Below, one piece after another: positions 1 through 64,000 of a DNA stretch of 64,000 bases; position 1 is the stretch's first letter, and the number at the start of each line of letters is the position of its first letter. Both the position numbers and the translations under genes were made by a program. The DNA is from Malacoraja senta. Taxonomy: Eukaryota. The notes under the pieces were generated by a model. It was not told the DNA's origin. It worked only from the letters and a program-made list of their open reading frames with translations, and did not search any database. The DNA lies in contig CM075988.1 in the NCBI GenBank assembly GCA_038087875.1, positions 20,028,001 to 20,092,000 of the forward strand, written 5' to 3'.

Positions 1-560
1 GTGTGGCAATGGAGGAAGCCAAGGACGTATATGTCAGGAAAGAACTGTTGTGAAAACGTCACCTATTCCTTCTCTCCAGAGAAGTTGCCCGTCCCGCTGT
101 CACTCCAGCATTTTGCGTCTATCTTCGACGTATATGTCAGCGTGGGAGTGGGACGGGGAACTAAAATGGCTGGCAACCAGATCTAGATGGCCACAGCGGA
201 CAGAACACAGCTTTTGGCAAAGCAATCACCAAGTCTGCATTTGACTCACCAGTGCACAGGAAGCCTCATTGGAAGCACCAAATGCAATAGACGAGGTTGG
301 AGGAGGTACATGTGGATCTCCGTCTCACCTGGATGGCATGTTTAAGTCCCTGAATGGAGGTGATGAAGAAGGTGTTACACCTTCTATAGTTGCAGGGGAA
401 AGTGCCTGGGGAAGGACAGATAGGGAGAGACGAGTGAGCAAGGAAATCTTGGAGATTTCCACCAGGGAAAGCAGAAAGGGCTGGGGAGGGAAAGTTGAGT
501 TCATGTTGTATCTTGTGAAAATGTCAAGGAATTATGCACTGAATATGGAGGCTGGCGAGG
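1..560 (-). mobile_element. Degenerate Penelope-like fragment
   Basis: Reverse-complement similarity to the GIY-YIG region at 54540-54800 (e.g. gcaatagacgaggttggagg). Confidence 0.65.
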
Positions 561-1035
561 TGAAAGGTAAGAATGAAGAGAATGCTACTGCAGCTCTGTC
601 TGGGAGAAGTGAGGTGAGAACAGAAGAGCGGGAAATAGAGGAGATACATGTGTGGGTTTGGTCAAACACAGTGGGGGATAGACCTGAAAAAGGAGTACCT
701 TGTGCCTCAGATGCTACTAAAGTTTCTGAATGTGTGTTGAATATGTATGAGGTCCTTTCAGAACTGAGTGTACCACATGGTTTGAATTTGATATAATGAT
801 GTACCAGCCACTGATGTAGTGAGCTTTCTGCCTTAGTAAGAAATAACACAAAAACCCCATTAGACATTATAGTTGACAGCACTGATCCATTGCTGAAATA
901 GTTCTTGCCAACATCCATAGGGTGCATCTGTGCTAGCTGCATATAATTTCTTGGCAAACAGCTTAAGGGAACTTTATCATGAAGGACCTTCAATTCTTGT
1001 GTACGTTATCATGAAGACAGATGAGAAATGCTAAA

Positions 1036-1217
1036 GGTAGACACAAAATGCTGGAGTAACTCAGCGGGTGAGGCAGCATCTCTGGAGAGAAGGAATGGGC
1101 GACGTTTCGAGTCGAGACACTTCCTTCTCTCCAGAGATGCTGCCTCACCTGCTGAGTTACTCCAGCAATTTGTGTCTACCTTTGATTTTAACCAGCATCT
1201 GCAGTCCCTTCTTACAC
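1036..1217. mobile_element. Fold-back Penelope-tail element with a 15-bp TSD
   Basis: Inverted arms 1033-1093 and 1121-1183; TSD ATGAGAAATGCTAAA at 1021-1035 and 1218-1232. Confidence 0.8.
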
Positions 1218-1309
1218 ATGAGAAATGCTAAATATACAGCAACTGCTGGGTTCATAAAGGATAAATAAAATTAATAACATAATTAATCCTTAGAAATGTG
1301 TTTTAAGCA

Positions 1310-1905
1310 TAAGTGGGTGGCGCCAGCAAAGGCTGCCTCGCCAATAGTCTGTCTGTCCCTTTCTTTCTTTGTGTTTTAATAGTATGTGCTAAATGTTGGG
1401 TTTTTTTGTGTTTTTTAGCTTGTTTTATGTGGGGGGTGGGGGGGGGAGGGGTAGGGGAAACTTTTTCTAACCTCTTACCTTGACGGAGATGCGATTATTT
1501 TTCCATATCGTATCTGCGTCCGCACTGTGGCCTAACTACAAACTTCGGGAACTACAAACCGCAGGAGCTTCGACCACCCCCACACAGGAGTTTCGATCGC
1601 CATGACGCGGGAGCTTCGACCTTCCCGACACGGGAGCTTTGATCGCTTCGACCGCTGGCTGAAGGAGCTTCAATCACCCCGAAGGATGGTTCGATTGCCC
1701 AGACTGTGGGAGAATAGAAGAGGATTGGATTTTTTTGCCTTCCATCACAGTGAGGAATGTGGGGAATCCACTGAGATGGATGTCTATGTTAACTTTTATG
1801 TAGTTATGTGTCTTGTTTTCTTTTCCGTATGGCTGTATGGTAATTCGCATATCACTGCACCTTAATTGGTAAATGTGACAATAAAAGACCTTTGAAACCT
1901 TTGAA
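1310..1905 (+). mobile_element. Non-autonomous retroposon related to 21010-21793
   Basis: Internal GGGAGCTTCGAT repeats, gccttccatcacagtga block, AATAAA tail. Confidence 0.5.
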
Positions 1906-2240
1906 GGAAGTAGAGGCGTTGGTGGGTCTTCTTGGTCGTTGCTTCAATATGGATGGCCCAGGAAAAGTTGTTGGTGATATTGACTCTGAGGAATTTGAAT
2001 TTGTATATACCCTATACCCAAGTTTCTGCAATATTTATGCTGCACATATTTTAATTTTACCATTGCATGCACTGAATAACACAAGGAAAATTGCAGTCAT
2101 GTTTTCTTAACATTGAAAATGAAATGAAAGATATCTCATTCTATTCAAAACAAATTACATTCAAAACGTTGTAAAGTTTACGGCAGTTTATGCCTACACC
2201 ACGAGGATTGAAACTAGGTGGAAGGCGTTTTACTACTTAT

Positions 2241-2300
2241 GGTGTTGTGACGTCCTGGTAACCCACGTCCTGTTACTTTACTAAATACAGAAGCAGAGAG
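2241..2300 (+). promoter_or_regulatory. Candidate CRTAM proximal promoter with CRE/AP-1-like TGACGTC (2248-2254)
   Basis: Motif about 110 nt upstream of the ATG; function is inferred only. Confidence 0.35.
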
Positions 2301-2359
2301 AGACCAGTCAGATATTGTTCTGTTCATAGACCAGTCCGATATTGTTCTCCTCATAGACC

Positions 2360-2408
2360 ATGGCTATTCTTTCAGTACTGTGTTTTCTGGTCTTTGCTGC
2401 ACTTCAAG
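2360..2408 (+). CDS. CRTAM: CRTAM exon 1, signal peptide MAILSVLCFLVFAALQ
   Basis: ATG in ACCATGG Kozak context, hydrophobic 16-mer ending LQ, donor G|GTAAAT, phase 1. Confidence 0.88.
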
Positions 2409-4634
2409 GTAAATCAAAAGCTTTACTTAACCTCTTGGATATAAAATTGAAGTAACCTTGTTTTTAATTGTGCTGAGAAACTATTGTGTAACATGTTTAA
2501 AAAACATGAATTGTAGATGTACTGAGCTGACATCCTGTCTGGGGAAGTTTTACATGAAACCATTTGATACTCAATATTGAGAAGTTTCCAAGCTAGAGGA
2601 GATTCTCTGGAGAAATACTATGTATAATTACTGAGATTTTATTGATTTCATATACAATTCACTGATAAAACTGGTAAATCAACAAGGTTAATTGTAGTTT
2701 ATCTGAACGTCTGTCTACTTTGAGATAATGCTCCTCAAAGAAATGCATTAAGTATTTGTAAAATCATTCTGATAGAAAAATGTTATTTTAAACATTAAAT
2801 GAACAAATTGCATCAATAAGGTTCACAGTTGAATCTTTAGCTGGTATTCCATTTATTTATTTATTTTTAATTATATTTCATTAATGGGCATGGGCATCAC
2901 TGGCATGGGCAATGTTGTTACCCCTCATTGATTTCTAAACATGGAGTGACTTGCAGGGTCATTTCAGAGGCCAGTTAAGAGGCAACCACATTGTGATGGG
3001 AGTGTAGTCACATTATGGCCAGACCAGGTAAGATCAGCAGAATTGTTTAGATCCTGAAATTCTAATATAAAACCAGAAGATTTTGGAAACACTCAACAGG
3101 TTAGGTAGAAACTATGGAGAAAAACAGTTGCAACTTAAAGATATGACGAAGGGGCTTCAAACTGAAACATTCACTTTGTTCTCTCCAGCATCTTTTAGTG
3201 TTTAAATCAAAATAGTTATCTGACTTCTTGGAAGCAAACTTGTGATAAAAATGTTAATTCTAGATGGCACACCCAGCTGGCATGAATAGACCAGAATTCA
3301 GACCATTAATCGGGATTTCTGATTTGTTAGTCCATTGCTATACTCTTGTGAGACATGGCAACACAGGATGTTCTAATTGATGTATGTGCGTAAGTCAGAA
3401 CAGAAAAGTTTGCGATGGTTCAAATTACCAATTGCTATCACCCTCATTAATATGTACACCAAATGAGAGCAGGATTAAATTCAGCAACCATGATGTTCCA
3501 TGGAAAATGATATTACTGGCATTCAACCCTCAGGACTTGCTCTTGAATACCGGCTTCTCCATGGGGTTCCCAAACCAATCCACAGCTCGAGGGAATGGTC
3601 CCAAAGTGAAGCATCAACATTGCCCATGCCAGTGATGCCCATATTCATTAATGAAATATAATTAAAAATAAATAAATAAATGGAATACCAGCTAAAGATT
3701 CAACAGTGCACCTCGACGGAATGGTTCCAAAGTGAAATGTGCTAAATATATAATCCTCATACTTTTTTGTTCAAAAACATGAAGGCCTGGTAATAGATGG
3801 GTATTGTTTTTAACCACATTAACACATTTTTCCATTTTGCATTTTCACCAAAAACAAATTATGTTTGCCTTCAATGAAGGGGATTTATCTTTATTGGAAA
3901 GAGCATTTGTTAACAGTTCAGCAAGATGAGGAGATTTGGGGAGAATCACTGAGTTTGTTGCAGTAGTTTATATTTCAATTTAATTGAAATATTATCAATA
4001 TTTTTTCATTTGATTCAAGAATATGGCAAAAGAAATCTATTTTGTAGTGAATTGCATTGAGAAGTATCTTCCACATTTCAGATTTACATCCGGAAGCATA
4101 TTTCACGTTGCATTTTCCCCTAACTTAGTCTTTCTGCTAGCCACCCCACAGGATTAATACAACAGTAGTTCAACCAATACATCTAAATCGATGAATGATG
4201 TGTATTTCATGATTCCTCATTTAAATATTTTCCTGTGAAATTAGTACCCGTTCAGCAAGGAGCCATCAGTTTCCATTAAAAAATTTTGTTGGCCTACTGG
4301 TTGGAGTATTATAAATAGGTGCAAGATTAAATTGATTATAACATGGTATTGGCTAACAAACTTTGATATGTATGTATGCCAGATGAGTTTTTATGCTTCT
4401 TGACTTACTGACTTGGTGGCAAGGCATTCACTTAAATAATTGTCACTTGATTATCCGTGGATTGTGAAACTTTACCTCAATATTTGGCAACAAAATCTTT
4501 AGGATATCCAAAGGTGCTTGGTAGACAACGAGTAGTGTTGAAGTTCAGGGTTTATTTGTAAAAAAGGAAAAAAGAGCAGAACATTTAATCATGGAATAGC
4601 CAAATAATATGGTTCGAGTGTCGGTGGAAAGATA

Positions 4635-6243
4635 CAGGGACCTCCATAATGTTTGGGACAAAGACCCATCATTTATTTATTTGCCTCTATACTCCATAAT
4701 TTGAGATTTGTAATAGAAGTGCACATTGTCAGATTTTAATAAAGGCCATTTTTATACATTATGGTTTCACCATGTAAAAATTACAGCAGTGTTTATACAT
4801 AGTCCCCCCATTTCAGGGCACCATAATGTTTGGGACACAGCAATGTCATGTAAATGAAAGTCGTCATGTTTAGTATTTTGTTGCATATCCTTGGCATGCA
4901 ATGACTGCTTGAAGTCTGTGATTCATGGACATCACCAGTTGCTGCGTGTCTTCTCTCGTGATGCTCTGCCAGGCCTGTATTGCTTGTTTTGGGGGCTAAT
5001 CCCCTTCAGTTTTCACTTCAGCATATAAATGGCATGCTCAATTGGGTTCAGAACGAGTGATTTGACTTGGCCACTCAAAAATTGACCATTTTTTAACTTT
5101 GAAAAACTCCTTTGTTCCTTTAGCAGTATGTTTGGGATCATTGTCTTGCTGTAGAATGAACCGCCGGCCAATGAGTTTTGAGGCATTTGTTTGAACTTGA
5201 GCAGATAGGATGTGTCTATACACTTCAGAATTCATTATGCTACTACCATCAGCAGTTGTTTCATCAATGAAGATAAGTGAGCCAGTACCTTCAGCAGCCA
5301 TACACGCCCAGGCCATAACACCCCCACCACCAAGTTTCACAGATGAGGTGGTATGCTTTGGATCTTGGGCAGTTCATTCTCTCCTCCATACTTTGCTCTT
5401 GCCATCACTCTGATATAAGTTAATCTTGGTCTCATCTGTCCACAAGACCTTTTTCCGGAACTGTGGTTGCTCTTTTAAGTACTTCTTGGCAAACTGTAAC
5501 CCGGCCATCCTATTTTTCCGGCTAACCAGTGGTTTGCATCTTACTGTGTAGCCTTTGTATTTCTGTTCGTCTTCTGTGGACTGTGGTCATTGACAAATCC
5601 ACATCTGACTCCTGAAGAGTGTTTCTGATCTGTCGGACAGGTGTTTGGAGATTTTTCTTTATTATAGAGAGAATTCTTCTGTCATCAGCTGTGGAGGTCT
5701 TCCTTGGCCTACCAGTCCCCTTGCGATTAGTAAGCTCACCAGTGTTCTCTTTCTTCTTAATGATGTTCCAAACAGTTGATTTTGGTTTGCCTAAGGTTTG
5801 GCTGATGTCTCTAACAGTTTTATTCTTGTTTCTCAGTCTCATAATGGCTTCTTTGACTTTCATTGGCACAACTTTGGTCCTCATGTTGATAAACAGCAAC
5901 AAAGGTTTCCAAAGGTGATGGAAAGACTGGAGGAAAGACTAGGCGCTGAGAGCTCTCTTATACCTGCATTAAGGAGGCATTTAAACACACCTGAGCAATT
6001 ACAAACACCTGTGAAGCCATGTGTCCCAAACATTATGATTCCCTGAAATGGGGGGACTATGTATAAACACAGCTGTAATTTCTGCACGGTGAAACCAAAA
6101 TGTATAAAAATACCCTTTAATAAAATCTGACAATTTGCACTTTAACCACATGTGATTTTTTCTATTACAAATCTCAAATTGTGGAGTACAGGGGCAAATA
6201 AATAAATGATGGGTCTTTGTCCCAAACAATATGGAGGGCACTG
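4635..6243 (-). mobile_element. Tc1 DNA transposon of IR/DR type with a defective DD34E transposase
   Basis: TA flanks at 4633-4634 and 6244-6245; TIRs of about 200 bp with inner ATAATGTTTGGGACA direct repeats; GRPRK, WTDETK, QQDNDPKH and LNPIE motifs with frameshifts. Confidence 0.93.
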
Positions 6244-9200
6244 TAAGTAATGCCTGGAAAACCTGAGATAATTCCCCTTTGTCTTTTACCTGAGATGTTT
6301 TGGGATTTTCTTTTCTCTGGAGAAAATACCTAACACCGCCATGATTTAGTATCTCATCTAAAAAATAGACTGTGGAGTGCATTCCCATGAGCTGTCTGCC
6401 CAAACTGCATGTCATTCCTTTTCAACCAAGTATGCTATTTATAGATCCATGGCAAACACAGGGGTGGAAATGAATATTGTTTCCTAAATCTGAAATATAT
6501 GTTCAGATTGTATTTTACTTGTCCAGTACTGTCTGGCTGAAATGCCCAAAGGATGAAATTCAACTTTACCTGTGGAGCAAAACAAATGGTAGTATGTTGA
6601 GGAGAAAAGATGGCTGGATAACAAGCATTTATTTTGCCCTGTCTTACAGTATATTGGTCACTTCAGTTAGATACTAAGTGATGCAGTCAATCCCAACAGT
6701 ATACAGAGCAGGAGATATGATTGCTCACATTTGATATAGTTACACAAACTTAAAATAAGCACAATCCTGAAGAACATAAACAATCTCAACAGTGGGGAAT
6801 GTTTTATTTTTAAAGAAATGAAATGGAGAAACTATTTATTCAATCATTAATTCAAGTTAATCAATTTACATATTACATTAAATGAAATTATATTGATTTA
6901 TATGAAGCTGCAATACAAATGTTTAACTTATATTGACAGATGTAAATATAGAGGAAGCATTCTAATTAGTGGCATCATCCTACGGATTAAAGTAGATCTT
7001 GTTTAATGTTTAATTGGATCTAAGCTATTGTATAACAGTGAAAATGTTCAACTTGTCTTACTAATTAGAAAGTAATCTTTAGAATGTGAAAGTTCTTCCT
7101 TTCACTAAGAACTGCAATGTCTCATTGAACAGACAGCAGGCAACATGACTCACAGTTAAATAAATATGACATAAAAACAGTTAGAAACACTTAGAAGGTT
7201 AACTGCATCTGTGAAAAGCAAAACAGAGTTAATGTTTCAACTTAAAAGATCCTTCCAAGAGTTTTCAATCTGAAACATTAATTCTGTTTTTCTTTCTACA
7301 AATACGCTTGACCTACTGAATGTTCCCAGCAGTTTTATTTCTATAGATACTGGTTGACATAATGATGCCTAGTGCTGCCAGCAATTTTGTTTTTTGTTTG
7401 ATTTTTTTATTTTCAAGATAATCATGTGGTTTCAATTTTGTTCAGTTATGGAGGAGCTGTTACTAAATTCACCACGAATAAAATTGCAGCAAAAATAAAA
7501 TTGTATAAGTTACAAATATCACTCTGTTCACTGGTAGTTAGGCTTAACATGTCCGAAGGAAAACACTTTGTTTGTAAAAGGATGGACTTCATTCTCAGCC
7601 CCTGAGATAACTAATTAGTCCTAGCTCTGAAGTCCTTCATCAACCCTACAACCCCCCCAGGTTCACAAAAGTTTTAATCTCCACTTTCCTTATATTTTAT
7701 GATGAACATATAGCTGATATGTATTGATATTACAATGAAAATTCAATGTAATTTAGCACGGGAAGGTTTGTGTCTAAAATCTATTATGTTCCACTTCTTC
7801 CTAAATTCCAGTATCATAAGACATCAGGAAGTTTCTACCCTGTACCATTCTAAACAATTGTTACATGATGACACGGGAAATATTAATTTTGATGAAAGGT
7901 CATTGACCTGAAAAATTATTTCTCTCACCACAGATGAGTCTGTTGATTTTTTTCCTGGTATTTACCCATTTATTTCAGATTTCCATTAGCTGTGGTATTT
8001 TACTTTAAAAATATTTGCAATCTGCTGAGTGTAACATAAACATGTTCTTTATAATCTTAACTGTTTAGCATCATTCTAATCCCTTTGGACTATCTCAAAA
8101 CATTTTTCAGCCAATTAAGTTATTTTGAAGTAATGTCACTTTTGCAACATAGCAATTTACCATGTCTAACACAGAGGAAAAGTTATTTCAGACATCTCTC
8201 TCCTTGATATCATTGTGGAGATTTTAATTTGTTTTTTTTTATGAGGTTTATCTAAATGTTTGGTTTAGATCAAATATATTGTGGTTTAAATGGAAGAAAA
8301 CAATGTAAATCACGTTCATTACTTCTGCATTATCAAATTTTGAACTTTTACTACAGATGAGAAGGAAAGTTAATGGAATTATTACATAACTAAATATTCG
8401 CACATGGTTTATGTTGAAAAAATTATTTAACATACTTGTCAGAAAGATCAACAAATTCAGATTTTCCTCTCCTGGATTGGATTATATTTTGCTGAGATGT
8501 AAAGAGTTTATTCTAATCAAGGCAGCTAGGTTTGAATGTTAAGTTGTTCAAATAATTTATCAAGCAGTTATTGGTATGAAATTGCTTCAGTCAGCTTCAA
8601 TTCGTTTTTGGAGATTTTCTCTGTTCAACATTTCCTTCAAAATTAAGAAAATACGGGAAATAATTGAGTTTATAGTCTTACTAGATATAAATACCTAAGA
8701 GAAAATCTGCAAGAACATTTTTTTTACAATAACGGAACAATATTTGTCCATGCATCAGTGCCAAGATGAATATTATTTTATTTGATCTTTAGAATTTTTC
8801 TCACCTTTGTTTCACTTGACAAAAAAGACTATATGCTCATTAAAATATCTTATTTTATACCTTAGCTTGATCATAATACTTTAGCTTGCTCATAAAGCAT
8901 AAACGCATTAATTTGATGTATTGTTTTTGGCCAGGTTGTTTCTCTCAGAGCAAGTGTAGTATATGAATTTGGAAATGTAGGGTAGGAGTTTTGTAAGGTA
9001 GGAGTTTTTTTTTTAAATGTATAACATTTTTGAATTATTCTTAATATACTGGGTATGGCCAGGGTTGGGGCAGGGTGACAGAACCATTGCTTGGAACATT
9101 CCTTGTAGTTAACTGATATTACAGCAAAGCAATAATTTCAGTGGAACCTTTGGAAATATATCGTTTGAGTTAATTTTATCAAAGACTCCACTGCTCCACT

Positions 9201-9925
9201 GTAAAGTTACTGTATGGCTTGTGGTTTACCTAGTGTTATTTATGATTCACTTATGTTAGACATTTACCCAACAGTGAATCGTCATTCATGTTTAAAGTAG
9301 AAATGTGAATAATGTAAGCTAAAGGCTACAGAAGTTTAGTTAAGTGAACATCTGATGAACTTTCCATAAGGGGCTTTTTAGTGAATCATGCCTTTTTACA
9401 GTTTCCTTCACACCGGAAAGACCACTGAGGTCACAGAATCTGGTGTAGGAGAAGAAAGCACACAATACAGCAGCCAATAACATCAAAGCATTGAACGTTA
9501 CAACCCTTCTTGCACGTCTCGTTGTGCTCCATTGTCTAAGAGGTCATAGGTTGAACATTTGTCATATTAAAACTTTTCACAGGCAATCTACACCCAATAC
9601 TCATACTACCATAAAAGTCTATTTCAGTTTTCACTTCCTCTCATCACCTTGCAAAATTTGTACTTGGTAAATTAGAACTTCTGCAAGTTACAGTGAATTT
9701 TGGTGCTCTGTAAAAACTTGGGAAATCCTAAATTGATCATTCCTAAACAATCATTGGAAAATCTTATTTCTTCTGGCATTGTTTGTAGATATAAACAATA
9801 CATAAAAAACACAAAAAATACCAGTTAGCAGCCCATGGGCAGCCTGCAATTCAATAAGATCAATAAACCCACTCTGCCAAGTAATCCCAAAGCCCTCTGA
9901 TTTTTTTTAGCATGGAGAAATGTAA

Positions 9926-10183
9926 AGGGCCTGTCCCACTTTCACGACCTAATTCACAACCTTTTTTACTCGTGGACATTTTTCATCATGCTAGAAAAAA
10001 TGCCCCGACCTACTTGAAGCCACGAGTACCTATGACCTACCTGCGACCTCCCACGACCTACCTACGACCTTCTACGACCTACCTACGACCTCCTAAGACC
10101 TCGTGACGACCATGCAGCGAGTATGAGTCAAGGGCAAACTCAGCAGAGGTCGTGAATTAGGTCGTGAAGGTGGGACAGGCCCT
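9926..10183. mobile_element. PIF/Harbinger-type MITE
   Basis: TIR AGGGCCTGTCCCACTTTCACGACCTAATTCAC; TAA TSD on both sides; internal ACGACCT repeats. Confidence 0.85.
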
Positions 10184-11205
10184 TAACATTCTCAGTCTTT
10201 CGAATTCGCAATAACTGAAGATCCAGGTGGTTAGTGTGGTGTTGGGGGAGAATTTGGAACTGCATACAGCAAAAATGAATGTTTTTAAAATATTTTTGTT
10301 GCTGGATTATGAAAAAATTTGGAATAATCTTTCAGAATGACTGAAACCTTTAGCAATGGGGCGAGGTGTGTTGATTTCAGAACAGATGGTTATCCTGATG
10401 GTACAGCCTTCTGTAGCACCAACAGTAGAGCTTTGTCTTTGGAAATTATTAAGTGACCAAAAATCACTGTGATAAATAGCAAATCAATGCAGAGCTATCT
10501 TGGCTTTGTACGGAATACAACGGTGAGACAATTTTATGATTTTTCATGAAGCAATGAATAACTGAATTTTGATTAGCATTTCCTCAGAGACATGATTACA
10601 GGATAATGCATGAGAGATAATGACATTATCATGAACTCCAATGACTACTATAATAAACACAAAGGGGTGGTGACAGGATAGACAGATTATAGGTTCATAA
10701 AATATGTTCTCCGAATTGAGGGATATTTCGATCAGGGAATCTTGCTTGAAGAATGTATTTTGAAGTATCTAACTATTTCTAAAGTCATAATATGTCATAT
10801 ATCCTCAGATCTGGGAAAAATATGGTGGATTGAGTTGGAGACACAAGAAACTGCAGATGCTAGCATCTTGAGCAAAACACAAAGTGCTGGATAAGCAAAG
10901 TGGGTCAGGCAGCATCTGTGGAGGGAATGGACAGATGACATTTTGGGTTGAGACCCTTAGAGTAAATTAAGGAAAGACAAAAAGTCATTTCCTCTGTATA
11001 TTTAGATTAATTAGTACCTTGAATGTCAATATCTGTTCCATGTCTTCCACTACGAAATGTCATGCACTTACTCGAAACGTATCATTGTGAACCAAAGGAA
11101 GAAGAGGCTGAATGCTAACAACAATAAGGTGGTACAGTGTGAGATGCATGCAACTGGATTCCTCATTTAATAATGTTCACAGACCATTTGTTTTTATCCT
11201 TCTAG

Positions 11206-11352
11206 CAAGTTCACAAAGCCTACAGTCGAAATTTATTACTGTGCTCGAGGGAAATTCAGCAGTTCTCAATTGTACAATGAACAAAAGTGAAGAATCATAT
11301 ATTGAATGGAAAAATCCAAAGCAACAAGTTCTATACTTTAACAAAAAGAAAG
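11206..11352 (+). CDS. CRTAM: CRTAM exon 2, IgV N-half (…ITVLEGNSAVLNC…IEWKNP…)
   Basis: Acceptor ttctag, 147 nt, B-strand Cys and C-strand Trp, donor GTAAGC. Confidence 0.93.
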
Positions 11353-11753
11353 GTAAGCAAGGCCTTTGTCGTCAATATACAATAGTACATTGGTCAGATG
11401 TTGAGCCAGTTCTGGAATTTATTGAGATCAGTTACCTGTCTGGGTCCTTTCCTCGTTACAACCTTACCTCTAAAAATCTCTCCGATTTTAAAACTGACAC
11501 AGCAATAATAGGCTTTCTTGGAATGAATTTACACTGAATTCTACCTTGTGTGGTAATTATTGAGAAATGTTTGCTGATAGCTCAGGTAATGCCCAATTGT
11601 TTAACCTTATCTATCAACAAATTCAATTCAAACAAAATGACAAAAAAAAATTAAAAAATTCCAGTGCATGTTAAATGTCTTTGGTAACTTCTATATGATG
11701 GTGATCTGCTATATACTATTGAGATTGTAATTATAAATTTATTTTACCAACAG

Positions 11754-11906
11754 CGCTAAGGGATCACAGATTCAAATTAGTTAATTACTCAACCTCACAG
11801 TTAATCGTCAAACTTCACAATACCACAGTGTTTGATGACGGCATCTATAGCTGCTTCTATTATGCTCATAAAATAATAAAGAAGCAAGTGCACCTCACTG
11901 TTTTAG
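11754..11906 (+). CDS. CRTAM: CRTAM exon 3, IgV C-half (ALRDHRFKLVNYS…DDGIYSC…HLTVL)
   Basis: Acceptor aacag, 153 nt, DxGxYxC V-set motif, donor GTATGT; absent from the ORF track. Confidence 0.93.
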
Positions 11907-12260
11907 GTATGTATACTGCTAAGATGAAAACTTATATAGTCGTATGGAAATAGGCCCTTCAGCCCACCTCATCCATGTTGACCAAGTTGCCTAACTTACA
12001 TGTAGCTAGTCCCACTTGCTGCCTTTGGCCCATATTCCTCCAAACCTTCCCATTCCATGTGTTTGTTCAAACAACTTTTAAATGATGTGATTGTACTTAT
12101 CTCTACCATTTTATCTGGTAGCCCCATCCATATTTGAAAACTGTTTATCTGCAAACAGACTCTCCCGAACAACTTTTAAAAGTTTTAAATATCAAAATTA
12201 GACTTGCCTCATATTCGGATTTTTAAATTAAGTTCAAAATAAGTTATTACATCTTTAATC

Positions 12261-12389
12261 TGATGAAGTGTCTTGACCCGAAACGTCACCCATTCCTTCT
12301 CTCCAGATGTGCTGCCTATCCTGCGGAGTTACTCCAGCATTTTGTGTTTACCTTCAATTTAAACCAGCATCTGCAGTTCTTTCCTACAC
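12261..12389 (+). mobile_element. Short Penelope-tail insertion beginning at a hammerhead-like core
   Basis: TSD ATTACATCTTTAATC at 12246-12260 and 12390-12404; CTGATGA…CCCGAAACGTC. Confidence 0.75.
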
Positions 12390-12496
12390 ATTACATCTTT
12401 AATCATTGATTGACAGAATTAAAGTCCGTGCTAAAGAATGAATGTATTTTGTATGTATCATTTCAAAACAATATGCATATTTTCTCAACTCTGCAG

Positions 12497-12628
12497 CACC
12501 ACCTTCAACCCCTATGTTGAGTATCACCAAACGTTCATTGAAAGAGAAGGTGGTCCGTTGTATCACCAAAGGAAGCAAGCCAAAGCCTCAAGTAACCTGG
12601 CTCCTGAACAAGAGATTGGAGTTACATG
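12497..12628 (+). CDS. CRTAM: CRTAM exon 4, IgC N-half (…VVRCITKGSKPKPQVTWLL…)
   Basis: Acceptor ctgcag, 132 nt, C…SKPxPxxxW motif, donor GTGAGA. Confidence 0.93.
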
Positions 12629-12699
12629 GTGAGAACATTTTAAGTAATTCAGATTTTAATTCCTTTATAATATGTTTTTGATTTTGCAGTCCTGGCAAA

Positions 12700-13440
12700 T
12701 CCTCCAGTCCTGGCAAATCCTCATACATCTTCTCTGCACTCTATCCCGCTCAATTACATCCTTCCTATAGTAGGGTGACCAAAACTGAACACAGCACTTC
12801 AAGTGTGGCCTCATCAATGTTTTGTACAACTGTAACATAATGTCCCAACTTCTATACTCAATACCCTGACTGATGAAGGCCAGTGTACCAAAAGCCTTCT
12901 TTACCACCCTGTCTACCTGTGACAACACTTTCAGGGAACTATGCATCTATACCAGAGATTCCTCTGGTCCACAACACCCCCCAAGGCCTGCCATTCACTG
13001 TGAAGGTCCTTTAGACTTCCTAAACTACAACATCTTGTAATCAGCATTAAACCCCATTAGCCATTCCTCAGCCCACTGGCCCAACTGATCAAGAGCTTGC
13101 TGTAATTGTTGATAACCATCTTCACTATCAACAATAGCACCCACATTTGTATAATCTGCAAATGTACTAATCATGCCTTGTACATTCTCATTGAAATCGT
13201 TGATATAAACCACAAAGACCAATGAGCCCAGCACCGATAACTGAAGCACACCACTGGTCACAGGCCTCCAGTCTGAAAAACAACCTTCCACCACCACACT
13301 CTGCTTCCTTCCATGAAGCCAATTCTACATCCAGTTACATAGCTGGATCCTATGAGATCTAAGCTTCCAGAGCAGCCTATCATGCAGAACCTTTTCAAAG
13401 GTCCTGCTGGCCGACATACACAATGTTTACGGCCTTGCCA
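12700..13440 (-). mobile_element. CR1 LINE fragment
   Basis: Degenerate RT (WRPVTSGV…; RPHLKCCVQFWSP). Confidence 0.8.
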
Positions 13441-13794
13441 TCGTCACCTAGTTGTTTATACTTTATACTTTAAATAACTTTAAAATACTTTATATAATTT
13501 CAAAGAGATCTTCATTTTGCAGGGATGTTATCTAATAACTTTAAACTATACCTTTGTAGTTTTAAGTAACTGATATACTGTAGACACAAATTCTCATTGG
13601 TAAAAGAAAGAGCCCAAATAACACAAAATTACACCATGTGTGAGGTCTACTATAGGTCCAACATGTGATTGCTAATAAATAGATTATGAGTAGTTTCATA
13701 TTGGTTAACTACCATTCCAGTATGTGACAGCTCTTATTGCTCCGTTCTTTTACTAAAACTTATCTAACAAATCTTCTCTTTAAAAACAACATAG

Positions 13795-13953
13795 GGCGCA
13801 CAAAATATAAACAAGAAAGTAATGGTGCAAAGTATACAACAATCAGTATATTGAAAATCAAAGGACATAACAAAAATTCCAGAATTGACTGTTTGGTTCG
13901 ACATGAAGCATTAAACAGAACTCTTAGAGCAACCTACAGATTTGATAACAATT
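13795..13953 (+). CDS. CRTAM: CRTAM exon 5, IgC C-half (…YTTISILKI…IDCLVRHEAL…)
   Basis: Acceptor catag, 159 nt, CxVxH C-set motif, donor GTGAGT. Confidence 0.92.
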
Positions 13954-14150
13954 GTGAGTAGGATTTTCATCATCATAAATGCTTTTGTGCTTTGAGAGCT
14001 ATGTTTTTAAATGATAGACATATACTGACTACAAAAAGTAGTTGTCACTTATGACTTCATATATTTATGAAATATTGAATATTTACCAAATATCAAATGA
14101 GGTTTAATGAGGCTGCAGCCTGTAAATAATTTATATTTTGTTTGCCACAG

Positions 14151-14195
14151 ACAATGTATTTGGACCAACTGAATCATACACACAAACTGCAAGTG
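14151..14195 (+). CDS. CRTAM: CRTAM stalk exon 6 (YNVFGPTESYTQTAS)
   Basis: Acceptor tttgccacag, donor GTGAGT, 45 nt, phase 1-1, Ser/Thr-rich. Confidence 0.78.
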
Positions 14196-14869
14196 GTGAG
14201 TTTTAGTTTCAATCGCAGTTCTTCATCCTGTCAGTCTGACTGAACTATACACATTCTCTTCCATCTGTGGTAATGTGGGTGTAGTTTGGAGATACATGGC
14301 TTCACATCCTCATTAAAAAGTGCTTATCCCACTCTGAGCTTAATGGCTCAAATATGTAGACAACAAGAATGATGCAAGGAAAATTTCAAGCCAATCTTTT
14401 ACCCTTCATTGTGACCCTACCTTATGTAAGCTTTTCAAAAACTCCACACTTCCATGAAAGGATGTACACAAATATTTTTTCCTAATTCAATTATTAGATA
14501 ACTTAATGGGTCATCTGTAAGCTAGTTATTTGTAACCCTTAGAACCATATGTATAATATTCCTTAAGCCTTCTGGACCATAAAACAATTGCAAAGACATG
14601 AAGGTACAGTTGGCTAAGTTTGAGTGGGAAAATTGATTAAAGCATCATATAATAGATTCCTAATAGTTTATTGTCTGTTACACCAGGGTATAATAACATT
14701 TCTTGTTCACATAAAGCTAATAGAGTACACAGAATACAAGACAATGATAGATACAACAATAAATACAATTACAAAATTTTGAGAAAACAAGAAATAATGA
14801 CAAACACATAATGAAAAGGAAAACTTATATTTGAGGATAAACACTAGAAACATAAGAACATACAATAAA

Positions 14870-17200
14870 AGTTAAAGTAAACATTGGTGCCTTTGAAGAT
14901 GAGACTAGGGGATTAATAATGGGAAGAAAGGGAATGACTGAGATTTCAAACACGTATTTTGCATCTGTCTTCTGTCTTCATAGTTGAACACATTAAAAGC
15001 ACCTGGATTATAGTAAATGATCAGGAGCAGAGAGGAAACACAGGGAAAAAAATGTTAAAATCATAACAACATGAACAGAAACAAAGTAATAGGCAAACTA
15101 TTGGGGATTGAACAGTCCCAGGATCTGATAACCCATACCCAGGGTCTTTAAAAGGTGGCTGCAAAGGTAGTTATGATTGGTTATGATCTTCCAAAGTTTT
15201 CACTATTGTGTAAATATTTCTTGCCGGCTGGAAAATGAAAAATCCTTATACAATAAAGAAAAAACATGGAAAACAGGAAACTATAGGCCTGTTAGAAAAA
15301 TGTTAGAATCCATTACAAAGCAGTGGCAGGACACTTAGAAAATCATATTATAATTGACAACAAAATGTTATTAAAAAATATGAAGGATAATAAAGAGCAA
15401 GGATAAAGGGGTAATCAATAGAACAGTAGATCAATAGTACAGCATAGAACCAGGACCACGATGTGTCTGTCAAACATAACATCAAAGTAAAGTCATGCCT
15501 TCTGCCTGTACATAATCCAAATCACCCTTATTCCCTTCATGTGCCACTCTAAAAACCTCTTAAAGGCCACTTTGATTGCTCCACCGCTTGCACCAGTACC
15601 CCAGCAGTGCATTCCAGTCACCTACCACTCGCTATATAAAACTTGCCCCATAGATCTCCGTAATATCACGTCACCCATTCCCTCTCTCCAACGGTGCTGC
15701 CTGTCCCGCTGTTACTCCAGTTTTTTGTGTCTATCTTCTGTAATATCATAGTTCTATGTACTAATCCAGGATGCAAGTTCATCAACTTTACCCATATACT
15801 TCTTGCATTGAAATAAACGCAATAAACCCTGAAGGTCCTGTTATTTAACCGACTACCTAACTCCCTAAATTCTCTTTGCAGGACTTAATTTCCCTTCCTA
15901 CCTATGTCATAGGCACCAATATGGACTATAAACTTTGGCTGTTCACCCTCCCCTCTCAGATGTCCTGTGCCCACTCAAAGCCATTTTTCACCCTGGCACC
16001 AGGGAGGCAACACCATACTGGAGTCTCGCTTGTGGCCACAGAAATGCCTGTCTGTACCTTAACTGTAGAGTGCACCGCTGCACACCAGTTAGCCCAACCC
16101 TACTCTTCAATTGAGCCAGGCATTGTGCCACTGTCCTGTCTGTTGCTGCTATTTGCTCCTGAGAGGCCTTCACCCCCAACAATATCCCAAATGGTATGCT
16201 TGTAGACACAGTATATTTGGAAATCAAAGTTGTGAAGAAATCACAGAAAAATCTACAAAATAATATAGATAGGTTACATAGATGGAAACAATCAGACAGA
16301 ATACAAAGCAAGGAAATGTGAAATTCTTTACTTTGATAGTTTAGTTTAGTTTAGTTTAGTTTAGTTTGGAGATACAAGTTGGAAACAGGCCCTTTGGCCC
16401 ACCAAGTTCACGCCGACCATCTATCACCCATTCACACTAGTTCTATTTGATCCCGGAAATATTAAATACAGAAATGTGAAACTGTTCACTTTGATAGGGA
16501 AAGTGCAAAAGCAGAATATTGTTAAATGGAAGCTAGATGGATCTGGTTGACTTTGTGCATTGAATACCGAAAGCATTCAGGTAGTGTAAGTAATTAAGAA
16601 GGCAACTGGAATATTGGCCTATATTGTAAAAGAGGTGAAGAACAGAAGTCGGTAAGTCTTGCGCCAATTGCAAAAATGTACTGGGCACAGTCTTGGTCCT
16701 CTTATTGAAGTAGAGAGATAGTAGCATGGAGATGGTTCAGAGAAGGTTCACTGTGTCCTGGGGCGGTCTTACGCAGAAAAATAATAATAATAATAATAAT
16801 AATAGATTTTATTTATATAGCGCTTTTCAGGACTCAAAGTCGCTTTGAAATAGAGCTGATTGTGCCTTTACTCTTAAGAATTTAGAAGCATCGGGGGTGA
16901 TCTTACTGAATCAGATAAGATTCTGAGGAAATGTGACAAAAGGATGCTGCTCTTACCTTTTGAGAATTAGAATTGTGGAGTATAGTTTCAGAAATAGAAT
17001 TTGCTTCTTAAGATAGAGATGAATGTGAATAAATCTTTGGAATTCTCTCTTGCAGAGTTGTAGAGGCTGAATCATTAAATATATTCAAGGCCAGGATAGA
17101 CACTTAAACTATGGGATAATAAGAAACAGACAGGAAAGTGAACGCACACCATAACCTTATTGATTATGGCGCAGACTGTATCTTATGACATATACCTACT
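14870..17200 (+). mobile_element. Old fragmented CR1 LINE pieces interleaved with SINE tails
   Basis: Degenerate CR1 ORF2-like nucleotide blocks (e.g. ggaaactataggcctgttag; aaggcaactggaatattggcct); boundaries approximate. Confidence 0.5.
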
Positions 17201-17759
17201 TCTGAAATGCTCCACCTTGTGGTTAAACATAAGATAACCAATAGCAAAAGTGCTACAGTAAAGAAAAAAATAGTTTTTTGCTCAGTCAAGTATAAATTCC
17301 AGGAAGTACACTAATAAACTCAAAAGATTAGTCGAAGTATCTTTTATTCAAAATATTTTATTCAAAATCTTGTAGTCTTCCTACTGGTTAGAGAATAACA
17401 GATTATCTAAGAAAGGCCTATCCCCTTTCTCCAGAGATGCTGCCTGACCCGCTGAGTTACTCTAGTATTTTGTGTCTATCTTCACTGCCTTCACACAACT
17501 GAGTTTATCAACGCACCAATGGGACATGTTAGCTAATTTTATTATGTGTACTATTCTTATGACTGTTTATCATCCCACTTGGATTAATCCCCAAATGAAA
17601 TGGTACAGTTCTAAAAATCAAGGTCTGGCCTGCATTTACACAGCAGTGTATTAGTTAATTAACTTGATGTGTATAAACTCTGCTGCAGATTTTTTACCAA
17701 CCTGTGAATAACACTGCTTAAGTTTGACTCAATTTGCTTCACCTTTGAATCCTTTTTGT

Positions 17760-17920
17760 TTGGCCTTTGGGATGTGGGAGAGAAACTGTAGCATCCGGAG
17801 GAAACCCACGCGGTCATAGGGAGAACACGCTAACTCCACTCAGACAGCGCACAAGGTCAGAATCAAACCAGGGTGTCTGGAGCTGTGCGGCAGTGGCTCT
17901 ACCAGCTGTGCCACTGTACC
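17760..17920 (-). mobile_element. V-SINE fragment
   Basis: Reverse complement of the V-SINE head and V-domain. Confidence 0.65.
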
Positions 17921-18395
17921 AATCCCCATGAATTGGCATTCATTCATGGTGAACTACATTAGAAAAAAAACAGTAAATGCAGAAACTATATGGAATGTAT
18001 TCTGAGTGGGTTGCTGTTATGTTCATAAGTGACTTGGAAGCACTAACCTAAACTATTTAGTTGCCAAATTATGTTACAGGAAGTAGTGAGCAAACCACAC
18101 GAGGGATAAACCCATTTGTCCTTGTTGACACCAATCTCACTGTGCAGATGCATCTACACATGATTGCATTAGGTGCATATAGACAACTCCTGTTTTCAGA
18201 CGAAGGATGCACTCCATCATGTTGTGTGAGACTACCATCATACTAAAAGTGATAGACACAAAACAGATCTAACAATTCGATACTGGAGATCCATGAGGCA
18301 CTGTGGACTGTTGGAAGTGGCAATGTTCGTTGTAACAATATATTAATATTGTCAATTCATAAAGTGTAAATATTAATTTCCTTCTCATTTAACAG

Positions 18396-18440
18396 ATGAT
18401 TTCCTCACATCAACAGATGATTCAATGTTGCGTACAAATG
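18396..18440 (+). CDS. CRTAM: CRTAM stalk exon 7 (DDFLTSTDDSMLRTN)
   Basis: Polypyrimidine tract plus aacag, donor GTAATT, 45 nt, phase 1-1. Confidence 0.7.
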
Positions 18441-20892
18441 GTAATTAATTCTGCTTAAGCTAAAAAGAGTAATTAAAATGTAAATTTTGGGGGATTCTCA
18501 TATAAGAGATATCTAGAAAATGTACCAATTGTACTTTATTCAATGGCTGAAATAACCGAAGTCAGAAAACACCAATGCAAAATGTAGGTTGTGTAGTTAG
18601 GTAATAGTATCCTTCTCCCTCAGAGAGTAGTTCGTATCTGGAATGAACTTCCCAAAGAAGCTACAGTACCAGATACAGTTATGACTTTTAACAGATAACA
18701 GACAATAGGTAGGAAAGGTTTAGAGGGCAATGGGCCAAATGCAGGCAAATGGGACTAGCCTAATATGCCACCTTGGGCAGCATGGACGAGATGGGCCAAA
18801 GGGTATGTGTCCGTGGTGTGGCTCCAAGACTCCATGACATTCTAATCTTAAGCATTTGAGATAGCACCAGCAACTTCTACTTTACTGGACAGAAATTAGT
18901 ACTGCACTAATCTCCTTTAGAAAAGCATAACTAAAAATACAACTGTCATTATTTAATCTTTAATCCTGTTCTGCTAATAGCAAAATTTGAGCAGAGTTCA
19001 AGGGAATGAAGAGATTGAAACTGAATGAAATGTGGCATAAATGGAAATAGGACACATGATTTAAATTAAAAGTATCAGCATAATTACAGAGAACTGGGGC
19101 AGGAAACCATCGGTTTTCAGAGGTGTGTGGGGGAAGGATTGGTACCAGCAAAGTGATATATGTCCTGGGGGAGGAAAATCAGAATGCATGTGAAGTAACG
19201 AATGGTTTGAGAGGGGAAAGAGTAGGGAATCAATGGTGGCAAAATGGGACTGTGGGATGAGGCAGGATGGTGTGGATGCTTAGCACCTTGGATTTGCAGA
19301 ACCATGATGAGATAGGCAGTAAATCAACAGAACCCTAATTTCAACATTTTTGAACAGTATTTCAAACTGACAAATATTCAGTCCTATTCTATGACTGCTC
19401 AGTCATTTTCAAATCTGTGCTGTCATTGTCCTTTTAATGCCACTGACTTTAATTGTTCTTTCTATTTTATTCTAATTTCTTTTCATTTGACTTAATGAGG
19501 GCATCACTGTCTCCTTGGTTTGATAGGCAACAAAATGCTGGAGAACACAGCATATCAGAAAGCTATGGGGAATGTCTGACAAAGAGGCATAGACCCAAAA
19601 TGTAGACTATTTATCTGTCCACAGATATGGCCTAACCTGATAACTCTTTCAAGAGTTTCTTGTTTATTTTTCTGATTTACAACATTTGCACGATTTTTGA
19701 TTTTTATTGCATACCCTATACCCGGCCTCTGGGACTGGTTGGAGGGAGTAGGGTTCTTGTGCCTTGGTGATTCATATTTTTTTCTTTTTTAGCATGATAA
19801 CAAATCTCTAAAATAAATATATTTATCATGTAAAAATGGTGGGAATAATCACATTTTCAATAACTCCACCATGCAAAAGCACTATGCAATGTGCCACCTC
19901 ACTACTTTAATCTTACAAATGCTTTAAAACAACAGTTCTGATAATCAGAAATTGTATGCTCCTTTCTTATTAATAATTAAGGATATGCTGATGGAATTAT
20001 ATTACAGAGTTCAGTTAAAATAACAGCTAACAGATGAACCTACCTTCATAAACTACGCTGAAATATGAAAATTAAGGAATCAAGCATACAAACATTTAAA
20101 ACAATGTTTCACCTAGTACATACAAAAATAATGAATGCAAACACAGGATTTGTTTGTGTAGAACATTGTTTTTATTTGCGTTAACAAATTTGAAACTTAA
20201 CAAATATTCAAACATCTGATTCTTAAATTATGTTTATCTTAATTGAGGAAAACCTATCATTGAGAATTCAGAATAAATAGAGAGACATGGAATATTCCAT
20301 AAATATAGAAACTGCAGTCACATTTTCCATTGAGTCATAGAGTTGTAGAGCTTATAAATAGGCGTTTTGTCCCAACACATATATGCCGACTGTATTGCCT
20401 GTCCACACAAATCCAATTTATTTGCATTAAGGCTGTATCCTTCTACTCTTTTTCAATCCAAGTACATGCCCAAGTGTCTTTTAAACATTGTTTATGCCTC
20501 TGCCGCCTCCTCTAGCAGCTCATTCCGTACAACCTCTGCCCTCGGGGTGAAAAACTGGCAACTGCAAAATAATTCCGAAGATAATTATTTTGTTTTGGGC
20601 TCTGTCAAAATTTAGTTTTCATACCTAAATTGAAATTGTTAACCTTCCCATTGTGTGTGGGAACAGGGAGGCTGATTATCTATTCATCGCAGCATTTAAA
20701 AGCTATAAACGGACAGCAGGAAAATGGTGTTGAGGTCAAGAATGGATTAGCCATCAATTTATTTCAACAATCCAACGTTTCTAACTTTTCAGCTTGTATG
20801 CAAGATAGTTTCAGGAAGGGATTATTTATTTTTGATACATTTGCTGCTTCTTTATCAATTGACTTTTAAAATCTGATTTTTATTTCAACCAG

Positions 20893-20997
20893 TGGAAAAT
20901 GACACAACATTGAATACAAGCTCTACACCTATCATGGAGTTACCAATCACAGAAATTCAAACAAGCACCTTCAAGACAAAAGCAGATTCATTCATCG
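20893..20997 (+). CDS. CRTAM: CRTAM stalk exon 8 (VENDTTLNTSSTPIMELPITEIQTSTFKTKADSFI)
   Basis: Acceptor accag, donor GTGAGT, 105 nt, phase 1-1, Thr/Ser-rich with N-glycosylation sequons. Confidence 0.8.
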
Positions 20998-21009
20998 GTG
21001 AGTTCATTC

Positions 21010-21793
21010 ATTGCAACATGGAAATGAGGTTGGTGGAGGTGCTGCGAGCCTGCAGCCCTGCCAGCAGCGTGTTCGTTTTTTCTACTTTTTTTGTTTTTTT
21101 TGTGTGTCTCAATGTGTGTTTTTAAAGTTTCTTTGTGTGTCTTGTGTGGGGGGCGCAGCGAGGACTCTTTCGTCGCGAAACGGGTGAGCCCTCGCCGGGG
21201 GTCGCCGGAGAGGAACGCTCCGTTCGCTGGCCCGGGGCAGCCTGGGGCCGCGGTCTGCGGAGCTCCAGCTGGCGCGGCTTCCGCAGCCTGGGATCCCTCG
21301 TTGGGGACCCGGGAGGAGAAGAGCTCCGACCGCCGGCCTGCGGGCACGGCGGGGACTTACCATCCGGAGCGGGGTCCCTCGCCGGGGATCCCTGGAGAGG
21401 AGCTCCGACCGCCGGCCCTGCGGTCTGTGGTGCTTCTGGCTGCGGCGCAGCGGGGACTTTAGATCTTCGACTGCCGGCCTGCGGCCCACACCATCTTGAA
21501 GCCGCGGTCTCCGGTGGGGAGGCACCGATTCAGGACTTACCTGGACTTACCTTGTCTGAACATCTGGACGCCCGCAGCAGCGACTGCGGAGGGTTGAGGT
21601 CCAGACCCTGGAGGAGGACAGACCAAATTTTGTGCCTTCCACCACAGTGATGAATGCTGTAGTGGATGTTTGTGTTAAATCTTTATTGTGTATTGTGTGT
21701 TCTTTTTTTATTGTACCACTGCTGGCTAATTCATTTCACTGCACTTTATGTGCAAGTGATGAATAAAACTTGACTTGACTTGACTTGACTTGA
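21010..21793 (+). mobile_element. GC-rich non-autonomous retroposon with an AATAAA-(CTTGA)n tail
   Basis: CpG-rich body, block gccttccaccacagtga shared with 1310-1905, same tail repeat as the Rex1 copy. Confidence 0.6.
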
Positions 21794-21859
21794 TTATTTT
21801 AAAAAGATAAATCATATGGCCACAATATATTTTAAAATTCTTTTTCCTATTTTTTTCAG

Positions 21860-21910
21860 CATATGGTAGCACTCCACTCAATTCAAATGAAAACAGCACA
21901 CAGAGAAATG
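21860..21910 (+). CDS. CRTAM: CRTAM stalk exon 9 (AYGSTPLNSNENSTQRN)
   Basis: Strong T-tract plus cag, donor GTATGT, 51 nt, phase 1-1. Confidence 0.78.
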
Positions 21911-22079
21911 GTATGTAATCAATATTTTCTTGCACGAATAAAATATATTTCACAACATTTATTATGTGCATGACAAGCAGCATGCTCTGTCATTTTCAAA
22001 TTGAAGTGGAACAGCAATGACAGAAATTTCTGGGAATAATCTGAAAGATGCAGGATCTTTTCATTTCAAAGAAGAAGAA

Positions 22080-22815
22080 AAATCTAGGGGGAGAAAGAGG
22101 AGACCGTGGCTGACAAGGGAAGTCAAGGACAGTATAAAACTAAAAGAGAAAGCATATAACATAGCAAAGATTTGTGGGAGTCAGAGGATTGAGAAGTTTT
22201 TAAAGAACAACAGAGGGTAACTAAAAAGACAATACGGGGAGAAAGATGAAATACAAAGGTAAGCTAGCCAATAATATAAAAGAGGATACCAAGAGTTATA
22301 TAAGTTAGCAAGTTATATAAAGAGCAAGAGAGAGGCAAGAGTGGACGTCGGACTACTGGAGAATGATGCAGAAGTGATAATGGGGAATAAAGAAATGGCA
22401 GAGGAGTTGAATAACATTTTTGCATCAGTCTTCACAGTGGAAGACACCAGCATATAACATAGCAAAGATTAGTGGAAACCGAGAGGATTGGGAACAACAG
22501 AGGGTAACTAAAAAGACAATACGGGGAGAAAAGATTAAATTCAGGAGAGTAGGGGGTGGAAGTTAGTGGAGCAGCTATTACCAGGGAGGTGCTTGGGAAG
22601 TTGAAAGGGCTGAAGGTGGATAAGTCACCTGTGCCGGATGGACTGCACCCTAGGGTTCTGAAAGAGGAGGCTTTAGAGATTGTGGAGGTATTGATAGTGA
22701 TATTTCAGGAATCACTAGTGATCCCAGATGATTAGAAAATTGCCAATATTACCCCGTTGCACAAAAAAGGTGCAAGGCAGAATAGTGGGAACTATAGGGC
22801 AGTTAGTCTGACTTG
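22080..22815 (+). mobile_element. CR1 LINE fragment with an internal duplication of about 90 bp
   Basis: RPWLTREVKDSIK…; KSPVPDGLHPRVLKE-like; block 22152-22250 repeated at 22450-22540. Confidence 0.75.
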
Positions 22816-24760
22816 TACACTCATATCTTACAATGTTTCCCTGTGGAATAGTCTCCAACCTTTCTAAGCATCTGCAAATTAAAATGTCATAGGTCACATG
22901 CCTTTGCTAACAGAATTGGCCACCAGCTCTGAGGTGCTCACATTGGTGTTCTCATCTTTGCATTTAAATCCCCCCATGATTTTGCCAGTCTAACTTTCTT
23001 TGTTCAATTACACTTTATGATATTCATTTCATTGACTCGACAGTTGATTATTCCTCACTCTTTCAGCCATATCAACTAACAAACCCCCTATGTTATAGAA
23101 TATCCTCTCTTCATTCCTCCATCTATCTAGCCTGTTAGGCTATCTAACTGGTTTTAAACTCTTTAACAAACTTTTACTATGTCTATTTGGCTCAGATTAC
23201 AGCTTTGTGACATGCCATGGGAGGGGTTAAGGAGGGGCGGAGGGGGGGGGGGGTCAAGTCGCATATTGTTTAAAATTGGTTAATTTTATATTCACTATAA
23301 GAATCAAGGGTTTTGGGTAGACAGCAGGAGAGTGGTATTGAGTGGTGTTAAATTATCTAGATATAAATGTTAAACTAATGACTCAAGGATTGAAGCTACT
23401 TTACTTATGTAGAAGGGTAGAATTATTTTCCTCATCTATTATCAATGACTAAAATAAAATGGACGTTTGAAAAGCATGCACATTTACATGGGGAGAACGC
23501 CTCTATGCTTAGGATTCATCTCAATTTGTTAGTTTGACGTCCAAAAGCAAAATATAGTAGATTTTGACATTTTGAAACATACACAAGATTGGTCTATCCT
23601 GTCATGTTGTTTAAGGTACAATTCTGTGAGCAGTATCACGCCACATTGTTGCCTGACGCGTGTGAGACAGTTCTCCCAATTTGAACACCAGTCCCTAGAC
23701 CTTTGTAAGGAAGATTTTATAAGATTCAGTGAGCTGAAAGAATCACAGCCATGCCTGATACCTGATGCAGGTACAGTACAGTATTTACTGTGGAACAACA
23801 GGCATTCTGAAATGCTTTGTTAGAGAAATAATCACTTTTTCCATTTATTTTCCCTCTTCATTATTTTTAGTTGATTATAAGATGTATAATTAGTTATGTC
23901 AGGTGATGACAGTCATTGTTGTAGTTGTAGTTAAGTTGTACTTACCTCTTCAATGTCCTGTTCCTTCTGTATGAGTAATGAAATGTTGATAGTCTTGGCA
24001 GTTAGCAATATCATGAAAATGACTCTTCAATGTATGGAATCTGCATCTGAAATGAAAGTAAAATGGCTTAACCAATACTCATAACATTTTGAAAGATGTT
24101 GATCACAATTTTATACACATACATGATTTCTTTAAAGGATGATTTTGGAAAAGTGATGCCCACTAAAGTTGTTTTTTTTGCTGGTGTTGATCAAAGGCCA
24201 AATATTGAAAAATTATGCTCTGCCTTGTTTTGGATAGGCTATTGAAACGTTTCAACACCCAAATTAACTTTCAAATCTGACAAATGCCTCTTACAAAGAA
24301 AGACTATCTTAAAATTACAGAATTCCTTCAGTATTGCACCAAAGTAACGGACAGAGTTTAAACAAGTATAGCTTACATTTATAAATCATCTCTTATAAAC
24401 CTTGATCATTCCAAGCTCTTCACATCCAACCTTGCATTTTTTTTTTTAATCAAGCTGCAGCATGGAGTTACCATTCACAAAAATTCAAGCACTTTCCAGA
24501 ATAAAGAATATTTCACCTGGTAACCCAAATGTACTCTTCAAGTCATGTGTTCAAAATAAAACATAAATTATGAAAAAAAGTTCATTCAAGGATCTGGACA
24601 ATATTGGTAAAGCCATTATTTGTTGTCCAGCCCTAAATGTCCCCTTAACAGAGTGGCCTGCTGAGTCTTTACAAACAACTATTAAAAGACAACCACATTG
24701 TTACAGGTCCGTAGTCACACATTAGCTGGGGAAGTACAATAAATCTATTTTCCTGAAGAG

Positions 24761-25068
24761 CGGCATGGTGGCACAGCGCCAGAGTTGCTGTCTTACAGCG
24801 CCGGAGTCCCAGGGTCAATCCTGACTACGGGTGCTGTCTGTCTGTCAGGAGTTTTACGTTCTCCCTGTGATCTGCATGAACTTTCTCCGGGTGCTTCAAT
24901 TTTCTCCCACACTCCAAAGACATTCAGGTTTGTAGGTTAATTGGCTTTGGTAAAATTGTAAATTGTTCTTGTGTGTAGGATAGTATGGGTGTGTGAGGAT
25001 TTATGGTCAGCGCGGACTCGGTGGGCTTAAGGGCCTGTTTCCGCGCTGTATCTCCAAACTAAATTAAA
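24761..25068 (+). mobile_element. tRNA-derived V-SINE (HE1-like)
   Basis: A-box TGGCACAGC, B-box-like region, V-domain (…ttctccgggtgct…tcccacactccaaagac…), (TAAAC)-type tail. Confidence 0.75.
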
Positions 25069-25449
25069 CAAGATTAGTGAATTAGATTGATTTTTTATGA
25101 AAGATCAGTGTTTATGATTATCATCACTAGCTTTCCATTCCATATTTATTTAATTGCTTAAGATTAAGTTATCTCAACTGCATGAATAAATAGTTCAACC
25201 TAATGAGCACACATCCTTAAGCATAAGGATAGCCATTGTAACCCCCTTACCCAAGCCATGCTAGAAATCAAATGATTCATTACATAGTAGAGTTTAACAC
25301 TGTAGAAGATCAAGTTATTAATTGTTTTCTCTCATGATTCAGCATAACCTGAATTCTCCTCTTATAGAACAATACCTTCATACTGTTCCATATCCAATAA
25401 TCAATTATTATTTTACTTCATTATGTTCAATCCTTTGTTTATTTTTCAG

Positions 25450-25554
25450 AACGGACTACATTCAATTCTACGGTAACTTGGAATAAAGCAAATACCTCAT
25501 CCATTGACAGTGAAAAGACAACATTTACAATAAAATGTCAAAGCAATCTAACCA
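25450..25554 (+). CDS. CRTAM: CRTAM stalk exon 10 (ERTTFNSTVTWNKANTSSIDSEKTTFTIKCQSNLT)
   Basis: Acceptor tttttcag, donor GTAAGT, 105 nt, phase 1-1. Confidence 0.8.
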
Positions 25555-26059
25555 GTAAGTTTATCTAACCTTATTCCCAAATCATGGGTGGCATGCAACT
25601 ACATTTTGGTGGTGGCGGGGGGGGGGGGGGGGGTTGCTCAAATGCAAAGAATCACTTGGTTTGGGCTTTGGAAATTGAGTATATCAGAAAGTTGGAGTCA
25701 AGACCATGAGGATCTGAAGGTCAGAGTAGTGGGTATTAGAATAATACCCTGAGCCTTGTTGGGTAAACTACAAGGTCAGATGATTTTGAATATTGTAAGT
25801 GTAGCCAGAGCTATCAATGGCAAGTTAGAAACTGCTTTGCAAAACCTCTGCTAAAGTCTCTGCAATGTTCTAAAAGGACCATGCATTACCTATGAACTCA
25901 TCCCACACATGGCTGTCGCAGAAGTCATATCAGGTCCGGTGCACAAATGTAACTCACACTGGGAAGTGCCAGTTTGATTTCTTGAGGCACAAAACATCCA
26001 TAAAATGTTTGATTCAATTTGGGCAAAGTTAATTTCCAGTTGCATTGTGTTATGTTTTA

Positions 26060-27538
26060 CTAGACCAAGTGGAACCCATTGGGCCCCGTCCCCCAACGTG
26101 GGGGAGGTGGGGTTGCGGCGTCACACGGGAGGGCTGTTCCCCGAATGCGGCGTCGGCGCTCACCCGAGACAGGCGCCCCCCCGGAGCCAATCACCCCCAT
26201 CACCTGTTCCCCCAAAGTAACCCGTTCGCCCAAAGCAATATTCCACCACACCCATAGCCCCCAAATGCGCAGGCGCGGCTCATTTCCCTTCGTCCCCCAA
26301 CACTCCTTCCCCCTCCTCTTCACCCCTCACCTCCTCCACTCCCTCCTTCACCTCTCCCTCTCCTTTCCCCTACCCTCAGTCACTCCCTCCCACCCTTCAT
26401 AACCCCTCTCCCCCCCACCCCGACCCGATGGGTCCCATTTCCACATCGCAATATTCCACCACTCACCTGTTTCCCCAACGCAACCCGTTTCCACCACTCA
26501 CCCATTCCCCCAACGCAACCCGTTCCACCAACGCAATCCATCCTTCCCACGTGGGGGATGGGCAGTTGGCGCTTCCCAGACCCAATGAATGGACTCGAGT
26601 TTTGAGTCGGTGTTCCCTTGAGCCAATCAATCCTTCCCATGTGGGGGGGGGGGGGGTGCAGTCGACTCTTTCCGGAGCCAATGAATGGACTCGACTTTTG
26701 GATTGGTGTCGGTGCTCTCTTGATCCAATCAATCCTTCCCATGTTGGGGGGGGGGGGTCAGTCGGTGCTTCCCGGAGCCAATTAATGGACTCGTCTTTTG
26801 GGTAGGCGTCAGCGCTCCCTTGAGCCAATCAATCCTTCCCAAGGGGGGTGGGGGGACAGGGGGCGTTTCCCGGAGCCAATGAATTGACTCGACTTTTGGG
26901 TCAACGTTGGTGCTCCCTTGAGCCAATCCCACGTGGGGGGGGTGGGCAAAAATCTCACTCTCTCCTTAATCCCCTTGAAACTGCTGATCCCATTGTCTCC
27001 CTCACCTCTCCCCTTTCGCACTCCCCCACTAAAGACAATGTTTAAATAAAATGCCTTCTCCTCCCATCCCCCACTCCATCAACTCTCATAGCTTCTGTAT
27101 TGGCAGCAGAGATCACATTTATGTCATTTTCAGTTGTCGGAATGTTCACTGCCTGAGATCCCATTGTCTGCCTGAGATCCCATTGTGATGTCATTTTCGG
27201 TTTTCGGAATCTTCACGGCAGCTTGTGTAAATGAGATCCCATTGTGATTGGTCGACTGTGAGATGCCATTGTGACATCATTACTGGAAGCTGCTAGAAAA
27301 GTCTCCCACTCATAGGCAGTTATTATTTTCAAAGTTGGCTTTTTCAAAATTTTAAATATCAATAACTTGTGAAATATAACATCAAATGTGAAGAAACTTG
27401 ATACTATCAACCACGGGGAAAAGCTGAGTAAGATTCTGCAAAAAAGCGCAAACAAATTGCGCTATTGTGTACCGTTTTGGCGTAGTTCCTTGATCTCTCA
27501 GACAGATAAACAAGACGAGACTTTTAATAGTATAAAGA
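26060..27538 (-). mobile_element. Non-autonomous Helitron in CRTAM intron 10
   Basis: On the minus strand: A|TCTTTATACTATTAAAAG at the 5' end, hairpin GGGCCCAATGGGTTCC then ACTTGGTCTAG|T at the 3' end; no TSD. Confidence 0.8.
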
Positions 27539-27637
27539 TATTGTGTGGGCCTACTTATTCTCATTGTTAATAACATAAAGACCAGAAAAATACTACTTGT
27601 GAGAAGTCATTAGTAATCTTTCTTATATTTCCTACAG

Positions 27638-27787
27638 TAGAAAATAACGGAAAACATGAAAAACAACAAATGAAGAAGAATGGAGCCCTATTACTGATAC
27701 TAGTATCTTTCCTGATTTGTGCTTTGTTCATCATCTTCCAATTATTCGTGCTAAAATTATGGAAACAGCATTTAAAGTGGAAAAAGC
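27638..27787 (+). CDS. CRTAM: CRTAM exon 11, transmembrane
   Basis: Acceptor cctacag (tandem CAGTAG), TM highly similar to human CRTAM, donor GTAAGC. Confidence 0.93.
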
Positions 27788-28062
27788 GTAAGCTAATTTC
27801 TTACATTATTATTAACATCTAAGATTCCCTGCTAACCTTAGCATCAAAATACTGACTTCTTTACTGAAATAGAGTTCTACTTATGGTTGCCCTGACATAT
27901 GTCTTGCTCAAAGAATCCACACTAATGTAGCTTTACCTCCCATCTTTGCGTTCTTCAAATTAGCCTTCCTTTGGGAAGGATTAACGATGGACAGACATCT
28001 CCAAGACATTGTCTTTGCATCTATTGATGCCATATCTACAATTCTTTTTTCTTTTATTGCAG

Positions 28063-28152
28063 AAAAAGATGAATCTGATATCACAGGGGAAAGTAACAAA
28101 TCAAATAAGTCAAGTAACGAAGAAAATGTTCGAGCAGAAAATGATAATCAAG
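28063..28152 (+). CDS. CRTAM: CRTAM exon 12, cytoplasmic (QKDESDITGESNKSNKSSNEENVRAENDNQ)
   Basis: Acceptor ttgcag, donor GTAATT; resembles human ENEVSEHTLESYRSRSNNEE. Confidence 0.9.
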
Positions 28153-28509
28153 GTAATTTGGGGAAGAATATATCCTGGAGACCATTTCAAACGTAACTTT
28201 ATTGAAGAATGATTCTATGTGCAATGTTGCTTAAGTTGATCAATTTTAAATTGGAGAATCCATCTTTGAAACTGTGGAAATAGAATTAAAAATTAAAAGT
28301 ATTTATAAAATTGTCCTTAAATTCAGAAATTAGAAACAAAACCAAGATTTAAAGGATGAGATACTACCAAGGTTGTAAAGCAACACAAAGTGATGACAAG
28401 GTTAAAATTCAAAAGAAGACACAAAGTGCTGGAGTAACGCGGGTCAGGACCCTTCTTATAATTTAAGCGCCTCAAAATTATTGAAGAAGAGTGTACCTAA
28501 ATTAGTTTC

Positions 28510-29270
28510 AATAGACAATAGACATTAGGTGCAGGAATAGGCCATTTGGCCCTTCGAGCCAGCACCGCCATTCAATGTGATCATGGCTGATCATCCCCAA
28601 TCAGTACCCCGTTCCTGCCTTCTCCCCATATCCCCTGACTCCACTATTTTTAAGAGCTCTTGAAAGCATCCAGAGAACCTGCCTCCACTGCCCTCTGAGG
28701 CAGAGAATTCCACAGACTCACCACTCACTGTGAGAAAAAGTGTTTCCTCGTCTCCGTTCTAAATGGCTTACTCCTTATTCTTAAACTGTGGCCCCTGGTT
28801 CTGGACTCCCCCAACATCAGGAACATGTTTCCTGCCTCTAGGGTGTCCAAGCCCTTAACAATCTTATATGTTTCAATGAGATTCCCTCTCATCCTTCTAA
28901 ACTCCAGAGTGTACAAGCCCAGCTGCTCCATTCTCTCAGCTTATGACAGTCCCGCCATCCCGGGAATTAACCTTGTAAACCTACGCTGCACTCCCTCAAT
29001 AGCAAGAATGTCCTTCCTCAAATTAGGGGACCAAAACTGCACACAATACTCCAGGTGTGGGTGTGGTCTCACTAGGGCGCTGTACAACTGCAGAAGGACC
29101 TCTTTGCTCCTATATTCGATTCCTCTTGTTATAAAGGCCAACATGCCATTTGCTTTCTTCACTGCCTGCTGTACCTGCATGCTTACTTTCATAGACTGAT
29201 GTACAAGGACCCCCAGATCCCGTTGTACTTCCCCTTTTCCCAACTTGACACCATTTAGATTGTAATCTGA
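28510..29270 (-). mobile_element. CR1 LINE 3' end
   Basis: RPHLEYCVQFWSP… and CR1 3' UTR hairpin region. Confidence 0.85.
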
Positions 29271-30263
29271 CAATATTCAAATAATAGCAGTAGTTTATTA
29301 ATAGTATATACCCAGATTATCATGTATACATTTTAAAAAATAATGAAGTATGGAAATTACATATTAAGTGCACTGCCCTACACTTGATGGCACATTAGCC
29401 TCAGCAAAGATAATGAATTAATGATGACAACTTTATAATGACCAATGTTCCTGACAAAATAATTATACCTCTATTCATAATCCATACTTACCTAATTCAC
29501 TGGCAACATTTTCTATAGGATCTGCTCCGGTATAATTTACCGTTTACAACTACCTTTATCACAGAGTAACTAGACAGGTGAAAATCTGCTCATTTTTCAA
29601 AAGTTCTTTAAATGTAGTATTCAGGTCACAACAATGTACTTTGAGTGAGTTATCTCAGCTGTTGATTCCCATCCTTATTCGCTCTTCTCTACAGGCTGAA
29701 AACCATATAATGAGTTTCACAAAGTTTAATACTGGTTTTGTGAAACATATTCATCGTGCAATTAAATTCTTCCTTTGCGCCTGGGGAAATCATTCTGAGC
29801 TGCTGTAAAACACAGATGATTTACAAATTCATCATTGGGAATGATGGGTATAGGAACAATATGAGGCATTGAAATTAAGTCACTGCTTCAGTTTATGACT
29901 ACATCCTCCACTACTTGAATAAACTAATACCAGTTGAATATGTTTCCACGTACTGTTATCACCAGGCTTCATAAGAATAATAGTTACAATTGAACTAAAT
30001 TTGCTAAATCACAATATTAAAACTTAAATGTGCTGAATTTTTCATAAAAATATAAAATGCTGGAAACACTCAGTAGGTGTGGGGATCTGTGGGAAGAGAA
30101 CGTTGTTAATATTTCAGATGAAAAATCAAGATGCAGCATTTTCTATTCTTATTTCATATTTTTATAATCTTCAGTTTTTTTTATTTACATTTACCACTGA
30201 AATTATTATTTTTATTAAACATGTGATGTTATGTTATAATTACAACTCTATGTTCCTTTACAG

Positions 30264-30370
30264 AGTCTAATCTTCAAACGCAATACATAGTCCATATAAA
30301 TTCAGAGGAACGAGTAAAACAGTATTGTAATGATATACCTGAAGATCAAACACAAGAGAGTACGGTTTAA
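30264..30370 (+). CDS. CRTAM: CRTAM terminal coding exon 13 (…PEDQTQESTV*)
   Basis: Acceptor ctttacag, in frame to TAA, class I PDZ-binding motif ESTV. Confidence 0.88.
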
Positions 30371-30594
30371 TTCATTTTATTGTCATGCAAAACAATCAAT
30401 TTTTTAATTTTTTTAAAATCTTTGTTACTTATTTCAACATATATTTTGAGGACAAGTTTGTATATAAAAAAACTGAATTAATTAACTGAATGTGAATTAG
30501 AAATACATCTTTAAAATGTTTGTTCCAAACTGTGAAATGTATGTTTAAAAGATTTTTGTATATGAATTGCACTTATATTTATTGCTATTTGCAC

Positions 30595-30600
30595 ATTAAA
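30595..30600 (+). terminator. Probable CRTAM polyadenylation signal (ATTAAA)
   Basis: ATTAAA 225 nt after the stop, followed by T-rich and GT-rich sequence. Confidence 0.5.
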
Positions 30601-31329
30601 TACATTTTTTTCCTTTTCTGAAATCAAATTGTGTGAGGGTGTGAAGATTTTTGGCGATTCTGGGAGCAATGTATTGTTAAATGGGAGTAGGGAACTCAGT
30701 GTTAAATGGGAGTAGGGAACACAGACTTACAACTTACACATTCCAGTTAATTTGCTTTTCTCTCCCACTTTAGAGAACCAGCCACATCTCTTCTATCGTT
30801 CCAGCCTTCAATGTATCATTCTTATCTCTGCCATTTGCCTCTCAGTACGGTCTGATTGTTCCCCATGTTTCTTATACCACCCTGCTTTCCATCTACCCTT
30901 CACTATTGTCCATTTATTGTCTTAGTTTCAGACCATTCCTCTTTCATTATTTATGCTGATGGCTAGCGACAGGCTACTTACACTTTGGTCATGTGGGTGG
31001 AAAATGCTCCTTCATCAGCACCATCACATGGGGTCTTTGGGAGGGGGAGATGGCAGTGGGGGAAACAATATTTACTCTGTGTAAATAATTCAGAGGTAGC
31101 AATGGATATGGAGGCGAAGAGAAGCAGTGGGAGAAAAGTGGGGATGTTCAGAGAGTTTTCTGCCATTATTCAAAGAGAGGAAAAATACAGAATGTGACTT
31201 CAGTGGTATAAAATTAACAACATTTAAATGTATATGCTTCTTTAACACGCATATCATTGTTTAGTTAGTTTCTCTTCTCTTTTGATCATAAAGCGGTGGT
31301 GTGAATTCTATTCCAAAAACATAATCACA

Positions 31330-31730
31330 AAATCTGACTTAAGATTCTGGGTAGTGCTAAGGGAATGCTGCAGAGTTAATGGTGTTTTCTTTTAAATAAG
31401 TAAATCTTTCCTACTGAGTGGATTTAAATTTCCCCAGAGTTATTTTAAAATTAAGAGTTTATCTCATTATCCTGTTCAAAACTCTGTGAAGATAATAACT
31501 GAAGTGTGCGGCTTTTCATGTAACCAGGGTAATTTCCAAAATGTTTCGTCCAATGCTTATTGCTAAACAGATAATCTTACTATTGTTTAAATAGGCTTTA
31601 CTTTGGGTAATTATTTGCCACATTTCCTATATTACAAGTCATCACACTTCCAAAAATATTTGCTTTTTTTGTGAACCACCTTGGGATATCCTGAAGCCAC
31701 GACAGGATGATATGAACGGCAATCTATCCT
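31330..31730 (+). mobile_element. Ancient Deu-domain SINE (SacSINE1/AmnSINE1-like)
   Basis: agtgctaagggaatgctgca … tttcctatattacaa…cacacttccaaaa…ttgggatatcctga matches the Deu-SINE consensus as recalled; heavily diverged. Confidence 0.55.
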
Positions 31731-32694
31731 CTCAATTGCATATTTGAGTATTCATCATCGTTGAAAACATTAGCAACGCAACGGTTCTCCAACGGGAACG
31801 GTGACGGACACACCACACATGTATCCTCCAGTTCCTGCGGACTTCCGCCGCTGGAAGTATAGGATTTTGGTGTGTGTGCTTTATCATCATTCCTTACAAT
31901 GCTATGTACAACAGTGATCACAACTTCTACTGAAGTGTGGATGGCCGTTGGCTCGCTAGAAGCTCATCCGCCCTTTAACAGGTCTTGTTTTTGGTCCTGC
32001 TGGGGGTCCACAGCCTCCTCCTCGCCTGGCAAACCAGGTGGGGGAGACAGTTTAGTCGCCGACTATCTGACCATGGAGCAGGTAGCACGGGATTATATGG
32101 TACCCATGGCTGGGGGAACTCCCCCCGACCTGACCTTAGGGGGGAGTTATCGGGGCCTAGCTCTATCATAAAGCTTTACCTTGTAGTCTGAAGAAGGGTC
32201 TGAAGAATGAAATGGATTCATTTGGGAAAGATTATGATTAAGATGCAAATAAGATGGTTTTGTCTTGATGAGCAAAGTGGTTACATGGGGTTAAAGCCGA
32301 TCAGCTATGACTTAACTGAATGGGACAAGAGACTCACAGCCAATTCTGGTTCCCAAAAGATAATTAAATAAATTACTTATTTACTATCTTAACAATTAGA
32401 AAACCTTAAGCCCTGGTATTGGAGAGATTTTGATCTTTTGCCAATTGGGAGCAAAGTAGCATATTAAAATAAATTGAATGCAAATAAATTGAATGCATTC
32501 AATTCAATAAGCTTTGTCTCTTCAGAGAAAGCTCCAAACTCATCACATGTTTGATACCGAAGGTAGACACAAAATGCTGGAGTAACTCAGCGGGACAGAC
32601 AGCATCTCTGGAGAGAAGGAATGGGTGAAATTTCGGGTCGAGATCCTTTTTCAGACCTACACATGTTTGATAACTGCAACTTTGAACAAAAGAG

Positions 32695-33430
32695 AGTCAA
32701 GAGTGTTTAATTGTCATTTGTAGAGGCATCAGAACAATGACATTCTTATTGGCTGCAACTTTACAGGCCCATTAATACAATAACACAACAAATAAGTATA
32801 CAATGATCAATAATATAACACGTTAACAATCAGTATACAATGGGTATACAGACTATTATAGTGCAAAACATCTGTCATGTAACCAAAACAAAGTCCACAG
32901 TGTATCATAGTTGCTGATGTAGGGTTGTGGTTCGTGTGGTGCAGTGTTCAAGAGTCTGATGACTGCTGGTAAACAAGCAGGTCACAGTTCTCAGGGTCCA
33001 ATACCCTCTTCCCGATGGTAGTTGTGAAATGAGAGATTGACCTGGGTGGTGTGGGTCTTTGATATCAGCTTCCTTTTTGAGACATCACCTCTTGAAGATC
33101 CCTTTCATGGTGGGGAGGTCATTGGACTGAGCAATATCTACCTCTTTCTGCAACCTCCTTCAATCCACGGCGTTCGAGTTACCCAACCAGGCATGACGTA
33201 TGCTCTCCACCATACTCCTGTTGAAGTTCAATGGGTCATACGGTGACATACTGAATTTCCTCAATCTGCTAAGGAAGTAGCAGCATAAGCTTTCTTTGTG
33301 AATTCATCAATATGATGGGCCTAAGACAGATCTTTGAATATATGGACACTTAGGAACTTAAAGTTATTGACTCTCTCAACCGCCCTCCCATCGATGAAGA
33401 CAGGTTCATGGATCCTCGGCTTTCCCTTCC
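32695..33430 (-). mobile_element. Old Rex1/Babar-like LINE 3' fragment
   Basis: Tail gagtcaagagtgtttaattgtca and degenerate similarity to 34264-35000. Confidence 0.55.
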
Positions 33431-33889
33431 TGTACATTCTTAAAGATTCAATATCCACTCTCTTTCATGGATACAGAATTTCTAAAGATCACAATCCTTT
33501 ATGAGTGTAGCGGCCGATTTTTATATCGTTCGAGAAATTAACACTCTCACCGCTAAATGGATGAGCATGGTTAAGGGGAATATCTTCGAAACGCATGCGA
33601 GCTCACCCACAGAGACCTTCAGAGCTTCTTCACAGATAAGTCTTCAAACACAGTCTTTTGATCAATAAGTTCTTTATTATTGATGAAAACAATAAAGTAC
33701 ATCCAAACTTCTTCCGACTCGTTACTATAATCTTCATCGAACTCCAGCTTATTACTTTAAACTTTAGAAAACTCCTCGTGTCTCCGTTACACTTCGCATG
33801 ATCTCCTTTACACCTCGCATGTTCGAAGGGTAAACCTTCTCCATGGTCTCTCCAATCTACACTAAAAACTAAACTAAACTAGACTTCTG

Positions 33890-36762
33890 ACGGGCACCCG
33901 AAAAAAGGACCACATCACCCCGATTCTGGCCTCTCTCCACTGGCTCCCTGTGCGGTTCCGAATAAATTTCAAGATCCTTCTTTATGTTTACAAAGCCTTT
34001 AACGGGCTTGCCCCCACCTACATCAAAAGTCTGCTTACCCACCACACCACCTCCAGGTCCCTCAGATCAGCCGACTTGGGGTTACTGAACATCCTAGGCA
34101 TAAGCTCAGGGACGACGGCGCCTTTGCGGTTGCAGCTCCTAGACTGTGGAACAGCATCCCTCTTCCCATCAGAACTGCCCCCTCCATTGACTCTTTTAAG
34201 TCGAGACTTAAAACTCATCTTTACTCACAAGCCCTTTTTGACGTCCTCTGAGGGAGGGCTATATCAAGTCAAGTCAAGTGAGTTTATTGTCATGTGTCCC
34301 TGATAGGACAATGAAATTCTTGCTTTGCTTCACAACAGAACATAGTAGGCATTGACTACAAGGCATTCTATAAATATATACACACATGAATCAATGTACT
34401 GATAAAGTGCAAATAACAGTATTGGCTAATAAAGTTCAGTGTTATGTCCGAGCCAGGTTTAATAGCCTGATGGCTGTGGGAAGTAGCTATTCCTGAACCT
34501 GGTCGTTGCAGTCTTCAGGCTCCTGTACCTTCTACCTGAAGGTAGTAGGGAGATGAGTGTGTGGCCAGGATGGTGTGGGTCCTTGATGATACTGCCAGCC
34601 TTTTTGAGGCAGCGACTGTGATAGATCCCCTCGATGGAAGGGAGGTCAGAGCCGATGATGGACTGGGCAGTGTTTACTACTTTTTGTAGTCTTTTCCTCT
34701 CCAGGGCGCTCAAGTTGCCGAACCAAGCCACGATGCAACCGGTCAGCATGCTCTCTACTGTGCACCTGTAGAAGTTAGAGAGAGTCCTCCTTGACAAACC
34801 GACTCTCCATAATCTTCTCAGGAAGTAGAGGCGCTGATGTGCTTTCTTAATAATGGCATCAGTGTTCTCGGACCAGGAAAGATCTTCAGAGATGTGCACG
34901 CCCAGGAATTTGAAGCTCTTGACCCTTTCAACCATCGACCCGTTGATATAAACGGGACTGTGGGTCCCCATCCTACTCCTTCCAAAGTCCACAATCAGTT
35001 CCTTGGTTTTGCTGGTGTTGAGGGCCAGGTTATTGTGCTGGCACCATATGGACAGTTGCTCGATCTCTCTTCTATACTCTGACTCATCCCCATCAGTGAT
35101 ACGTCCCACAACAGTGGTGTCATCAGCGAACTTGATGATGGAGTTCGCACTATGTCCGGCTACGCAGTCATGAGTATAGAGTGAGTACAGCAGGGGGCTG
35201 AGCACGCAGCCTTGAGGTGCTCCCGTGCTGATTGTTATCGAGTCTGACACATTTCCACCAATATGAACAGACTGTGGTCTGAGAGTGAGGAAGTCGAGGA
35301 TCCAATTGCAGAGGGATGCGCAGAGACCCAGTTCTGCGAGTTTGGTAACCAGCTTGGAGGGGATGATTGTATTAAATGTCGAGCTGTAATCGATGAATAA
35401 CAGCCTGACATATGAGTTTTTGTTGTCCAAGTGGTCCAGAGCGGAGTGGAGGGCCAGCGAGATCGCATCCACCGTTGATCTGTTGTGGCGGTAAGCGAAC
35501 TGCAGTGGGTCCAGGTTTTTGTCGAGGTAGGAATTGATCTGCGTCATGATCAACCTCTCAAAGCACTTCATCACCACAGGCGTTAGTGCCACAGGTCGAT
35601 AGTCATTGAGGCATGTCACCTTACTCTTCTTGGGCACTGGTATAATTGATGCCCTTTTGAAGCAGGTGGGAACCTCAGACCTCAGAAGTGAGAGGTTGAA
35701 AATGTCCGTAAAAACTCCAGCCAATTGGTCCGCACAGGTTTTTAGAACACGACCAGGTATACCATCAGGTCCAGGCGCTTTTCGAGGGTTCACCCCTCTG
35801 AAGGATTTCCTGACATCGGCCTCTGTGACTGAGACTGAAATACCATCACAGCAAATGGGGGCTCGGGAAGGCACATCGGTGTTCTCCCTATCAAAGCGTG
35901 CGTAGAACGCATTGAGCTCATCAGGGAGTGATGTTTCGCCGACATTCGAGCTGCCTCCTAATTTCGACTTGTAAGAGGTGATTGCATTCACGCCCTGCCA
36001 CAGCCGCCGAACATCTGTCTCTTCCTCCAGTTTGGAGCAGAAGTCCCTTTTGGCCTTTTTGATGGCATTACCAAGGTCGTATCTGGACTTCTTGTAGGCC
36101 ACTGTATCATCAGACATGAATGCCCGGTGTCTGGACTTCAGAAGAGTGCGGATCTCAAAGTTCATCCAAGGTTTCTGATTGGGAAACGCTCGGAAGGTTT
36201 TGGTGGGGATGCAGTCCTCCACACACTTCTTAATGAAGTCTGTAACGACTGTGGCGTATTCGTTCAGGTCTGTTGCCGAGTCCTTGAACATTGCCCAGTC
36301 TACAGACTCCAAACAGTCCTGGAGTTGTTCCTCTGCCCCCCCCCCCCCCCCCGACCAGCTCTGTACTGTCCTCACCTCTGGGGGCGCGCTCTTTAATTGC
36401 TGTCTGTAGGCAGGAAGAAGCAGCACCGCGGTATGGTCGGATTTACCAAAGTGAGGGCGAGGGATAGAGCGATAGGCATTCTTGATGGTGGTGTAGCAGT
36501 GGTCGAGGGTGTTTGGTCCTCTGGTGCAGCAGGAGACATGTTGGTGGAAGTTAGGGAGTGATTTCTTTAGGTTTGCCTTAATGTAGTCCCCGGCTATGGT
36601 GGTGAACGCCTCGGGGTAAGACGTCTGGTGTTTGTTTGTATGTATTTATGTACGTACTTAATCTATGAACCAATGTTGTATAATGTAAGTACCTCCACCA
36701 ATGTAAAGCACTTTGGTCAACGGCGTTGTTTTTTAAATGTGCTACAGAAATAAAAGTGACTT
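33890..36762 (+). mobile_element. 5'-truncated L2-type LINE inserted in the BEL 3' LTR, itself split by Rex1
   Basis: ORF2 C-terminus HITPILASLHWLPVRFRINFKILL; 3' tail at 36633-36762; TSD GACTTCTG at 33882-33889 and 36763-36770. Confidence 0.82.
34264..36632 (-). mobile_element. Rex1/Babar-clade LINE, 5'-truncated, with an uninterrupted 655-aa RT ORF (34459-36426)
   Basis: FPNQKPW, LDPLQFAYR, GAPQGCVLSPLLY, FADD, KKAHQRLYFLR motifs; (CTTGA)n tail. Confidence 0.88.
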
Positions 36763-37017
36763 GACTTCTGCTCAAGCTACATAGCCCCAAACACGCCCAA
36801 AAATACGTCATAAATCCCAACCAAAATATAACGGGTAGTCTAAAATTTAAAGGCACATGCCATCATCAATGACATGCAAAACAAGCCAAATGGCCACTAC
36901 ATACCGGCCCATAATTGTTCCGAGTATATAATGAGGCAATTACTAATAAACATCAAAAAAGTAGCCATGAAGGCTTAACATATATCAAAAAGCAAAAGGT
37001 CAGGGAATTGAACCCCG

Positions 37018-37092
37018 TGGCTCCTCGTCAGGAAATTGAACCCCGGTCCACCGCGTGACAGGCGGGGATACTAAACACTATACTAACGAGGG
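37018..37092 (-). tRNA. tRNA-Asp(GTC)-derived copy with encoded 3' CCA inside the BEL element (degenerate, likely pseudo)
   Basis: Minus strand reads CCCTCGTTAGTATAGTGTTTAGTATCCCCGCCTGTCACGCGGTGGACCGGGGTTCAATTTCCTGACGAGGAG-CCA, colinear with vertebrate tRNA-Asp(GTC); D-loop GG lost and a few stem mismatches. Confidence 0.85.
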
Positions 37093-37149
37093 AAAAAATG
37101 CATGCACTATATATCCGCAATCAGAATTCTTCATTGACTCTTCCATCTT

Positions 37150-40100
37150 CACTTTCGCCTTCTAGCAAGCATAACTAGGTTATTAATCTTATTAAAACAC
37201 TGGTTTTAGTTCAAAGTCGTACCGTGTGCACCAAACCCTTAAAATCAGGCATGATACCCAATATATAGTCCAAAACATAATAGTCCAAAGCTTTGATAGC
37301 ATGAAACGTCTTCCTCCATGTCCGATCACCTCATGAATGTGTGGTAACAGCAATGTTGAAGTGTGAAAATCCTTCAAAAGAATAACAGGATCTTAAGCAA
37401 TAAAGTTCACTGTTAGGTTTGATTTAATGTCCGGATCATTAGCAGAGATTTCAAATCCCAGCTCAAGCTTTGGCCATTCTCTGCCTGGCTTACAGAGAGA
37501 TTTTAGTTCTTTGATCCATCTCTTCTCGCTTAAGTAACAGTTCACTGTCAGTTCTCTGGAAACTTCATTTGCAGGATTTTCTTCTGTGTTAACATATTTC
37601 AGTTGTACAACATTAGTAACTCCCAATGCTCTTTCCATTGCCAGATCGACTTTGTCCAAATCCAACTCTCTGGTTTCTTTGGTTCTATCATCTAGTGGAA
37701 TGCTTTCACAATTGTCACTGTTCCACTTGGAAAGTGTGAATCTTCCCTTATTGCAAAGAGAAGTCAGATGTTCTACTGGTTGAATTGCTTCCTGCTCAGT
37801 AGACATGGATTTTAAGCAATCATCCTTGTAGAAATTATTCTTCAAAGAGATTCTTACTTCATGAAATTTAGTATTCTCATCAAACTTGCGTTTCAAAGTC
37901 TGGGTACGTTGCTCTGTCTTACGACGATTATTCGGCAGACTAACACTTTCTTGTTTGAAAGGTAAGTCCACACAATAGTGTCCGTCAGTTTTCACTGAGT
38001 AGTTCATAATATCCATGAACTTCAACTCTTCATTCGACATCTCTTCAGATTCCTTGCTGGTACTTTCCTTGAAATCGTGATTGTATGGCTTCATCACCGG
38101 CTTTTCTAATTTATCAGTAGATATTTGATTAACAGCAATGATAGGATAGTTCTTCTGATTCCTGTTTTCGTGGTTCCTTTTCAAGGAGCCATAAATAACC
38201 CATCCAAGTCGGGTTTTCGTAGGATACGGTCCATCACCTTGGATCCTAACAATCTGTATAGGTTCCAATGCCTTCAAAACATTTGTTCCGATCAGTAGAT
38301 CAACAGTCGAATTTATTTCAGATAACTTGACATCCTTCAGGTAAAGCCATTGTTTCAAGTCTTCATGTCTTGGTATATTTTGATGACCAACAGGCATAGT
38401 TCCATGTGTAAACACGTCAGATATTGGTATGAAATTATCTTCGTCCAAACTGGATATCTCCATACTCGTAATGTAATGACTCATGCTCTCTTTATCTTTA
38501 GTCATGGTACGTAATCGAATCTTAGTCTCTTCTGTGATGTTCAGCCTTCTCGTCAGGTTTTCTGTACAAAAGGTAATCAAACTTCCGTGATGCAGAAAAG
38601 CATGTGTTTGCAACACTGTATTCGTCTTGCTATTCCTTACCTGTACTGGTAAGATAGAAAAATTACAAGCTTCAACCCCGGCCCCAATATGAGCAGTTAC
38701 TTGAGGCAAGGTGATAGCATCACTAGTAGTTGGCTTCTCCTTCTTTTCTGTTTGCTCTGGTTCATCTTCTTCTATTTGCTCTGATAGCTCATCATCCGTT
38801 TGTTCCAGTTCTTCTTCCCAATACTCTGGTAGCTCTTCTTCAGCGTGAAGTGCTTCAGGATGATATTGCCTGCACTTATAACAAATCATAGGACTCTTAC
38901 AGTCTCTCACCATATGTTCTTTTTTCAAACATCCAAAACCGATTCCCTTCTCTTTCAGGAAATCTATCTTGTCTTTATATTCTTTCATCTTGAATCTTCG
39001 ACACCATCTTATGGTGCGACCAACTTCATCACATAACAAACAAAATACTATTTGCTTGCTAGTAGAGACATTTATTTTCATTCCATCTGTCTTTTCCACA
39101 GGTCTGGTTGTGATAGCAAAACTACTTCTCATAGGTTCTGAACTTTCTTCAGTTTCAGTAAAGGTAGAACCTTTGTTAGTTGCAATCGGTTTGTAATCTT
39201 CAATCGTCCCGTAGTGTGGCTCTAACATGTACCATACTTCCCTGTCCAAGAATTTCACCAGGTCTGGTAGCCTGGCTACTTGGTTCTTCTCATCTCTTAT
39301 TTTGCCTGCTTCGTCTCTCCACTTTTCTCTCAGTCTTCTGGGCAACTTGCTATTGATGATTCTAGTATTACTTGCATGATTCATTTCCTCCATGTGGACG
39401 AGATTTCTCATCGAGCTGCAAAAAATCTCTCAGAAATATTGCATAATCACTCAATGCTTCCACATCTTCCGGCTTGATTCCTTTCCAAGCATACATGGGC
39501 CTTCTCCATGTATGCGTTAGTTAGCAAGTCTCTGTTCATCACCAAAACGTTCTTTAAGTAATCTTCTCGCCTTTTTATAGCCTTGCTCTTTCTGACAACT
39601 TTCTACAAGTACTTTAACACTTCCACTTGTGTACTTCACCAGAATTCGTAAGCGCTCTTTTTCATCCGTAACTTTTGTTTCTAATACTTCCTCTAATGCC
39701 CTTACAAAAGCTACATACTGCAAAGGATCTCCACCATACGTAGAAATTTCTACTGGTGGTAGGATGAGAGAAGTATTTTGTCGAGCTATCAATTCGGTTT
39801 GATTTTTCACCAATGCCATTAACCCATCCTGATAACCTTGGCTTGGCTCCACCTGTTGATAAACAAGCCTCTGTGATTCAAATTGGCTTGCTCGAGCCTG
39901 TGCACCAGTCCTCGAAAAAGCGTGGTCCGCTATTGGTTTATCTCGAGCATCCACAGATGCTCCAATAGTAGTTGGTTTCGATCTAGCACTCATTTGCTGA
40001 GATGGTTTCATTCATCTTCCTCTGTTCCAATGGGTTTTCAAAGCCTAGAAATCCGATGGACCTCGATTGTGAAATTGATCCAACTGCTAATTCAATTAGA

Positions 40101-41600
40101 GCAGTTTTTCTTCTTGGTCCTGAGCTCATTGTCTTCGATGATCTAGAGCTGCATCTTGACCCCTCACTTTTCAGTAGCTCCTCCTTTGCTTTGGCCACCG
40201 CCATCTTTGTGTCCATTTCCAGTTGTTCCTTTCATCGCCTCAGCTTCTCTTGCTGTCGCGTCATCTCTTCTTGCTTATGTCGCATCTCTTCTTGCTGTCG
40301 CGTCATCTGTCACGTCATTTCTTCTTGTTCTCGCTTCATCTGTCGCGTCATCTCTTCTTGTTCTCGTGTCATCTGTCGCGTCATCTCTTGATCTCGCGTC
40401 ATCTATCGCGTCATCTCTTCTTGTTCTTCCTCAATCTCATGTTTCTTCTTCATGGCATCCGCCTCTATTGAGAGAGCAGCTAGCTCAGCTTTAACTCCCA
40501 ATCGAGCAGAAGCCCTTGATACCTAACTGGCTGAAGAATCAGATTTATGTCTTGAGCTATCTGAGCTGCTACGGCAGCCTCTGCTGCTGCTGTCGGCTTT
40601 TTTGGCCGCAGACTTTGCAGGCAGTGAAGAAGTCGTGGCCTTTGCCATTCGTAGTTGGGCTACGGGGGTCTTCAACTGAGGCACTTCGTCGCTTGAAGAT
40701 TCTTCAGTACTTTCAGAATCGGACTCGCTATCCGAGCTGGTACCAGCCTCCTTGGCCGCAGGCTTCTGAGTGGCAGCAGCCGCCTTGGCCAGCGTGGGGC
40801 CAGCTTTCGTCTGTGCAATTGTTGTGGCAGATTTTAGGGGTGCGTCTTCATCACTACTGTCTGAGCTGTCATCTGACAAGTCACAGATTTCCATTTCACT
40901 TACTCCTGCGTCTAGTTTCTTCTTGGTCACGCCTGCTTTTCCATTCTGAACTTTGGGAGATGGTACAGCACTATACAAACCTTGTGCTTTGGGTTTCGCA
41001 GGGGACTCATCATCTGAACCGTCAGACTCTTCACTGCTTGAACTTTGAACTTCTATTCTGGCACCTTCCAGCTACTAAGCTCGTAAGTTGTGACATAATT
41101 TCAGAAAACCACTTCTCTGCCTTTTTCATGAAACCAGTGAATATCTTCTTCTTGTCTTCAACCCACTGGGTGTGTCTTCTGCGTTCTTCCCAAGACGGCT
41201 CTGAACACAGCAGTACATCTTGTTTCTTGCCAACCTCCTGGCAGAGGTTCAATAGTTGGCTCATATTAGATTTCACTTTGATCACGTTCTGTTCTGATTC
41301 TATTCGTTTCTTCTGTTTCTCAATTAATCTGGTAACCTGTTTCCACAATTCGTTACTCTCCTTCTCGGTTTCTCTAATGCTGGTAGTATGTGTATTATCT
41401 GTTTCTTCTCGATACACAAGTTTTCTGTAGCTATCAATGGATTCGTTAACTGGTTCCCATATTGAGTTTTCCTCTTTCTTAGTTTCTTTAAGTTGTCTAA
41501 TTGGTCTTTCATCACCATCTCATGGTTCATCTGGCGTGGCTCTTTTTTCTTCTTCTGGATCCATATTTTAAAGAGGTCTTGGCAGGTCGTCAAGTCTTTA
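37150..41600 (-). pseudogene. Degenerate BEL/Pao gag-pol (gag, zinc knuckles, protease, deleted RT/RNase H/integrase)
   Basis: ORF pieces 41324-41593, 41031-41417, 40523-40978, 39983-40216, 39517-40011, 37393-39411 and 37192-37377, separated by stops and frameshifts; protease motif reads FLHHGS (catalytic Asp lost). Confidence 0.88.
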
Positions 41601-42246
41601 CATTTAACGAACAGAATCCTCTGCTTGTAGTTCCAATTTTATTTTGACAACATTTCTTTTCAGAACCATAACATACTGATAATGTAGAGAACATCTCTCC
41701 AACATCCATGTGCTAAAAGATGACGATAATTCAAATGGCATGCGTATCAAAGGATTCATAACAATCCAAGGTCGTTCTACTTTCACCAGACAAGTTTGAA
41801 AAAACACCTTCTGACTCTGTTACAGAAGTCGTTTAAAATTAAAGCTTCGCAGCTTCAAATTCAAAGAATAATAATCGATTTCTACTCACAAATCCTGTGA
41901 TATTGACCAGATAAGTCTTGATGCTGTCGATAGACCTCCAGGCCTTCTCTGGCCGAGATCTATTTTCTTCAGTTCCTCCTGGAACCAATCTTCTGGTTAA
42001 AACCTCTCCGAGAATCTTAGCCAAATCTTCTGTCCCAATCTCTGGGACTGGTATTTTCTTCAGTTCCACGGCTGCAACCAGACATCTGGCTGAAACCTCT
42101 CCGAGAATCTTAGCCAAATCTTCTGTCCCAATCTCTGGGACTGGTATTAAACCCCCCTGCCGGAGGTTCCCTTCGAATTAATCTTCTGTCCCACTCTCTG
42201 GGACTGGTCTTTAACCCCCCCTGCCGGAGGTTACCCTTCGACTTAA

Positions 42247-42745
42247 TGAAGCAGCCGATTTTTATATCGTTCGAGAAATTATCCCTCTAGCCACTAAATG
42301 GATGAGCATGGTTAAGGGGAATATCTTTGAAACGGATGCGAGCTCACCCACAGAGACCTTCAGAGCTTCTTCACAGATAAATCTTCAAAACACAGTCTTT
42401 TGATTAATAAGTTCTTTATTGTTGATGAAAACAATAAGGTACATCCAAACTTCTTCCGACTCGTTACTATAATCGAACTCCAGCTTATTACATAAACATT
42501 AGAAAACTCCTCGTGTCTCCATTACACTTCGCATGATCTCCTTTACACCTCGCATCGTCGAAGGGTAAACCTTCTCCATACTCGCTCCAAACTAAACTAA
42601 AAACTAAACTTCTGCGCAAGCTACATAGCCCAAAACACGCCCAAAAATACGTCATGAATCCCACCCACAATATAACGGGTAGTCTACCATTTAAAGGCAC
42701 ATGCCATCATCAATGACATGCAAAACAAGCCAAATGGCCACGACA
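42247..42745 (-). repeat. 5' LTR of the BEL/Pao element (499 bp)
   Basis: Direct repeat of 33506-33889 plus 36771-36901. Confidence 0.9.
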
Positions 42746-43219
42746 ATGAGTAGAAAACTTCTCATTATCTTGGTATAAAATAGCAACTTTAGAGGCCCTT
42801 ACACTATGCATATGGCTCAATTTAAGGAATCCCATAGCAGGGGGAGCATCCTTCTATTTGTTACCTCCTCAAAATCATGTATATTACTAATATCTAAAGA
42901 AAGGAGATTCAGAGATCATTGTCCCAATCTGCTCATTGTCCCAATCTTTCTTCTTACCAACCCTCTCATTTTAGCACAATCTTTTGTTTTACTTTGTAAT
43001 ATTTTACAGAAGTATTGTCTAGGGTACAGATTGAATTCACTGCTATTATTCTTTCTACAAAATAAAGTGTGCCTACATCCTCTCATGAAATACTTTTGTA
43101 TTTGATCAATTTTCATACATTTAAACACATATCCTAAATGTGGTTCACATAACAAAATAATATTAATTCTAACATTTCACATTAGTTTTTTGCAAATGCA
43201 TAAATCTATCATATTTATA

Positions 43220-43232
43220 TCTATATACTTTC

Positions 43233-43289
<57 letters not shown>

Positions 43290-45001
43290 TGCGTGCGTGC
43301 GTGTGTGTGTGTGTGTGTATGTGTGGGTGTCATTTTGCCTTTGAAACGTATCTCCTCGAAAACCAGATGCCGAAACGGGGAAATATTTCAGTAGAGATTT
43401 TCCTTGTGGTTTTACAAATCCTCTGTACATTTGGTACATTATTTTCCCGACTTTTTAATTAAAATTGTTGACCAATTGATGACCTTTTTTTAAAAATCTG
43501 ACCGTTGCCCAGCTGCTGACGTTACAATAACAGTGAAATTTTTACATCTTCTGGTAGAAATGTTCCTTATGATTTCAAAAATCCATTCCTTTGTAAATTT
43601 GGTTAATTATTTCACGAGTTACTTACTAAAATTTATCACCAAACTGACTTTTAAAAAATATAACGGTTGCCCAGCTGCTGACCTCACAATGCCTTTTCTC
43701 GTGGCCCATCTCGCTCGTGGCCCCGCCCCCCCGCTGCTCTGGATTAATGCAGCTGCTGTCAACGCGCATGCGCAGTTTTCCACGAGTTACGTTACCCCCC
43801 CACCCCCCGTTCTTCAAAAGGCGTAGAAAGAACGAGAAAGTTCTGCAGATCTCGAAGCCACTAGCGCTCACCGGCGCTCACGCGCTGAAGAACTTTCTTT
43901 CTCCTCGCGGCTGGCGCAGCTTGTGAAGCCACACCCCTCCCCCCACCCGCTCACTCCAGCTGTGGGTTTCCAGAGAGTCAGGCTGGTTTTCTCTCTCTGC
44001 TTTACGCAGCCCACTCACTCGCCCGGCTCCCCTCCACCTCCCCCCCCCTCCTCGTCTCACCTCCTCCCCTCTCCTCCCTCCCTCTCTCCCCTCTCCTCTC
44101 TACCCGTCACAGGGGACAACCTCCTCTCCATCTCCCCGGCCCGATCGTCTGTAACGCTGGTGGGTGGGCTTCCCCTCGCGGAAGCCACTATCGGCCGGTC
44201 GTCTGCTGCTTTTGGCAGTCCTCAGCAAAGAGCCTATAGCTCGCTATAGGATCTTTGGTCCTCAGATCGCTCCGGGCCTCGCTCGGGCCCCCGCGAGCTG
44301 CCGCCCCGCCTCAATCCTCTCTCTCTCCCCCACTCCTCTCTCTCCCCCTCTCTCTCTCTCTCCCCTCATCCCTCTCTCCCCCTCTCTCTCCCACTTCCTC
44401 TCCCCCACCCTCCCTCTCCTAAACCCCCTTCCCCCCTCCCATCCACACCCTCCCCTCCACCCCTCACCCCCTTGCCCTCCCCTACCCCCTTCCCCTCCAC
44501 CCCCTCCCCATCCCCTCCACCCCCTCCCCTCCACTCCCCCTCACTTCCCCCCCTCAGCCCCCCTCTCTCTCACCCCCTCTCTCTCACCCCCTCTCCTCCC
44601 CGCTCTCTCCTCCCCCTCCTCCCTCACCCACCCTCCCTCTCCTCCACCCCCTCCCCTCCACCCCCCTCTCCCTCTGTCTCTGCCCCTCTCTCTCTGTCTC
44701 TGCCCCTCTCTCTCTGCCCCTTCTCTCTCTGCCCTCACTCTACCCCCTCCCTCTCTAGATGCACCTGCGAGTTGGGGGCTATGCACCAGTGGATAGGGCG
44801 GTTATGGGGTAAAAGGAGCAAATTAATAATATTAATATAATATCAAGGGGGGTGGTTAGCGTGCGTGCGGGGGTTAGTTAGTGTGTGAGTGGGGGTGGTT
44901 AGTGTGTGTATGTGATGCCGCATGCCGCCCCTTCCAAACCCCCCCCCCCCCCCCAACTGCGCGTTGGGGCAACAGAGCCAACGGGTCTGCACTTGGTCTA
45001 G
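43220..45001 (+). mobile_element. Non-autonomous Helitron (copy 1 of a head-to-tail pair)
   Basis: A|TCTATATACT 5' end; hairpin CAGAGCCAACGGGTCTG then CACTTGGTCTAG|T; internal (GT)n and C/T-rich tracts. Confidence 0.8.
43238..43325 (+). repeat. (GT)n/(GCGT)n microsatellite
   Basis: Seen directly. Confidence 0.95.
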
Positions 45002-46180
45002 TATTATTATAAAACTCTGACCTTGGTTGTTTACTTGTGGGGATGCTTGCTTGAACTTTTTCTTTGACTCACATCTCCTCGAAAACCCAATGCGGTAATC
45101 GTGAAATGTTTACATTTTCCGGTAGAGATTTACCTCATGATTTCAAAACTCGCCTCATCTGTAAATTTGCTTCATTATTTCCCGTTTTTTTTACTAAAAT
45201 TGTTCACCAATCTGACATCTTTTTTAAAATCTAATTGCTGAAACGAGCTGGATGATGTCACAATGCCTTTGCTCCTCGCGGCATGCTGCACAGAATTTTC
45301 AACGCGCTGCCTGCTGGGCACTATTTTCCAGGAGTGACATCACCACCCCCTCGCGCCTCGGTTCGGGTTTTCCGAGAGAACCCAAGGGCGTCCGCAGCGC
45401 CCAGCCCCACCCACAGCCCAGCCGCTGAACACGAACTACGCTCGCGACAGAATTCGAGATAACCCGAGGAGCACCTGAATGATGATGTCGCAAAGAGCTC
45501 TATGACCTGGGTAGGTGCTGCCTCCATCCCTCCCCCTCCCTCTCTACCCCCTCCCCGGGGCAGAGAAAGAGAGAGGGGGCGGAAGGGGGGGTGGAGGGAG
45601 GGGGGGAGAGGGGATGGAGAGGGAGGGGTGGATGGAGAGGGGGGGAGTAGGGGAGGGGATGGATAGGGGGAGTGGGTGGGAGAGGGTGGAAGAGGGGGAG
45701 AGGGAGAAAGGGGGAGGGAGACCTTCCTCTCTGTCACCCGCACTCTGCCCCCCTCCCACTTTGCCCCCCCTCCCTCTCTGCCCCCCCTTCCTCTCTGCCC
45801 CTTCCTCCCTCTCTGCCCCCCCTCCCTCTCTAGGGAGTGGTGAATATTGGGACCTATGGGTGAGTGGTTGAGTATTGCGTTTGGGAACCAGCCCTCCCCT
45901 GTGATGCCGCCCGCCACCCCCCCATCCCTCAATCTCTACTCCCCTCCCTCTCCCTCTCTACCGTCCTCCCCTCCCTCTCCACCCTCCCCCCCCCCTCTCT
46001 TGCCGTGCCTGCGCAATTGTGGGTTATGCGTGAGTGGATAGGGTGGGGGATGGGGTAAAAGGAGCGAATTAATAATATTAATATAATATCAAGGGGGTGG
46101 TTAGTGTGTGTGTGGGGTGGTTAGTGTGTGTGTGACGCCGAAGGCCGCCCCCCCCCCCCAACGGGTCCCCCTTGGTCTAG
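45002..46180 (+). mobile_element. Non-autonomous Helitron (copy 2), abutting copy 1
   Basis: Shares the 5' block (…ATCTCCTCGAAAACC…GTAGAGATTT…) and the 3' block (…GGGGTAAAAGGAGC…CCAACGGGTC…CTTGGTCTAG|T) with copy 1. Confidence 0.75.
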
Positions 46181-47934
46181 TAATAGAATGAAAGTCAACT
46201 ACTATAAATACAGGATATTTCATTTAGTTAATGGTTAGACCTACCCCAAGAAGAAGGTCTAAGTTTTGAACAATCGAACAAAGACTCAAGGATGTAAAGA
46301 AACTTTCACTCAAAGTACATAAAATTATTTTACAAGGCCATTGAATGGCATTGAGATTGGCTGTGATCAGCTGTTACGTCACGGATTTGCAGTCATACAA
46401 TATGAAAACATGCCCATTCACCCATGGTGATTGCACCAACTATTAAATGCTAATGCACATTTTTTTTCCAAATCTTGGCCTGTAGCTTTCAATAAAACTG
46501 CAGAGCTGTGTCAATAGAGACATTTTGTTCTGCTTACTGGCATCTGCAAGTCCGTCATGACATCACAGCCAGGCACAGGCAGCAGCTGCTTGTCTGCAGA
46601 CCCGAGGTAAAGGAAGTAGGAGTGATTTACTCCTCATGGACAGAAGGCTTGTTTAAAGGATACCCACATTCCCCTGTCATTGCATTCAAGTCGAGTTTAC
46701 TGTCATATGCACAAGATACTGGTACAATGAAAATCTTGCTTGCAGCAGCATCACAAGCACATAGACTCAGTGGCCTGCTTGTGCATCTCTTTGCTGCATT
46801 GAGGGGCTGAGTCCAGTGGGTAAATATCTCAAACAAAAGAAGGGGTGTCGCCACAGGAAGCTGTATGTGTCACATGGTGGTACGTACAAAACAGGGATGT
46901 GTTAAATCAACCATGTATTAAAAAAAACACATGAGACCAACACTAAGAATGTATTAAAAAAGACACAAAGTTCTGGAGTAATTCAGCAGGTCAGGCAGCA
47001 TCTCTGAAGAACATGGATAGGTGATATTTCGGGTCGAGACCCTTCTTCAGACTCAATTGGTAACATTTTGAGTCGCGACCCTTCTTGCGCCATTTTGTGT
47101 ATTAACTAACATCTGCAGCACTGTAGAATGTATTAAGAGTTTTGCACTTTTATTATCTATTGTGTTTTACTTTGACTAAAGTTAATTTTGAATCTTTAAA
47201 AAATCTGTGCAGCCAATTTCATGCAGTTTATTCTAAGGAACTGTGTTTGCTGGAGACTGCAAGCAGGATTGAACACTTAGGCTTCACACTTAATCGCATT
47301 GTACAGGCTGACGCTGCGTGGCCAAAGTAATCCCACACTCATCCCGTTAATGGGATAAGCACCCAGAAATAGGGATCACCTTGTGCTGTGCCCGGTCAGG
47401 CAATTAGGGCAGATCTCTTCGGTCAATTCCGAAACTCTCCCCAAAGATCAGGGCACCAGATCAGGTTATGGTCACATACACCTGGGTGCACTGAAAGTCC
47501 TGGTTCACATAACGCTTGCAGAGCATACAGTATACCTAGTTTCAAACAGCACGGAAACATGCCCTTTGCCCCAAATCGCCCATGCCGACTAAGATTTCCC
47601 GTCTAAGCCAGTCTCATTTGCCTGCATTTGCCCCATATCCCTCTAAACCTTTTCTATGCGCATACCTGATCAAGTGTCTTTCAAGTGTCTTTCAAGTTCC
47701 TTTCAAGTGTCACCTGCTAATGTGATGATAAATACAATAAACAGAATGACAAGTGCAAAACAGCAGAATGGTGCAAGATTGTTGTGAAATCCAAAAAAAA
47801 GGAACAAGATGTTTTTGTTTTTAAAATAAATGCAAGACATTTGAAGCAATATTCCATACTCTTAACAAATATATCAAGCATGTGCAGAATTTATATTGTG
47901 GGTGAAAGCATTTAGGGAATGATTTTGTTTCAGT

Positions 47935-48450
47935 GCGATTGATTTATTGGCTTATTAATTTGATATTGAATTAATTTGATATTGATTTGATACTGAGGCA
48001 TTATTAATTTGATTTATTGATTTGATATTAACAATACTGATCTTGAATTTATTAGTTTGATTTTGATTTTGATTTGTTATTGATTTGATACATAATTAGT
48101 TTATATCATAGATTTTATTTATTGGTTTGATAGTGATTTATTAGATTCGTTACTGATTTATTATTCGTTTGATGTTTAATGTTTTATGTGTCATTCTTAA
48201 TTATTTCTGTATGTCATGTTGTTACTTGCGAGCGGAGCACCAGGGCAAATTCCTTGTATGTGTACATACTTAGCCAATAAACTTATTCATAAACCTATTC
48301 ATTTATTTGATTTGATACAATTAGTTTATATCATATTGATTTTATTTATTGGTTTGATAGTGATTTGTTATCGATTTATTATTAATTTGATATCATATTC
48401 TTTTTTTTTTATTGATTAATACTGATATGTGATAATTTGATATGGATTTG
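47935..48450. repeat. AT-rich (ATTGATTT)-type low-complexity region upstream of the HSPA8 promoter
   Basis: Seen directly; includes a direct repeat at about 48083-48138 and 48310-48366. Confidence 0.7.
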
Positions 48451-48599
48451 TTAGCGGGCAATGTCCTGCAGGCGAGTTCGATGGGAATCGGTGCGGGAGC
48501 GAGTTTTAGATGTTTTAAACATCTCTCCCTGTGAGATCTCGCCCTGCGATAATGTTTAGACATCTCTCCCTGTTAACCTGTGAGACTCACTCGCTCTCC

Positions 48600-48830
48600 G
48601 CCCGCCGCCATCGAGAAAGTTCCAGCTCCTTCCAGACGCTTCCATCGCCAGTACGCGCGTCGCCAACCGCCCCTCCTGCCGCCGGCGACCAGCCGCGCTC
48701 CCATTGGCTGCCCGCACGCCAGCGGGGCGGGGCTTCGTGACGAGCCCTCGGCGGACGCACATCTGATTGGCCGGGAGGTGCCGGTCCTTTCCAGAATCTT
48801 CTGGCGGCCGGTTAGGTTGCGCACATTGAG
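48600..48830 (+). promoter_or_regulatory. HSPA8 promoter, CpG-rich: imperfect HSE 48614-48643, inverted CCAAT 48703-48707 and 48766-48770, GC box 48724-48733, perfect 3-unit HSE 48788-48802
   Basis: tTTCc-aGAAt-cTTCt; aGAAa-gTTCc-aGCTc-cTTCc-aGACg-cTTCc; ATTGG x2; GGGGCGGGGC; no clear TATA box. Confidence 0.85.
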
Positions 48831-48883
48831 AGCGGCGAGGCACAGACACTGGGATATCATCGGCGGTGCTGCTGAAGCAGGGA
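48821..48883 (+). other. HSPA8: HSPA8 non-coding exon 1 (start approximate)
   Basis: Donor GTGAGT at 48884 just downstream of the promoter; the exon 2 acceptor lies 5 nt before the ATG, as in vertebrate HSPA8. Confidence 0.6.
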
Positions 48884-48924
48884 GTGAGTACCGGCCCGCT
48901 GATGCCGGGAGCGTCGCCATCACC

Positions 48925-49190
48925 CCGTGTCCCCATCACTGACCTCCAACGTGTCCCCGTCGCTGACCCTCTCCCCGCCCCCCCCCCGTGTTCCCGTCAC
49001 TGCCTCCATCATTGACTCCCGTGTCTCCATCACTGACCCTCCCTTCTCCATCACTGTCACGTCCCATCTCCGTCACTGATCCCCTCCTTTATCCACCATT
49101 GACTCCCGTGTCTCCATCACTGACCCTTTCCCCATTACTGACGCTCCCTCGACCCCATCACTGACCCTCCCGTTTCCATCACTGACTCCC
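48925..49190 (+). repeat. Degenerate tandem repeat (…CCATCACTGACCCTC…) at the start of HSPA8 intron 1
   Basis: Multiple ccatcactgac/ccattgactcccgtgt units. Confidence 0.75.
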
Positions 49191-50716
49191 TGCGCCTGCG
49201 AACAGTTTATGACGGGGGAGCTGGGCTGACTCATCACCGGGACTACTGCTAATCGGCGCACCCCGAGGTGTCCTTGTTGCGGATAATTCGCCCCCGAGCC
49301 GTCGTTGGTGTTTAAGGAGGGGAGGGGAGTGAAGGCGCCCGTCAGTCTCCCACCCAGCATCGCCTGGCTGCACCACCATCCCGGGCGTTTAAGCAGCGTC
49401 TTTCTGTCAGCCGTCGACCTCCAAGCTTCAGTTAATGGGATCAAGCGGTATTTAGGGCGCCTCAATCATCACAGCATAAGCCATTTCGTTAATTGTTGTC
49501 CATAACTACCACACAGCTGCCTTGCTCCCTAGGTGTTTTTATTTGTTAAAGAATGCCTGTTGTTGTTCAAATGACTCATCCCCTCGGTTCTCAGATGTAT
49601 TTGGGTCGCCACTGGGGATAGAGGAGCTCTCCTCTAATATCTTTGGTTCCAGTTACCCTCAATTGACTGCAGTTTAATCTGATATAAACTGACGTGGAAT
49701 CAGTCCTTCAGGTAGGATGGCCATCCGTTCAGTGTTGTCCAATGCCCATCTCATGCAGGTCATGGAAAATGTTGGGTATGGATGGCAGGTGGCTCAGATG
49801 GTTCATTCCTGATCAAAAGACAAAGTGCAGGAGGAACTCAGTGGGTCAGCCAGCATTTGCTAAGGGAATGGATAAAATATATTCTGTGTTGAACCCTACT
49901 TCAGATTTGGTAGGGGGGGGGGGTGGAAGACACAGCCTGGCAATTGATAGGTGGACACAAGTGTGGTGGGGTGGGCAGAGGAGGGGGAATGAAGGACAAA
50001 TGGGGAACAGGTTGGGAGAGATGAATGAACAGAAGGAGGAGAAAATTAGGTGGACTTCCTGTTCTGTGCTAGGTTTTGCCATCTGCATTAAATGCAGTAG
50101 ACCAGGTTGGAAGAGAATCTCTGCTTTTCTCACCTGGAAGGGCTGCTCAGGTTACTGGACATAGCTGCCCATGGTGGGCTTTCAATTTTATTTCTGTCAT
50201 AGTTCAGCTTTCTGTTACTTGTCTATCAAAATTGTGCCAATCACTGTTTTGGTACCATCTCAACTTTATATTCTGGCAACTTTAATTGCTTGGCATTGAG
50301 AATTATTAAAATATGCAAATGTACGGTAATGACAATATCTCATCAATACAATGGCTGCTGATAACACACACAAAATGTGCTGCAGTTACTTGTCATGATC
50401 ACTTTTGACAACACTGCAATTGCGATTTTTACCACCTAGAAGAACAAGATAGCAATTGCAGAATCCCTTCCCAAGTTGCATATCATTTTGTTTTATAATA
50501 GTTTGTCTTATCACTCGGTCTATAACCTGAAACTCTACCCAGCCATCACGAAGGTGTACTTTACCAGAAGAACCACATATCAAAGCAAGGAGTTTGCCAC
50601 TTTTATCAAGGGCAATTAGATTGCAAACCATCATGTTGGAAATGAATAAAGCTCGTTTACTTCTATTTTGATACCTATTTTAAAACTAAAACCACTCAAT
50701 TTATTTTGCAGGCAGA

Positions 50717-50921
50717 ATGTCCAAGGGTCCAGCAGTTGGAATTGATCTTGGGACAACCTACTCATGCGTAGGTGTCTTCCAGCATGGCAAAGTTGAAATT
50801 ATTGCCAATGACCAAGGCAACCGCACTACTCCGAGCTATGTTGCCTTCACTGATACAGAAAGGCTCATTGGTGATGCAGCGAAAAATCAGGTGGCCATGA
50901 ACCCAACCAACACTGTCTTTG
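50717..50921 (+). CDS. HSPA8: HSPA8/HSC70 exon 2 ([41 protein letters not shown]…)
   Basis: HSP70 signature 1 and HSC70 N-terminus; 205 coding nt; donor GTAAGT. Confidence 0.96.
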
Positions 50922-51734
50922 GTAAGTTATTGCAATGTAAATGAAGGTTCTAAACTGCAATATTTTGAGGTATTAAACTGCACCTTTTGAAGTTTAGTTT
51001 ATTGTCACGTGGACCGAGGTACAGTGACAAATCTTTATTGTATGCTATCCAAAGAAAAAAGACTACACATTGCAATCATACCATCCACAAAGATAAATGA
51101 TACAAGTTAGTGCAAGATAAATCTGATTAAAGATAGTTTAAAGGTCTCCAATGAGATAATGGGAGGTCTGGAGCACTCTAGCTGGTGAGAGGACGGTTCA
51201 GTTGCCTGATAGCAGATGGGAAGAAACTGTCCCTACATCTGGAGGTATGCGTTTTCAAACCTCCATACTTCTTGTCTGATGGGAGAGGGGTGAAGAGGTA
51301 GTGACCGGGGCCAAGGCAACGTGGTGTAGATAAGAGTCAATGGAAGTTAAGTTGGTTTGCATGATGCAGGGCTCTCACTTAACCTTTTTTCCCTGTTGCC
51401 AGCCGGGCAACCTCGGCAGCTTTTTAGGTTGCCAAATGACAGTTTAGGTGGTCATTTAAGACGGTTTGCATGACGCGTGCGATAAAGTGCTCGGACGAAG
51501 TGCGTAGTTACCAGTCGGAATTATGGTCAATGAAGCATTCACATATTATTTCTGCCTCAAATAAAGTCACAAACTAAACATATTCACCAATCAAAACATG
51601 ATATATACCACAATGCAGCAACATTACAATACAGTATCTCATCACTTTTTACATGTTGCAATTAATGCAATTTCTACTATTCACTTTCCACTTCCAAACA
51701 AAAATCTGGTTGGATTATTCAGCATATGATCAAC

Positions 51735-52770
51735 CTCGGTGAGACCAAGCGCAGGCTTGGCGATCGCTTCGCACAACACCTCCACTCAGTTCACAATAAC
51801 TAACCTGATCTCCCGGTGGCTCAGCACTTCAACTCCCCCTCCCATTCCGAATCCGACCTTTCTCTCCTGAGCCTCCTCGATGGCCAGAGTGAGGCCCACC
51901 ACAAATTGGAGGAGCAGCACCTCATATTTGCTTCGATAGTTTACACCCCAGCGGTATGAACATTGGCTTCTCCAATTTCAGGTAGTCCTTGCTTTCTCCC
52001 TCCTTCCCTTCCCATTCCCAGCTCTCCCATAGCCTACTGTCTCCGCCTCTTCCTTTCTTTTTCCCCGCCCCCCCCCCCCGACATCAGTCTGAAGAACGGT
52101 CTCCACCCGAAGTGTCGCCTATTTCTTCGCTCCATAGATGCTGCCTCACCCGCTGATTTTCTCCAGCTTTGTCTACCAACGAGAGCCCACCACTGGCCAC
52201 ATCTTCCCATCTCCTCCCCTATCGGCTTTCCGCAGAGTCACTGGTCAATTTGTCCCTTCCCACCCAAATCACCCCCTCCTGGCATTTTCCCTTGCAACTG
52301 CAGGAAATGCTACACTTGTCGCTTTACCTCCCCCCTTGACTCCATTCAAGGACCCAAGCAGTCTTTCCAGGTGCGGCAGAGGTTCACCTGTACATCCTCC
52401 AACCTCATCAATTGTATCCGCTGCTCTAGGTGTCAGCTGCCCCAGTGTCTCAGCATTTCAACTCCCCCTCCCATTCCGAATCCGACCTTTCTGTCCTGGG
52501 CCTCCTCCATGGCCAGAGTGAGGCCCACCGTAAATTGGAGGAGCAGCACCTCACATTTCGCTTGGGCAGTTTACACCCCAGCGGTATGAACATTGACCTC
52601 CAATTTCAGGTAGTCCCTGCTTTCTCCTCCGCTTCACAGCTCTCCCTCAGCCCACTGTCTCCGCCTCTTCCTTTCTTCTTCCCGCCCCCCGCACCCTCAC
52701 ATCAGTTTGAAGAAGGGTCTTTTTTGTCTATCTTCAGTTTAAACCAGCATCTGCAGTTCCTTCCTACACA
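51735..52770 (+). mobile_element. Tandem Penelope 3' fragments (pseudo-LTR-like)
   Basis: Two copies of the GIY-YIG C-terminus (QHFNSPSHS…KLEEQHL) and the 3' tail. Confidence 0.75.
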
Positions 52771-53181
52771 CCAATACTATACGATAGAACTTTATTAATC
52801 CCAGGAGGGAAATTGTGTGTGTGTGTATAGTTATATATTCATATATAAATATACACTGTTTTGTTTTCTCGTTTATAACGTTGTGCTGCTGCAAGTAAGG
52901 ATTTCATTGAACTGGGACTTGAGCGAATAAAACACTCTTGATTCTTGACTTACATCACTAATGTGTGGGATAGAACGAGTGTACAGGTGATCGGTGGTCA
53001 GCGTGGACTCGGTGGGCCGAAGGACCTGTTTCTACGCTGTATCTTTAAATTAAACTAAAAACACTAAAACCTGAGGAAATCTAAAGAAGGGTCTCTACCC
53101 GAAACGTCATCCAATTTCTTCCCCGCACAATTAAAGCATCTTCACCCTACCATAGGTACCCAACCAGACACAACTAAATTT

Positions 53182-55139
53182 GGCACTACAAAGCTGAGGC
53201 CACGCGCCAACTCTCGGACACCTCCTCCTACTTACCCCTGGACCATGACCCCACTGACGAGCACCAGGCCACCATCTCCAGCACCATCACCGACTTCATC
53301 AACTCCCACGCCCTGCCCGACCGAGCCTCCAACCTCATCGTTCCCCAGCCCCGCACAGCCCGCTTTTACCTTCTCCCCAAAATCCACAAACCTGACTGTC
53401 CCGGAAGACCCATTGTCTCTGCCTGTTCGTGCCCCACCGAACTCATCTCCACCTGCCTCGACTCCATCCTATCCCCCTTGGTTAAATCCCTCCCTACCTA
53501 TGTTCAAGACACCTCAGACACTCTCCGTCATCTCCGCGCATTCCACTCTCTAGGCCCTCACCCGCTCATCTTCACCATGGACGTCCAGTCACTGTACACC
53601 TCCATCCCCCACCAGGATGTTCTCGAAGCCCTCCGTTTTTTCCTCGACCGTAGAAGCAATCTATACCCGGCCACTGACACCCTCCTCCGCCTAGCGGAGC
53701 TGGTCCTTACACTTAATAACTTCTCATTTGACTCCTCCCATTTCCTCCAAATACAAGGCGTAGCTATGGGCACACGCATGGGCCCCAGCTACGCCTGCCT
53801 CTTTGTCGGGTACGTAGAACAATCCTTGTTCAATGCGTACCAGGGCCCCATCATCGACCTCTACCTCCGCTACATCGATGATTGTTTTGGTGCCACATCC
53901 TGCACCCACACACAACTGACTGACTTCATCCGCTTCACCACCAACTTCCATCCGGCACTCAAATACACCTGGACCATTTCCGACACTTCCCTACCATTCC
54001 TTGACCTCACTATCTCCATCGCAGGTGATAGACTCCTTACCGACATCCACTACAAACCTACCGACTCCCATGGCTATCTGGACTACACTTCTTCCCACCC
54101 TGCTTCCTGTAAGGACTCCATCCCCCACTCCCAATTCCTCCGTCTACGCCGCATCTGCTCCCAGGATGAGGCGTTCCACACCAGGGCATCTGAAATGTCC
54201 TCATTCTTCAGGGAACGGGGGTTCCCCTCCACCATAGATGAGGCTCGCACCAGGGTCTCTGCCATACCCCGCAACACTGCTCTCTCTCCCCATCCCCCCA
54301 CTCACAACAAAGGCAGAGTCCCCCTAGTCCTCACCTTTCACCCCACCAGCCGTCACATACAACAAGTGATCCTCCGTCAGTTTCGCCACCTCCAACGTGA
54401 CCCCACCACTCGCCACATCTTCCCATCTCCCCCTATGTCTGCCTTCCGCAAAGACCGCTCCGTAACTCCCTTGTCAATTCTTCCCTTCCCTTCCATACCA
54501 CCCCCTCCCCTGGTACTTTCCCTTGCAACCGCAAGAGATGCAACACTTGTCCCTTCACCTCCCCCCTCCACTCCATTCAAGGACCCAAGCAGTCGTTCCA
54601 GGTGCGACAGAGGTTCACCTGCATCTCCTCCAACCTCATCTATTGCATTCGCTGCTCTAGATGCCAGCTGATCTACATCGGTGAGACCAAGCGGAGGCTT
54701 GGCGATCGTTTCGCCAAACACCTCCGGTCGGTCCGCAATAACCAACCTGAACTCCCGGTGGCTCAGCACTTCAATTCCCCCTCCCATTCTGTATCTGACC
54801 TCTCTGTCCTGGGTCTCCTCCATGGCCACAGCGAGCAACACCGTAAATTGGAGGAAATGCACCTCATATTCCGCTTGGGCAGTCTACATCCTGGTGGCCT
54901 GAACATTGAATTCTCCCAATTCTGCTAGCCCTTGCTGTCCCCTCCCCTTCATCAGCCACCTGGCTGTCTCCTCCCCTCCCCCAGCCTTCAGGCTCCTCCT
55001 CCGCCTTTTTCCTTTTTTCCTTTCTTCTCCCCACCCCCTATCAGTCTGAAGAAGGGTTTTGGCCCGAAACGTTACCTATTTCCTTCGCTCCATAGATGCT
55101 GCTGCACCCGCTGAGTTTCTCCAGCATTTTTGTGTACCT
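53182..55139 (+). mobile_element. Penelope-like retroelement (RT plus GIY-YIG endonuclease), 5'-truncated, in HSPA8 intron 2
   Basis: QGVAMG and YLRYIDD RT motifs; NLIYCIRC…YIGET GIY-YIG motif; TSD ACAACTAAATTT at 53170-53181 and 55140-55151. Confidence 0.9.
55046..55073 (+). ncRNA. Minimal type I hammerhead ribozyme-like core in the Penelope 3' tail
   Basis: CTGAAGA-A-GGG(TTTTGG)CCC-GAAAC-GTT. Confidence 0.55.
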
Positions 55140-56334
55140 ACAACTAAATTTAAGGTAGTTCTTTTATCCCAAGAACCCTTTTTTGCTTAAGTCCAAGTCA
55201 AGAGTCAAGAGAGTTTTATTGTCATGTGTCCCAGATAGGACAATGAAATTCTTGCTTGCTGCAGCACAACAGAACATGTAAACATAATACAGAACAGGAG
55301 ATAAAAGCTCAGTATATACCATAGACCATGTATATATATATACACAATAAATAAACAGATAAAATGCAATAGGCTGTTATTTTTCAGAGTTTGGAGTTTG
55401 GTGGTGGTGGTGGTTGTGGGTCCACTCCAGTTTAAATTCCATTTCGAATATTTTTGGAGGACCAGGAAACAAAGAAGCAAGAGTTGCTCCAGCTCCAGGG
55501 AGTGATTCTGCGTTGGTTTTCAGCGGTTGCGGTGAGGCAGCGACCGGACAGCAATGGCGGCCAGGTCTCCCACAATGCAAAGGGAGGGAGAAAGTGGCCA
55601 ACACCGACCAGTTGCCGTGGTAGTGCGCATGTGCAGGTCGGCACATGCGCACAACCACGGCCAATGATGTGCTGGCCAAAGATCCTATAGCGAGGCTCTC
55701 CCTCAGCCCACTGTCTCCGCCTCTTCCTTCTTCCCGCAACCGGGCAACCGCTAATTTCGAGCCCTGTGATGGTCTAAGCTTCTTCCACAACTCTGCAATT
55801 TCTTGCAGTCTTGGATGGAGCTGTTCCCAAACCATGCTGTGATGTAACCCGATATAATGGTTTCTACGACGCAAGAACGTTAGTGAGGGTTGTTGGGAAT
55901 GTGCCAAACCCCCTAAGCTTTCTAAGCAGTAGTTGTAGTTTTCTGGCCATAGTTCAATGTGGCTGGTCCAGGACAAATTGCTGGTGATATTTATTCATAA
56001 GAACTTGAAGCTTTCGACTATTTCTACTTCGGCGCCATCAATGTGTACTGCTTCTCTTCCTGAAGTTAATCACAATCTCCTATGTTTTGCTGACACTGAG
56101 GGAGAGGTTGTTGTCTTGACACCAGGTTACGAGGTTCTCAATCTCCTTCCTGGAGTCTGTCTCCTCATTACTTAATATCAGACCCACGACGGTGGTGTCG
56201 TTTGCGAACTTGTAAATTGAGTTTGATTGGTGTTTGATGCACGGTCATGAGTGTATAGTAGGGGGCAGAGAACGCATCCTTGTGGGGCACCGTTGCAGGG
56301 GATCGTTGAGGTTGATTTGTCACTTATCCTCACT

Positions 56335-57783
56335 GATTGTGGATGTGGTATACTTGGACTTCCAAAAGGCTTTTGACAAGGTGCCACATAAGAGACTATT
56401 GCTAAAAATAAAAAATTATGGGATTGGGGGTAATATATTAGCATGGGTAGAGGATTGGCTAACAAATAGGAAGCAGAGAGTGGGGATAAATGGTTCATAC
56501 TCGGGATGGCAACCGGTAACTAGCGGGGTTCCGCAAGGGTCGGTGCTGGGACCCCAGTTGTTCACAATTTATATAAATGATTTGGAGGAGGGAACCAAGT
56601 GTAATATATCAAAATTTGCGGACGATACAAAAATGGGAGGAAAAGTAGGGGATGAGGAGGATAGGAAGAGTCTGCAAAAGGATATAGATAAGCTAGGTGA
56701 GTGGGCAACAACTTGGCAGATGAAATTTAATACTAATAAATGTGAAGTCATTCACTTTGGGGAAAAAAAATGATAGGGCAAGTTATTTTCTAAATGAGGT
56801 GGAGCTGCGTTGTAATGCAACGCAAAGGGATCTAGGGGTAGTAGTACATGAATCACTAAAAGTTAGTATGCAGGTGCAGCAAGCAATCAGGAAGGCCAAT
56901 GGAGTTTTGGCCTTTATTGCTAGGGGGATTGAGTATAAAAACACGGAGGTCTTGCTGCAGCTGTACACAGTATTAGTGAGACCACATTTGGAATACTGTG
57001 TACAGTTCTGGGGTCCATACTTAAGAAAGGATGTACTGGCCCTGGAGGCAGTGCAGCGAAGGTTTACAAGATTAATTCCTGCAATGAGGGGATTGACATA
57101 TGAGGAAAGGTTAAGTAGGCTGGAACTCTACTCTTTGGAGTTTAGAAGAATGAGAGGCGATCTCATTGAAACATATAAGATCGTGAGGGGCCTTGATCGG
57201 GTGGATGCACCGAGGATATTCCCAATGATCGGGGAAACTAGAACTAGGGGACATAGTTGTAGAATAAGGGGGGGCTCTTTTAAAACTGAGATGAGGAAGA
57301 ACTTCTTCACCCAGAGGGTGGTTAATTTATGGAATTCACTGCCCCAGGGAGCAGTGGAAGCAGAAACATTAAATATATTTAAGTCTAAAATAGATGGTTT
57401 TTTAGCTGCCAAGGGGATAAGGGGCTACGGGGAGAGGGCAGGGATATGGACCTAGGTATGGTTAGTATAGTAAGACCTGAGTGATCTCCTGGACAAGTGT
57501 CGATCGCCTGGATTGGGGTCGGAGAGGAATTTCCCGGATTTTTTTCCCGAATTGGACCTGGGTTTTTATCCGGTTTTTTGCCTCCCCAGGAGATCACGCG
57601 GTTCTTGGGGTGGAGAGGGGTGATAGCGGTATAAAGGGGAGGGTAGTGTCTTGTGTTCTGTGTCTTGTGTCTACTGTTTGTGGGTAAGGGTGTCTGTTTA
57701 GTGTTCAGCCATGAGCGAATGGCGGTGCGGGCTCGATGGACCTGGTGGTCTACTCTCGCACCTACTTTCTATGTTTCTATGTT
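56335..57783 (+). mobile_element. CR1 LINE 3' portion, young
   Basis: YLDFQKAFDKVPH, GVPQGSVLGP and FADD motifs; one frameshift at an A8 run; (TTCTATGT)n tail. Confidence 0.88.
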
Positions 57784-58380
57784 GTTCGGGAAGTCGGAAG
57801 TCAAGGATCCAGTTGCCGAGGGGAGTGCTGACTCAAGTTCCACGAGTTCGGAGATAAGCTTCGTTGGGATAATGGTATTGAAAGCAGAGCTGTCATCTAT
57901 GAATAGAGGTCTGACGTAGGTGTCCTTCTTATCCAGGTGTTCCAGGAATGAGTGTAGGGCCAGGGAGATGGCATCAGCTGTTGTGGCGGTGAAGGCGCAA
58001 CTGGAGAAACTTGTACATGCAAAGAACTGCTAATCAAATTGGCATTTCACTTGCAGAGTAATTTGTATCAAGCTGTAGAGGTGAAGTAATTTGCTGTTGC
58101 TTGTGTGAGCATTTTGTTTGAGGTTATGTTACCCTGAGTTGAGTGATTTGTTGGTGTAGATTTCTGTCCTGATCCGAAGAAGTAATTTGACCTGAAAAGC
58201 CACCTATAATTTTCTCCAGAGATGCTGTCTGAACCACTGAGTTACACCAGCATTTTGTGTCTTATCTGTCCTGATCATCTTGGAAAATGCTGATGTTGAG
58301 CAACATAAGTCTAGAACCATTTTGTGGCAGAGAAATGTTTTCTGTAAGTCTTAATATTCATCATCCTGTGAATTTTGTAG

Positions 58381-58586
58381 ATGCCAAACGCCTGATTGGA
58401 CGTAGATTTGAAGATACTGTTGTTCAAGCTGACATGAAGCACTGGCCTTTCAATGTAGTAAATGATGGTGGTCGTCCCAAAGTTCAGGTTGACTACAAAG
58501 GTGAAACTAAATCTTTTTATCCTGAAGAAATCTCTTCAATGGTGCTCACAAAAATGAAAGAAATTGCAGAAGCCTATCTTGGAAAA
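58381..58586 (+). CDS. HSPA8: HSPA8 exon 3 ([10 protein letters not shown]…AEAYLGK)
   Basis: 206 nt, GT-AG boundaries, canonical HSPA8 exon size. Confidence 0.96.
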
Positions 58587-59006
58587 GTAGGTAACCTTTA
58601 ACATTGTGCTAAAATAAGGATTTGCCTTGCCATTTGATGCTGAACATTCATGTTTGCATGTGATTTTAATTTTAAACGATTAAACATGGGAACAACAAAC
58701 TAGTCTTAAAGATTTTTTGCAATAAAATGCATATATTCATGTCTAAATATTAGTCACTACATTGTAAGTAAACTAGTGTTTGTCATACAGTTTGATAACT
58801 TCCATCCCAATTGGTCTGCACAAGATGAACAGATGGTCATTGTATTTCAAGGAAAATTTAGTTTGACTTTTTCATGGTGATGCTTTCAAAAGATTCTCTA
58901 GAAATTCAAAGAACCGTAAAAAGTGGAAATCAATAATTTGGAGCAAGTTCTGAATTTTTGGAGCAGCTTTGCTAGTGTTACAATCAGTGCAAAAGATAAC
59001 ATTTAA

Positions 59007-59189
<183 letters not shown>

Positions 59190-59571
59190 TAGCAAAATAT
59201 CTTAATGACATGCGGCTTAATTCCTAGTGCAATCTAGTGCACTTAATTCCTAGTGCAATCTATATTTACTGCAGGGCTGTCTAATTATTATGCTTGAGAC
59301 TAGGGTGGTCTAAGATAACATTCTTGAACGTCTTTCTAAAATAAATAAAGAATGCCAAAGCAGGGCTTCATGTGTACAATCGCCATCCATGGAATGTGCA
59401 CCCAAGACCTCACTTTAAGTTGAGCCTGTTGCATCACTTTACTTGAATGGGGTAGCTGATAATGATTTAAAATAGTTAATTTCTGATATCTAAGGTACTA
59501 AATGGTTTTTACTTGAACAGTATACATGTCTGATAATTTGCTGTCAGCTTCGGTCAAATTTAACTGTTGAA

Positions 59572-60242
59572 AGTGGCACAGCGGTAGAGTTGCTTCCTTA
59601 CAGCGCCAGAGCCCCGGAATCAATCCTGACAACGGGTACTGTCTACAGAAGGATGAGGGGGTATCTTATAGAAACATATAACATTATAAAAGGACTGGAC
59701 AAGCTAGATGCAGGAAAAATGTTCCTAATGTTGGGCGAGTCCAGAACCAGGGGCCAGTCTTAGAATAAAGGGGAGGCCATTTAAGACCAGAGAGTTGTGA
59801 ATTTGTGGAATTCCTTGCCACAGAGGGCAGTGGAGGCCAAATCACTGGATGGATTTAAGAGAGAGTTAGATAGATCTCTAGGGGCTAGTGGAATCAAGGG
59901 ATATGGGGAGAAGGCAGGCACAGGTTATTGATTGGGGACAGTCAGCCATGATCACAATGAATGGCGGTGCTGGCTCGAAGGGCCAAATGGCCTCCTCCTG
60001 CACCTATTTTCTATGTTTCTACAGAGTCTGTACGTTCTCCCCATGACCTGCGTGGGTTTTCTCCGGGAAGCTCGTTTCCTCCCACACTCCAAAGACTTAA
60101 AGGTTTGTAGGTTAATTGGCTTGGTATAAATGGAAATTGACCCTAGTGTGTGTAGGATAGTGTTACTGTGCGGGAATCTCAGGTCGGCGCAGACTTGGAC
60201 CGAATTACCTGTTTCCACGCTGTATCTCTAAACTAATCTAAA
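59572..60242 (+). mobile_element. V-SINE split by a CR1 3' fragment (about 59649-60018) in HSPA8 intron 4
   Basis: SINE head and body rejoin across the CR1 piece; TCTACAGA duplicated at the junctions. Confidence 0.72.
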
Positions 60243-60472
60243 AGAGCCATGAAGATGGAACCTTGGGAGACCCAGTTGTTATTTGAGGACTGCAGGGTGC
60301 TGCAGTAAAGGAGTCTACAAGTTCGCTCACAGGGTTGCAGAAAGTTACAGGGCTAAGATCTAGATGGCAGGGTAGTTGAAGTGTAATCAGTTCAGCTCAT
60401 TAATATAACTTTGGTAAGCTGCACATAAGCAAAGATGCACTTTTTAGCAAAATTTGTATTTTCTTGTTGTAG

Positions 60473-61028
60473 GTTGGTGCTGAAAGAAATGTACTGATTT
60501 TTGACCTGGGTGGTGGTACCTTTGATGTCTCCATCTTGACCATTGAAGATGGAATTTTTGAAGTCAAATCTACAGCTGGCGACACCCACCTTGGTGGTGA
60601 AGACTTCGACAATCGTATGGTCAATCATTTTATTACTGAGTTCAAACGAAAATACAAGAAAGACATTACTGATAACAAGAGAGCTGTTCGACGTCTCCGC
60701 ACTGCCTGTGAACGTGCAAAGCGTACACTATCATCCAGTACACAAGCGAGCATTGAAATTGACTCTCTATATGAGGGTATTGATTTTTACACCTCAATCA
60801 CTAGGGCACGATTTGAAGAGCTCAATGCTGACCTATTTCGTGGCACACTTGACCCTGTAGAGAAATCCTTGCGAGATGCCAAACTTGACAAGGCTCAAAT
60901 CCATGATATTGTACTGGTTGGTGGATCCACCCGCATTCCCAAAATCCAGAAATTGTTGCAAGATTTCTTCAATGGCAAGGAATTGAATAAGAGCATCAAT
61001 CCTGATGAGGCTGTCGCATATGGTGCAG
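60473..61028 (+). CDS. HSPA8: HSPA8 exon 5 ([22 protein letters not shown]…AVAYGA)
   Basis: 556 nt, HSP70 signatures 2 and 3. Confidence 0.96.
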
Positions 61029-61281
61029 GTAACAAAGTTCATTAATAGTAGGGGAAATATCTGGTTCTTATAAGCAAATTCAAATTCAAAATTTACTTGA
61101 AATTATAAAATTGAAACTAGTAAGTGGAAACTACAAGTTCATACTCGAATGTTGGGAAACATTCATTCTCTCTACTTGGAACTGCAGAGGTCCATTTTGA
61201 AAGCATAATCTTGCAATAATGAAAAGTAGCTTATCGAAATCACTGCCAAATCTTTATTGTGGTTATGTTCTGTTACCACAG

Positions 61282-61484
61282 CTGTTCAGGCAGCCATCTT
61301 GGCTGGTGACAAGTCAGAAAATGTACAAGATCTACTATTATTGGACGTCACTCCGCTGTCCTTGGGCATTGAGACTGCTGGTGGTGTGATGACTGTCTTG
61401 ATCAAACGGAACACTACTATTCCAACAAAGCAAACACAAACATTTACGACCTACTCTGACAACCAGCCCGGTGTGCTCATTCAG
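61282..61484 (+). CDS. HSPA8: HSPA8 exon 6 ([23 protein letters not shown]…VLIQ)
   Basis: 203 nt, interdomain linker DLLLLD. Confidence 0.96.
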
Positions 61485-61980
61485 GTAATTGTTTTCATTT
61501 AAACTTAGAGTTAGGAATTTTAATTTGTGGCAGCCAGAATAGACAATGCACATTAGCCCCAATAATACACTGGCTGGAAGAATATTTTTTTTTGTCTGAA
61601 CGTGTGAAAATTATGGATGACTTCTGTTAATGATTAGATCTATCTGTGGAAGGCGGTTTATGTGCAGTTAATGTTAAAATCATGCTACAAATGTTTGAAA
61701 GTACACCCATATTTACTATAAATAGCAGCATTACAACTGATTTAAAAATGTTCCCTAAAATGCAGCTGTACTTTCAAATGTGAGAGGCAAGTTTTCAGTA
61801 ACCAAATGTAATATAATTTATTTACAGAAAATATCAGTGGACCTTTAGTTTATTTGTTTTTGGATAACTTAAGATGTCTATTATCAACTACAAGCGGGTT
61901 TTTCACTGACTTTCTTGCAAATGCAAATTATACAGATCTTTTGATTTTTGGCTAAACTGATCTGGAAATTGTATTCTTAG

Positions 61981-62179
61981 GTATTTGAGGGTGAGAGAGC
62001 CATGACAAAAGATAACAACTTGCTGGGCAAGTTTGAGCTGACTGGAATTCCACCTGCTCCGAGGGGTGTGCCTCAAATTGAGGTGACCTTTGATATTGAT
62101 GCCAATGGTATCCTGAATGTGTCTGCAGTAGACAAGAGCACGGGAAAGGAAAACAAGATCACCATCACAAATGACAAAG
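61981..62179 (+). CDS. HSPA8: HSPA8 exon 7 ([13 protein letters not shown]…ITITNDK)
   Basis: 199 nt, GT-AG boundaries. Confidence 0.96.
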
Positions 62180-62952
62180 GTAAATTGCTATCACTTGGTT
62201 TTCAATGCTTTATTCAAAACTTTCTCTGGCATTAATAGCTTATAAATCTTTCTGAAATCTTTAGACTTGTTATGGCATGGATTTTCAACTTTTGATTAAA
62301 CCTCAGCACTATGGGAAGAGTAGAGATGCATTAAAAATCACTTAATATTTCTTGCTTCTGGGCATTATAAAAATGTTCATTCTTAGCAACCTGCTTAACC
62401 CAGTCTGAACATCCTATCATGTATGACCTTCAATGGTTCCAAATTTGCAATGTCTGACTGAAACTATGAAATCCAAGAATGAGCTACAGTACTCTAGAAC
62501 GGAATTGCTGCTTGTGCAACTGCCATTTTGGAAGGCATAACTTCTTCCATCTCACCTATAGCACTGACATTTTTTTTATATTTGAAGGTTTAAATGCCTT
62601 TTGGAATCTGATATTGCCTCTATCTTCCATAATCCCTTTGATCTGTTATATAAAAACTGTATCAGCAAAAAATATCATTCCGTTCCTTCGGATAATGGCT
62701 TTTCCTCATGGGACATCTCTTTGCTACTTGGTTGATTGCCTTCCACCAGCAAATTTACTGAAAGTGGAGAAAATTAATCTGATATGGTATGGCAGTGTCA
62801 GGGTTTCTGGTGTAATGCAAACTACTTATAAAGGCTACTACTTTGTTGCATAATATTAGTAGAAACATGTAAATTTGGAAGTATTCTCTTTGCCCTTTAT
62901 CAAGTTCCAGTTTTCAAAACAAAAGTGACCACCATTCTGATTAAATTAACAG

Positions 62953-63185
62953 GTCGTTTGAGCAAAGAAGATATAGAACGTATGGTCCAGGAGGCTGAGA
63001 AATACAAATCAGAGGATGAACAACAACGTGACAAAGTTTCATCAAAGAACTCTCTTGAGTCTTATGCTTTCAACATGAAAGCTACTATTGAAGATGAGAA
63101 GCTAAAGGGTAAAATAAGTGATGACGACAAACAGAAGGTTTTGGACAAATGTAATGAAGTTATCTGTTGGTTGGATAAGAACCAG
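62953..63185 (+). CDS. HSPA8: HSPA8 exon 8 ([18 protein letters not shown]…WLDKNQ); the EEVD-bearing last exon is outside the window
   Basis: 233 nt, donor GTAAGT. Confidence 0.95.
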
Positions 63186-63311
63186 GTAAGTTTGTGGGGT
63201 GACTTTAGATCATTGATTGCATATTTTACCAAGCAAGTAATGGGTCAGTTTTACCAACTTGTATTTAAGCATTGTTTGCAGGAGTTTACTCAGTAGATAG
63301 TGTTGTTTTTA

Positions 63312-63832
63312 CTGAGGAAGGACATTATTGCCATAGAGGGAGTGCAGAGAAGGTTCACCAGACTGATTCCTGGGATGTCAGGACTGTCTTATGAAGAAAG
63401 ACTGGATAGACTTGGTTTATACTCTCTAGAATTTAGGAGATTGAGAGGGGATCTTATAGAAACTTACAAAATTCTTAAGGGGTTGGACAGGCTAGATGCA
63501 GGAAGATTGCTCCCGATGTTGGGGAAGTCCAGGACAAGGGGTCACAGCTTAAGGATAAGGGGGAAATCCTTTAAAACCGAGATGAGAAGAACTTTTTTCA
63601 CACAGAGAGTGGTGAATCTCTGGAACTCTCTGCCACAGAGGGTAGTCGAGGCCAGTTCATTGGCTATATTTAAGAGGGAGCTAGATGTGGCCCTTGTGGC
63701 TAAAGGGATCAGAGGGTATGGAGAGAAGGCAGGTACGGGATACTGAGTTGGATGATCAGCCATGATCATATTGAATGGCGGTGCAGGCTCGAAGGGCCGA
63801 ATGGCCTACTCCTGCACCTAATTTCTATGTTT
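63312..63832 (+). mobile_element. CR1 LINE 3' end in HSPA8 intron 8
   Basis: EGVQRRFTRLIPGM…RGYGEKAGTGY* plus 3' UTR and TTCTATGT tail. Confidence 0.85.
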
Positions 63833-64000
63833 TTACCTCTTAAGTGCCAAGACCAATTTGTGGTGCCTATATTAGCTTGTGAGCTTAATTCTGGAACTTC
63901 TGTTCCTAGTTAGTGGAAATGGTGCAGGTTGAAATGGTAAATGAAGAATAAGGAATTTAAGGGTTAGTTGTATCCAGCTACATGTGTTCAAACTAATGTA

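Follow-up and report, generated by a model that had tools for sequence, protein, structure and literature searches.

CCA-tailed tRNAs within an LTR element, tRNA promoters within LTRs and tailless tRNA retrocopies are all already known. The Ty3/gypsy retrotransposon cqgypsy_1 of Culex quinquefasciatus, detected as one copy by LTR_STRUC, is described as carrying CCA-tailed tRNA in two tandem units, which stem from two different tRNAs and lie at the border of the LTR and the PBS with a 26-nt duplication; the tRNA was interpreted as a mature molecule captured by reverse transcription (PMC3286476). The Helenus/TRIMp3 elements, described as non-autonomous LTR elements shorter than about 1.3 kb that use tRNA primers, carry a tRNA in both LTRs as a conserved Pol III promoter, spread this tRNA-like sequence and inflate the counts of tRNA genes (PMC10886601). 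The tailless tRNA retropseudogenes of therian mammals are reported as L1-driven single loci, complete at the 5' end and truncated at the 3' end, mostly in a loop, with a duplicated target of 8-35 nt (PMC5322556). A further group of elements, Tf1/sushi, Tcn1 and TAR, which belong to Ty3/gypsy and Ty1/copia, is described as having no tRNA PBS; the sequence that follows the 5' LTR is complementary to part of the LTR itself (PMC6317226).

Here, we analyze a stretch of 64,000 nucleotides of Malacoraja senta DNA (the window), in which a BEL/Pao retrotransposon carries a tRNA-Asp cassette in its 3' UTR. Our preferred reading, to which we give a probability of roughly 0.6, is that a host tRNA-Asp was likely written into the element by reverse transcriptase (RT) in two template jumps and is now probably a functionless and decaying passenger of an element predicted to prime itself. 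The data show the three states of the insertion site, their order on the tree, the greater age of the T-runs, the loss of the B box, and a primer site that does not pair with the tRNA and covaries with the LTR; the enzyme, the jumps and the lack of function are inferred.

The carrier element and its tRNA cassette

The element spans 33506-42745 and is bounded by TG...CA LTRs and a 5-bp target-site duplication (Table 1). Its two LTRs are identical at 473 of 506 aligned nt (93.5%), and its polyprotein is of the BEL/Pao type, the best protein matches (E 1e-201, 52% identity) carrying PF05380, PF03564 and PF18701. The deletions of the RT core, RNase H and the integrase core are common to most of the full-cassette copies that were read end to end, and these copies do not have the complete RT, RNase H and integrase of an autonomous element: the integrase C-terminus is kept in none of 57. 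A LINE and a second fragment interrupt the 3' LTR at 33880-36758, where an ORF (34459-36645) matches RVT_1 and ALKBH8_N; we take this LINE to be Rex1-like. Elsewhere in the element, the 5' leader (41961-42247) is made of 63- and 93-nt tandem units, of which the 63-nt units repeat the primer site, and gag contains a 33-nt tandem array at 40248-40427.

Table 1. Coordinates, in the window, of the BEL/Pao element, its tRNA cassette and its candidate priming sites
Feature	Position	Strand	Basis or remark
Target-site duplication, 5 bp, upstream copy	42746..42750	.	LTR/TSD analysis
5' LTR	42247..42745	-	
LTR segment pairing with the primer site, candidate self-primer	42557..42568	-	12 Watson-Crick pairs
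Non-tRNA primer site, +5 to +16 after the 5' LTR	42231..42242	-	complementary to own LTR
Broken gag-pol remnant, BEL/Pao type	37121..41520	-	without RT core, RNase H, integrase core
Stop codon, integrase C-terminal frame (pol end)	37121..37123	-	28 nt before the tRNA
T-run 5' of the insert	37093..37098	-	single T5-6 run of empty sisters, here on both sides of the insert
tRNA-Asp(GTC) body	37021..37092	-	ARAGORN; Rfam 41.4 bits; 65/72 nt identical to host gene
Genome-encoded CCA	37018..37020	-	absent at 15/15 host gene loci
Second T-arm, tRNA nt 49-67	36999..37017	-	putative relic of an earlier, 3'-truncated capture
Two downstream T-runs (36994-36997 and 36987-36991)	36987..36997	-	in empty sisters too (ancestral 3' UTR)
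Polypurine tract (PPT) position	36902..36914	-	not tRNA-Asp-like in the window family
3' LTR, first piece	36759..36901	-	133/143 nt identical to 5' LTR
3' LTR, second piece	33506..33875	-	340/363 nt match; split off by later insertions including a LINE
Target-site duplication, 5 bp, downstream copy	33501..33505	.	LTR/TSD analysis

About 115 nt separate the tRNA from the 3' LTR downstream. The inventory given in the first-pass annotation is borne out, with a tRNA-Asp(GTC) called by ARAGORN and Rfam, an encoded CCA, a second T-arm and two T-runs, all on the minus strand; the pol stop, however, is separated from the tRNA by 28 nt and not by the ~60 nt stated there, and the T-runs are no part of the cassette, as both occur in sister elements without a tRNA. 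The tRNA body departs from the host gene at 7 of 72 nt, with G19, G43 and C61 changed to T and G69 to A. The 116-nt cassette folds no more stably than its shuffled versions (z -0.45). Insertion of a tRNA-derived SINE into the element was ruled out, since neither a SINE body nor a tail follows the tRNA head and the insert, of about 70 or 98 nt, is purely tRNA sequence. In the neighboring 3' UTR, positions 36961-36968 are partly complementary, across the PPT, to the start of U3 at 36890-36897; the letters of this pairing vary between subfamilies and relatives (L257-L278), and it may be a stem enclosing the PPT.

A pattern search of the genome gave 20 matches, 15 of them host tRNA-Asp gene loci and 5 copies of the element. 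The CCA is encoded at none of the 15 host loci, and its junction is intact in 42 of 56 full copies of the cassette. The absence of CCA from the host genes supports the earlier proposal that a mature, CCA-tailed tRNA was captured via reverse transcription, and the cassette would thus be a retrocopy of mature tRNA-Asp. The same proposal had dated the duplication of the T-arm to a time after divergence from the host tRNA, on the ground that both arms share the non-canonical changes TTCA and CTGA. TTCA is in fact the host allele, found in the loop at all 15 host loci and in the 5 element copies as well (a search for the TTCGA form gave 0 matches), and CTGA, the product of C64T, is a coincidental CpG decay that is found in the first arm of 3 of 56 copies and in the second arm of 51 of 56. 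The dating therefore fails; indeed in one copy of the element (L033) all 72 nt of the tRNA body agree with the host gene, and the second arm is already there. No host tRNA-Asp gene with A69 was found. The host genes themselves occur in repeated clusters with tRNA-Met and tRNA-Lys (L040-L046 on contig C14; L037-L038 on C5). A practical consequence concerns genome annotation: ARAGORN calls Asp in 22 of 30 element copies, and the cassette in this way introduces false tRNA-Asp genes.

Three states of the insertion site and their order

The query with the window, for which 40 of 884 candidates were scored, returned 30 loci, and the cassette is present in all 30 of these best copies. This collection of family members, a check proposed at first pass, places the cassette at a fixed position family-wide and speaks against a one-off insertion. 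Wider searches brought the number to 95 distinct loci, which are samples from similarity searches and biased as such, and among which 30 are empty, 8 short and 57 full. The short form consists of tRNA nt 1-67 followed by the T-run, without CCA. In the empty sisters the flanks are the same and neither T-run is missing; in the carriers a copy of the first T-run borders the insert at each end. At default score, the 3' UTRs of four full-length empty sisters gave no full tRNA; matches obtained at relaxed score in other BEL families of the same genome looked spurious and were discarded, and a search of IMG/VR gave no relatives. The idea of a young burst was likewise abandoned: many identical junctions on small contigs have common flanks and are segmental copies of one insertion, and such copies were excluded from all copy tables. 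Many small contigs hold the same decayed insertion together with its flanks (L217-L229, L232), which seems to have been copied as part of a large tandem or segmental repeat.

In a tree of the flanks only, the carriers form one side of a branch with support 100/96; the short copies form a clade (83/72) and short and full are unpolarised. When the LTR is added to the flanks, together with three further short copies, the first four carrier rows to branch off are all of the short form, and a branch with support 100/99 subtends every full copy. By LTR, later short copies whose integrase end is intact fall among the full ones, and a clade of full copies only is rejected (p-AU 3e-5). Left out of the trees were L213 (a long branch) and copies with interrupted LTRs; L216 and L166 were relabelled upon inspection. 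We read this as an order from short to full, with helper and derivative later exchanging sequence; given the short copies nested among the full ones, there is also recombination or deletion between the arms. Since the earliest carriers are short and the full ones later, an older partial copy has most likely left the second T-arm behind. This reverses the order of events first proposed, the extra arm most likely being older than the full tRNA.

None of the 28 sampled copies with a preserved integrase C-terminus (8 short, 20 empty) has the CCA end, which is therefore not needed for replication. A restriction of the short form to autonomous copies was considered and dismissed: it held in 8 of 8 short copies, but these had come from an integrase query, and a targeted search found 4 more short loci (3 distinct) that lack the integrase end and in which the internal deletions are already present. 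The empty sister lineage also has integrase-deleted derivatives (L147-L156), and thus non-autonomous spread needs no tRNA.

The preferred reading supposes two steps. In the first, RT engaged in minus-strand synthesis would leave the U-run, copy the tRNA from nt 67 to nt 1 and return to the U-run, the product being the CCA-less short form with a T-run on both sides. In the second, which would take place in an internally deleted derivative, RT would copy the old arm to nt 48-49, switch to a mature tRNA-Asp at its CCA end and copy this as well, so that tRNA 1-76 would come to be followed by the old arm. Helper elements likely assisted the multiplication of this derivative, in whose source lineages the changes at G43, C61 and G69 and those of the old arm would then have been fixed. 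In zebrafish embryos tRNA-Asp-GTC is reported as the most abundant tRNA (bioRxiv 10.1101/2024.01.30.575011), which makes its capture by chance plausible.

Against an account with two BEL-made jumps, step 1 could equally be a tailless retrocopy produced by a LINE. The first, CCA-less insert would then have been made in genomic DNA, with the T-run as its target duplication, and only the second step would be due to the BEL element; the outcome would be the same passenger. LINEs are present within the window, and the insert resembles the tailless retropseudogenes (PMC5322556) in that its 5' end is complete, its 3' end truncated and a T5-6 run duplicated around it. These are, however, described with much longer target-site duplications (8-35 nt), mostly loop truncation, L1 dependence and a therian setting, whereas here the duplication is a homopolymer of 5-6 nt, of a kind that also arises through re-annealing of RT, and the cut lies in the acceptor stem (nt 67). 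We consider this version of the events improbable.

Decay of the promoter boxes and priming of the element

Changes found in at least 4 copies affect 8 of 72 sites of the tRNA and 13 of 158 sites of the UTR flank (p=0.47), and are no rarer in the tRNA. In early copies the tRNA is identical to that of the host. An A box, the T-run and either one or two B boxes are found in the early full copies, and among the short copies the A box is present in 8/8 and the B box in 5/8; early copies with intact boxes could be transcribed. The B box is lost altogether from 21 of 56 full copies and from all 13 of the latest-branching. The Rfam scores are 61.5 and 49.8 bits in early copies and 29.7 and 27.2 in late ones, with 59.5 for the host. 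Changes at G43, C61 and G69 and at arm positions 50, 56 and 57 are clustered on the tree and hence inherited; C61T, which is found in 23 of 24 later-branching copies, requires 3 changes on the tree versus 14.5 when shuffled.

A Pol III small RNA or an insulator had been suggested at first pass. On this view the element would retain the cassette as a Pol III unit, which would produce a TMER-like small RNA or act as a TFIIIC insulator shielding the 3' LTR. The boxes of the early full and the short copies would be in keeping with it, and Helenus is described as keeping tRNA boxes in its LTRs (PMC10886601). Against it stand the decay of the A and B boxes in replicating lineages, with C61T inherited and the latest copies all without a B box, the T-runs that are older than the tRNA, and the position of the cassette outside the LTR, from which it cannot drive the genomic RNA. 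We hold a retained Pol III unit to be very improbable: replication continued without the promoter, and a Pol III role is not supported as a retained function. The converse idea of a selection to disarm the promoter was also rejected. Six of the eight common changes fall at box positions (p=0.003), yet G19 and arm position 61 are unclustered; with the inherited set only, the comparison becomes 3 of 18 versus 2 of 57 sites (p=0.09), and is confounded by a TT-adjacent context.

The changes at G19 form a pattern of their own. This base is changed in 24 of 56 full copies (43%), to T in 13, to A in 10 and to C in 1. The changes are unclustered (16 on the tree versus 17.5 shuffled, 44 rows) and differ within sister pairs, and in the same GGTT context G53 is changed in 3/56 copies and the arm in 1/56. 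All 11 short copies retain G19 (p=0.005; p=0.27 when these are compared with the early full copies alone). One host gene (L042) bears the same G19T change. A study of zebrafish tRNAs describes misincorporation by RT at positions 20-20b, caused by an acp3-type modification, in several tRNAs among which Asp is not named (bioRxiv 10.1101/2024.01.30.575011). The changes at G19 would be errors of RT beside a modified D-loop, formed only when the acceptor stem can close; the alternative is a hotspot at the DNA level. The hotspot suggests that genomic copies may record the RNA modification of a tRNA fold within a long transcript.

The first-pass annotation had further supposed that the element may encode its own tRNA primer for the minus strand, and had proposed that complementarity to the PBS be computed. 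A full tRNA with CCA in an element without a normal PBS might invite this reading, and Cer7, a BEL-like element of C. elegans, reportedly encodes its primer tRNA, in the form of a tRNA gene that matches its own PBS. In the window family this match fails. A TGG start is found at 0 of 29 readable 5' ends; the primer site pairs no better than shuffled sequences with the host tRNA-Asp in 11 of 11 copies (p 0.10-0.72) or with the element's own 3' UTR in 11 copies (p 0.06-0.86); and anywhere in the leader the match to the CCA end is at most 7 nt (11 copies). The site covaries instead with the LTR, and does so in an empty sister (L124) as well. We regard a self-encoded minus-strand primer as hardly credible.

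The primer site pairs, from +5 on, with a fixed segment of the LTR near nt 180. The pairing is found in 25 of 36 copies and in three compensatory states, one of them a double transversion, the copy counts of 14, 6 and 5 representing two compensatory events. In addition to L124, it is present in 6 of 9 distant rows (two of them near-identical), and at most 1 in 100 shuffles is as good. From this covarying pairing of site and LTR, which we take as the signature, the BEL/Pao element is predicted to prime itself in the manner of Tf1. Loci with the signature, in which the compensatory changes fall between subfamilies, are the window (Table 1), L124, L284, L293, L295, L325 and L334. A text search of the BEL/Pao surveys PMC554778 and PMC3118150 found no mention of tRNA or PBS; the priming of BEL/Pao elements, not discussed in these two surveys, would become directly testable if the motif of the distant clade described below were functional.

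An Asp-like tail in a distant clade, and the comparison with known systems

Against a mere passenger, an independent and distant BEL clade has an Asp-like 3' half at the same place and with the same G69A, which a purely neutral history does not predict. In the window family G69A is found in 23 of 24 later-branching copies, with no A69 host gene found. The distant material consists of 80 BEL loci from metagenome contigs, 57 of them with a readable tail. No full tRNA was found in the 80 loci by ARAGORN and blastn; an Asp-like 3' half occurs just after the pol stop in 19 of the 57, L319 being the closest to the tRNA (L319:6275-6318, L297:10315-10358, L288:9989-10032 and 16 more loci). In this set, which was chosen by eye ahead of testing, 17 of 19 motif loci reach p<=0.02 against shuffles versus 1 of 38 others, and the median alignment score is 29 for Asp versus 15-17 for Ala, Met and Lys genes; the tRNA-Asp used in the comparison need not be that of those loci's own hosts. 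The motif loci belong to one RNase H clade (100/99) that is apart from the window family, where they make up 19 of 22 scored rows; the three rows without the motif have long branches and another type of PPT. The nearer relatives of the window family are without the motif. At the LTR border, the PPT of the motif clade ends in GAGCCA in 16 of 19 loci (3 unread) versus 0 of 38 others and matches the last nine bases of the tRNA. The motif has A69 in 13 of 14 families, which makes it a perfect match to tRNA nt 1-6, and the PPT has G69 in 13 of 13. No cis partner strand was found near the motif. This tail hints at a possible role for tRNA-Asp in BEL elements.

Such a role can be formulated as follows. 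Self-priming BEL/Pao elements would use no tRNA for the minus strand and would recruit tRNA-Asp as a working partner at the 3' end; the A69 copy of its 3' strand in the UTR would dock the 5' end of the tRNA, open the acceptor stem and free the CCA end, which in one clade could prime plus-strand DNA at the identical "PPT". The cassette of the window family would be a fresh re-acquisition of the docking site, and the closeness of tRNA-Asp would account for its having been written into one and the same place of the UTR in both lineages, and on two occasions in the window family; the hotspot at G19 would arise at each jump, when RT misreads the host-modified tRNA fold in the genomic RNA. This conjunction draws on the single clade, the scores, the GAGCCA ends, the A69 and G69 pattern with no nearby cis partner, and a window family that fixed the same G69A and lost the consensus of its T-loop. 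Against it, the PPT of the window family is not Asp-like and the sampled copies with an intact integrase end are without the 3' strand. The motif set was picked by eye, its stem has frequent mismatches, and the predicted duplex with nt 1-9 of the host tRNA exceeds the tRNA's own stem in strength at only 3 of 15 loci. Moreover G69A is one event. The likeness may also be partly generic, as a hairpin with GGGGAG is found at the PPT of other BEL families here, and a generic likeness may merely favor accidental jumps onto tRNA-Asp. Taken as a whole, we consider this partnership doubtful. The families in question (L054, L059, L065, L080; about 1790-1900, element-oriented, same genome) have directly before the PPT a hairpin ending in CGGGGAG that resembles the T-arm and the acceptor strand of tRNA-Asp; L059 scores 25 with Asp and 14-17 with controls.

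Searches of the literature, for the most part open-access papers and without Repbase, returned no description of a tRNA in a BEL/Pao 3' UTR or of tRNA-primed plus strands, and passages of PMC8220671, PMC3601003 and PMC4810235 gave nothing on this cassette. Were the distant motif functional, tRNA-primed plus-strand synthesis would be a mode of priming not found described in the literature searched. As a passenger, which is the reading that we prefer, the cassette would offer a clean fossil series (empty, truncated, CCA-tailed, decayed) of the capture of a host tRNA by an LTR element.

Like cqgypsy_1, the window family carries a CCA-tailed tRNA inside an LTR retrotransposon; unlike it, the carrier is BEL/Pao, the tRNA lies in the 3' UTR, one tRNA species was likely captured twice, and the family is multi-copy with its intermediates preserved. 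With Helenus/TRIMp3 it shares the spread of tRNA-like sequence by non-autonomous LTR elements, but the tRNA is internal, its boxes decay and the element is several kb long; membership in that group was rejected, there being no tRNA promoter inside the LTRs and no conservation of the A and B boxes. The short form recalls the tailless tRNA retropseudogenes and differs from them in that its amplification took place within an LTR element and that a probable second capture lengthened it. In common with Tf1/sushi, Tcn1 and TAR, there is pairing between the LTR and a site just downstream of the 5' LTR; here the element is BEL/Pao and the pairing begins at +5.

Follow-up and report, generated by a model that had tools for sequence, protein, structure and literature searches.

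The gag gene of an LTR retrotransposon in the 64,000-nt window (the whole stretch of DNA that was analysed) carries a foreign segment which was very probably captured from NOLC1, the host gene for Nopp140. The earlier note had described an in-frame segment of ~170 codons, alternating acidic-Ser with basic blocks, in what it took for a BEL/Pao gag; our analysis confirmed this segment and corrected the bounds of the insert to 41044-40553. Template-switch capture of a NOLC1 mRNA, followed by spread as a tolerated in-frame passenger linker, is the explanation that we consider probable.

The element holding this gag spans 42745-33506 (-) and has TG...CA LTRs and a 5-bp target-site duplication, with its 3' LTR split by a later LINE (Table 1). 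The Pao domain PF05380 is present in all 38 proteins hit by its downstream frame (best E 1e-201, 52% identity), and we therefore assign the element by homology to the BEL/Pao LTR retrotransposons. The window element also aligns to residues 291-940 and to four later stretches of the BEL polyprotein P0139, and no BEL family was matched when the frames of the window itself were scanned with Pfam. Within the 37396..39429 frame the pol remnants comprise a short RT, an RNase H flank and an integrase zinc finger, with no Pao RNase H and no integrase core. In the 728-codon frame of the LINE (36763-33876, minus strand), Pfam gives RVT_1 and then ALKBH8_N; a fragment of a related, broken LINE is found immediately beyond the element, at ~33380-32985. 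Two further parts of the element are repetitive: the coding sequence of the gag coiled coil (40440-40230) consists of variable tandem units of 21-33 nt, present in different numbers in different element copies, and the 5' UTR (42247-41960) contains degenerate tandem repeats of 65-130 nt. No tRNA primer site was obvious by eye after the LTR.

Table 1. Features of the element in the window
Feature	Coordinates	Strand	Remarks
5' target-site duplication, 5 bp	42746..42750	-	identical to 33501-33505
5' LTR, 499 bp, TG...CA ends	42247..42745	-	
gag N-terminal helical region	41045..41564	-	stop at 41522; private 14-nt deletion at ~41067
Insert piece 1, very probably NOLC1-derived	40712..41044	-	two acidic-Ser tracts and start of third; motif at ~40981-40955
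Insert piece 1, matching contigs	40712..41044	-	X4 record 9 (27 differences/227 nt), X5 records 16 and 17, X6 record 20
Insert piece 2, very probably NOLC1-derived	40553..40711	-	joined to piece 1 within acidic-Ser tract
Remaining gag: SARL/AExAAL helix, repeat coiled coil, capsid-like region	39430..40552	-	private stop 40525-40523; further breaks
678-codon open frame: zinc knuckles and protease region, fused to pol remnants	37396..39429	-	
3' LTR, first part	36764..36901	-	94.2% identity to 5' LTR over 138 nt
Later LINE splitting the 3' LTR	33876..36763	-	728-codon open frame with RVT_1
3' LTR, second part	33506..33875	-	91.6% identity to 5' LTR over 371 nt
3' target-site duplication	33501..33505	-	

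In the window copy, 41062-40526 (-) is an open frame of 179 residues with the sequence quoted in the earlier note. Matches to contigs and the comparison of anchors place the true insert at 41044-40553 (-), which comprises ~490 nt and 164 open codons. The insert has three acidic-Ser tracts alternating with K/A/P-rich spacers, and its 164-residue core (36 S, 27 D/E, 17 K, 24 A and 10 P) contains 14 S/T-x-x-D/E sites of the CK2-type consensus. Tracts, spacers and CK2 sites in this alternation are the features of the Nopp140 central repeat domain, as it is defined in the available text of PMC12951762. The 179-residue frame is in register with the SARLGVKAELAAL helix, save for the stop at 40525-40523. 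This TAG had been reported before and is real, and it is private to the window copy (0/29 other copies); the 1-nt frameshift reported at about 41065 is instead a 14-nt deletion at ~41067, also found only in the window copy, the bases being present in 28 of 29 other copies and lost in a larger deletion in the remaining one. The gag of the window copy is dead, as its frame changes once more and is also interrupted by stops at 41522, at 40405 and beyond.

That the segment is foreign to gag follows from relatives that lack it. Of the 309 candidates found with the upstream gag flank, the 30 best loci included 26 without the insert, and 24 of these had a plain short-linker junction. The distance between shared anchors was 51 nt in all 19 scored copies without the insert and 501 nt in 11 of the 17 scored copies with it, the other six measuring 481-500 nt. 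Approximately 490 nt have thus taken the place of ~14 gag codons, so that gag became longer by a net 150 codons, and the replaced codons cover the position of a DxIxPxDSxS motif seen in other BEL gags. In the eight of 38 BEL polyproteins in which both landmarks could be pattern-matched, the linker was always 23-29 residues long, and none of the 38 contained insert-like sequence (best E 0.037, without composition correction). A low-complexity linker native to gag, which would have undone the earlier proposal, is refuted by the empty-site relatives and by these short linkers. The replacement of part of an internal ORF by host sequence is also a feature of LTR-mediated retrocopies.

The insert matches at least 41 places in the genome, at 83-91% identity apart from itself (40 of 49 candidates scored), and all 29 other insert loci that were inspected lie in the same BEL/Pao element. 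In these siblings the upstream gag, the insert and the downstream helix are read in one frame, which together with the anchor distances shows that the insert is in frame in the family; the insert itself is free of stops and frameshifts in 10 of 27 copies. Insert-bearing copies are a minority, accounting for 6 of the 40 best family hits and ~42-49 of 309 candidates, or ~15% of the family.

For the source of the insert we turned to public runs chosen for holding the NOLC1 3' end, of which 4 of 24 were compared with the insert and its gag flanks. The matching runs X4, X5 and X6 represent three other organisms, not the host; none of the runs is recorded as RNA, X4 being flagged as probably DNA, and X5 and X6 are RNA by guess only. 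Contigs from all three match only 41044-40553, at 86-96% identity, and continue as non-gag, low-complexity sequence at both junctions. Record 9 of X4, a 2193-nt contig with a depth of 567 (compared with 2-12 for the listed element pieces), matches 41044-40982, 40936-40710 (27 differences in 227 nt) and 40711-40581 (10 in 131), and in X5 and X6 there is no depth in the gag flanks. Beyond the 3' junction X5 continues as an E-rich tract and then KPKGK, like the mammalian NOLC1 P0016. No single contig among those listed was seen to join the SRP40_C exon to the matching part, though the runs contain both. Since 9 of the 27 listed differences between X4 and the window are private to the window copy or nearly so, the siblings are closer to the source than the window copy is.

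At the protein level, the least repetitive stretch of the insert, G-x-Y-S-A-V-P-[PS]-P, occurs in 7 of 120 NOLC1-family proteins (from bird, lizard and snakes) and in 0 of 38 BEL polyproteins, and the insert aligns collinearly with amniote NOLC1 proteins. The motif and the nucleotide matches to NOLC1-type contigs of other organisms bear out the NOLC1-like source that had been proposed from composition, for which a lack of any nucleotide-level match to NOLC1 or TCOF1 would have been damaging. Protein shuffle tests were weak (z 1.5-6.5, or 0.1-4.3 with 5-residue blocks) and a BEL control reached z=3, so the source is not rested on them. Protein searches with the segment gave no hit among 7814 candidates, no usable Atlas hit and no Pfam family; two bacterial repeat-protein hits were judged compositional and unrelated. 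Transfer from the element to the host gene was rejected, the motif being present in amniote NOLC1 and the parent gag being without the segment.

The host's own NOLC1 is represented in the assembly by its last two exons only, on the 57-kb contig C5830 (G000:C5830:53660-56798, L031), which ends ~1.5 kb upstream of the last exon; the gene appears to be broken in the assembly. The insert has no match on C5830 near the NOLC1 3' end, the middle exons were not found in the assembly, and an N-terminal snake NOLC1 query of the assembly had no match. A pattern search of the genome with the motif gave 24 matches, all at known element copies, and no match was obtained, with two mismatches allowed, for a 30-nt pattern representing the sequence that precedes the 5' junction. 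As the middle exons of host NOLC1 were not found, the nucleotide match comes from other organisms rather than from the same genome, and exon junctions are viewed indirectly.

The insert consists of two pieces. At 40711 the matching contig skips 387 nt (X4) or 405 nt (X5), in both cases whole codons (129-135), and the protein alignment to amniote NOLC1 has a gap of ~125 columns at the same place. The internal join is common to the copies, as 40 scored hits match all or most of the stretch across it, and the skip therefore arose once, before amplification. Predicted snake NOLC1 isoforms skip an exon that starts at the Gly of the motif, and the insert crosses this point without an intron. If intron positions are shared among vertebrates, the template was probably a spliced mRNA. 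Of the spliced NOLC1 mRNA put forward in the earlier note, then, the absence of an intron at the snake isoform boundary stands as an indirect result, while the host exons that would show it directly were not found. Exon skipping may have produced the internal skip, but the join lies within a Ser tract and has an overlap, and the one X4 contig spanning it is mostly of element type. Possible microsimilarity amounts to only ~3-4 shared nt at the outer junctions and an overlap of 2-11 nt at the internal join. The one X4 contig that spans the join (depth 2.4) has element-type letters at 7 of 8 diagnostic places, a weak hint that an insert-bearing element may also be present in the X4 organism.

Selection was examined separately for residues and for the reading frame. 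For the residue counts, near-duplicate loci (L006, L016 and L028) were dropped from the 30. Singleton variants were near neutral in all regions (ratios 0.9-1.4). Among variants present in at least three insert copies, ratios were 0.55 for the capsid (p=0.015) and 0.53 for the zinc-knuckle/protease region (p=0.005); for the insert the ratio was 0.86 (15 synonymous and 34 non-synonymous; p=0.36), rising to 0.99 for variants present in at least four copies. Off-frame ratios for the insert were 1.25 and 0.87, compared with 0.84 in frame. Within the 27 X4 differences listed, element-wide differences comprised 10 non-synonymous and 8 synonymous changes. The insert residues are thus under no detectable residue-level purifying selection, in a test of limited power in which the N-terminal gag also appeared unconstrained (1.0-1.1). 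Disordered regions can work without sequence conservation.

Frameshifts gave another result. In 20 copies the insert had 12 private and no shared frameshifts and the N-terminal gag had 10 and none, compared with 38 private and 25 shared in the LTR and 5' UTR (Fisher p=0.005 for shared frameshifts in the insert against this non-coding control, in which repeats inflate shared indels). In the 27-copy set, two insert frameshifts were each common to a pair of copies, one pair being on the same contig. The frame of the insert seems to have mattered.

None of 41 copies (20 with the insert, 20 without it and the window copy) covers residues 1221-1396 or 1651-1945 of P0139, a full-length BEL in which these stretches hold most of Peptidase_A17 (1206-1369) and rve (1712-1799), respectively, some of the 41 being cut or interrupted within the 10 kb fetched. 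Whether or not they carry the insert, most of the copies extending into pol retain the same short remnants. By its predicted coding content, the family is non-autonomous, having no RNase H and no integrase core. Relatives with a Pao RNase H domain, ~71-87% identical to the pol remnants, are present in the genome and could have supplied the enzymes. As a separate observation, some 300 candidate copies with gag-protease under purifying selection and pol down to the same few remnants (39429-36901 in the window copy) make up a vertebrate gag-retaining, non-autonomous BEL/Pao family.

LTR-LTR identity was 88-97% in 12 of the 14 insert copies with a value, two disrupted copies falling below this range; among 20 insert-less copies, nine had identities of 86-97%. 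Because these identities overlap, copies with and without the insert were active over the same span, and both are now decayed. In trees from which rows with >30% gaps had been omitted (31 rows kept), a single clade of insert copies was rejected for the downstream backbone (p-AU 3e-6; 15 vs 16 rows; 7 changes), and the upstream flank of the window copy was closest to insert-less copies. For both reasons, we infer that a single capture was reshuffled among backbones by recombination.

The sequence of events that we propose for the template-switch capture is as follows. Abundant NOLC1 mRNA would have been co-packaged with element RNA and captured once, by template switching during reverse transcription, with the reverse transcriptase supplied in trans by a full-length relative. 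Three switches would suffice, namely from element to mRNA, from mRNA to mRNA where two Ser tracts are alike, and from mRNA back to element, a few shared bases being used at each. The product would by chance have been in frame at a flexible linker, and would have spread as a tolerated disordered linker; its residues could drift freely, but Gag needed an unbroken frame. Recombination with insert-less RNAs would then have carried the insert between backbones, and the element's own Gag may have favoured its own RNA in cis, such that frameshifted copies did not multiply.

The earlier note had gone further and suggested that the insert could steer the element to nucleoli or condensates. Stated in full, this reading holds that three phosphorylatable Nopp140 repeats gave Gag a condensate-forming ability, or targeting to nucleoli or Cajal bodies, that aided RNA packaging or maturation. 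It would account for the retention of the frame while copies spread and for the 14 CK2-type sites that remain, and it draws on published work: the available text of PMC2133063 has the Nopp140 repeat domain as needed for nucleolar and coiled-body targeting, that of PMC12951762 describes binding of NLS-rich disordered tails by three phosphorylated repeats and even by one, and the accessible part of bioRxiv 10.1101/2023.02.27.530227 reports that Ty1 Gag needs a disordered domain for which some foreign ones substitute. The targeting in the available text of PMC2133063 was, however, tested for the whole repeat domain only. Moreover, the insert residues show no selection (10 non-synonymous and 8 synonymous differences from X4), the LTR ages overlap those of insert-less copies, and the insert is confined to 6 of 40 best family hits and ~42-49 of 309 candidates. 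With no residue-level selection, the insert in a minority of copies and a family without RNase H or integrase core, steering to nucleoli or condensates is not supported, and we consider a functional module unlikely. It is likewise improbable that a vertebrate BEL/Pao lineage replicated for long with a chimeric Gag in which three borrowed phospho-repeats formed a condensate module and either directed particles or RNA to nucleoli or Cajal bodies or aided assembly; if true, this would be a natural experiment in which a host phase-separating domain was swapped into a retrotransposon capsid protein and kept by charge pattern rather than sequence.

An effect at the RNA level would place the benefit elsewhere, in that small-RNA silencing of the element would also hit the mRNA of the essential host gene NOLC1 and would hence be restrained. 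The insert is still 86-96% identical to NOLC1-type contigs of related organisms, and in the available text of PMC13534243 such a decoy is proposed for Drosophila telomeric elements, and piRNAs against host genes are triggered by captured fragments at a median identity of ~90%. A decoy would work without an open frame, but here the frame was retained; further, eight of the nine captures in that text are of piRNA-pathway genes and capture goes with higher copy number, whereas insert copies are here the minority, and we regard this reading as distinctly unlikely. Still less likely is an origin at the DNA level, in which genomic NOLC1 or a processed pseudogene entered an integrated copy through repair or gene conversion and was then amplified. 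Such an origin would fit the missing host gene model, which leaves intron loss without direct view, and the shortness of the outer microsimilarity, but no intron is present where the insert passes over an amniote exon boundary, and with one SRP40_C match in the genome and all 24 motif matches at element copies no pseudogene donor is visible. Least probable of all is that the segment came from TCOF1 or another acidic/basic repeat gene, or was a native low-complexity linker of gag. Composition alone cannot separate these proteins, and the segment has no Pfam family; nevertheless the NOLC1 motif, the collinear NOLC1 alignment with its gap where the contigs have it, and the NOLC1-like continuation of X5 past the 3' junction stand against another source, as do the empty-site parent and the short linkers of other BEL gags against a native one. 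For TCOF1, which the earlier note had offered beside NOLC1, nothing was found in support: the Treacle repeat PF03546 had no match in the segment, in a weak test given that it had none in the whole genome either, where the model may not reach this lineage.

Captures of host sequence by retroelements have several precedents. In transducing retroviruses, gag-onc fusions usually truncate Gag and capture a folded signalling domain. The present case resembles them in having probably spliced host sequence fused in frame to gag within a helper-dependent genome, and differs in that a germline retrotransposon acquired a disordered repeat within a Gag that is otherwise complete. TR-GAG and other gag-retaining, non-autonomous plant LTR elements have LTRs and a maintained gag and are without working RT, RNase H or integrase; the family described here shares this organization, but is a vertebrate BEL/Pao family which also keeps the protease region and several pol remnants.

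The probable mechanism is that of known LTR-mediated retroposition, and what is unusual is an internal, in-frame Gag fusion that kept spreading. LTR-mediated retroposition in metazoans includes a Pao BATUMI chimera in Drosophila and a BEL18_AG retrocopy in mosquito (available text of PMC5131818). As in the retrocopies described there, host sequence, here probably from mRNA, replaces part of an internal ORF, more than two switches are possible and further rounds proceed as a non-autonomous element; the short sequence shared at their junctions may have a counterpart here. Unlike those retrocopies, as far as the available text goes, only ~14 gag codons were replaced here and gag-protease was left open, the insert is present in at least 41 places and moved between backbones, and its frame seems to have been under selection; a maintained Gag fusion of this kind is not described in that text. 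The captures of nxf2, piwi and aub by Drosophila telomeric LINEs (PMC13534243, available text) are similar in that a host fragment ~90% identical to its source is present in a multi-copy family. Those elements, in the same text, are LINEs with piRNA-pathway genes, an effect at the RNA level and a higher copy number, whereas the present case concerns an LTR element and a nucleolar housekeeping gene, in frame in Gag and in a minority of copies. Searches of open-licence PMC and bioRxiv articles turned up no description of a retroelement that had captured NOLC1.

The family thus provides a clean example, open to dissection, of how a vertebrate BEL/Pao element can capture a host gene, in which the empty-site parent, the junctions, a likely source transcript and ~40 descendants are all visible. 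BEL Gag accepts a net insert of 150 disordered residues ahead of its coiled coil, and from the history of the frame it seems that a family without pol continued to depend on its own gag frame, a point of relevance to the cis use of Gag by non-autonomous LTR elements. If the repeats did work as a condensate or nucleolar module, the capture would link Nopp140 biology to retrotransposon assembly.

Finally, in 7 of the 30 insert loci (L002, L004, L012, L014, L018, L026 and L029) the stretch of gag that follows the insert is repeated, and a second, diverged N-terminal helical region lies between the repeated stretches. The sequence I-A-[PL]-G-D-S-I-S, which is the conserved gag motif whose position the insert replaced, reappears in six of these seven loci, and the spacing of the repeat is a multiple of three in three of the seven. 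The repeat may be a recombination product that restored the motif.
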